Positions 1-64,000 of a stretch of DNA of 64,000 nt are shown here, piece after piece. The notes under the pieces were generated by a model, which had not been told where the DNA came from, did not search any database, and saw only the letters and a list, made by a program, of their open reading frames with translations. Location: contig JAWQFM010000004.1 of assembly GCA_033442325.1 (NCBI GenBank), forward strand, positions 1,684,316 through 1,748,315, read 5' to 3'. The stretch is from Salpingoeca rosetta (lineage: Eukaryota; Protista; Choanoflagellata). Numbering within the stretch: position 1 is the first letter of the stretch; each line of letters opens with the position of its first letter. The position numbers and the translations under genes were made by a program.

Positions 1-1333
1 ACGATGTGCTGGAACTGCTTAACATCCACTGTCTCGGCTGCTGTGGTTGCATCGAGCTTGAAGTTGGTGGGGAGAGTGGTGTCCTTCGGTCTGCATGTCT
101 GAAGTCCATGCTGTTGCAGGAGGTGGTGTACGTAGTGCTGTTGTGTAAGGGTCATGGTCCCCGCATCCCGGTCGTAGTTGATGTTGATGTTCAGGTACTG
201 CTTAGCAGGGCCTAGGTGCTTCAGGTGGTAGTGCGCGCTCAGTGAGGCTGCCACGTGACGGACACGGTCAATGGTGCCGGCTGCGATCAGAAAGTCGTCG
301 ACGTGGACGCAGAGCATGCAATCCTCGCCTACGAAGACACAGGCATCCGATGCCAGGCGACGAAGGCCACTCTCCTTGATGGTCTGCCAGATCGAGTTGT
401 ACCACAAACGAGGGGCCTGACGAAGTCCATAAAGACTCTTCTTGAGTCTCAGCAGCGAACCGTCTGGTAGGTTCGCCGCGGACGGCGGACGCACATACAC
501 CCCCTGGACATCAATCTGCGCGTGCAAGAAGGCGGAAGTAACGTCGTACTGGTGGAGGTGCCACCTCTTGAAGGTGGTCACGGCGAGGAAAGTCCTGACG
601 GCGTCGATCCTCGTGGTTGGCGCGAACACGTCGTCAAACGTGCCGACATCCTGGCGGTTGCCGCAGCAGACCAGGCGCACCTTGCGTTTGGTCGTACCAT
701 CCACGAGCTGCTTACTTGTCAGGACAAGTTTGCTCGGAATGGGCTGGGTAGGGATGGATAGTTGTCGGCTGTCCACCACGTCAAACGCTCCAAACTGCAA
801 CATCTTACCCCACTCCTCCTCAAAGGCGTCAAGCCAACGCTGCCTATCACGACCCTTCATCGCCATCTGCCACGTTCTCGGCGGGTCGTTGGCTGTGGTC
901 GCAGTCAAGCATAGCTTCTCGACAGGTGTACGGATACGTCCGGACCTTCGAAGCTGTTGAGGCTGTTGTTGGGCGTGCTGTTGATGCTGCTGTTGCGGTT
1001 CGTGTTGCTGGGGCTGCAGGCATATCTCTCGTTCAGCAAGAACTGTCGGGACCAGGTCAGCCGTCGTCTGATCGTGTCCTTGCAGTTGCTGTCGTTGTTG
1101 CCCATCGGGCTGCTGCTGGTGGCCGTGGGCCTGCAGTGCGCCAGTAGGCTGCTGCTGGTGGCCGTGGGCCTGCAGTGCGCCAGTAGGCTGCTGCTGGTGG
1201 CCGTGGGCCTGCAGTGCGCCAGTAGGCTGCTGCTGGTGGCCGTGGGCCTGCAGTGCGCCAGTAGGCTGCTGCTGGTGGCCGTGGGCCTGCAGTGCGCCAG
1301 TAGGCTGCTGCTGGTGGCCGTGGGCCTGCAGTG
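1..1333 (-). CDS. Copia reverse transcriptase (RVT_2), partial, continues off window
   Basis: Manual minus-strand translation: KRKVRLVCCGNRQ, FAPTTRIDAVR, HQYDVTSAFLHA, LKKSLYGLRQAPRLW, LCVHVDDFLI (YxDD equivalent). Confidence 0.93.
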
Positions 1334-1871
1334 GGCTACCGGCCTCTGAGCCCGTAATCAGCCCGGTCCGTAGTCCAAATCGCACTTACTGAGTCCAACC
1401 TTGCGAACTCCAAGACCTCAAGTCGATGACGGACACCTTGAGTTAATCTGAGTGCTTGTGACCTTACGGAGAGGTGCAAAGCCTTGTACGAACACACAAC
1501 GTATCTGACGGGGGTGACAAATGAGCATCAAGCCAACTCGTAGTCGCTAACAACTGTTGGGTCCTAGTTCTTGACCCACTAAACCATAATACTAGTAATT
1601 GGCCGATCACTGGTCCTATGTTGTTCTAGACAAACAACGCGGCCTGCAGTGCGCCACGTAGGCTGCTGCTGGTGGCCGTGGGCCTGCAGTGCGCCAGTAG
1701 GCTGCTGCTGGTGGCCGTGGGCCTGCAGTGCGCCAGTAGGCTGCTGCTGGTGGTCGTGGGCCTGCAGTGCGCCAGTAGGCTGCTGCTGGTGGCCGTGGGC
1801 CTGCAGTGCGCCAGTAGGCTGCTGCTGGTGGCCGTGGACCTGCAGTGCGCCAGTAGGCTGCTGCTGGTGGC
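1109..1871. repeat. 39-bp coding minisatellite (13-aa unit HGHQQQPTGALQA) in the IN-RT linker, split into two arrays
   Basis: Unit ctgctgctggtggccgtgggcctgcagtgcgccagtagg, about 6 copies at 1109-1333 and about 6 at 1641-1871. Confidence 0.95.
1334..1640 (+). other. About 307-nt foreign segment with dense predicted RNA helices; identity unknown
   Basis: Abrupt break in a near-perfect tandem array; at least 7 stems, several with G-U pairs on the + strand; no convincing ORF. Confidence 0.6.
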
Positions 1872-3999
1872 ACTCCACAAAGTCGACATTGATGCCAGAT
1901 CTCGTGCGCTGAGTGCCGCTGACGAATATCTTGTGACCGTTGCAGCGCGGATCATAGCCAATGTAGTGGCCAGCCGCACCTCTCGCCGGAAGTGCACCTT
2001 TGTCAGACTTCACATCATCGTAGATGACGCACGGGCACCCAAATACCCTCAGGCTCGACAGTGGTGGAGGTCGGCCTGTGAGCGCCGTGTAGGGAGGAGA
2101 GCCAAGTGACGTGTGGACAACGTAGTTGTAGACGTTCGAGGCGTGCTGTATTGCTGCACACGTGAAGTCAGGTTGCTGTTGCGGTGGTATTGCTGATGCC
2201 GCTAACATGGAAGCTGCCATCTCCTTCACCGTCCTCCATGCCCTCTCGGCCATGCCGTTGTGCTGATGTGTGTAGGGCGGTGAAAATCTGACGGTCACAC
2301 CCAGCTGTCGTGCTGTGGCCGCAAAGATAGACGACTTGAAGACAGGGTCAGCGTCCACTTGGAGAAGTGCACCACGGTCGATCGGAATGGCTGTCGTCGC
2401 TACCAGCTGCCGCAATGCTGTAGGGGCGTCTGACTTCTTGGAGATCACCATCGTGTCCGCATATCTCGTCTTCTCGTCGACAACAAACAGCACATACTTG
2501 TGGGTCTTTGCTGCGGACGGGAACGGCCCCTGGAGATCACCATGGAGCCTGCCTCCTGGTTCCGTGCTGTGATCGTCTGCAGCTTTCCGGACCGGCTTTC
2601 TCTGGATCTTGTATGGCATACACTGTGTGCATGGCTGAATTTGGTCACGGTGGTGCTGTTGGTAGCTGATGCCGTTGTCGTCGAGGAGCTTGGCAACGTC
2701 CGTCAGGCTTCTGTGACCGAGTCGACGATGCCACGTGTGAAGAGTCTGTACCGCCAGGCAAGCTTGGGCCTTGTGCAGTGGCTCGGCCTTGAGGTAGTAA
2801 GTGGTGCCATGCATATGGAGCTGGAGGCAGAGGTCGCGGTACTCCACACGTGGACTCTCTCCATTCAGCTTCACCGTCACCCCAGCATCCACCAGACGTC
2901 CTGCTGACAGGATATTAAATCCCATTGTCGGTAAGAACAACACGTCTCGCACGTTGATCACCTTCTCCTCACTACCCACTCGGACCTTCAACGACACCGT
3001 CCCCGTCTCGTGAACCTCGACCGTACCGCCCAAACCTCGCACGACGGCCGGTTGCTGAAGTATGACGCGATGTGTGAAGTAGGTTGGGTCCGAGAAGATG
3101 TGCACGGAAGACTGAGAGTCTAGTCCCACCAGGTGCTCAGAGAAGGGGAGCTGTTGAGGTGTTCTCAGGATCTTGAAGGTGAAGTCTGGCTTGTGTTGCT
3201 GATGCGGCGGACGCGGCTGGTTATTGCGGCTGCCTCCAGACTGGTGCTTGAACCCCGATTGCATGCTCCTGTTGGGGTTGTGGTAGCAGTCCTCCTCACG
3301 ATGGAAGCAGTACTTCCCGCAGTGCGGGCACCTGCTCTTCTTCCTCTTAAGCTGCCTGTCGGAACGCGTCCTCTCGGGGCGTCGCGGTCTGGCAATCTTG
3401 AGCATTTGCTCCGTGCCGCTGTGATCGCTGACCGTATCCTCTAAGGCTGGGTTGCTGCTGAGGATCAGGTCTACGAACTGGTGGACGGTTGAAGTAGGCG
3501 ACTTGATTTCATTACCGAACTGCTTCGGTTTGCTGTCGTGGAACAGGGAGAAGATGAACAGGGAGAATATCTCCTCCAGCGTCCTGCTCTCCCGCATATC
3601 GTACGCAGTACTGAGCTTGTCGATCGCCTGGTAGATTCTGGTGGCATACTCGTCAGCAGTATCGTCGGGCCTGACACGAACGCTGTTGATGCAGTTGATG
3701 ATGTGACGGCTCTTCTTGACATCATCCTCAGGTCGGTTGTAATACTTGATCAAGACTTGCCAGGCTGTTCTCGCGTCTGGCTGGGCAAGAGCTCCTTTTG
3801 CTGCTGTGGAGTTGCAACCCCTGAGGGCCTGCATGATGCTGACATGTGCTCGTTCCTCTTGGTCTTGCGTGACTTCCTTTCCTTCGAGTACTCCTTCCGC
3901 TCCTGGGCATGTCTGCTTGAGATACAGCTTGAAGTGAGCCGTGAAATCCTTGAGGGACTCTGCCTTGCCATCGAACTTGGGGACTTGCAGGCCTTCCAT
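1641..3999 (-). CDS. Copia gag-protease-integrase polyprotein, 5' part, interrupted by a foreign segment at 1334-1640
   Basis: ORF 1579..3999 (806 aa) carries the motifs above; the frame is disrupted at the edge of the repeat array (extra base in gcgccacgtagg) and stops inside the insert. Confidence 0.93.
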
Positions 4000-4115
4000 T
4001 GTCTCAGTTGTGTCGTGGGATCAGATCTTGGCAAGAGATACGAGTGGAGAGTTGGTAAATGTGCAATGCGCAGCTCGTGAGTAATTGAGAGTAACACGGA
4101 TATTGTGTCGAACAA

Positions 4116-4130
4116 CTGGGTCTCATAATC
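4116..4130 (-). promoter_or_regulatory. Primer-binding site complementary to a tRNA-Met anticodon arm (half-tRNA priming)
   Basis: Minus strand reads GATTATGAGACCCAG directly after the LTR-terminal CA; plus strand GTCTCATAATC matches a tRNA-Met anticodon stem-loop. Confidence 0.75.
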
Positions 4131-4368
4131 TGTTAGATTCGTGTGTTTTGTTATTCCTTGTGTTCATTGGTGGAAGGGAGTAAACTCAAGAAGAAGACAA
4201 AGAGGAGGAGGTAGCGATAGCGGACTGTCGTCAACATCACGTGGTTGCCATCATAAACGAACAGCTGACTAGACAGGAATGAGCAAGAGCAAAGTACTCG
4301 GGACTAGTATTAGGACAGTGCAGGGCACGACAGCACATGTTGTCCATGTCACCCGCACGTCCCCAACA
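4131..4368 (-). repeat. Putative 5' LTR of the copia element
   Basis: On minus strand TGTTGGGG...CTAACA with TG..CA ends and a short TGTT/AACA inverted repeat, followed directly by a PBS. The 4131 boundary is firm; alternative outer ends are 4236 and 4337. The second LTR is not in the window. Confidence 0.6.
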
Positions 4369-4721
4369 AGGGGTCTAGGGGTAGATGCGGATGTGTGTCG
4401 ACCGATACAATCACCAGACAATGAGTGCACGGGTCCGCAAGTGAGAAACTCAGTCCGATGGGAAACGATGTGGCGGCAAACAAGCAAGGCGCGAAGAGGA
4501 AAGGGGGGGGGGAGGACGGAATGGGAAAGAAGAATGAACAGGGAGCGGGCTCCACAAGACGCGAAGGAGGGAGACAAAGGCGAAGAGGCAAAACAGAGTA
4601 GCGACACGCTGCTCATGAACAAGTAACAACAGAGATCTAGAGAGATGCACCAACAACAAGGCGCCTTCCCTCCTTCCACACACACACACACACACACACA
4701 CAATACACACACAATACACAC

Positions 4722-4757
<36 letters not shown>

Positions 4758-4800
4758 ACACACACCACCACCAACACCCCCCCCCCCCACAATCCTACAC

Positions 4801-7104
4801 TCACTCCCCCCTCTCCCCGCCACGACCGCACGTGCACATGTGCTGTGCACAGCGATAGATGCACACAAAGGGAAAGGCAACGAGAATGCATGGGCTGCAC
4901 AACACCAGCGTTGCACAGTCGTGGCTGGACATGGCGCCTCCACTGCGCACCTGTTGCAGGCTGTACGCGGCTTGGCGCGTGTTTGGATGGTCTGGCCCGA
5001 GGGTGGCCGTAAACACTTCCAGGGCGTGCTCGATGTGTGCGCACGCCTGTTCTCGATCACCACTGTCACTGTAGGCTATGCCCAGGTTCATGGAAACGGC
5101 CGCAGTGGCTGGGCTGCTGCTTCCCAGCGTCGCTGTGAAAACCTCTTTCGCCTTCTCCAAATGTGCAATCGCCTTGTCGTACTCCCCCTTCTCTCGGTAC
5201 GCGCTGCCCAGGCTTCCGTAGACGCTTGCTGTGTCCGGATGACTTTCCCCCCGCGTCTCCACGTACGCCTCCTTCGCCATCTTGTAGCACTCAATGGCCC
5301 TGGCGTACTCGCCGATGCTGTCGTATGCGTTGCCCAGGTGCTTGCAGGTGTCAGCTGTGCGCGAATGCCTCTCCCCCACCGTCCTTAGCCAAATCTCCTT
5401 CGCCTTTTCAAAGTGTGCAATCGCCATGCTGGAGTCGCCGCTGCTATCGTATGCGTGGCCCAGGTTCATGTACGTGGCTGCGGTGCTCGGGTGCTCGTCG
5501 CCCAGCGTCTGAACGAAGATCTGCCTTGCCTTCTCCAAGCTCGCAATCGCCTTGTCGTACTCCCCCTTGTTCTTGAACGCCAGGCCGAGGTTCACGTACG
5601 TGTTTGCGGTGTCAGGGTGCTCTTCCCCCAGCGTGCGCACGTAGATCGCGTTGGCCTTCTCGCCATATGCAATCGCCTTGTCGTGGTCGCCCTTGTCATT
5701 GTACGTGACACCAAGGTTCACAAACACGTCTGCCGTGTCAGGGTGGTCCTCCCCCTTCTGCTTCACCATGGCGGCGAGGTGTTTCTCGGCGCATGCAATC
5801 GCCTTGTCATAGTCGCCCATGTCTCCGTATGCATTGGCCAGGTTGCCGTACGTCTGTGCCGTGTTCAGATCCTCTTCCCCCAGCGTCTGTACGAATATCA
5901 CAATCGCCTTTTCATAACACGCAATCGCCTTGCCCTGCTCGCCTTTCCTGCGATACGCGTTGCCCAAGTTGCCGTACGTCTGTGCCATTTCGGGGCGCTC
6001 TTTCCCCGGTGCCTGCGCGTAAACCGCCTCTGCCTTCTCATAGAAGGCAATGGCCTGGTCAAGCTCGCCAAATGTGTTCAGCACAATGCCAACTTGGCTG
6101 CACAGCGCTGCAAAGGCGTCTGTGTTGCCCTCGCCCCGTGTCTGCATCGCCTCCACCGCAGCCACCGCCTTTTCCAGGCACCACTCGCGCAGCTGGTCCT
6201 TCACGGCCTGGTTGAGCGCTGCAAAGCCTACGCCGTTCTGAATGGCCTCAAAGATCATGTCCTTGTCGCGTGAGTTGAAGGCCTCGGCCCGCTGAGCCTG
6301 CACGCGCACAAGCGTATCCATGACGGCCTCGTAGTCGTCACGGATGGCCTGTTCCAGTGCCTTCTCCTCGGCCTTGGGTAGACGGATGTTGACCTCTGTG
6401 CCCTCGTTGCTGATGCCGCAGAAGATCTCCCACAGGCACCAGGCACGCGTCAGTGGCACGGGGTCACGCCACGGCATCAACACCAGCAGCACGCGTCCAA
6501 TGTTGGCAATGGACTCCTTGAACGTCGTGCTCCACCTGTTGTGTGGTGGGGGGGGGGCGAGGGAGAGGTGGGGCGTGATGTGAGGGAGTGGGGGGGGGTG
6601 TGCAAGAAACGGGGAGGTATAGCACGCAGGCGCACACACAGTTGCACACACAGTTGCACACAGCTGCACATACACACAGACACACAACGCACACACACAC
6701 ACACGCAAAACGCACCACTCTTGTGGGAGGTTGGCCGTAACGTTGGCGTTTTGGTTGTTCATGAAGAGGTCAAACCAGAAGAACACTGGCTGGCCGCCAT
6801 CCTTCCGTGCTTGCTCCTCTGCAAACTCGAGCAACACGTTGAGCACGTCTGCGATCTTGTACCGCCATGCGTGCGACACAAACACGGTGGCCTTGCCCAC
6901 CCTTTCAGGCGATTGCTTGCGCAAGAGGTCGACGTAAGCGCAGTTGTCCTGCTGTGTGCGTGGCACAACGAACTGCTTGCAGGCATCCTCCGTTGTCATC
7001 TCAGTGTACGTGTTGGGGAACTCACTCTTCAGGTCTGCGAGGAAGGCCTTGATCGTCTCCACAGACACGCCGTCCGTCAGGCGGTGCTCGTCGTTGTCGG
7101 CCAT
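4801..7104 (-). CDS. HET/TIR-like N-terminal domain plus kinesin-light-chain-type TPR repeat protein
   Basis: Likely start MADNDEH at 7104; in-frame 180-nt GT-AG intron 6715-6536; motifs ATVFVSHAW, FFWFDLF, TRAWCLWEI; about 9-10 TPRs of 42 aa (GEEHPDTA..Y.NLG..Y...G.YDKAI). 3' end uncertain. Confidence 0.85.
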   Translation of the reverse strand: MADNDEHRLTDGVSVETIKAFLADLKSEFPNTYTEMTTEDACKQFVVPRTQQDNCAYVDLLRKQSPERVGKATVFVSHAWRYKIADVLNVLLEFAEEQARKDGGQPVFFWFDLFMNNQNANVTANLPQEWCVLRVCVCALCVCVYVQLCATVCATVCAPACYTSPFLAHPPPLPHITPHLSLAPPPPHNRWSTTFKESIANIGRVLLVLMPWRDPVPLTRAWCLWEIFCGISNEGTEVNIRLPKAEEKALEQAIRDDYEAVMDTLVRVQAQRAEAFNSRDKDMIFEAIQNGVGFAALNQAVKDQLREWCLEKAVAAVEAMQTRGEGNTDAFAALCSQVGIVLNTFGELDQAIAFYEKAEAVYAQAPGKERPEMAQTYGNLGNAYRRKGEQGKAIACYEKAIVIFVQTLGEEDLNTAQTYGNLANAYGDMGDYDKAIACAEKHLAAMVKQKGEDHPDTADVFVNLGVTYNDKGDHDKAIAYGEKANAIYVRTLGEEHPDTANTYVNLGLAFKNKGEYDKAIASLEKARQIFVQTLGDEHPSTAATYMNLGHAYDSSGDSSMAIAHFEKAKEIWLRTVGERHSRTADTCKHLGNAYDSIGEYARAIECYKMAKEAYVETRGESHPDTASVYGSLGSAYREKGEYDKAIAHLEKAKEVFTATLGSSSPATAAVSMNLGIAYSDSGDREQACAHIEHALEVFTATLGPDHPNTRQAAYSLQQVRSGGAMSSHDCATLVLCSPCILVAFPFVCIYRCAQHMCTCGRGGERGE

Positions 7105-7911
7105 GCTGAGTGGTGTGGGTGGGCTGGTGGGCGTGGGTGTGGGTGTGGGTGTGGGTTGTTGTTGGTGCTGTTGTGGAAATTTGTTTATGGCATTCGCGAT
7201 TGTCGGTACCCAGTGCACACACACAACAAACGCAAAACGTTTCAGGTCAAAACAAACCACCATGCTGCTGCTGCTTGGCGACATGTTTCGCTGGGTGGTG
7301 TCGATCTTCGCTCCGGCTTGGAGAGCGAGGGAGGAGGTGGAGGAGCTGCTGACAGCTCCAGGTATCCTGGACGTGCACAAGAGCGGGATCAGGTTTATCG
7401 CAAACAACGCATGGAAGACCGAGATGGAGTGAGTTTGGGCATAATTTCTGCTTGTGTTTGTGTGTTGCATATATTCTTAGGTTGCATGTGTTTGTCTTGT
7501 TTGTTTGTTTGTCTGTTTGAATGTTGCATGTGTGCGCGTGGATGTGGATATGTTTGCTCGCATATCGCTGTGTGCGTTTTCTTGCTGTTGAGTGTGTTTG
7601 CTCGTTGCACATCTTGCGTGTGTATGACCTTGTGCGCGTGTGTGTTGACTGTTGATGACACACCTGCCCTTCTCAATACCTTTGTTTGAAGCCCTGCCTC
7701 TTGCCCTGCACGCACACATGCAGACATGCGTGGTTGCTTGCATGCACTGTAGTGTCGCAAGCTTCATATGTGGGCATCCCCTACACTGGGTACCGGAAAT
7801 ACCCTTTTGCACGGTTTTAGTGCAGTTGGTAAGACACCACACATCATGCACCGTCAACTCACCTCTTCACCTACTCACGGCTTCGGCCTTGCCTTACTTG
7901 CCATCTTGCAG

Positions 7912-9049
7912 ATTCTTGGGCACTGACCTCGGTGACAGTTGGGCGTGCGCCATGGCCGAGGCATTGAAGTGGAACACACGCCTGAAACGACTCGAGTCAG
8001 TTTTGGTGCGGTGTGTCCCCTCATCCTACTCTGCTCGTTTGCTATGGTCACGCGTTCGCTGCTGTGGTTCGCTTGTGGTTCCCTCAAAACCAGTGCCACC
8101 TTCCAGCGCTGGGCAGCACTTCCAGCGCTACCTCACCATTGGGAGTGTTGTCTTTGCAGGATTCATCATGGCAGGATTAGCACTAACGGAGCTGAAGCGC
8201 TCGCTGCCGCACTCAAGCGCAACTCAAGCGTCACCACGCTCTGGTAAAGTGATCTTGTGCGCTGGGGAGGGGTGGGGGATGGGTTGAGTGAAGTAGCACA
8301 GCAATTTGTGGTATGCTGCACTTCACCTGACGCGCGTTCGGCTTTGCCGCTGACGATGCTTCCGTTCTTCTTTTCCTTGTTTTTGTGTCCTACCCTTATT
8401 ACGCTTCTTCATACAGCCTCCACTGTAACGCCATTGGGCCAGATGGCGCAGTGGCATTTGCAGATATGTTTCGGCACAACACAAGCATCACGCACCTCAG
8501 GTAAGAAAGGGAGCAGGACGAAGGTGTGACGGGCATACAGCTCGATGGACAGACGCGTTTGGCGGTGAACCGTACCTTGTGTGGTGATCTGCATCTTGTG
8601 TGGCGACCTGTACCTTGTGTGGTGACCTGTACCTTGTGTGGCGACCTGTACCTTGTGTGGTGAGTTGTGTTCTCACTCAAGTAGTGTGTTATCTTGTCCT
8701 TGCCCCAACATCACTCGAGTAGCTTGGGTGACAATGCCATTGGTGATGACGGCGCCTTGGCTTTGGCAACGGTGCTCGGTCAGGGCAACAGCACTCTGCA
8801 AGGACTCTGGTGCGCCACAGCCATCAGTGACACTTGCGCAGTGTGCGCTTTCGGGTGTCGCATGACGTGTCACTGCATTCCAACTTTGTCTTACAACCCG
8901 CCGCGGCCGCATCTTCTCCGCATCAATGCCGCAGGATATGGAAGAACGGCCTCACCGACAAAGCCGCGATGGCGCTCGCGGGCATGTTGACGCGCAACCA
9001 TACGCTGACGCAGCTTGGGTATGTGGGTTGGCGAAGCGGATATGATTCG

Positions 9050-9095
<46 letters not shown>

Positions 9096-9603
9096 TCATT
9101 GCTTGTAGTACAATTAGCACGCAGCTTGCTGCTGTCGGTTGTGCTGGTGCGTTCACGCACAGCATCATGCCAGTGCACGCGTGCATAAGAGTCCCAACGT
9201 GGTTCGTTTCATGGTGGCGTACATATTGTTTGAAGCTGGATCCCACGACAGTGCTCGTCGATGCAGATCCTCACTCTACTTCCTTTCTCCCTTTGTGCAT
9301 TGGCATTTATCCACTCAGGGTGCAGGACAACTGCATCGGTCCTGAGGGCGGCGAGGCCCTGGGAACCGCACTGGGCAGCAACGACAGTCTTCAACTGCTT
9401 TGGTTCGTGGTAAGGTGTCAAGTGTTGTGCGCTGGCCCAGCCGATGCCAACCTGCTCACACGCATGTTGACGTGGTTGCTGGTCCCTTTGCACTCTTTGC
9501 ACCATTAGGCTCCACAAGAACACCACTGCCACTGCTCACGCTTTTGGTGCTGCGCTACCGGCCGGTCGCAGGATTGACACGGGCGACTGGTGCGTACCAC
9601 TGA
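7912..9603 (+). CDS. Ribonuclease-inhibitor/NLRC3-type LRR protein, multi-exon; ends uncertain
   Basis: Exons of about 84 nt, each one 28-aa LRR (e.g. LHCNAIGPDGAVAFADMFRHNTSITHL, LGDNAIGDDGALALATVLGQGNSTLQGL, VQDNCIGPEGGEALGTALGSNDSLQLL), separated by GT-AG introns. Confidence 0.8.
8571..8663. repeat. 19-bp intronic minisatellite (gtaccttgtgtggtgacct), about 5 copies
   Basis: Direct tandem copies visible. Confidence 0.85.
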
Positions 9604-9604
9604 T

Positions 9605-9641
<37 letters not shown>

Positions 9642-10545
9642 GCGTGTGTGTGTGTGATGAACCTTGAACAGCTGCTCTGGTGTGACTGAGGTGACAGCCG
9701 TTCACTGTGCTGTTTGGGCTGAAACAAGTGTCTCTTTTCAATGTTTGGCAGGTCAGAGGATGACACTGGAAAAGCAGCCTTCATGGAGGCACGCAGGATG
9801 CGCTGAGGTGGAGACTCGGGCACACTGTGCAACACGATGTGTGCGAGTACTGTCTTGTCAGAATGAATGACGGGGATCACATGCAGTGTGACAGGTGTAC
9901 TTATTGTTTGATGTGAAGTCACACGTTACCCTATCACTGAGAACCGCCCTCGCCATCGTCCTGCCCGATTCTGTGTACTGTATGTACAATGTCCTGAAGG
10001 CTTCAAATCTCCGTACACATTGCCCTCGGATGTCGTGCTCGTGTCGTTGTACATATTTACCCAGGTACATGGGATTCGCGCAACAGGCTTCAGACTCAAA
10101 GACACTGACAAGAACCGTCCAGGTACAATGACAGCCACACACTTCAGCCTGAGATACTCCCAGAGGCGCAGCGACCTGCATGCTGCAACCGAGAGCAGCA
10201 TAGGTCCGTGTGGTGTGAGCCGCGAATGGTGAGCAGGAGCAGGCTCAGAGTGTCAGAGTTCTTGCGCACATGTGCAGGTGTTTCAATTGCTGTGTTCACA
10301 CCCTTGCAGCCGTTGTCTTAGGGCTGTGTTAATCAATAACAACGGACACTTTGGCGCTTGCTGCGTTGGCACTTGTGTATTCTTCTCACATTGAGTTTGT
10401 GGTTTCAGTCTCTCACAATGAACGCAAGATCCGTGCCATTGCGACTGAGTCATCGAGCACGTTCATGCAGAACACGTTGACACAGAATACGACTTGCTTC
10501 CAAAGTGCAGGGCGGTCAATCACACACACAGACACACACAGACAC

Positions 10546-10600
<55 letters not shown>

Positions 10601-10627
10601 CAAACACACAAACACACCCTCGCACCC

Positions 10628-13067
<2,440 letters not shown>

Positions 13068-13068
13068 G

Positions 13069-13160
<92 letters not shown>

Positions 13161-13955
13161 TTGTTGGTTGACATGCGTTGCTTGGCTGACGAAAGTCTGT
13201 GAATGATGCGCACAATCTTCCGAACTTGAAGTGGCAAGTTTGTGTGTTGTGCTCGCTGGCTGGTTGGTTGGTTGCTTGGTGGCCACTGCACACGACGATG
13301 ATGGGTGCGTGTTGATTTGATGATGATGATGATGGTGATGTTTGGAGTGCTGGCAGTGGTTCTGTTACCTCTGCTGTCACAGTGGCCATGTACACAAGTG
13401 TGTAGAGGTGGTGGTGGCGACACAGAAGGTGGGAGAAGGGCTGAGATAATGGGAATGATCCTGTGCGTGAATGTGTTTGTGTGTTTGCATGCGTTGGCGC
13501 TTTCGACCTCTCGACTCTCGACTGTTGCTCACACCGACCTGACCCACCCAATCGAACGACCATCATTCGACAGGGATAGAGAGAGAGCGGTAATGTTCCC
13601 AGTGTCGCATCGCTTCGTGGAAAGAGGTCACACCGCCTCTGTTGTTTGATCCATTGGACAGTAGTTTCCACATGAGATAGGAACCACCACCACATCAGCA
13701 GCACCATCAGCAGCAGCAGTGTGTGCTGATGAGCTTCCATGCAGCATCACAGGAGGCTGACCTGCAGGAGATGGCGTGGGCAAGGAGCTGTGTATGGATC
13801 CAGTGCTGATGTGGGTGGTGGTGGTGAGAGCTGGGACGGCATCCTCAAGGTTTGATTGGGCAAGAGACGAGGGAGTACGACAAGGACGAGGAACGGATGT
13901 CATTGGGCCACCATGAGCAGAAGGACAGCGTTTGAAGTTGCTGGACGGTGAGTGA

Positions 13956-14015
<60 letters not shown>

Positions 14016-14149
14016 GAGTGCGTGAATGAGTGTGCGTGTGAGGTGGTTACAGCTTGCAATCCGATAATCCCTTCCCACTCTCACTCTGAGCTTCAACGCG
14101 CACACTGACCACCCCACATCCCTCCCCCCCCATACACACGTTTCATAGA

Positions 14150-15274
14150 TCTGCATGCGGGAGATCAAGCGGTGCCAGCAAGAATCGAGTGGCATCAGCT
14201 ATGTGCTCATCCTTGGCAACAAGTATGGCTTCCGCCCTTTCCCAGCCAAGATCCCCGATAAGGAGTTCAAGCTGCTGAAGGAGGAGATGGCCAAACAAGC
14301 CAAGCAAACTGCGTCCACTCCAACCTCAGCCGCACTCAACAAGGCCATGGAGTACATGGACGAGTGGTTCGTCCTGAATGAGAACGTCGTGCCGCCGACC
14401 CGCGAGCTCAAGCCCGTGAAGAAGGAGCACTCTGATGCGTGGTGGTCCGACATCTTCCCCACGCTGCAGATGTGTCTGCGCCAGGCAGCAACGGGAGCGC
14501 CTGGGCTGTCTAACGAGCGACGTGCCCTGTACGTGCAGAGCGTGACGGCGGAGGAGATTGACAACGGCCTGTTCAAGGTGCAGCCGAAAGAGGCGCGCGA
14601 CAAGGCGTGCTTCGTCTTTGACCGGCGCCTGGAGGGCATCGACGTTGCATCGGACCCAGACACGGCTAAGCTGTTCATCGACATGGCTGGTGGTGAGGTG
14701 GACGAGGAGGCGCAGCAGCAGCTGGAGCGATCGCGTGCGGAGGCGGTGCCGGCTGCCCTGTCACCATCTCGCATCAAGACCATGACCATCCCATGGGGAC
14801 CAGGCATCGACCTCGCTCGCACCGACCACGCAGAGTACATGCGCACCTTTGCCGACGCCTTCTGCGACACGCTGGCCGCGAACATTGAGCGTGTTGCGCG
14901 CGAGCACGCGTTTGAGAGCGACGCGGTGGTGGAGGAGGCGGCGGCGCACGCCATGTTCGGCAACCTGCGGCGTTGTGGGTTCGTGTCTACAACAGCCACT
15001 CAGCAGACGGCAGATGCTGCCCTTGCATACGTGCAACAACGCATCACGATTGGCAAAGAGGTCGCAGCTCCGTTTGCCATCTGTGGCCCATCTGGCAGTG
15101 GCAAGACTTCACTCATGGCTCATATCGCAGGTGTGTTGTGTGCGTGTGCAGTTCGTTGTGCTTTGTAGCTTCATGCGTGCATGCGTGCATGTCTGCGAAT
15201 GTCTCTTGTTGTGCTGGCCTTCATGCATGTCCTCATCGTGGGATGTGCTCTGCTTTCCTCTGTTTCATCACATG

Positions 15275-15312
<38 letters not shown>

Positions 15313-18300
15313 CACATACACACACGCCATAGGTACCATGAAGGAAGCCCACCCAAATGCCGTTGTGGTGTCGCGGTTCCTGGGCACGTCGCGGGAGAGC
15401 GGCACTGCCCGCACCCTGATGGCCAACGTGTACCGCCATATCCACCGCGCAGTGAAAGGCAAGGAGCCAGCAGCATCGCCAGCAGCCGACTTTGAAAAGC
15501 TGACAGAACAGTTTCAGGCTGCCCTCAAGCTTGGCACTGCTCGCAAGCCGTTGGTGCTCGTGCTGGACTCGCTTGACCAGCTCTCAGACGAGGACCAGGG
15601 CCGCAACCTGGAATGGCTGCCGCTCGCATCGCTGCCGCCAAACTGCGCCATCGTCGTGTCCACTCTGCCGGATGTGGGCGGATGCTGGGAGGTGCTCAAG
15701 GCCACGCTGCCAGACACCAACCAGCAGCACGTGGCCAAGATCAGCAAAGACGACGCAGACGGCATCCTGAGCACGCCGATGCCAAGCGGTCCCTCACCCC
15801 TGCACAGCGCAGTGTTGTGCTGGGCGTCTACGAGTCCTGCCCGACACCGCTGTACCTCCGCATCTGCACGCAGTTCTTTGCGCTTCGCTGGAACCACACG
15901 GACGCAATTGCACCCGACTTCTTCCCCAAGACGGTGGAGGGCCTGATGGAGAAGGTGTTTGATGAGCTGGAGACGCGACACGGCAAGGAGACGGTGCGGG
16001 CGGCGCTCGGGTACCTCTCTGCCTCGCGCGGCGGACTCAGCGACAATGAGATGGAGGATCTGCTGTCCTGCAACGACACCGTCCTGGACGAGATCTACGA
16101 GTGGTGGGTGCCACCCGTCCGCCGCGTGCCCCCGCTGATCTGGGCACGCATCGTGTCTGACCTGGAGGGCGCGTTGGTGGAGCGTGGCGCTGAGGGCGGC
16201 GTTACTGTCCGTGCATGGTACCATCGCCAGCACCGCGAGGCAGCAGAGCGACGCTACCTCGGCCTCAACTCGCGCAGCGGTGCTGGAAATGACACGGGTG
16301 ATGATAGCGACGGTAACGGTGATGGTGCTGGTGATGGCAGCACTGCCACGTCCTCGTCCACGACCACTACCACCGCAGCCTCCACTTCCACCACCACCAC
16401 GGCCTTGACGGTGCAGCGGCACGGCGAGCTTGCAGACTACTTCAGCGGCAAGTGGGAGCACGGCCGCCACCTGCACGACAAGACGGACGACGCGAGTGCT
16501 CTGCGCGACCGCAAAGTGGCGTCCATGAAGACGGTGCTGGCTGGTCGGCTCGATGACCCGCGCTCCGGTGTTGTGGTCAACGCACGCAAGGTTGCCGTGC
16601 TGCCGTTCCACCTCATGCATGCGCAGCGGTGGGAGGAGTGCGCGACAACGCTGTGCGACCTCGAGTTCATCGAGGCCAAGGCAACAGCGGGGATGGTGCG
16701 GCAGCTGGTGGCAGACTTTGAAGACCTGCTGCGCAGTGGTGGTGGTTCTAGTGGTGGTCATGGTGGCGCACTGGAGAGCCTGCTCAAGAAACACAGCTTC
16801 GACATCTGGGCGCGATTTGTGGCTCGCAATGCCCTCATCTTCGAGCGTACGCCTGGCGCTGTGGTGGCGCGCGCCTCGCTGTATCCAGACGAGACAGCGG
16901 TGTTCAAGGCGGCAGAAACTCTGTTGTCCACGCCAGGCTGCCGCCTACCACGTGTTCGACAATACAACAAGCCACAAGAGCTTGACCCACTTGTGTGCGT
17001 GTGTTCCGCAAGGTGGTTTTCCGACGTTCGGGATGTCATCTTTACTCGAGATAGTCGTTGGGTGTGCGGGTGTGGCTCTCCTAGTGGAGCTGGAGATGTT
17101 CACGTGTGGGAAGCACGGACTGGCACTCCTGTGGCGAGGTTGCGTAAGCCCAATGACAACGCAAAGGCAGCGCGCATTGTTCAGCTGCCATCGGGCCTCA
17201 TTGCAGTTGCCTGCACAGATGGAAAGGTGTATGTGCGGAAGCTGGCAACGCACGAGGTCACGCGCTGTGTGGAGGTGTTTGACCCTGAGTCGGAGGAGCT
17301 TTGCGTGTTGCGGATGACCGACGACGATGCCCTGGTGTGGATGATGACTGGTGACAAACCTCCAAAGCCAAAACATCCCCTACAACTGAGGAGAGATGGC
17401 GATGATGATGACGATGATGTGCCAGGCGTGACGCGCATCATGCTGTTCAGTGTTGACTTCAGTCATTGTGTGTGGAAGTGCACGATGCAAGACAAGCTGT
17501 GTTGTGGGCAGATCCGCAACAACACGCTGGTCGCAGGTACGAAGAGCGGCAGCGTCATCTGGTTTGAGCTCAAAGGACTTCCGACGCCATCTCAGCGTCC
17601 CGCCCAATCGTCCATGGCAGGAGACCAGGCAGCCTTGGTGCAGGTTGCCCGCTACAACATGGAACGCAGGAGCCCTGCTGTAACAACCCTATGCCTGCTG
17701 CATGGGGGCCTTGATGTTGTCGTGTACTGGGGCTCGCATCTGTACAAGCTGAAAGCTGACGGAACAATGGTGGCGCGGGTTCTCTGCGCCATGGTTGGAA
17801 GCGCAAGGACCTTGGCTGCCAGCGGATCCCTTGTGGTGGTGGGTGGATTTGGGGATTCTACGAAGGTGTATGACGTAACCACGATGACGTCGCTGCGCTC
17901 CGTGGGACCAGCGCCCACCGGCATTGTTACTCTCTCTCCAGATGACACGTTGCTGGCTGTTGGAGGAAGCGACACCCTGGTCTCTGTGTTTGATTGGGAG
18001 GAGATCAAACTCAGCAACAACGCAGGCGCGAAGCAGACAAGGTCGACTGCATCACTGGCCACACCCACGATTGCGCTCATGGCAGCCCCACCACATCGTC
18101 AGCAGCAACAACGACAGCCGCAAAACGTCGTAGTTTTCATCGGATCGGGTGGATCAGGTGCCAAGCATGCGCTTGCTTTGTACGAAGCAGCAAACATGAC
18201 AGCGGTCAAGGCCATTGACATACACAACAGCGGTGACTTTTGGAGCTTCAACCAGATGAGCGGAAGTCCTGATGGACGCATCGTCCTTTGTTACTCCGGC

Positions 18301-19179
18301 ACAGACAAAGCCATTACGGCTGTCAACACGGTCACTAGCGACGTGCACAAGAATGTCATTACGAGTCGGAAGACACACCGAGACTGGCAAGTGTTCTTCG
18401 CACCAACAAGCGACTCGTGCGTGCTGATTGATGGGTGTGATGTGTTCCTCCTGGCGCTGCCGGCGTGCAAGCAAGTGGTCGTGCGTGACCCTGAGTACGT
18501 GCACACCGAACTCGGGGTCACTGACGAAGTCACTTGTTGCGTTTGGCACCCTCAGTACCCGCATGTGCGTCAATTCGCCACCGGGTCGAAGAACCACACA
18601 GCACGGCTGTGGCAACTCAACACAGACGATGAAGGCAACATTGTCGAGGTGGCAGACGTGCGGGTGTTTGCAGGCCATAAAGGGCCTGTGTACAGTTTGG
18701 CGATGTGCACGGATGACCAAGGTGGTGTTTTACTGGCAACGTTTGCAGCAAAAAATGGCATTCAGCTGTGGAACCTGAATGACGGAGCGTCCCCCATTCG
18801 ATCCTTGTCCGACCCTTTCTCCAGCGACTATTCGCTGTTGTGGCTTCCAAGGCAAAGGTTGCTGGCCACGTACACCCGTGGAGGGCGTAATCTGGAGTGC
18901 AGGAACCTGTCAGGAGAAGTGGTTCGCGCCATCAAGCTTGGACCACACTGGATGATACTGCACCCCAGTGAGAAATACCTTGTTGTGCCGTCCTATGGTG
19001 GCTTTCAGCTGCTGGATGCAAACACGTTGGAGGTCGCCTTTCAGTCCTTTGGCCACGACGGCGAGGTGTCCTACGGGAACCTGCGAGCAGTGCGCATGGC
19101 ACCCGATGGACTCCACTTTGTTTCCCAGTCAGCGGACAACATCATCCTCGTGCACGACTTATCACTGCTGCCGCTTTGA
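14150..19179 (+). CDS. NWD1/NWD2-like protein: DUF4062-like N-terminus, NACHT NTPase, WD40 repeats; 5' exons unclear, frameshift at about 15775
   Basis: ICMREIKRCQQES...LGNKYGFRPFP; Walker A GPSGSGKTS; intron 15131-15332; VVSRFLGTS; Walker B LVLVLDSLDQL; GLSDNEMEDLLS, WYHRQ; WD motifs (FATGSKNHTARLW, GHKGPVYSL). Confidence 0.85.
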
Positions 19180-19379
19180 AGGCGTGAAGTTGATTTGCGT
19201 TGGTGTGTGCGCGTGCGTGTGTGTCTATTTGTTGCCTGTTTTCTTCTTTCAAACTGTTACTCTCCCATTTCGGCCGGTTGGTCTGCTGAGAACATGCCGT
19301 TGGCTGCCTCCATTTACCCTTGCCATTGCTCTGTCGGAACACCAGCCATTCCACTGCACCAACAGAACAGGGACGTCAG

Positions 19380-19469
<90 letters not shown>

Positions 19470-19871
19470 AATGGCTGTCCCTTTGATTGAACCCGTGCAT
19501 CCATGAGTGATTGTTGTGATGGAAATGGCGTGACTGGCGAAAGGCGATGCAGTTGGTTGTACATACACATTGGAGATGAACAGGGGCAAAGCAAACAACA
19601 CAAAAAAGGGTGCTGGAATGATAATGCTGGGTGACGCAACAAGAAAGCGGAGAGCTGAGCACAAGACATGAGCGCACACGCATACACGCACAGAAACAGA
19701 TGCAGATGCAACTGAAAGGGTGCAGGACGTGTTGTGCCAACAGTCACGTGCAGCAGAAGAAGGGGAAAGGCGCAGAAGGGTAATCGAATGATCCGTGCGC
19801 AGGGTGAGGGTGTCTTCAACAAGCTTTGAAATGTAGTTGCGATACGGCAAACAACATCGATATTGACCAGT

Positions 19872-20640
19872 TCAGCATCCTGGATCGATGACGAGCACAA
19901 ACTCCGCGTTGGCGGGAGGAATGCAGTGGACAAGGCCATCATTCACAACAAGCAAGCACGCCTCCTGATGCTGGTCGTTGATGTTGCCGTTAGGGGTGCA
20001 AGCACGCCGCCAGACCACTGCACTGTAATCGCTGCGTGTGGAGCTGTGCCGATGGCAAGCATCGTCGTCGAATGATCTGCTGGGACATTGTTGATGAGGT
20101 CGTTGCCTGCTTGTGAGGTCGCCTCCCGCACCACGCTTCGTGGGATGCAGCAGTAGTGGATGATGCCATTTCTGGCTGGCGTGCCTCACCAGACAGCTGT
20201 GGTGGTGGTTCTTGAATCAATCGAGGATAGTGGATAGAGTGTCGTAGTCGCTGATAAGGGGCCCTGTCCTTGTTTGCAACCAGGGATGATTCAGCATGTA
20301 AATGAGGCCGTTGCTCGCTGGAACTGTGGTCGTTGCGTCGAACAGGGAGTGGATGGAAGGGATCGACGAAGGGCACAGATGCACGTCTCTGCGCACAGAT
20401 CAAGTGGTTGTTGCTGTTTTTGTTGTCGGCCATTGCACCACCCATGCCACGTTGCCATATCCCGTGTGGTTTGCTGAGGTCACGCACGTCACTTGCTGCT
20501 TCAGCGTGTCACACGATGGTGCGTTGTCTATGAGGCGTCCTCGCCATTGGCTGATGGGTGCTCCTGCACCATATGTGCTCCATTCTCTGCTGCACTGGTG
20601 CAAGCACACGCTGTTGCTCATGTCCATCACGCCTGTTGAC
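19872..20640 (-). pseudogene. Decayed copy of the 7-bladed propeller family
   Basis: Ends in the family signature GLVHCIPP...VLVIDPGC*; upstream fragments (QWSGGVLAP, GMGGAMADN) fall in different frames. 5' limit approximate. Confidence 0.75.
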
Positions 20641-22635
20641 TGACTTGAGCCCATCAGTGGGATGGATGGTGTTGATGTGTTGATGTGTTGATGTGGAAGG
20701 GAAGGTGTCAACCTTGTGTCAACCAGAGCTGTGATCCTGCCCATCAACCACCTCGCTCGTTTTCTCTTGCACAACACATGGTCCTGCCACCACTGTGGTG
20801 CACCTGTCTGTGTCTGTGGCAAGAGCCATCAGTGCAGCAAACGAGCAAGAAGGCGAAGAAGCACACAGATGGCGTCCACATGCGTCGCAAGCAAGCGACA
20901 GAGCGAGCATGCACTGGCTGGCTTGTTGCGGCAGTGGAGAGTGTGTGCGACAACACAATAACTGTTGTGTGTATTGTGTATTGTTTTCGTTTTCTTTGTG
21001 CTGCAGGGCGGGAAAGTGCTTCCAAATCGGGGGGCAGGTGTTGCCAGAAACGCAAGGATTTTCCTTCTCTGTCAACATGGCAAGCAAAGAAGGAAACAAA
21101 CAGTGTGGTGCGTTTTGTCAATGTGAGCGCCACTCTTTTCGCCAACAAGAAGCAAAGGACAGAAAGCAAAAGGAAAGAAAACGAGCAAGCACACTGCGTG
21201 GATGGTTTGTGGATGCGAGAGTGGATGCGATCACAAAGAAGGCCTTCCTCGCGTGCACGCAAGCCAGCCAGCAAGCACTTCGTCGTGGTTGTGGTGCAAC
21301 AAGAAGGACACCTGCTGCGCGTGTGTTATTGATCTGTTGCACAAGCAGTGGCAGCCACTCCACGATGCAGTGGGCAATGGAACCGTGCTCTTTGTGTCGC
21401 ACACACACATGACGGTTCAAGAAGATGACACGTGCTGGACGTGTTCAGCGTGCTGTTGCTTTGAGAGTTTGCACATGAAGAAGGAGCAGGCAGCGCAAGG
21501 TAACAGCAATGTGTGCGTAGAAAGACAGTGTGTTGCAAAACACTCTACTCACTCCACTGACTGCTCCCACCAACCACTGCCTTGCAATCCGATCTGACCA
21601 CCTTTCACACCACCCTGCTGCTACCATATCAGGAAGCATCTGCCACAAGAACCAACCCCCTCCCCGACTCTCATGCAAGCGCCTGCTCAACGCTCGACCT
21701 CCAAAGCGCTCACAATGTAAGCCGGCTGCAGTCACGTCCCCGTTCATCACTTCAATTCGTCCTCGATCACTCGCATGCGCACGCTCATGCACGCACACAA
21801 ACGCACACATGTGACATTGCCACCACCACCACCTGCAGTCACACAGCGTGGGCGGCCGCAGGAGAGCAGACTGGGGATGAGCGTGGTTGAAGTGCCAAAG
21901 GAGGAGGGCAAAACAGCTCGTGCACGAAGCAGAGGACATGGCAGAGGGTACATCCATCCTCAGCAATCACACCAGCGCCACCACAATGAACGCGGCACCA
22001 CTGCTGCAACCACTGCTTGGGGCGGCATCAGGCCCATTCCCACCAGCATTGCCTGCGCCTGTACATGGGCCAGCAGCGCCACCGTCTCTAACGCATGCCA
22101 TGGTGCCGACATTGTCAACAACACCAGTCATCACAAGCACATTGCCGCCGCTGCAGCGGGATTGCAGTGCAGCCGCCAAAATGTCGACCTCATCCGCAGC
22201 AACGGCAACGACAGCAACAACAGCTGTGATGGCAGCAGAAGCAGCGGCAGCAGTAGGGCTTGTCCACCTTCCTTTCCTAACACGGTGCCACCGTTACCTC
22301 ATGTCTGCGGCGACGGCTACAGCGACAGCGCCACGGCCGTTCAGGGGCACCCTTCTGTCGCGGACTCCCTTGATGGCATCACCATCATCCTCATCGTCGT
22401 CTTCTTCACCCCATCACAGTCATCAACAACAGCGGCAGAAGCAGCAACACCAGCAGCACCACCGGCGAGCACTGCTACACCACCAGTATCGCTCTCGGCA
22501 TATGCAGCGCTTGCAGACGGGCAGCTGGGGACGGATGAGATTCGCTCGGCTGTCGGTAAGCAATACACACACCAGTGTGTTGTGGTTGTGGAGTCCAGCG
22601 CATGCTCGATGACACGCGTCGTGTGAGCTCACTCC

Positions 22636-22720
<85 letters not shown>

Positions 22721-22996
22721 ATGATTGAACGGGCTTTTGAATCCAAGCGCGCTTCGGGGGCAGCGACGACGATGCTCGCAAACATGGCCGGTTCAAAGTA
22801 GCAGACAGGCTGTGTGTGTCTGTGTCTGTGTCTGTCTGTGCGTGCGTATCTGTGTGTGTGTGTGTGGTGTGTGTGTGTCTGGCTGTCTGTGTGTGTGAAT
22901 CGCCGCGCATGTGTACGCATGCACTTCGTCTCCTTCACTTCCCTCATTCCCTCACGTCCTCTCCCGCGACGCACGCGCCTGCACTTGCAAACAGCT

Positions 22997-23389
22997 ATGG
23001 CGCATTCCTTTCCTGCGCCATACGACGGCACGGTGTACGTGGCAGACTCATCAACGCAGTCTTCCACCGAGGAACAGACAGCGGTGCCTGGGCCACCAGC
23101 CGCGCAAGCTGTACAACACCGAGGCAGACGCACGCCGTGCACCTCAGGGGATGTGCCACAGCAGCAAGACGGCGTGTCGTGTGGCCTGTTTGCGCTGGCT
23201 TACGCCACACTGCCGGCTGCTGGCCTGCATCCGCTCGACTTGAACTGCGTCAGCATGACGGCACACCAGCTGCGCACGTGGTACTTTCAGTGCGTGGCTG
23301 ATCGGGAGGCAGACGTTGTGGAGCTGCTGCTCATGAAGCTGCTGCAAGGGGCACAAGTCAGCCCTCCTTGGCTGGTACTATCTGTGTGA
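22997..23389 (+). pseudogene. Ulp1/C48 peptidase C-terminal fragment
   Basis: VPQQQDGVSCGLFALAYA matches the Q-Q-x-[ND]-x-x-x-C-G catalytic motif; no clear upstream His/Asp exon. Confidence 0.5.
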
Positions 23390-23689
23390 ATGTGTGGATG
23401 GGCACCTGTCACGTGCACATCACTGTTCCCTTGTGGCTTACTCTCCCCATCCTGCTTGTGCTCCAAGACATGGACTGACTCATGAGACTGCGTAATTCCT
23501 TGTGCGGGACCAGTACACTACAACCTCACATCTTGCATATGCTGCCAACCGAACGAATACATCATCAAAGAAGCAGCTGCCGCTGTTGTAACACTCCGAA
23601 TCATGATGTGAACAAACGAGAGCGAGCAAGTGCTCGACACGCACGCACGCACGCACGCGCACACACACAGACACAGACACACAGACACA

Positions 23690-23744
<55 letters not shown>

Positions 23745-23766
23745 CACTGCTCCCTTCGCAAGCTGC

Positions 23767-25461
23767 TCAGGCCTTCGTGCAGCCTGGGTCGATGACAAGC
23801 AGCGAAAATGTCAAACAAGGTGGGGCATAAATCAGGCCATTGGTCGCCTGAACGCCATCCCACCACTTACAGTCTGATGACCCCAAACCGCTCGTTGGTA
23901 AGGTGTTGAAGGAGTTGTCGTTGGTGTTGATGACGAGAATGTTGGCTGCTTTGTATGGAATACACACAATGCGGCCATCTTCCAGGAGCACGCCTCCTCT
24001 CCATTTGTCTCCTCCAGATGACAACCCAGACACCAGGGTGCGCTCATTGGTGCGGGGGTCGATCACCATCACACTTCCTGCCTCGTAAGGAACGCCGTAA
24101 ATCAGGCCGTTGGGCGCAAGCACGGTGCCGGCCCACTTATCGCCGATCCCAAACCCAGTGATGCTCTTCGTGTTTGCAGATTTCCCAACAGGATCGATGA
24201 TCAAGACGCTCTGTGCGGCGTATGGGATGCTGTAGATGTGCCCATTTGTCGCCTGGGCTCCGCCATACCACTTGCAACAACCGGTTCCGAACCCGGTGAT
24301 GCTCGTAGTATCAGTCGCGTTTGCCTGTGTATCAATGAACAGCACTGAGGAAGACGACCACGGTATTGCCACGATGACGGTGCCATTGTCCACGGCCAAG
24401 CCAGTCACCCACTTGTTGCCCAGTGAGGGTAGATCGGACATGGACGTTGTGTCAGTGGCATTTGTGCTTGGGTCGAGAACAAACACAGAAGAGCCATCAC
24501 GAGGGAAGCCGTAGATCTTGCCTTGTGCATCCGACGCCCATCCACACCACTTGCGACGATTATCATCCGGGTCAAGGGTCAGAGACGTTGTGTCAAGGGT
24601 GTGAGTGACTGGGTCTAGCACCAGTACACTCGTGCCTTTGCTCGGTATACCGTACACGAGGCCCGTATGTGCCACAGCAAGTGTGAGCCACTGACTGCCG
24701 AAACTTGCAACATTCGCCAATGTGGTTCTATCTGCGTATGGCCGCCTCAAGAAGCAGGTCATGGCTTGCAGTGCCTCGATGGTGCTCTGCTGTGCCTCGA
24801 TGGTGCTCTGCTGTGCGACGTTTGTGCTGTGCTCCTCATTGATCAGGCTGAGCTGTGCCTCGATGGTGCTCTGCTGTGCCTGGATGGTGCTCTGCTGTGC
24901 CTGGATGGTGCTCTGCTGTGCGACGTTTGTGCTGTGCTCCTCATTGATGGTAGTCTGCTGTGCCTCGATGGCGCTCTGCTGTGCGACGTTTGTACTGTGC
25001 TCCTCATTGATGGTAGTCTGCTGTGCCTCGATGGCGCTCTGCTGTGCGACGTTTGTACTGTGCTCCTCATTGATGGTAGTCTGCTGTGCCTCGATGGCGC
25101 TCTGCTGTGCGACGTTTGTACTGTGCTCCTCATTGATGGTGCTCTGCTGTGCCTCGATGGTGCTCTGCTGTGCGACGTTTGTGCTGTGCTCCTCATTGAT
25201 CAGGCTGAGCTGTGCCTCGATGGTGCTCTGCTGTGCGACGTTTGTGCTGTATTGTGTCTCAATCAGCGCTTGTTGTCTCAACAGCATGCCAGTCACATCC
25301 ACTCCATTCACGTGCACCGGTTGCTGCAACGGGTCTGTCGTGTTGATATGAAACGCGCCCGTCGAGTCTTCCTCCATAACCACCTCCGCCACGCAGGCAG
25401 CGCTTGAAAGCCACAGATACAACACCAGGACAAGAAGTGTCCTTCTGAGTCCAATGCTCAT
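23767..25461 (-). CDS. Secreted protein: signal peptide, leader domain, long coiled-coil stalk, 7-bladed beta-propeller
   Basis: MSIGLRRTLLVLVLYLWLSSAACVA; EEDSTGAFHINT...VHVNGVDV; heptad repeats; seven ~49-aa KWxGGxxAxNGxIYxxP repeats; ends VIDPGCTKA. Confidence 0.85.
   Translation of the reverse strand: MSIGLRRTLLVLVLYLWLSSAACVAEVVMEEDSTGAFHINTTDPLQQPVHVNGVDVTGMLLRQQALIETQYSTNVAQQSTIEAQLSLINEEHSTNVAQQSTIEAQQSTINEEHSTNVAQQSAIEAQQTTINEEHSTNVAQQSAIEAQQTTINEEHSTNVAQQSAIEAQQTTINEEHSTNVAQQSTIQAQQSTIQAQQSTIEAQLSLINEEHSTNVAQQSTIEAQQSTIEALQAMTCFLRRPYADRTTLANVASFGSQWLTLAVAHTGLVYGIPSKGTSVLVLDPVTHTLDTTSLTLDPDDNRRKWCGWASDAQGKIYGFPRDGSSVFVLDPSTNATDTTSMSDLPSLGNKWVTGLAVDNGTVIVAIPWSSSSVLFIDTQANATDTTSITGFGTGCCKWYGGAQATNGHIYSIPYAAQSVLIIDPVGKSANTKSITGFGIGDKWAGTVLAPNGLIYGVPYEAGSVMVIDPRTNERTLVSGLSSGGDKWRGGVLLEDGRIVCIPYKAANILVINTNDNSFNTLPTSGLGSSDCKWWDGVQATNGLIYAPPCLTFSLLVIDPGCTKA
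24770..25262 (-). repeat. 63-bp/21-bp coding tandem repeat (EEHSTNVAQQSTIEAQQSTIN), coiled coil
   Basis: Near-identical units visible in DNA and protein. Confidence 0.92.
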
Positions 25462-26102
25462 TGCTCCAGCGAAATCACGAGAACAACGGTGTCCCACTGT
25501 CACTTGCATGGCCGCTTGCCGTGTGGAGGTAGGGATGGGAACGTTTAGGTGGGAAGCACAGTTGCACGCCTTCATCTCCGCAGCTTTTGTTGCTGGCTTG
25601 TAGAGTTGCGTTGTGGAAGCCTCATAGGATGCCACACGACAAACGCAACACGCGAGGCCGTTTTGCGTGTTGGAAAAATCTTCTCCACTTCCAGTCGTCC
25701 AATGTGCATCGTAAGTCTGCAGTCGCCATCACGAAGCACCACCACGACCACCACCTTCCTACCTTCAATCTGTGTCAACAGAACAACACAAGTACATCAA
25801 AACGACACACGTAAGCTGTGCACAGCATCTGATATACTGTCTGGTTTCTCAATGTTATGTTGTTCATCGTGACGGTGCCAACACTGCCTTTTGAGTCTTG
25901 GAGTCTGTGATGTACGAGTTCATAGTTCATCAACACAAATAAAGCAGACAAGACGACACAGAACAAGCGGAGGAAGAGGAGGAGTATTGGGGGAATGCGT
26001 GCTGCGGAGTCCCACAAGCAACCCAAGAATGAAGACGCAATCAACAAAGGGGGGGGGGAGTGAGATCATGCAAGCAAGAATACACGCCAAGGGATACAAA
26101 TG

Positions 26103-27299
26103 TTAACATCCTGGGTCGATGACGAGGACGCTGTCCGCATGGTACGGAATGCCGTAGATGAGACCATTGGTGGCCATGACACCATCGTACCACTTACCAG
26201 TTGCATCAGACAAGCCGCCAATTCTAGTGGCGGGATTGATAATGAGCACGGATGTGGATGAGTGTGGGATGCCAACGATCTTGCCATTTGCTGCAAGAAA
26301 GCCGCCAATCCACTTATCGACACCGCCCAGGCCCGTGATAGTTGTGGTATCAGCAGTATTGCTGGCCGGGTTGATGATGAGGACGGAGGTGGCATGACGG
26401 GGAATGCCGTAAATGAGGCCGTTGGGAGCGAGAACACCACCGTACCACTTGTGATAGCCATTACCGACATCAGTTATGGAAGTAGTATCAGCTGTGTTTG
26501 TGGCAGGGTCAATGATGAGGACCGAGGGCGAATGACTTGGCATGCAATAGATGAGGCCATTGCTTGCCTGCACGCCCCCGTACCACTTGTCCGCGCCTCC
26601 CGCAAAACCACCAATAGACGAGGTGTCGGCCGTATTTGTGTCGGGATCGATGATGAGTACGGAAGGGGAGGAGCCTGGGATGCCGTAGATAAGGCCATTG
26701 CTGGCAAGGACACCACTAAACCACTTCCCGCTGTTGCTGCCTAGACCGGCGATTGTAGTCGTATCTGCTGTCTTGGAGTCTGGTCTGATGATGAGAACAG
26801 CATCAGCTGTGCTGGGGAAGCCGTAAATGAGACCATTCGGTGCCAACACGCCGCCTCCCCATTTGGTACCGGTCCCAAGCCCGTTGATGGTAGTTGTGTC
26901 AACGCTGTTGGTGGTCGGGTTGATAATGAGAACAGACGGAGAGTTATAGGGAATGCCAAAGATGAGGCCGTTAGAAGCCTGCACGCCGCCAATCCACTTC
27001 CACTTTGAGACAGCAGTGGGATACCCGCTGATACTGGTGCTGTCGGCTTGCGGCGTGCGCAAGAGACATGTGGTAGCTCGCAGCTCTTCAATCACCATTT
27101 GCTGCCTCTGCACAAGCTGAAACATCTGCCCGACATCCACGCCATTCACAAAGACGGGTGCGGCCCTGGGGTCGCTGGTGTTGATGTGCAGCGCGCCATA
27201 CTCGTCCTCTTCCATCACCACCTCCCCACACACGCGTGCAACGACTACCAGCACCAGCAACAGCATGGCAAATCCGAATTGCGCAGTGTGCTTGCACAT
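26103..27299 (-). CDS. Secreted 7-bladed beta-propeller protein with short coiled coil
   Basis: Signal peptide MLLLVLVVVARVCG; EEDEYGALHINTSDP...VFVNGVDV; seven KWxGG repeats; ends VIDPGC*. Confidence 0.88.
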   Translation of the reverse strand: MCKHTAQFGFAMLLLVLVVVARVCGEVVMEEDEYGALHINTSDPRAAPVFVNGVDVGQMFQLVQRQQMVIEELRATTCLLRTPQADSTSISGYPTAVSKWKWIGGVQASNGLIFGIPYNSPSVLIINPTTNSVDTTTINGLGTGTKWGGGVLAPNGLIYGFPSTADAVLIIRPDSKTADTTTIAGLGSNSGKWFSGVLASNGLIYGIPGSSPSVLIIDPDTNTADTSSIGGFAGGADKWYGGVQASNGLIYCMPSHSPSVLIIDPATNTADTTSITDVGNGYHKWYGGVLAPNGLIYGIPRHATSVLIINPASNTADTTTITGLGGVDKWIGGFLAANGKIVGIPHSSTSVLIINPATRIGGLSDATGKWYDGVMATNGLIYGIPYHADSVLVIDPGC

Positions 27300-29444
27300 C
27301 GCACCAACCCTAGCTTGCTGAGGGCGCGGTCGAACCATCGTCGCGTGGTTTTGTTAGTTTTGGGCACCACCCACTTGCCTCAAATGTTTTCGGTTGATTG
27401 TTTGTCATTTGCAGCAACAACAACAGCAGTAACTGGAACGACGTCCACCCGGCTACGATGCTGATGCCGAGGACGAGCAGAGCAGGAAGTGGCGCATGTC
27501 GAAGCAGATGGGCCAGGATCATGCCCTGGCTGGAACGGGTGCAGGTAGAACCGCAGTGGAAAGGAACGTGTGTGTGTGCTGGGAAGGGTGCGTGCTGGGA
27601 AGGGTGCGCGGTGGGAACAGCACGTACCACGCACCACAAACACTGACGCCGCATCCGTCACGTCCAACCAGCCGCGACTGCCGTACCTTCTGAACCATGT
27701 CCACAACCAGCCAGCTCATCCAGCACCAGCATGATCACCACCGACTTGTTGTCACCAACTCCCAGCAGCAGCTGGGCCACGTCCTTGCCACTGCTGTGAC
27801 GAAGGCGACGGTGATCAAGTACCACGCCGCCTCCCACAGGAACTGGCGCTGACGCGAACAATGAAGCTGCCAAACAGTTCCGCATCGCCCGTCGACTGGA
27901 CACATTCACAAAGCCAGCAGCACGCACAAGTGGCACCACGCACGCCCCAGCGTCCTCAACTTTGGCCAGTTCACCAGACAACTTCAGCAGCTTGTGCCGA
28001 CACGCGCGGCTGCGCATCTCGCTGATGAATGTCCTGTCTGACTCAATGAGGCAATCATGCCCGCTGCTGGTGGTTGTACTGCTTGTCGGCGGTGGAGGTC
28101 GCAAGCGCAAGCTCGCATGGAAACGTGCACACCAGCAAAATGATGTCTGCTACGAGGGTGTGCGTCAGGGACGACACGGCTTGACCAGGGCTTCCCTGCC
28201 AGGGCTTGTTCCCCGAGGTTGATGGCCTCACACACCTTGTCCACGACGCACTGCTCTGTGCTGCAGTCGAGCCAGGACACGCTGGTGGAGGTGCTGAAGA
28301 TGGCACGGAGTGCGGGCGTGGCTGGCCTTGCTGGCCGTAAACGACAACAGAGACGGAGGCGTGTCTGTCCGTGCATCCTCGACGGCGGCGCTCACGATGG
28401 CAGCGAACATGCGCACGGCTCGCTGCAGCTTAGCAACGCTGCCCACGTCAATTCGACGGGAGGTGATTGGCAGCTCAGGGCACAGCCTCGACGTGGTGGG
28501 TGACAAGCGCAACGGCGCCAAGCATCGTGCCTTGGGTCAAACTAGATGGCCAACAGGGCGGATCTCGACGGCCGTGGTGTTGGCCTTGTTGAAGCTGGGC
28601 ACACCGTACGCAGCCGGCACCGCGAAGCTCGGCCATACAGGAGCACGTGCTTTGCGTCGCGTGTTGATGCGGCTGATTCAAAGCTGGCACTGGCCGGCGT
28701 GGTGCTGTGTAATGGCTGCCAGCCTCGCGTGCTCCACTGCACAATGACAACACTTGTCATGTTCCACTGCTCCAGGGTGTACGCGATCAGGACACGCTCA
28801 CCATCGCAGGGCTGGTGCACACCCCCGCTGTTGCCGCTAATCGATCGTGCTGGCCACCAAACGGAGGGCGGCAGAGCGGCCACACGACAAGGGCTTGTCC
28901 GAGTCCCAAACACTGTGCGCCAGCGTACCCGGCAGCGACCAGGAGCACTCTGCTGCAAGGGGGCTGTGGATCAGGGGACACACGCAGCGAAGAAGAGGAG
29001 GAGGTCGGGCTGAGGAGGAGGTCAGGCTGTACACCGCCAAAATGCCGGCCTTCCGGCACAAGCAGGTGCTGCTCTCCGCTCGCAGACACGCTGATGGTGC
29101 CGATGAAGCCATGGCCCTCGCCAAAATGATGCCACAGGACCACAGAAGAAGCTGACGAAGTGGCGGCTGTTGCGATGGATTGGATCTCCGAGACGTGGAC
29201 GCTGGTGATTTGGCGGATCGTGTGCACTCCGTCGTCGGGGTCGCTGGAGGGGTGGCCACTCGCCACGACCAGTGGATGGCTGCAGCCGCAAAGCCGCGAA
29301 CGTCAGCGGAGTTGCTCAAAGAGACAACAGCAGCGCACGCGTTGCTGTGTCCACCACCTGCACCACACGGCCCAGATGAACGTTGTAGTGGAGGAGGCGC
29401 ACGGTCGCATGCAACAGGTGCATGGCCAGCAAACACATCCAGCA

Positions 29445-32900
<3,456 letters not shown>

Positions 32901-33774
32901 AAGCTGTTCGACAGCAACCGCCTTGTCATTGATCATGAGTGTGGTCTTGATCACCGTTGGCCCCCACACTGTTGCTGTCGCATACGATGGCCGCAATGCT
33001 CTGAGCACACGAGCCACATGTCATGGTGGGCTGTGGGACTGCCATGGTTGTTGTTGTTGCGGTGGTGGTGGTGGAGCCAAGTGGCCACATGCAGCAGCAG
33101 CAGATTCGCGTTGTTCTTCTGCTCCTCCATCCACCGTCTGGCAAGGACAGCTGGCCCACACTGGACATCGCACATGCTTGCAGTTGTCTTGGCGAAGGAG
33201 AAGCGCCATCAGAGGTGGCGCTGCGCGCATGCATGCTGGTGCCAACCAGACGGAGGGAGGAAAGGCACACTTATGATGACACCGGCAGCAGTGGCTGGGG
33301 AGTGTCTTGGAGAGAGAGGGACAGCTGCATCACGTGCGTGCATCAGGTGCACCTGTGTGTGTCCTTGTCTGCATGGACCTATGGACGCTATGTTCACAGA
33401 GGCACGAGGCAGCGTGGAGAAGGTGGTGGAGGGGGGAGGACGAGAGCGTCACGACGTCAGACACGACGCAAGACACGAGAGGAGGTCAGGTGCACCAACA
33501 CAGGCTGAGCACGTGTCATTGGTTGGAAACACATCACACTATCTGTCACTGTCAATCATTGCCATCATCATCGAAGCTGATTGATTGTGATTAATTTTTG
33601 TTTTTTTCGTGTGTTTGGTGTGAGGACTGCGAGGGGGCGTGGCGAGCTTGGGCCCGTTCCAAGCAACGGTGGTTGGCGAAACGAAGAAGAGCTGGTGGAG
33701 GAGCGTTTCTGTGTCATTTCCACACCTCTCTACTCTTGCGTTTTGGTTTTCACCAAGCTACCAAGAGCCAAGCA

Positions 33775-35786
33775 ATGTTCCGCTGTTGCCACAAGCCCAC
33801 AGCGACGGTGCCAGTCGCCGCCCATGACGCCGCCGCCTTTGACATCTTCATCTCGCTTCGCTTCAGCGAGGCACGAAACGCGGGGAAGGCGCTCCAGCGA
33901 GCGCTCGAGGCAAGGGGGCTGAAGGTGTTTCTGTGTGAGGTTCCTCCAGGCTCGAACATTGCCAAGGTTGTGATTCGAGCGCTGCATGGGTGCCGCATGG
34001 CGGTGATCCTTGGCACGCGTACGTATGGCAAAGAGACGGACAGCAGCTTCAGCACATTTGACGAGCTTCAGTACATTGTTGATCGAAGGAAGCCGTTCTT
34101 CCTTGTGAAGATGTGCGACGACTTTGAAGAGCCTGAGGCGCAATTTCACCTGAGGAGCAACGTGGCATATTTCGCTTGGACGCCCAAAAACGAGGATACA
34201 AACATCAGCGTGCCTCCGCCGCTGGTTGATGACATTGTTGGCAAGTTGAAGGTGAGAGCCTGCATATGCGATGGTGCGAGTATGGACCAAGCATGCGCTC
34301 GTGTTTGCATTCGAAGCAACGTTTTCGTGTGTGTTTGGGCCGCTCATGAGTTGTGCCTGTGTGCTGTTGTCCTGTTGTTGACTCACATACAACACACTGT
34401 CTTCCTTCGCTTGCTTCTGGGTAGGAGCAGACCCCCAACACCCTGACCAACGCATCAGGCCAGCAACTGGCTGCCACAACTTCGTTCGACAGCCCACTTT
34501 CTGTCTCTGAACCGCCGTTCAGCCCAGGACGCGAGGATGCGAAGATGTTTGCCATGGAAGTTGGTCATGAGCCATTGACTGTCAAGCGCGGTTGTAACTG
34601 GAAACGGGCGTTGCGCACGGCGTTGGCGGTTGCCATTGTGGTTGGCGTTGCCGTGGCTGTTCCAATCACGGTGCTGTCTGGAGGTAGCGGGAACGGTCCC
34701 GACGGGCCTGGAGGAGGTCCCGACGGGCCTGAAGGAGGCCCCGGAGGGAACATGAGCAACGCGTCCCTTCCAACAACCACCAGCTTGCCGACTACAATCA
34801 ACGGTACCACAAAGGCGACTTTGGCTGCAGCCGGAACTGGAACGTTTGGTCAGCTTGGGCCAACAGCAGACAAGTGGCTTGGCGGCGTGCTGGCAAGCAA
34901 CGGGCTGATCTATGCCGCGCCTTGGTACTCGCCTTCCGTGCTCATCATCAACCCCAGCACCAACACCGTCGACACCACCACCATCTCGGGACTTGGAACG
35001 GATCCAGCCAAGTGGGCTGGTGGGGTGATGGCACACAACGGCCTCGTTTACATGTTCCCTTCAAACAGGCAGTCGATGCTCATCATCGACCCAGACACCA
35101 ATGCGGTTGACATCACGAGCATCCACTCACTTGGCTCGACGAGCAACAAGTGGTATAGTGGCGTTGTGGCCAGCAACCAACTCATCTTCGGCATCCCGTT
35201 GTATGCCACGTATGTGCTGATAATTGATCCGAAAACCAGCACCGCCGACATCACGACGATGGCAGGACTGTCGAGCGGGACGCACAAATGGTATGGTGGC
35301 GTGCAGGCAGACAATGACCTCATCTACTGCATCCCCGTGAAAGCTTCTTCTGTTCTTATCATCAACCCAGGGTCCTTGACGATGGACCTCACGACCATCA
35401 GTGACCTCAGTTCCACAGGCAGCAAGTGGTATGGTGGTGTGCTGGCAGAGAATGGCTTCATCTACACCATCCCAGCCTACTCAGCGACGATACTCGTCAT
35501 CGACCCAGCCACAAACGCGACCAACGAGCTTGTTGTTGCACCCGCACCAGGCTCCTTGAAGTGGAATGGCGGTGTGCTCGCACCCAACGGCAACATCATT
35601 GGCATCCCGCACGACTCTCAATCAGTCCTTGTCCTTGATCCAACAACTAACACCACCGACACAACAACCATCAGCAATCTTCATGGCTCTGCCAAGTGGC
35701 TAGATGGTGTGCTTGCTCCAAACGGCCTCATCTACGGCATTCCACATGATGCTGAGTCCGTCCTCGTCATCGATCCCGGCTGCTGA
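33775..35786 (+). CDS. TIR domain - TM helix - extracellular 7-bladed beta-propeller (type II membrane protein, about 612 aa, 2 exons)
   Basis: Exon 1 33775-34251 (FDIFISLRF...GLKVFL...AVILGTRTYG...STFDELQY); intron 34252-34424 (gtgaga...ctcac...tag), phase 0 and in frame with ORF 34545..35786; basic residues then ALAVAIVVGVAVAVPITVL; G/P/T-rich stalk; seven KWxGG repeats; VIDPGC*. Confidence 0.85.
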
Positions 35787-35817
35787 CGCATGTTTGTGCG
35801 TGTGTGTGTTTGTGGTG

Positions 35818-35873
<56 letters not shown>

Positions 35874-36484
35874 TGCGTTTGATTGCTTCTCGAAAGCATG
35901 TGAGTGCTTCTGTTTGGTGCTGGGCCGGCCGCCCTTTGTGTTTGTTCCTCCTGCCTTTGTGCGGTCCTTTTCCGCCGCTGCGCCGCACCTCGTTCATTTC
36001 CCACCGTGCAAGCACGTGTTGTGTATGCTCTGTTATGTATGCTTGATTCGTTTATCAAGTGTACAGAAATGCACCCTGCCACCAATCTCAAATGCACTCA
36101 CGTGCTCCAGCAAGTGCAGGGAGAGCAAGTGACAAGAATGAGTCACCATTCATGTTAACAGACCACAAGCATAAAGGGCACAACAAGCAAGCAACGTGTG
36201 AAGCAAACATAACCTTTATGTGAACGACGCACACACACACACACACACACACTCACACACACACACACACACACACACACTCCCACACTCACACACACAC
36301 CACACAGAGCACGTTGTTTTCTCACAGTCTGTTTTTCCACAATGCATCCCAACGCGACCATTCGCCAGTCCTTGAAGCTCCTGGTTGAGCGAGCGCGTTC
36401 CAAGCTGCATGGGAAGATGCGTGACATTCACGGGTGGTGGCGAACGCGAAAAGGTGCCTGCCACACAAAAGGACAGCACACCAC

Positions 36485-37042
36485 ATGATGAAGAGACGGC
36501 AGCCTGACATGCCTTGCCGCCCCTGCCGCTTGCCTCGCCGCTTGCAGGTGCTGCTGCTTGCGTTGCTGGTTGTTGCAGCAGCTGCAGGGAGCGGTGCACA
36601 CGCCAGCATCCACAGGAGGCGACGAGGGCCATCGTGGCCATCACCGCCAGCAGCGTTCAAGGATGTGACCAGCGCGATCCGGCGAGGCTGGAGCACGAGG
36701 CCACCCAACGTGCCCTCGCAGTACTTTGTAGAGAAGAAGACAACCAACGATGGCGGCGTCCTGTTTGTGTACACGCACAGCAAGGGTGTGGGGAGCGCTG
36801 CAAGCGTTAGTAGCGGTGCAAGTGGCAGCGGTAACGAGGGTGGCCACGGCGACGATTCGGCGCTACCACCCTGCGATGTCTCTGCCGTCATTAGCTATCG
36901 CGAGCGCATCGATCCAATCCACCAGGTGACGTGTGTGTGTTTTGTATGTATGTATGTATGTATGTATGTATGTATGTATGTATGTATGTATGTATGTATG
37001 TATGTATGTATGTATGTATGTATGTATGTATGTATGTATGTA

Positions 37043-37095
<53 letters not shown>

Positions 37096-37430
37096 ATGTA
37101 TGTATGTATGTATGTATGTATGTATGTATGTATGTATGTATGTATGTATGTATGTATGTATGTATGTATGTATGTATGTATGTATGTGCGCGCTTTTACC
37201 CTCCGCGGTGGGCGTGTCGTCTTGTGATGTACCATTGACCGTCCACCGGTCCTGTTGCCAACGCAGATTGTACAAACACGGCTGCGCCAGAAGGGCGTGT
37301 GCCATTTCCACCTCGTCGTTGTCCTGTGGGACGTGGCATGGACCAAGCATCAGGTAACTTTTCGAGATGAAACCATGGATGCAATTGTGCATGTGAGTGT
37401 ATGTGTGTGTGTGTGTGTGTGCGTGTCTGT

Positions 37431-37477
<47 letters not shown>

Positions 37478-37480
37478 TGT

Positions 37481-37517
<37 letters not shown>

Positions 37518-38582
37518 GTTGACCTTGTTTGCAGCAACCATCAAACACACGACACTTACAACCGCCCCCTACCTGATCACCCAACACCCGCTTCATGTGC
37601 TCGGCAGGTCGAGGAGTATGTTCGTGTCCTGAAGACGCGACCGCGAACGACGCTACTGATCCATCGTGGATCGTTGACGTGCTACATGTGCCTGCGCAAC
37701 ATGGCACTGCCGTACATCGCCTCCTCCAAATACACCCTCTGGGCAGACCACGGCACCCTATGGAAGGACAAGTACGTTGCGTTGTGTGTTTGTACAAGTG
37801 TGTGTGCGTTTGCATTGTGTGCCTGTGTTTGCATGTTTCACACCCGCTTCTTGTTCTTTAACTCCCCGCCCCACACGTGAACAACTCCCGCCTTCCCCCC
37901 CCCCCCACACACACATTAGCATGNNNNNNNNNNNNNNNNNNNNNNNNNNNNNNNNNNNNNNNNNNNNNNNNNNNNNNNNNNNNNNNNNNNNNNNNNNNNN
38001 NNNNNNNNNNNNNNNNNNNNNNNNNNNNNNNNNNNNNNNNNNNNNNNNNNNNNNNNNNNNNNNNNNNNNNNNNNNNNNNNNNNNNNNNNNNNNNNNNNNN
38101 NNNNNNNNNNNNNNNNNNTCAACCTCACAAACACTCAGCCCCCCCCCCTTTCGGTTGGGTTTTCAGGGGGACAATTATTTGAGGGGGTTCACACCCACAG
38201 ATTGGGCGGAACCTTCATTTTTCCTTCCCCGCAAAACGTTTATATTTTTAAACAAAGGTGCGTGTGCGCGTGTGGTCCCCACCCCTGTTTTTGTCCACAC
38301 AAGTTGGCCTGTGTTTGTTCGTGTGTGTTAGAGCGTTTTTTTTCCCCCCCCCCGGTTTCTTGCCAATCGGGGCACCCCATCCTAACGCCGCCAACATTCA
38401 TGACCCCCACCGTCACCACCGCAGGCCCCACTTTGACCCTGGGGCCCACGGCCCCTTTTTCCCCCCCCTGAGTATCCCCATCTTCCGGCGGTTTGGTCGC
38501 CAGCGCCAAGTGGCGCAGGTCAGGGGTGAAGGCGCCTTTTTTTTTCCCGTGGTCGGTCGGGAAAGGGAGGCAGTGGGGGGGT

Positions 38583-38664
<82 letters not shown>

Positions 38665-39984
38665 TGTGTGTGTGGGCTTTGTGTTTGTGTGTGGTGCCCC
38701 TGCGCGTGTGCGCGTGCGCGCCTACTTAAGCTCCTTTCTCAATCTAGTGCCCCCCCCCCGGCCACACACACAGTCCGGCTACGAGGTGAGCGACTTTATC
38801 AATTTCGTTTGGCAATGGGACCCAATGACCAACATCCAACACAACCATTACACCAACGCGCGCAACGGCTTTCTCGACCTCAACTACAGGTAGGCACCAC
38901 CATTGTCTGAGTGCATGCGTGCATGCATGCATGGTGTTCCTCGCTCCACACCACTACACACATACAAACACATACACACATACCACTACACACACACGCA
39001 CACATACCACGACATGCACCCACGCACACACATATGCACACACATGCACACATACACATGCACACACATACACATACAAATACACACACACACACACATC
39101 CCCTCACCATCCCCCACCTCCCCAAACACACCATCAGGTGCATCCACAGCGATGTGACGTCGCGGTTGTCTGAGATGTCCATGGTGGAGCGCGTACCGGA
39201 CGAGCCGCAGACGCACGCGGCGCTGATCTTGGCGCACCTCGGGCTTGCCTTCTGGCACGAGTTCTGCTTCGTCAGCGGCGCAGACGTGAGTGCAGCCACG
39301 CATCCCATGCAGCTGCCACGTGACAGTGTCACCTCAAACTTCACGTGCGACCGCTGGCTCTCCTTGCCAGAGGCGCTTGGCATGCAGCCGTTTATGCCCA
39401 GCAGCGGCATTGTGTTCCGCAGCAACTTTGGCATCTTGCAGTCTGCGCCCTTCAACCTGACGGCTGCGGACGAGCTGCGGCGCATCTGGGATGAGCCCCT
39501 CAAGTCGCTGCCGTGGGAGCGCGTGACCAAGCTGGCAGAGGGTACGGTGGAGACAAAGTGCCTGGAGCGGCGCCATGCGATTGCCGTCATCTCGGGCCTT
39601 GATCCTGACAAGGTGCCGGGTCACCTCCGCCTGCTGCGCAACCTGCGCCACCTCTCATCGCTCGTACTGGAAGAGACGGTTCTGGCGAACACCATCAAGG
39701 ACGTGACGCGAACGCAGCTCTGGATTCTGCTGAAGACACGCCCCCTGAAGCAGACGCCAGTGCCACTGCGCTCGTTTGCAGCGTTGCTGGACGACGTTGT
39801 GGAGCAAGTGCGCGCGCATAACGCGCAGGGCAGCGGCCGCTTCCTGAAGGTGCAGTACCTCTCGGCAGAGGGCGACGCCTCGGAGCAGCACGTGTTGTGG
39901 ACGGCGGGCTTGAAAGTGCGCGGCGTGCGCCACTACCGCGTCACTCTGCAGGAGCTTGAGGATGCACTCAGACCCGAGTGGTGA
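36485..39984 (+). CDS. Putative GT-A-fold (family 2-like) glycosyltransferase with N-terminal signal/anchor, paralogue 1, multi-exon
   Basis: N-terminal hydrophobic helix; DVSAVISYRER, HLVVVLWD, CLRNMALPYIASSKYTLWADHG resemble GT2 strand order; exons match paralogue 2; ends LRPEW*. Contains an assembly gap. Confidence 0.6.
36943..37187. repeat. Compound (TATG)n-(TG)n-(TATG)n microsatellite in intron 1
   Basis: Directly visible. Confidence 0.95.
37924..38118. other. Assembly gap, followed by low-quality sequence to about 38580
   Basis: N run; homopolymer-inflated flanks that still align to paralogue 2 exons. Confidence 0.95.
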
Positions 39985-40257
39985 TTGTGTGCGTGTGCGT
40001 TTGACTGTGCGTGCGTGTGCGTGCGTGTGCGTGCGTGTGTTTAACCGTGCGATTTCGTTCGTCCCCTTCTTGTGCACACCATGTTCACTTTCCTTCTTGC
40101 CTAGATGATGACCTAGTTGACAGTTACGTTACTTGCAGACATTACAGAGCCAACACCAAGCACAGTGCCCATTCCAGTGACGAGCACACTCGAATGCGAG
40201 CAAGCGCGCACACACACGCACGCACACACACACACACACGCACGCACACACACACAC

Positions 40258-40329
<72 letters not shown>

Positions 40330-40442
40330 GCACACACGCCACTCTCACCCTCCCCCCCCCCACACACACCCATCCACCCCACCCCCACCCATCCCCACAC
40401 ATTACGCAATGCACACCACCCCCCCCCCCCACCCCCAAATCC

Positions 40443-43400
40443 TCACAGCGACTTCAACGCAGCCTTGTTCTTCTGATTTGCTTTGATAGTTGAACCAGAC
40501 ACTTCCATGTCTGGCGCCGAAAGTTCCATTGCATCATCGTCAAGGTGCAGCGCCTGCAACTCGTCTTGCACAGTTGCCGCCATGGTGACGGGCTTCTTGT
40601 GCTTCTGGCTGGCGTTGCCACTGCCGTGCCCAAAGTGCAGGTTCAGAGCTTGCGCGGCCTTGAAGGGCATTGTTGACGCTCGTCGGAAGTTGTGCAAACA
40701 CAAAAACACAGACGGGAGCACGTGGTGCAGCTTGCGATACAGTGTCTCCTTGCACAGCGCCTGCGTGGTCTCATCCAGCAAGCCAGCTTGACGCAGCACT
40801 TCCACAGAGCACCATGGTGGGGTGTCGTACACAAGGTCGTGCATGCATTGAAACAGCCCTGGCACGTCATCGCTGTAGTCACACGCATCGCCACAGGTGC
40901 TGCTGCTGCAGTCGCCGTCACTGTGCTCCATGGCATGCATCAGCGCTGGCATTCCTTGGCGTAGCACAGCCTTCCATTTGTCAGTGAACTTGTCATGTCC
41001 TCCACCGACACCAGTGTGCGCCAACCAATACCCACCCGTCCACTGGCTGAGGAACTTGCCGATGGCGTTCCTCTTGTCGGCGCTTAGCTGCTGCCACTCA
41101 TCACTTGTGCACTGCTGTTTCTTCACTCGCACCTGGCTCAACTGCAGCGCAGGCAACAAGCAGCGCGCCACCACGTCGCTCGGGTCATGGTCCTGGAACA
41201 GGAAGACGCCGCCGCCTTCTGCTGTGCGGAGGTAATCATCCGCGCTCACGCGTTGTGCCGGTGACTCGCATGTAAGCCGCACAACGGCGTCCTTGGCCGC
41301 TTCCTGAAACGCCGCCTCTGCACCCTCGTTGACAACGCCAGCCATGGTGCTGGTGGTGGTACTGGTGGTACTGTCACCGCTGCTGGTGGTGTCACCGCTG
41401 CTGGTGGTGGTGGTGGTGCTGACATTGCCACGCATGCGGATGAATGCAATCACCTGGCCAAACGCAAACATGTCTGCTGGCTTTGACCTTTGGCGGTGAT
41501 GTGGGGCAACAGCACGCTGCTCTGGTGCCAGCCACTCCTGACCACAATCCATGCACCCAACACCCAGCCCGTATGCAGCCAGCTTTGCACGGTACACGCT
41601 GCTGCTGGGTACGCTCGCCCCAACCTCCTGCGGACAGCACAGCACGTGATGTGGGCACAGGCTGCCGTGCGTGAGCTGACGCGAGTGCAGGAAGTGCAGT
41701 CCGTGAGTGATGTCACGGATGAGAGAGCGCAGCGCCGCGTGATCAAGGGAGGACAAGATATCCGGCGACAACGGGCGCGAGTGACATGGCACACGCGCTG
41801 GCAGGAAGGAAATGTTGAGGCTGCTGTCGTGCTGAACACCCTGGTAGCGAAGGAGGGCATCAGGCAGTACCGTGCCACTTGCAGGTAGCTGCAGTGCGCT
41901 GCTTGGTTGCATAATTGCCCACACAGCCACCTGAGTGCTGGAAGCTGTCGCATGAGAGGGCGCATGCGTGCCACCTGCCGTGCCTTCAGCATCAGACATG
42001 CTGCCTTCGTACACGTGCTTACCAAAGAGCCCACCCATAAACTGCAACGACGAAACCCGTATGCCATCGAGGACATGTGGCGCACCACGCGGCCACGTGG
42101 GTTGCGGTGTGGAGGTCGTTGGCAGTTGCTCCGTCACGAAGCGCGGGTCTGTTGCCATGGAGAACGCATAACGCCTGTTGCGGGTTTTGTCAACACGATG
42201 CACGAGCGCCTCATGGTACGCGGCCGACACAGGATCCGAGTCACTCGCACTGGGTGGCGGCGGCAAGACAATGTCAGAGTACACCGTCGTGGGTGCGGGA
42301 AACGTGCGCAGGCCGCGCTGGAACAAGGGCTGGGTGACTGCCAGAGGATCTGTTGCGGCAGCTGTGACCAAACAGCGCTTCTCGAATGAGGTTGTGCCTA
42401 TCGACTCCTCCACAACATCAACCGCAACAAGCACAGCCAAGTGGAGAACCAGTGGGTTGTCGCCCACCACGATGATGTCCAGGCCCTGCCGATGCTCGTC
42501 GTCATCCGTGCACACCGCCAGGCAATTGGTGTCGTTGATTTGGGCCACAAACATGCCCAAGCTGAGGTGGATGGGCACGCCTCGAATGGCGTTCACAATC
42601 GGAAACAGCCGTCTCACAATCGCTGACCAGCACGTGGGCGGCAGCCACTCGTTCGCCTTTGTGCACTGCAGGCGCCGTCCAAAGATGACGCTCGCCTCAC
42701 TGCCAAGCAGCTCGTTCATCCTGGCTCTGATGGTCGGGTGAGGATCTTGGCGAGGAAGGAGGGCGGGAAACGTGAAGCGCCCGTCACCCAGTGCAAAGCA
42801 CACGTCAAAGGAAGCGAGGAATGGCAGCAAATCGTCCTGCGCGTGCTGTGGGATGCGAATGCTTCGTTTTTCCAGCGCGTTTACGGCTTGCAGTACAGAT
42901 ACGCCAGGCACGAAGATCGCTGTGCTTGCTGTGCCCGCCTGCGCAGTCGTCAGCCTCAAGCCGTGCAGCGGGTGCAGCAGCGCCGCCATCAGCTTGCTTA
43001 GCCAGGTCACCGGCTCCAGCACACACCGGTCCTCGTCATCGGGAATGCGCCGCACCACACCCGCATCATCCAAGAACCTCAAAATGAGGTCGGGGTCTTT
43101 GTCTCGAAAGTCAATCTCGGACACACTGATGATGGGCCACACCTGGTGCTGCTCCATTTTCATGCTCTGCACACAGTTCTTGATGCTCAAATAGGCGGTA
43201 GGGACTTGGACGTAGGGCACACCTTCCCTTCGCAGTGTTGCGAGTTCTTCATCCAGGGCAACAAGGCCGTTATCGGCGCCTGCATCACCAATGTCTTGTT
43301 CATCGTAGCGTGGGGCAAAACAGCAGTGACCAAGATGAAACTCGCTTCCAACCCGCTCTTGCACAACAGCGTGGAGGTGCTGGAGCTCAAAATCAAAGGA

Positions 43401-46400
43401 TGGCAAGTCTGTCTTGGTGGCGACCAGCCGCACTTGCACGGCTTCGGCTTGCTTGTGTCGAGAGAGGCGGCATGCTTGCAGCAGGCCGAGCCATACGCTG
43501 ATGCGGGCGATGGAATGCTCCAGCCCTTTTGAGGCATCAAACACAAGGAGGTACACGGCCATGTGCGAGGCCATGAAGAGCTGGTGGGCCGGGAAGAACT
43601 CCAGCTGGCCAGCGAAATCCCACAAGTCAAACGCGTGCTTGATCCAGTGGTCCACGTCAATGCCTTCCGTCCACACGTGCGGCATGTGCAAGAGCTGCTG
43701 GAAAGGGCTACCGCTGTCTTTGGACGAAGACAATTTGCTACCTTTGCTGAGGAGAAAGTGCTTTGCCTGAAGCATGCGCTGCACAACGTCCTCAGAGGCA
43801 GGCGTGTTTGCACTGCCAAACCACTGCTGCAGTTTCTCATCGGTGGATTTCAACCACAGCTTTCCCGTGATGCCCTTGGCCCTCGGGCACTCCTCGTCAA
43901 AGAACCCGTCCCTGTGCGCCAGATCGTGATCCACCCACTGGCGGAAGTCGGCCTCTGTGTATTTCTGAAACGAGGACTTGAGCGTCGAGCGCACTTCCTT
44001 CAGCACGTCAAACCGATCTATGTCGTGCAACATCAGCAGCGCCGTCTTGAGCGTGGTCTTGCCAACACCACCATCCCCAATGAACACGAGGCGGGAACGT
44101 GTGAGAAGCTCGTGGTTTTCCTGCACATCGCGCAGGTAGGCGTAGGTCGCTGGCAGGCCAGCCTTGACGATGGACGGAGGCGGGCAGATGATGGGGTTGC
44201 GCGAGACGTCGAGCGCCCGAACATGCGCTGTCTCCAGGAACTCCGGACAGAGGTGGGTGATGCCGTTGGAGGACATCCTTCACCAAGCAGGTGCAACACA
44301 CAGTTGAAAGGCGGTGACCCGGGTAACGTAAGGGAGCATTTGAAGTGCAGGCGCGGCTCATCATGCGGCTCATCCACAAACAAGGCAAGGCGGTCGTGTT
44401 TTCGTTGTGGCACCACACCTTAGAGTGCCAAGATGGGCCAGCTGGCCAGCTGCCACGGCGATTGCACGAGCCCCATCTGTTTTGAGGCTCATATCTACGA
44501 GACTAGCAGGTGACAGCAAGGCCATGCGCGACGTGCGACGGGCCCAATGAGTGTACGCAGGGGTGCACAACGGAGCGAACAGGACTGATGTACACGTACA
44601 TAGGCAGATGGGCACACAAAGGCAGATATGCACACAGAGACAGACATGCACACGATCCTATGATGCACGCACGCGTGCAACCACACACACATACACACAC
44701 GTGCAACCACACAAACACACACACGTGCAACCACACACACACACACGTGCAACCACACACACACACACACATGCAACCACACACACACACACTTCAAGCA
44801 CTTACTCGAGGGTGTGAAGGCGTGACAAGTTACCAAGGGATTCGGCGAGTACATGGACACCTTGCGGCCCGATGTTTTCATTGTGCGCCAGACTACACAC
44901 GAGGCAAGTTGACAGGTCGATACAACAGGCGGACCCACCGCACGTGAGTTCCTGCAACACGCGCACACGCACATGTGTAGACACACGTACAGATGCAGAC
45001 AGGCAAGGGGGCAACGCGGCTTTGCATTGTGCATCGTTGCACAAGGATCGCACTGGAGTGATTCAAGCTGCGTCAACGTCGAAAGCGCTCGTGCCAGTGC
45101 ACACACCCCTTCATATCCGATGTGGTTGCTTGCCAAGCTGCAACATGGCAACAAGCGGGTAACGTGGCAAGTCTGAAACGTGAGCACCAAGATCAAGCAA
45201 CCCGTCACAACGCCTGCCTGTCAACAGCACGAGAACACGCGAGCCTTCCCAAACCACAAACATGGTCGCACACGCACGCGCACATGTACAAACTTTAGTG
45301 ACTTGATCCACGGCATCTGTTCCAGTACTTCTGCAAGCACGCGTGCACCTTCGGGGCCGAGGTTGTTGCTCGAAAGGCTTTAAGCGTGTAGAATAGGCAA
45401 TCAATCACAAAGTGAGAGCTTGAGAGCGGCCAGAACCAGTCAGGCGATGACAAAGGTGCAAGTGCAATTTGCACACACGCACACAGCAACGCACTACACG
45501 AGAAACCATCTACCCGTTTGCTCACGACGTAAGGACGTACGTCAGAGCAGTAAGCTTTTCCATGCTGGTGAGGGTTCCTGCGAGGTCGCGAACGCCATCA
45601 GGTCCGAGCTGGTTGCTTCCCAGGCTGAAGGAGTGTGAGGGAAGAGCAAGAGGGCGGAATCGAGGAGGGGGGAGGGTGAGAGAGATATGCGTGAGTGAAC
45701 GTGTAGTGTGCGCATGTGTGTGTGTGTGTGTGACATGGAAGACAAAGAGGCAGAGGCAGGGGTAGGGCAGAGACAGGGGCAGACGAACACGAGTGAGCAT
45801 ACACACACATACACACACACGCACCCACAGAGGCACAGGCACACGCACGCAAGTTCCTGAAGGTTCACAAGTTGCTTCAACGGCTCGGCAAGCGCGCGAG
45901 CGCCGTCCCTCTTGAGGCCGTTGCCCCAAAGCCTAAGAGAGACACGTGTGCGTTACAAATCGCAGGGACAAACAAAATGAAAGATCCACGCCAATTGGCA
46001 CGCAAAGAATGGGTTGCGGTATTGCGTACATCAACACACACACACACACACACACAAACATACACACATGTACGACGAGCACGCACTCGAGCGATGTCAG
46101 GTTCGTCAGGGTGCTCAGAGGGTCAGCCAGTGCACGAGCTCCTTCGAGCCCACAGGCGATGCTTCTCAAACTGTGGGATACAGTGAAGTACGAGGTGAGA
46201 ACAGCAACGCCAGATGCAACCCATGAACTGAGCAGTGCGGAGGGGCGTGCAAAAGCACGTGAACATACACATGTGATTAAAGATACACACACGCACACAT
46301 GCTCACGCACACACACACATACACGCGCGCGCGCGTGCACACGCGCATACGCACACGCACACACACACACACACGCACGCACACACACACATGCTTTCGC

Positions 46401-47036
46401 GCTTTGCGTCGGGCATCGCCCATGCACGGCGTGCATACGTACTTGAGCTTCTTCAAGTTCTGTAACAGCTGAAGCGCTGGTGCAAGGGCACGTACTCCTT
46501 CCACTTCCAGCTCTGTGCCGCGCAGGCTGGGGCAGGAATGCACGAAATGGGAGAGGCGGAGTGTCAATGGGAGCACGTGTATGGCGTGGCTAAGGTGTGG
46601 CTAAGGTGTGGCTCGAACAGGAAAAGGTCAGGCATTGGAGCACAGGTCTCATGAAACGTACTCGAGTGTTTCGAGGGACCTCAACTGATGGAGTGCGACT
46701 CCAAGCGCACGCGCTCCTTCGGGACCCATGGCGGTCCTGGGAAGACTGCAAGGGCACCACACAAGCAAGTAAACCATCGAGCGTCTTGTCAGCTGTGCAC
46801 GTGCACAACACGTGTCTCCGGCTTTCAACCACACCAACTGGAACCCATATCTACACACCTCAGTTCTGTAATCGTGCAATTGCTTTGTGCGACTTCTGCA
46901 GCCAGTCGTGCTATCATGGCAGCACTGAGTCGTTGGTTGGGGCGACCTTCAACCCTGACAACATGTGAGAAGAGTGAGTGTGGTGTGTGAGTGAGAAGAG
47001 TGAGGAGATGTGTGAGTGGGTGTGGTGTGTGTGCGC

Positions 47037-47072
<36 letters not shown>

Positions 47073-47296
47073 GCGTGAGTGAGCAGAAGAGCAGAGCGTA
47101 GTTTGCATGCATTGATGGGCGCATGCTCGTTCTCGCAAGGTTGCACGGAAACAGACTGAGGGGCATCATACTTCACTGTGCTGTCGCATGAGCCATCCTT
47201 GATGGACTGGAGCAGGTCTTGAAACCATGACGGGAAAGGAGGGAGCTGCTGCTCGGCCTCCAGCTCCAACTCCTGCTGGTGGTGTTGTTCGGCCAT
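40443..47296 (-). CDS. Roco protein: RI-type LRRs - Roc GTPase - COR - pseudokinase - KEN-like domain
   Basis: Start MAEQHHQQ at 47296; about 10 single-LRR exons; large last exon 40443-44277 with GDGGVGKTT, WTEGID, WDFAGQ, ATKTD, COR-like LRFLDDAGVV...VLEPVTWLSKLM and FPALLP, kinase-like GLHFLHSRQLTHGSLCPHHVL / AKLAAYGLG / WLAPE / ADMFAFG. Confidence 0.88.
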
Positions 47297-47632
47297 GTGC
47301 ACTGGACAACAAGGAAAGCGACTCAGTGGTGTTTCGTTGTTGTGTTTTGTTTGATTTTGTCGTCTTTGTTTTGATTTGCGGATTTGTGGCTTAGTGGAAA
47401 CCAGTCCCACGCGATGTCAAGATTTCATGTTCATGTCGTTTGTTGTATTGCGCTGCCTGCCTGACTTGCCAACCCACCCCCCTCACACAACCCCCCCCCC
47501 CCCCCTCGCCCACCGACCCACAAGTAAAGCGACCTGTCTATCAACAACACCCACACACATACATAACACGATTCCCACACATGCAAATCCCCACTCCCGC
47601 CCCGTTTCTTTTCTCCAAACACAACACACCAA

Positions 47633-48627
47633 CTACCACTCCGGCCGCAGCAAGTCTGTGAGCTCCTCGAGCGTGATGCGGTAGTAGCGAAGGCTGCGTA
47701 CGCGCACGTGCGTTCTGCTGAGGACATACTGCTCGTCCGCATCGCCGTCTGCCGCCAGGTAGCGCAGCCCGAGCGTGCTGCCTGCGCCGCCCGGGTCCGC
47801 CTTGCGCACGCGCTCCACGACGTCGTCCAGCACCTCGGCGAACAGGCGAAGCGGTACCGGTGTCTTCTTCAGGGGGCGTGTCTTCAGCAGCAGCCAAAGC
47901 TGCAGCCGCGGCTCGCCCTGCTTCAGCGCCAGCTTGGCGAGGGCCTTGCCCTGCTTGTTGTGGCCGCCGCTGCTGCCTGCGGTCTGCTCTTCTTCGAGGA
48001 CGAGCGAGGACACGTGCTGCAAGCACCGCAGGAGACGCCTGTGGGCCGGCAACTTCTCGCTCAGTCCGGAGATGACGGCAATGGCGTGTCGCCGCTCCAG
48101 GCACTTTGTCTCGACCGTGCCCTCTGCCATTGGCGTCACGCGCGACCACGGGAAGGTCTTGACCGCAGCGCCCCACTGCTGCCGCAGCTCGTCCGCCGCC
48201 GTCAGGTTGAAGGGCACGGAGCGCAGCACGCTGAAATCGCTGCGGAAGACGATGCCTGCGCTTGGCACAAAGGGAAGCATGCCCACCGCCTCCGCCATGG
48301 TGTACCAGCGGTCGCACGTGAACCCGTGTGCGCCGGCCGGCAGCAGCATGGGGTGTGTGGCGCGCCCAGCATCAGCGCCGTCAACAAAGCAGAACTGGTG
48401 CCAGTACCCAAGGGAGAGCTGTGCGATGATCAGGGCAGTGTGCGTCTCGCGGGCGCTTGGCACGCGCTCCAGCATGGCCATCTTTTGCAGGCGGTGCTGC
48501 TCGTCGCTGTGAATGCACCTGTAGGGGGCCGGGAAGCGGTGGCGAAAGTTGGGATGAGCGAGGAGACGCGAGGGGACGCGAGGGGATTCACGCACAACTG
48601 CACTCACTCCCCACCTTCCAAAAGTGC

Positions 48628-48725
<98 letters not shown>

Positions 48726-49051
48726 CACCTGAAATCGAGGTCGAGAAACCCGTTGAATGCGTTTGTGTAGTGCGTACTCTGGATGTTGGACATGGGCTCC
48801 CATTTCCACGTGAATGTGAGGAAGTCGCTCGCCTCTGCGCTCGACTAGAGGTGGTGTAGGGGGGGGGGTTGAGGAGAGACGATGAGCACGTACATGCAGG
48901 GAGCGGTGTGAGCTGAAGGATGAGGGTGTGGGGATAGAAACCCCACAGCGCGCGGGCTATGCCAAGCACAGTGTGTTGTGAAGAAAAAGCACTTGACAAC
49001 GGAAGTTCGCACACACACACACTTGGATGTGCACGCGACACGACAATTCAG

Positions 49052-49099
<48 letters not shown>

Positions 49100-50002
49100 A
49101 CATACCGTTGGCAATGGGTAGACGCCCTCTGCGCGCATGTACACGAGCTGTCGCCGGCGACCAAACTTGCGCAGCAGCGGCATGTTCATGCCGTAATGCA
49201 GGCGCGCATGTCCACTCGGCTCATAATGCGGCCTGTTCAAGAAGGAAATGTGTCAAACGCACACACACACACACACACGCACACGCACACACACACGCAC
49301 ACACACACACACGCACACACACACACACACACGCCAGTGCAGCGTCAGTGGCAAACCTCTACCCGTTCTGCCTCCACCCTTTGCGCAGCGATACGCCCAC
49401 GCAGCTCGAGTCGTACATGATTTGCAGAAAGTACTCGTTGGTGGTGAGGAACACGTGCGGTTGTGTGACGTCGGTCGGGGTAAGGTCTGCGTTTTCCTTT
49501 GCCTGTTGGCGGTTAACACAATTGCATATGTGGGTGAGTAACAAATTCTGTGCGTGTGTGTGTGCGCTCTTGTCAGCTTGTCATAACTCCAACCGTTTTG
49601 CCTGCAGGCAGCACAATTACACATAGCAGGTGCGTACACATCACCAAATTACAGCTTACCCAGGGCGGACTTGTGAAGCGGGTTGCGGTCTTGACGGAGA
49701 CGGGGTGCTGTTCGCCACTGTCAAACAGCTGCAAGAAGTCGTAAGGGTGATGGGAGTGTCCAGTTTCAGCCCTCGGACCATGACCCCAGCCCCTGTTTGT
49801 GACGTTGGGGAAGCAGGTACGGATGGCTTGGGTTAGACGTCATAAACAGCCGACACTCAGTCAGTCACAACTGCTCGCAAGCAAACAAACACAAGCAAAT
49901 AAATACATACAACAAGCAAGCAAACACGAACAAACACACACGCGCGCACGCACACACACCAGGCCGGCAAGCAAGCAAACACAAACCAGCACACACACAA
50001 AC

Positions 50003-50060
<58 letters not shown>

Positions 50061-50440
50061 ACACACACACACAGACACAAAAAAACACACGAACACACAA
50101 TCACCCCCCCCCTCCCTCACGCACGTGATATGACCGTCTGTGTTGTCAAACTCAAACACATGCGGCGCAACAACGACGGGCTTGCTGGGATCGGTCTTGG
50201 CAATCTTCAGGAGCTGTTCCATCATGCTGAGCAAACAAAAAGCGACAGTACCGCACAATGACACATGGCGTATGTCTGTAAGCGCTTTTGTCGTGTGCCA
50301 GCTGTAATTGCATGTGCTCTGCACATTACCGCACACACACACACACACATACACACACATACACACACATACACACACATACACACACAAACACAAGCAC
50401 ACCCACTTTCACAAACACACGCACACACACACATACACGA

Positions 50441-50473
<33 letters not shown>

Positions 50474-51634
50474 CACACTTGCACAAACACACAACGCAAC
50501 GTACTCGTCTTTCCATAGGGTGCCGTGGTCTGCCCACAGAGTGTACTTGGAGGACGATATGTACGGCAACGCCATGTTGCGCAGGCACAGGTAGCATGTC
50601 AACGATCCACGGTGGATCAGTAGCGTCGTCCGCGAACGTGTCTCCAGCAACCGTCCATACTCCTCAATCTGCAAGTTGCAACGCGCACATAAGAAAAACA
50701 GAGTTGTGATGAACGCGTCAATGAAACCAGGAGCGAGGAACAGAAAGAGGTACCTCGGCAACTGCAACACCAAAGCCGTTGCTTCCATCATCTCATCTCG
50801 CTGAAATGTCGTTGCTTGCAGGCAAGCAACCACGGTTTGAAACTCTAGCACGCGACCTTGTGTCCCCTCCCCTTGGTAACCACGCACTCACCTGGTGATA
50901 TGCCCATGCAACGTCCCACAGCACAACCACGAGGTGGAAATGGCAAACGCCCTTCTGCCTGACCCTGGTCAGCAAAATCTTCAACAGCGAGTAGGCAGGC
51001 AAGGGTGAACGGTAAGCTCCATGAGCCTATGAGCACTGCAAAACAAAAAGGACACTTTCAAAACACGACCCACTGCGATAGCAACAAGAACAACAGGCCG
51101 CCTCATCCTCATCGTCTGTTTGCGCGGTTCCTTTCCTGTTGCGGCATTGCACGCACGCAAGCAACAACTTCCACACTCCTCCTCCTAGTTAGCTTGCTTG
51201 TCCCACCAAACCTGATGAATAGGGTCCAACCGCTCGCGGTAGCTGAGAACTGCGGACACGTCGCACGGTGGTAGGCCATCGTCACTCTCATTCTCGTTGC
51301 TGAACACAAACAGCAGGCCTCCGTCGTTGGTGACTTTGCGCTCCACAAAGTACTGCTGCGGCAAATCAGTTGGAACAGCCTCCCACGACTGGCGGTCAAG
51401 ACTGGCCGGCACGACATCGCGTGGCACAATTTTTTCTGCAGGACCCAGTGCGCCCTCCCGTCGCCACTGCTCCGTCGCAGCAACAAAGCCGGCAAAGTGC
51501 GCAGTGAGGGGCAGGACGAGGAGAAGCAGGGGGAAAAGGATGAGGGGCATCGTTCTTCTTCTTGATGGCGATGAGGATGATGATGGCAGCATGATGCAGG
51601 TGCTTCGTCTCTTCTTTTTCGCTGTGGTCCTCAT
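47633..51634 (-). CDS. Putative GT-A-fold glycosyltransferase, paralogue 2, multi-exon
   Basis: Exon-by-exon homology with 36485-39984 (QYFVERKVTNDGG, CDVSAVLSYRERLDPIHQ, QKGVCHFHLVVVLWDVAW, LRNMALPYISSSKYTLWADHG, KCLERRHAIAVISGL, LRPEW*). Start codon uncertain (51634, 51592 or 51550). Confidence 0.62.
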
Positions 51635-51693
51635 TGTTGCCGTTTCGCCGACGATTGGTGAATATCTTCCAACAATCGCCAAGAACCAAGACG

Positions 51694-60658
<8,965 letters not shown>

Positions 60659-60904
60659 TGATGATGGCAACTGTAACAGTGGGCGGCGCTCACGGAAACC
60701 TTGTTTGCTGCGCAACGTTGTGATGTGCTGCCCTTGCCACTTGTGCTGTACAATAGAGCGAAAGAGAAGAGTGTAGGAAAGGAAGCGAGAAAAGGGAAGC
60801 GATCTGTGGGAGCTTTGGCACACCACATCAACTTCCACGTAATTATTTTTTTCCGTCTTCCTCCACAACCCCAAACAAAACGCAAAACAAGACCACCAGC
60901 CAAG

Positions 60905-62230
60905 ATGAGGAGTCTGACGCCAGCCACTGTCGACGTTTTAGCCGTTTTGGTTGTATTCCTGGTTGTGTGCGTGTGCCGCGTCGAGGCCATCGCCACACCA
61001 CCAACACCAAACAGGGCCAAGGTGGCGCAAGATGATAGCGGCGCGATGCACGTCAATTCGAGTGACCCAGCGAATCAGCCCGTGTTCCTGAATGGCGTGG
61101 ACGTCGTTTCGGAGGTTCAAACGCTGCGTGGAACCGTAGCGGCACAGCAGAGCATGCTGCAGGCGTACCAGTCAACTGTTGAGGCGCAACAGAGCATGAT
61201 CGCCGCACACAACAGCACGCTTCAAGCCCAACAGAGCACGATCGAAGCTCTTCGAGGCAGGGTGTGTGAGGCGACTGCCAGCACGTTTGGGCAGCTTAGC
61301 TCAGCAGGAAACAACAAGTGGCGTGGCGGGGGTGTGCTTGCCAGCAACGGTTTCATCTACGCTGCCCCTTACGACTCGCCCTCCGTGCTAATCATCGATC
61401 CCAGCACCAACACCGTTGACACGACCACAATCTCCGAACTTGGAACAGACAGCTACAAGTGGGGTGGTGCTGTGCTGGCACACAACGGCCTCATCTACAT
61501 GTTCCCATCAAACAGGGAGACAATGCTCATCATCAATCCAGACACCAACACCGTTGACACCACAAGCATCCACTCGCTGGGATCTGGTGGAGGCAAGTGG
61601 TGGAGTGGTGTGGTGGCCAGCAACGGCCTCATCTTCGGCATCCCCTTCTTTGCCACCTCTGTGCTGATCATTGATCCAGATACCAACACAGCCGATATCA
61701 CCACGCTGTCCGGACTGTCGAGCCAGGCATACAAATGGTATGGCGGTGTGCAAGCAGACAGCGGCCTCATCTACTGCTTTCCCTTCGTAGCTTCTTCTGT
61801 TCTCATCATCAATCCAGAGTCTCTTACAATGGACCTCACCACCATCAGCGGCTTGGGCACGGGCAGCAAATGGTTTGGTGGCGTAATCACTGGCAACGGG
61901 CTCATCTACACCATCCCAGCATACTCTGCGACGACACTTGTCATCAATCCGGCCACCAACACCACCGCCGAGCTTGTCGTTGCAGATGCAACCGGCTCTT
62001 CGAAGTGGATCGGCGGCGTGCTTGCACCCAATGGCAACATCATTGGCATCCCACACACCTCCCCATCCGTCCTCATCATCGATCCAACCACCAATGCCAC
62101 CGACACCACGACCATCAGCGACCTTGCAGGCGATAACAAGTGGTGGGGTGGCGTGCTCGCTCCAACCGGCCTCATCTACGGCATCCCAGACCATGCTGAT
62201 TCCGTTCTCGTCATCGACCCGGGATGCTGA
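60905..62230 (+). CDS. Secreted 7-bladed beta-propeller protein; closest paralogue of the TIR receptor ectodomain
   Basis: MRSLT...VLAVLVVFLVVCVCRVEA signal; QDDSGAMHVNSSDP...VFLNGVDV; AQQST heptads; seven KWxGG repeats; VIDPGC*. Confidence 0.9.
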   Translation: MRSLTPATVDVLAVLVVFLVVCVCRVEAIATPPTPNRAKVAQDDSGAMHVNSSDPANQPVFLNGVDVVSEVQTLRGTVAAQQSMLQAYQSTVEAQQSMIAAHNSTLQAQQSTIEALRGRVCEATASTFGQLSSAGNNKWRGGGVLASNGFIYAAPYDSPSVLIIDPSTNTVDTTTISELGTDSYKWGGAVLAHNGLIYMFPSNRETMLIINPDTNTVDTTSIHSLGSGGGKWWSGVVASNGLIFGIPFFATSVLIIDPDTNTADITTLSGLSSQAYKWYGGVQADSGLIYCFPFVASSVLIINPESLTMDLTTISGLGTGSKWFGGVITGNGLIYTIPAYSATTLVINPATNTTAELVVADATGSSKWIGGVLAPNGNIIGIPHTSPSVLIIDPTTNATDTTTISDLAGDNKWWGGVLAPTGLIYGIPDHADSVLVIDPGC

Positions 62231-62437
62231 ACCATTCACTTCTTGCTTGAACTGTGACATGCCTGTTCTCCACTTGCTTTCTTAACCTGATGTTTTGATG
62301 TGGACTTGCTCGATTGCGTTGTCCCCCTTGCACATGTACTGTTCTGACAGCAATCTTTACACCACACAAGCCGCACTTTCCGGCATCAACCAAATGAAAT
62401 GATACACGCTCAATGCAATCCAACTGCACCTGATTCA

Positions 62438-62468
<31 letters not shown>

Positions 62469-62472
62469 CTGC

Positions 62473-62614
62473 CTACTTCTTCCGCAGCCTCTTTCTGACT
62501 GCCGGCGTTATCAAACTCGCCAAAAGATCATCCACGGAATCCTGTGCCCAAACAGCCGCAACAAACAACAAGCATGTGATCGAATGAGCTTTTGTGAATC
62601 AGCACACACACACA

Positions 62615-62673
<59 letters not shown>

Positions 62674-63865
62674 CGCATCACGCCACGCACGTCTTGCTGT
62701 GTCGTTGTCGAAGAGGGCAAATGCGATGCTCTGCGTCGGCTGCTGCTACTGCCGGCCGTTGGTGCTGCAGTTGACGGCGGCGGTTGCGGGGCGTGCTGTT
62801 GCGACGATGAATATGTTGAAGGCTGCGCTGTGACCACGCCGTATTGCTGTTCCTGCAGTCGCTGCTGTTGCTGTTGTTGCTGGTGTGCTGTGACAACGCC
62901 GTAGTGTGACTGTTCCTGCTGTTGCTTTGACTGCAGCTCTGCCATCATGGCGCTGTGATCGTGCGCGTCCTTGCCGTCTGGTCGCCACGCCCACGCTTTG
63001 CTGCCGATCACATCGCTCTTTCGCGGCGGAGGCATCGGCGGTTCTTCCTTCACGTCCTCAGCAGCCTGCTCCTGCTGTTGCTGTGCCTGCTGCCTTTGTT
63101 GTACCTCCTGCTGTTGCGCTTGCTGTTGCTGATGTTGTTGCTGCTGCTGCTGATACCTTGCTGCAACGTGTTGGGGAGCGTTCACCCGCCCATACACGTG
63201 GTCAGCTGCGGCTGGTCCCGACGACGACGACGCCTCCGACGACGACAGCGGCGGTGGGGGCGACCTGCCCAGGATAAACTGCGCGTTTCGCTCAATGAAC
63301 CTGTCCACTTGGCGTTTTGAAAACCCTTGCATGGCCAATCGCTCGTACGACGCCTCAGACAACGCCCCGCTTCGCATGTACTCCTCCTTCAACTTTTGCA
63401 GCTCCTGAGGCGCAAGCTCCTGCACAAGCGTATGTATGAATGTATGTGTGTGTGTGCGTGTATGAATGTATGTGTGTATGTGTGCACATGTGTGTGTATG
63501 TGTGCACATGTGTGCACATGTGTGTAAAGCCGCAATTTCACCAGCACACACAACAAGCCACCACAATTGTTGCCGTGGACAAGCGCAAGCATGTCAACCT
63601 TCACGGCACAAGTCACGTGTCTGCCTCACCTGCTGCTGCTGTTGTTGCCGTTGTGCTGGACGTCCCGTTGCCCGCATGGATGCAGATGGAAGCGCAATTC
63701 TTCGCTCGCGCGCAAGGCGCACGCACAGTGCTTGCACATCCACGTTCTACAAAAGGAAGCAACACAAGCAACACAAAGACACGAAGTGTCAACCACGGAA
63801 GACCGAATTTTAAGCAACCGCAGCATGCAACATGTGCTTCAGCAGCAGCTTCTGCAACACACAAC

Positions 63866-63914
<49 letters not shown>

Positions 63915-64000
63915 CGATGTCCTGTTGCGAGAGGTTGAGGGCTTCACGGAATGACTGCAGGAGTCGATGCGTCTCCTGTTTCAAACGCGCTTGCTCCGTC
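62473..64000 (-). CDS. 3' part of a multi-exon, Gln-rich hypothetical protein; starts beyond the window
   Basis: Exons ...LLQSFREALNLSQQDIE | NVDVQALCVRLARE... | ELAPQELQKLKEEY... | DSVDDLLASLITPAVRKRLRKK*, with GT-AG boundaries. Confidence 0.65.

What the first reader, a model, noticed from the sequence alone, without database searches (positions are those of the whole stretch)
33775..35786. Inverted Toll-like receptor: cytosolic TIR, TM helix, extracellular beta-propeller
Seen: two ORFs listed separately join through a canonical phase-0 intron (34252-34424) into about 612 aa. There is no signal peptide; KR..KR..R precedes a single hydrophobic helix, which suggests N-in topology; a G/P/T-rich stalk with N-x-S/T sites leads to seven blades. 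The TIR keeps a Glu at the catalytic position (STFDELQY, equivalent to WCxxEL). Known: TLR and IL-1R are type I with a C-terminal TIR; SARM1, plant and bacterial TIRs with this Glu cleave NAD+ when clustered. Inference: a non-animal receptor class in which ligand clustering of the propeller activates a TIR enzyme. I know of no description of this architecture but could not search.
Basis: partly seen in the sequence, partly recalled or inferred. Interest (0 to 1): 0.88.

Follow-up and report, generated by a model that had tools for sequence, protein, structure and literature searches.

The report
Type II TIR–propeller membrane protein, choanoflagellate
A Salpingoeca rosetta gene, already annotated as hypothetical protein PTSG_02868, puts a TIR immune-signalling domain inside the cell and a seven-bladed propeller from a large secreted family outside, the reverse of a Toll-like receptor, but I found no transcript or functional evidence for it.

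Summary
The sequence observation holds. Exon 1 (33775-34251) and exon 2 (34425-35786) join across a GT..AG phase-0 intron into 612 aa. This is identical to the public model PTSG_02868 of Salpingoeca rosetta, named only 'TIR domain-containing protein'.

- **TIR:** it passes Pfam only marginally, but folds confidently (pLDDT 88.6) and all top-50 PDB matches are TIRs. Glu97 aligns with the Roq1 catalytic Glu and is kept in 153 of 154 subfamily representatives.
- **Topology:** there is one hydrophobic helix (224-243), with +5 charge before it and none after, and no signal peptide.
- **Propeller:** a confident seven-blade fold (pLDDT 93.3, nearest Vgb lyase). It nests in a clade of S. rosetta paralogues with N-terminal signal peptides, from a family of at least 102 copies.
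- **Origin:** TIR and juxtamembrane/TM are co-linear with PTSG_02597 (TIR-SH2-TM-ectodomain), so this is a lineage-specific fusion. No second copy of the fusion was found.
- **Related designs:** TIR-TM-LRR (PTSG_03080) and a metagenomic TIR-TM-Kelch in one uninterrupted ORF.
- **Gaps:** RNA reads gave no real coverage, so the junction, expression, NADase activity and ligand are untested.

Verdict: a new variant of a known kind, of moderate to high interest.

The parts
33775..34251 (+). Exon 1: residues 1-159, an N-terminal TIR domain (strand beta-A from residue 22) with no signal peptide
   Evidence: Pfam TIR_2 29.0 bits (cut-off 28) and TIR 22 bits (cut-off 21.3). AlphaFold model pLDDT 88.6; all top-50 Foldseek PDB hits are TIR domains.
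34063..34065 (+). Codon GAG for Glu97, at the position of the catalytic Glu of NAD+-cleaving TIRs
   Evidence: Aligns to Roq1 E86 in WCLEEL. Lies in the first turn of the helix that follows strand beta-C in the model. Kept in 18/19 paralogues and in 153/154 subfamily representatives.
34252..34424 (+). Phase-0 GT..AG intron, 173 nt
   Evidence: Sequence. The donor falls at the same alignment column in the closest TIR paralogues. It matches the public model. No RNA reads were available to test it.
34425..34616 (+). Start of exon 2: cytosolic linker and juxtamembrane block (residues 160-223), ending in KRGCNWKRALR
   Evidence: Residues 199-246 match PTSG_02597 residues 398-444 (strings printed). 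The N-flank carries +5 charge.
34617..34676 (+). Single transmembrane helix (residues 224-243), read as a type II signal anchor
   Evidence: It is the only 19-residue window with Kyte-Doolittle score above 1.6 in the protein; peak 2.75.
34677..34847 (+). Gly/Pro/Thr-rich stalk (residues 244-300) with three N-x-S/T sites
   Evidence: Composition and sequon count.
34848..35783 (+). Seven-bladed beta-propeller (residues about 301-612) of the DUF5074/DUF6923 type, reaching the C-terminus
   Evidence: Pfam DUF5074 39.3 bits (cut-off 27.2). Model pLDDT 93.3, pTM 0.91, 28 strands. Best PDB match Vgb lyase, TM 0.77-0.87. Nests with 100/100 support among secreted S. rosetta paralogues.
35784..35786 (+). 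Stop codon TGA, followed by a (TG)n microsatellite at 35822-35871

Best explanation
PTSG_02868 is one gene encoding a type II (N-in, C-out) single-pass membrane protein. From the N-terminus it has a cytosolic TIR domain, a 65-residue linker, a signal-anchor helix, a probably glycosylated Gly/Pro/Thr stalk, and an extracellular seven-bladed propeller. It arose in the S. rosetta lineage when a TIR-(SH2)-TM receptor gene of the PTSG_02597 type acquired the propeller of a large, fast-diversifying secreted family. Most likely mechanism (inferred): the variable face of the propeller binds an extracellular ligand, perhaps a bacterial or glycan surface. Binding clusters the receptor and brings the TIR domains together. 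The assembled TIRs then use the invariant Glu97 to cleave NAD+ or make a cADPR-type signal. Shown here: the gene structure at sequence level, both folds, the single helix with its charge asymmetry, the family relationships and purifying selection. Inferred: the splice, the topology, ligand binding, clustering and catalysis. My odds are about 0.8 for architecture and topology, about 0.5 for a surface-sensor role, and about 0.4 for an enzymatic TIR output.
For: - **Gene model:** it equals the public annotation. The K|GT donor is conserved in the four closest TIR paralogues. TIR (71% identity) and the juxtamembrane+TM block are co-linear with PTSG_02597, whose TM lies about 150 residues into a 461-aa exon.
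- **TIR:** fold confirmed. Glu97 is conserved in 153/154 representatives and aligns to the Roq1 Glu.
- **Topology:** positive-inside rule, +5 against 0.
- **Ectodomain:** the closest propeller paralogues and annotated family members begin with signal peptides, and the propeller nests among them with 100/100 support. Variability among 24 paralogues is concentrated in the B-C and D-A loops, which share one face (entropy about 1.97 bits against 0.7-1.4 in the strands).
- **Selection:** dN/dS is about 0.17 for the TIR and about 0.18-0.28 for the propeller, at dS 0.66-1.3, with an intact 612-codon frame.
- **Same design elsewhere:** PTSG_03080 (TIR-TM-LRR/L-domain) and a metagenomic TIR-TM-Kelch protein in one uninterrupted ORF.
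- **Precedent for catalysis:** a different S. rosetta TIR (F2UB80) makes cADPR in a Glu-dependent way (bioRxiv 10.64898/2026.04.20.719644).
Against: - There is no RNA support. Three RNA-seq runs, each about a quarter read, gave only partial reads from paralogues, and no indexed RNA-type run holds the stretch. The junction and any expression are therefore unverified.
- The fusion is a singleton. None of the 20 nearest TIR paralogues has a same-strand propeller downstream. None of the top-150 TIR representatives, and no hit to the full-length query, has both domains.
- Exon 2 has its own Met just before the helix, so a separate propeller gene is conceivable. Another public model in this family (PTSG_10641) looks as if it could be a merged model.
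- The Pfam TIR scores are barely above threshold.
- The Trp four residues before the Glu in Roq1 is Ser here.
- The TIR homodimer prediction gave no answer.
- No ligand, localisation or activity data exist.
Confidence: 0.45

Rival explanations
1. Same single-gene type II protein, but the TIR is a non-catalytic scaffold, as in TLR/MyD88-type signalling. Alternatively the protein is chiefly a membrane-anchored lectin or adhesin whose TIR recruits other TIR, SH2 or kinase proteins of the large S. rosetta repertoire.
For: The genome holds at least 36 TIR-encoding loci, with partners such as SH2, ankyrin, WD40 and kinase domains that could act as adaptors. The closest paralogues carry SH2 domains, which points to phosphotyrosine-linked scaffolding. 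The Trp at Glu-4 in Roq1 is absent here. Foldseek hits include non-enzymatic TIRs (IL-1RAcPb, MyD88, IL-18Rbeta) at similar scores.
Against: Glu97 is conserved in 153/154 representatives, which is hard to explain without a chemical role. This protein has lost the SH2 domain that its relatives have. A catalytic TIR is already documented in S. rosetta.
Confidence: 0.2
2. A real but idle chimera: a lineage-specific fusion gene that is silent or nearly so and has little or no function.
For: There are no genuine RNA reads in three RNA-seq runs, and 0.00-0.01 of the sampled words in 14 further runs guessed to be RNA. It is a singleton with no orthologue found. It lies in a contig rich in recently duplicated propeller genes, where recombination products are expected.
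Against: The 612-codon frame is intact although dS to the nearest paralogues is 0.66-1.3, and dN/dS is about 0.2 in both domains. All invariant TIR subfamily residues are retained. Inducible immune-type genes are often silent in standard culture (general knowledge).
Confidence: 0.15
3. Two separate genes merged by annotation: a TIR-only gene ending in or after the 'intron', and a membrane-anchored propeller gene starting at the Met at 34545.
For: The second ORF has its own ATG 24 residues before the helix. The 39 open codons between acceptor and ATG would occur by chance about one time in four (my estimate). PTSG_10641 may be a merged model. No RNA read spans the junction.
Against: Only 99 nt separate the read-through stop (34446) from that ATG, little room for a 3' end plus a promoter. 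The donor position is conserved in paralogues. Exons are frame-compatible, and TIR and juxtamembrane/TM follow the same order as in PTSG_02597, where the homologous helix is internal to a long exon. The other family members use a quite different N-terminus: a short signal peptide plus an EDDxGAFHINTSDP module.
Confidence: 0.12

Closest known systems
Toll-like receptors and IL-1 receptors, including the choanoflagellate TLRs and 'Kinase TLRs' of Richter et al. 2018 (PMC6040629)
   Same: A single-pass membrane protein pairing an extracellular repeat domain with a cytosolic TIR. The presumed logic is that ectodomain engagement brings TIRs together.
   Different: Those are type I: signal peptide, N-terminal LRR or Ig ectodomain, C-terminal TIR. 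Here the order is reversed (N-terminal TIR, signal anchor, C-terminal ectodomain), the ectodomain is a propeller rather than LRR or Ig, and the TIR belongs to a distinct subfamily.
S. rosetta PTSG_02597 and PTSG_03080 (TIR-SH2-TM-L-domain/LRR-like ectodomain), both unnamed hypothetical proteins
   Same: N-terminal TIR of the same subfamily (71% and 50% identity), the same intron after the TIR exon, a homologous juxtamembrane KRGCxWKR block and helix (PTSG_02597), and the same predicted type II topology.
   Different: They carry an SH2 domain and a long cytosolic region, with solenoid-type ectodomains. PTSG_02868 has no SH2 and carries a propeller.
NAD+-cleaving TIR enzymes: SARM1, plant TIRs (RUN1, Roq1), bacterial TIRs (AbTir)
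   Same: TIR fold with best structural matches to RUN1 and SARM1. A Glu sits at the aligned catalytic position. In those proteins activity depends on oligomerisation (established knowledge).
   Different: Sequence identity is only 13-25%. The Trp four residues before the Glu in Roq1 is Ser here. The accessory domains differ (ARM-SAM, NB-LRR). No activity has been measured.
Vgb (streptogramin B lyase)-like, DUF5074/DUF6923 and YVTN-type bacterial propellers, including the periplasmic glycan-sensing propellers of Bacteroides hybrid two-component systems (BT4663)
   Same: Seven-bladed fold, TM 0.77-0.87 to Vgb and 0.70 to BT4663. Pfam DUF5074 is above threshold. There is 45-55% identity to proteins from Leptospiraceae and Spirochaetaceae MAGs.
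   Different: About 10% identity to Vgb, so no inference about lyase chemistry. Here the propeller is tethered to a eukaryotic membrane and a TIR.
Teneurins
   Same: Type II single-pass proteins (PMC6422961 abstract). From my own knowledge, not tested here: they have a C-terminal ectodomain of bacterial ancestry and also occur in choanoflagellates. They are a precedent for type II receptors in this lineage.
   Different: The domains are unrelated (YD shell and NHL propeller, no TIR).
Arabidopsis PP2-A5 (TIR-lectin two-domain protein; PMC12355970)
   Same: An N-terminal TIR fused to a C-terminal binding domain.
   Different: It is soluble with no membrane span, and carries a PP2 beta-sandwich rather than a propeller.

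Membership tests
TIR domain (Pfam PF13676 TIR_2 / PF01582 TIR) | Profile score above the curated gathering threshold | tested here: met
   TIR_2 29.0 bits against 28; TIR 22 bits against 21.3. Both are marginal.
TIR domain (Pfam PF13676 TIR_2 / PF01582 TIR) | Flavodoxin-like alternating beta-alpha TIR fold | tested here: met
   Model pLDDT 88.6, pTM 0.81. All 50 best Foldseek PDB hits are TIR domains, 68 hits at E<=0.001, TM about 0.6.
Catalytic (NAD+-cleaving) TIRs | Glu at the catalytic position at the start of helix alpha-C | tested here: met
   E97 aligns to the second Glu of WCLEEL in Roq1. It is conserved in 153/154 subfamily representatives.
Catalytic (NAD+-cleaving) TIRs | Aromatic Trp four residues before the Glu (W-x-x-x-E), as in Roq1 WCLEEL | tested here: not met
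   The position is Ser93 (133/154 Ser in the subfamily). Phe/Tyr sits at -5 and often at -2.
Catalytic (NAD+-cleaving) TIRs | Measured NAD+ hydrolysis or cyclic-ADPR production that depends on the Glu | not testable with these tools
   This needs a biochemical assay. Only a different S. rosetta TIR (F2UB80) has been assayed.
Toll-like receptor | Signal peptide, N-terminal LRR ectodomain, TM, C-terminal TIR (type I) | tested here: not met
   No signal peptide, TIR at residues 21-159, TM at 224-243, and a C-terminal propeller with no LRR hit. It is not a TLR.
SARM1 | ARM-SAM-SAM-TIR architecture | tested here: not met
   No ARM or SAM hits, and the TIR is N-terminal.
DUF5074 / DUF6923 seven-blade propeller (Vgb-like fold) | Profile hit above threshold and a seven-bladed fold | tested here: met
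   DUF5074 39.3 bits against 27.2. Relatives carry DUF6923. Seven blades; Vgb TM 0.77-0.87.
Streptogramin B lyase (Vgb) enzymes | Catalytic His/Glu and Mg2+-binding residues | not tested
   Only about 10% identity, and no residue-level structural alignment was available.
S. rosetta secreted propeller family | C-terminal propeller grouping with family members | tested here: met
   69-77% identity to 11 paralogues (BLAST; codon alignments). The clade has 100/100 support.
S. rosetta secreted propeller family | N-terminal cleavable-type signal peptide followed by the EDDxGAFHINTSDP module | tested here: not met
   Both are replaced by TIR, linker, signal anchor and G/P/T stalk.
S. rosetta type II TIR-SH2-TM receptors (PTSG_02597 type) | N-terminal TIR exon with a conserved phase-0 donor, and a homologous juxtamembrane+TM block | tested here: met
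S. rosetta type II TIR-SH2-TM receptors (PTSG_02597 type) | SH2 domain between TIR and TM | tested here: not met
   No SH2 hit in PTSG_02868; only 64 residues separate the TIR from the TM.

The most novel reading that the evidence does not exclude
PTSG_02868 is one member of an undescribed choanoflagellate class of 'inside-out' (type II) TIR receptors. In this class, interchangeable ectodomains (a propeller of a bacterial-like type, LRR/L-domain solenoids, Kelch) drive an N-terminal, Glu-dependent catalytic TIR. That would be a surface immune-sensing solution independent of TLRs in the closest relatives of animals, with the large secreted propeller family acting as soluble or variable recognition partners.
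Probability: 0.3. Interest if true: 0.8.

Novelty: new variant of a known kind. Interest (0 to 1): 0.6.

Why it matters
Choanoflagellates are the reference point for what existed before animal innate immunity. Published surveys list type I TLRs, Kinase TLRs, SARM1 and soluble TIR-SH2/Ank/Arm proteins in choanoflagellates (PMC6040629). They do not list membrane proteins with the TIR at the N-terminus and the sensing domain outside.

If PTSG_02868 and its relatives (PTSG_02597, PTSG_03080, the metagenomic TIR-TM-Kelch) are real surface sensors, TIR signalling was wired to the cell surface more than once and in both orientations before animals arose.

The propeller also comes from a family of more than 100 copies with one hypervariable face and 45-55% identical homologues in bacteria, the kind of repertoire expected of recognition molecules. 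S. rosetta has gene-editing tools and well-studied responses to bacteria, so the hypothesis can be tested directly.

Tried and rejected
- **RNA junction test.** The RNA reads were almost all partial matches with loose ends from paralogues (for example a 30-nt block at 34089-34119 carrying T>G at 34104). No junction or exon coverage was obtained. The contig run is genomic DNA, since a contig crosses the intron unchanged. This is neither support nor refutation. The read laying cap (1 call) prevented a second attempt.
- **Intron-less transcript contig.** A look-up of contigs encoding the exact 612-aa protein found only the NCBI genome assembly.
- **TIR homodimer prediction.** Verdict 'no answer' (score 0.02 against a mark of 0.32). 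This is not evidence either way.
- **Profile search of TIR alignment A1 against PDB.** The alignments stopped before the Glu, so the Glu equivalence rests on the single-sequence Roq1 alignment and on its secondary-structure position.
- **Flanks of the 16 more distant TIR loci.** For these loci I only compared coordinates and found no scored propeller within 10 kb. Only 93 of 242 propeller candidates were scored.
- **Tree for bacterial origin of the propeller family.** Deep branches are unresolved (55/88), so I make no claim about horizontal transfer or its direction.
- **Literature.** Searches for PTSG_02868, TIR+SH2+choanoflagellate+transmembrane, N-terminal TIR type II, and TIR+beta-propeller+transmembrane found no description of this architecture. 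The library is limited to open-access papers and preprints.
- **Rejected ideas.** It is not a TLR or SARM1 orthologue, because the architecture tests fail. A Vgb-type lyase function is not inferable at about 10% identity.
Full report
**What and where.** The window is contig C4:1684316-1748315 of a 55.4-Mb, 68-contig assembly. The best protein match identifies the organism as the choanoflagellate Salpingoeca rosetta. The finding covers 33775-35786 on the + strand.

**Observation check.**
- The ATG at 33775 opens a 159-codon exon ending at 34251.
- The next bases are GTGAGA, and the stretch 34252-34424 ends in a pyrimidine-rich tract plus TAG.
- Exon 2 (34425-35786) is in the same phase and runs to a TGA, giving 612 aa in all.
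- The TAG of the acceptor is itself the last in-frame stop before exon 2, so the frame opens exactly at the splice site.
- The joined protein is identical in length and sequence to the public model PTSG_02868, called 'hypothetical protein' by NCBI and 'TIR domain-containing protein' by UniRef.

The protein is not new to databases, but a full-text search for its locus tag found no paper.

**RNA evidence.**
- No indexed run on record as RNA holds the stretch. Fourteen runs guessed to be RNA hold 0.00-0.01 of its sampled words.
- Three raw RNA-seq runs, each about a quarter read (1.4-1.6 billion letters), gave 57-83 laid reads. Nearly all matched only partly and ran on into unlike sequence. They are transcripts of paralogues, not of this gene.
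- The fourth run is genomic DNA: a contig crosses the intron without change.

The junction is therefore untested, and the gene looks silent or very weakly expressed in the data at hand.

**Indirect support for a single gene.**
1. The four closest TIR paralogues end their TIR exon at the same alignment column with a GT immediately after it (AKLK|GTGATT, AKLK|GTGTGT, AKLE|GTTCAG, AKLQ|GTGTGT).
2. The closest one, PTSG_02597 (P0121, 728 aa), is 71% identical over the TIR. It also matches exon-2 residues 199-246, the block KMFAMEV...KRGCNWKR plus the helix, in the same order (BLAST segment 58% identity, E=0.004; strings printed).
3. In PTSG_02597 that block lies about 150 residues into a 461-aa exon, downstream of an SH2 domain. 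There it is clearly an internal membrane anchor, not a start of translation.
4. Only 99 nt separate the read-through stop of the TIR frame (34446) from the internal ATG at 34545.

I put the single-gene reading at roughly 0.8-0.85. One caution: another public model in the propeller family, PTSG_10641, may be a merger of two genes.

**The TIR domain.**
- Pfam scores are just over threshold: TIR_2 29.0 against 28, TIR 22 against 21.3.
- With an alignment of 19 family members, AlphaFold gives pLDDT 88.6 and pTM 0.81, with a five-strand alternating beta-alpha fold.
- All 50 best Foldseek matches in the PDB are TIR domains, led by RUN1, SARM1, IL-1RAcPb and C. elegans TIR-1.
- Glu97 (codon 34063-34065) aligns with the second Glu of WCLEEL in Roq1. 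It sits in the first turn of the helix after strand beta-C.
- A profile search of 1.84 billion representatives found 1139 relatives. Among the 154 best, Glu97 is kept in 153.
- The same set shows a distinctive signature: FISLRFxEA, GTxTYG, FSTxEEL, KPFFLVKMC, W.
- The Trp four residues before the Glu in Roq1 is Ser here and in most of the subfamily.
- A 2026 preprint shows that a different S. rosetta TIR (F2UB80) makes cADPR in a Glu-dependent way. PTSG_02868 and its subfamily do not appear in the stored parts of that paper's tables.

**Topology.**
- The only strongly hydrophobic stretch is 224-243 (Kyte-Doolittle 2.75).
- The 15 residues before it carry five Lys/Arg and no acidic residue. The 15 after carry no Lys/Arg.
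- There is no N-terminal signal peptide.
- The 57-residue stalk is rich in Gly, Pro and Thr. Five of the seven N-x-S/T sites lie after the helix.

Independent support for an outside location comes from the propeller's relatives. The 11 nearest genomic paralogues that I inspected, and the annotated family members, nearly all begin with a short hydrophobic signal peptide followed by a conserved EDDxGAFHINTSDP module.

**The propeller.**
- AlphaFold gives pLDDT 93.3 and pTM 0.91, with seven four-stranded blades.
- The nearest solved structures are streptogramin B lyase Vgb (TM 0.77-0.87, about 10% identity), the periplasmic sensor propellers of Bacteroides BT4663/BT4673, an archaeal YVTN surface-layer propeller and Leptospira Lp49.
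- Pfam calls DUF5074, and relatives also carry DUF6923.
- The genome holds at least 102 scored matches out of 242 candidates, many on contig C4 and two more inside this window.
- Relatives at 45-55% identity occur in Leptospiraceae and Spirochaetaceae MAGs, often with Ig-like domains. Others occur in the choanoflagellates Hartaetosiga gracilis and Salpingoeca kvevrii.
- In a maximum-likelihood tree the PTSG_02868 propeller falls within a 100/100-supported clade of 12 S. rosetta copies that are otherwise signal-peptide proteins. Deeper branches are unresolved, so I make no claim about horizontal transfer.
- Among 24 S. rosetta paralogues, variability is concentrated in the B-C and D-A loops (mean entropy 1.97 and 1.96 bits). 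Strands score 0.72-1.39 and the A-B and C-D loops 1.13-1.15.
- In propellers the B-C and D-A loops share one face (general structural knowledge), so the pattern fits a diversifying binding surface.

**Origin and selection.** The protein combines the TIR exon and membrane anchor of a PTSG_02597-type gene with a propeller from the secreted clade, joined by a novel stalk.
- Pairwise dN/dS is about 0.17 for the TIR (dS 1.29).
- It is about 0.18-0.28 for the propeller (dS 0.66-1.04).

Both halves have therefore been under purifying selection since divergence, and the 612-codon frame is intact. This argues against a decaying pseudogene. It cannot separate the two lineages of each pair.

**How unusual is it?** The exact fusion is a singleton.
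- None of the 20 nearest TIR loci has a same-strand propeller within about 7.5 kb downstream.
- Of the top 150 TIR representatives, only PTSG_02868 hits the propeller profile.
- A search of 5.8 billion proteins with the full-length query found no other hit covering more than 65% of it.

The design, however, recurs.
- PTSG_03080 (P0141) has an N-terminal TIR, a helix at 336 with +4 before it, and an LRR/L-domain-like C-terminal half.
- PTSG_02597 is TIR-SH2-TM-ectodomain.
- A metagenomic protein (P0227) has the same TIR subfamily, a helix at 220 and a Kelch propeller, all in one uninterrupted 1614-nt ORF.
- Several family members are tail-anchored TIRs.
I saw the same neighbourhood pattern at three loci.
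- Richter et al. 2018 list TIR-SH2, TIR-Ank and TIR-Arm proteins only as intracellular proteins without a membrane span, and describe type I TLRs and Kinase TLRs.

**Mechanism.** The reading I commit to is a type II surface sensor. The variable propeller face binds an extracellular ligand, clustering brings the TIRs together, and the invariant Glu supports NAD+ cleavage or cyclic-ADPR signalling. Only the architecture is shown; every functional step is inferred. A TIR homodimer prediction returned 'no answer' and is not used. The rivals are a scaffold-type TIR, an idle chimera and two separate genes. Each is listed with the result that would refute it.

**Verdict.** This is a new variant of a known kind: TIR-bearing membrane receptors, here with reversed topology and a propeller ectodomain. 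It is recorded but uncharacterised in databases. Interest is moderate to high (0.6). Singleton status and the absence of expression or activity data hold it down. The wider, apparently undescribed group of type II TIR proteins in choanoflagellates raises it.

Noticed in passing
window 60905-62230 (+) and about 27300-26103 (-): Two further members of the secreted seven-blade propeller family lie in this window. Each has an N-terminal signal peptide and the conserved module seen in the family (EEDEYGALHINTSDP on the - strand copy, a more diverged QDDSGAMHVNSSDP on the + strand copy). They are 74-77% and 57% identical to the PTSG_02868 propeller.
   Followed up: partly
whole genome G000, for example C4:763401-764414, C4:1608066-1609025, C25:289384-290322: The propeller family has at least 102 scored matches (242 candidates) in 55 Mb, clustered on contigs C4, C25 and C35. 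Variability is concentrated in the B-C and D-A loops on one face. Homologues 45-55% identical occur in Leptospiraceae and Spirochaetaceae MAGs. The closest copies (69-77% identity) were not among the annotated PTSG proteins returned, so they may be missing from the older assembly.
   Followed up: partly
G000:C4:552868-553290 (PTSG_02597) and G000:C8:207986-208408 (PTSG_03080): These are type II 'inverted' TIR membrane proteins: an N-terminal TIR, a single helix, and an L-domain/LRR-like C-terminal half. Pfam finds a sub-threshold SH2 match in PTSG_02597; for PTSG_03080 the SH2 label comes only from its UniRef name. Published choanoflagellate surveys describe TIR-SH2 proteins only as lacking a membrane span.
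   Followed up: partly
P0227 (metagenome sample 3300059473, 2598-nt contig, gene 800-2413): An environmental protein of the same TIR subfamily has a TM helix at about 220 and a C-terminal Kelch propeller in one uninterrupted ORF. This is an independent TIR-TM-propeller design with an unrelated propeller family.
   Followed up: partly
P0319 = PTSG_10641 (844 aa), outside the window: About 420 N-terminal residues rich in repeated Tyr motifs (YALTSH, TYATA) precede a hydrophobic segment, which sits where the paralogues have their signal peptide, and then the propeller. It is either a merged gene model or another type II propeller receptor with a phosphotyrosine-docking tail.
   Followed up: no
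G000:C35:480193-484110, C23:384316-387229, C35:543303-547102: TIR genes lie 2-4 kb from propeller genes, mostly convergent. With 36 TIR loci and about 100 scored propeller loci, I estimate under one such pair by chance, but both families cluster on the same contigs.
   Followed up: no
TIR subfamily (alignment A1; 154 representatives): This is a distinctive TIR subfamily with near-invariant motifs FISLRFxEA, GTxTYG, FSTxEEL, KPFFLVKMC and a late Trp. It has 1139 representatives at E<=0.001. Fusion partners include SH2, ankyrin, WD40, protein kinase, a SecA-like helicase, and C-terminal tail anchors.
   Followed up: partly
window 35822-35871, 31369-31482, 38586-38657; paralogue introns (L014, L016, L020): Long TG/CA microsatellites flank the gene and fill the introns that follow the TIR exon in paralogues. 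They read as CVCVCV in ORF lists and may promote recombination between family members. Runs of N lie at 37924-38118 and 58815-59463.
   Followed up: no
window 33784-33789 (residues Cys4-Cys5): The N-terminus MFRCCHK carries a Cys-Cys pair that could be a palmitoylation site holding the TIR at the membrane. It is absent from the closest paralogue. This is speculation only.
   Followed up: no
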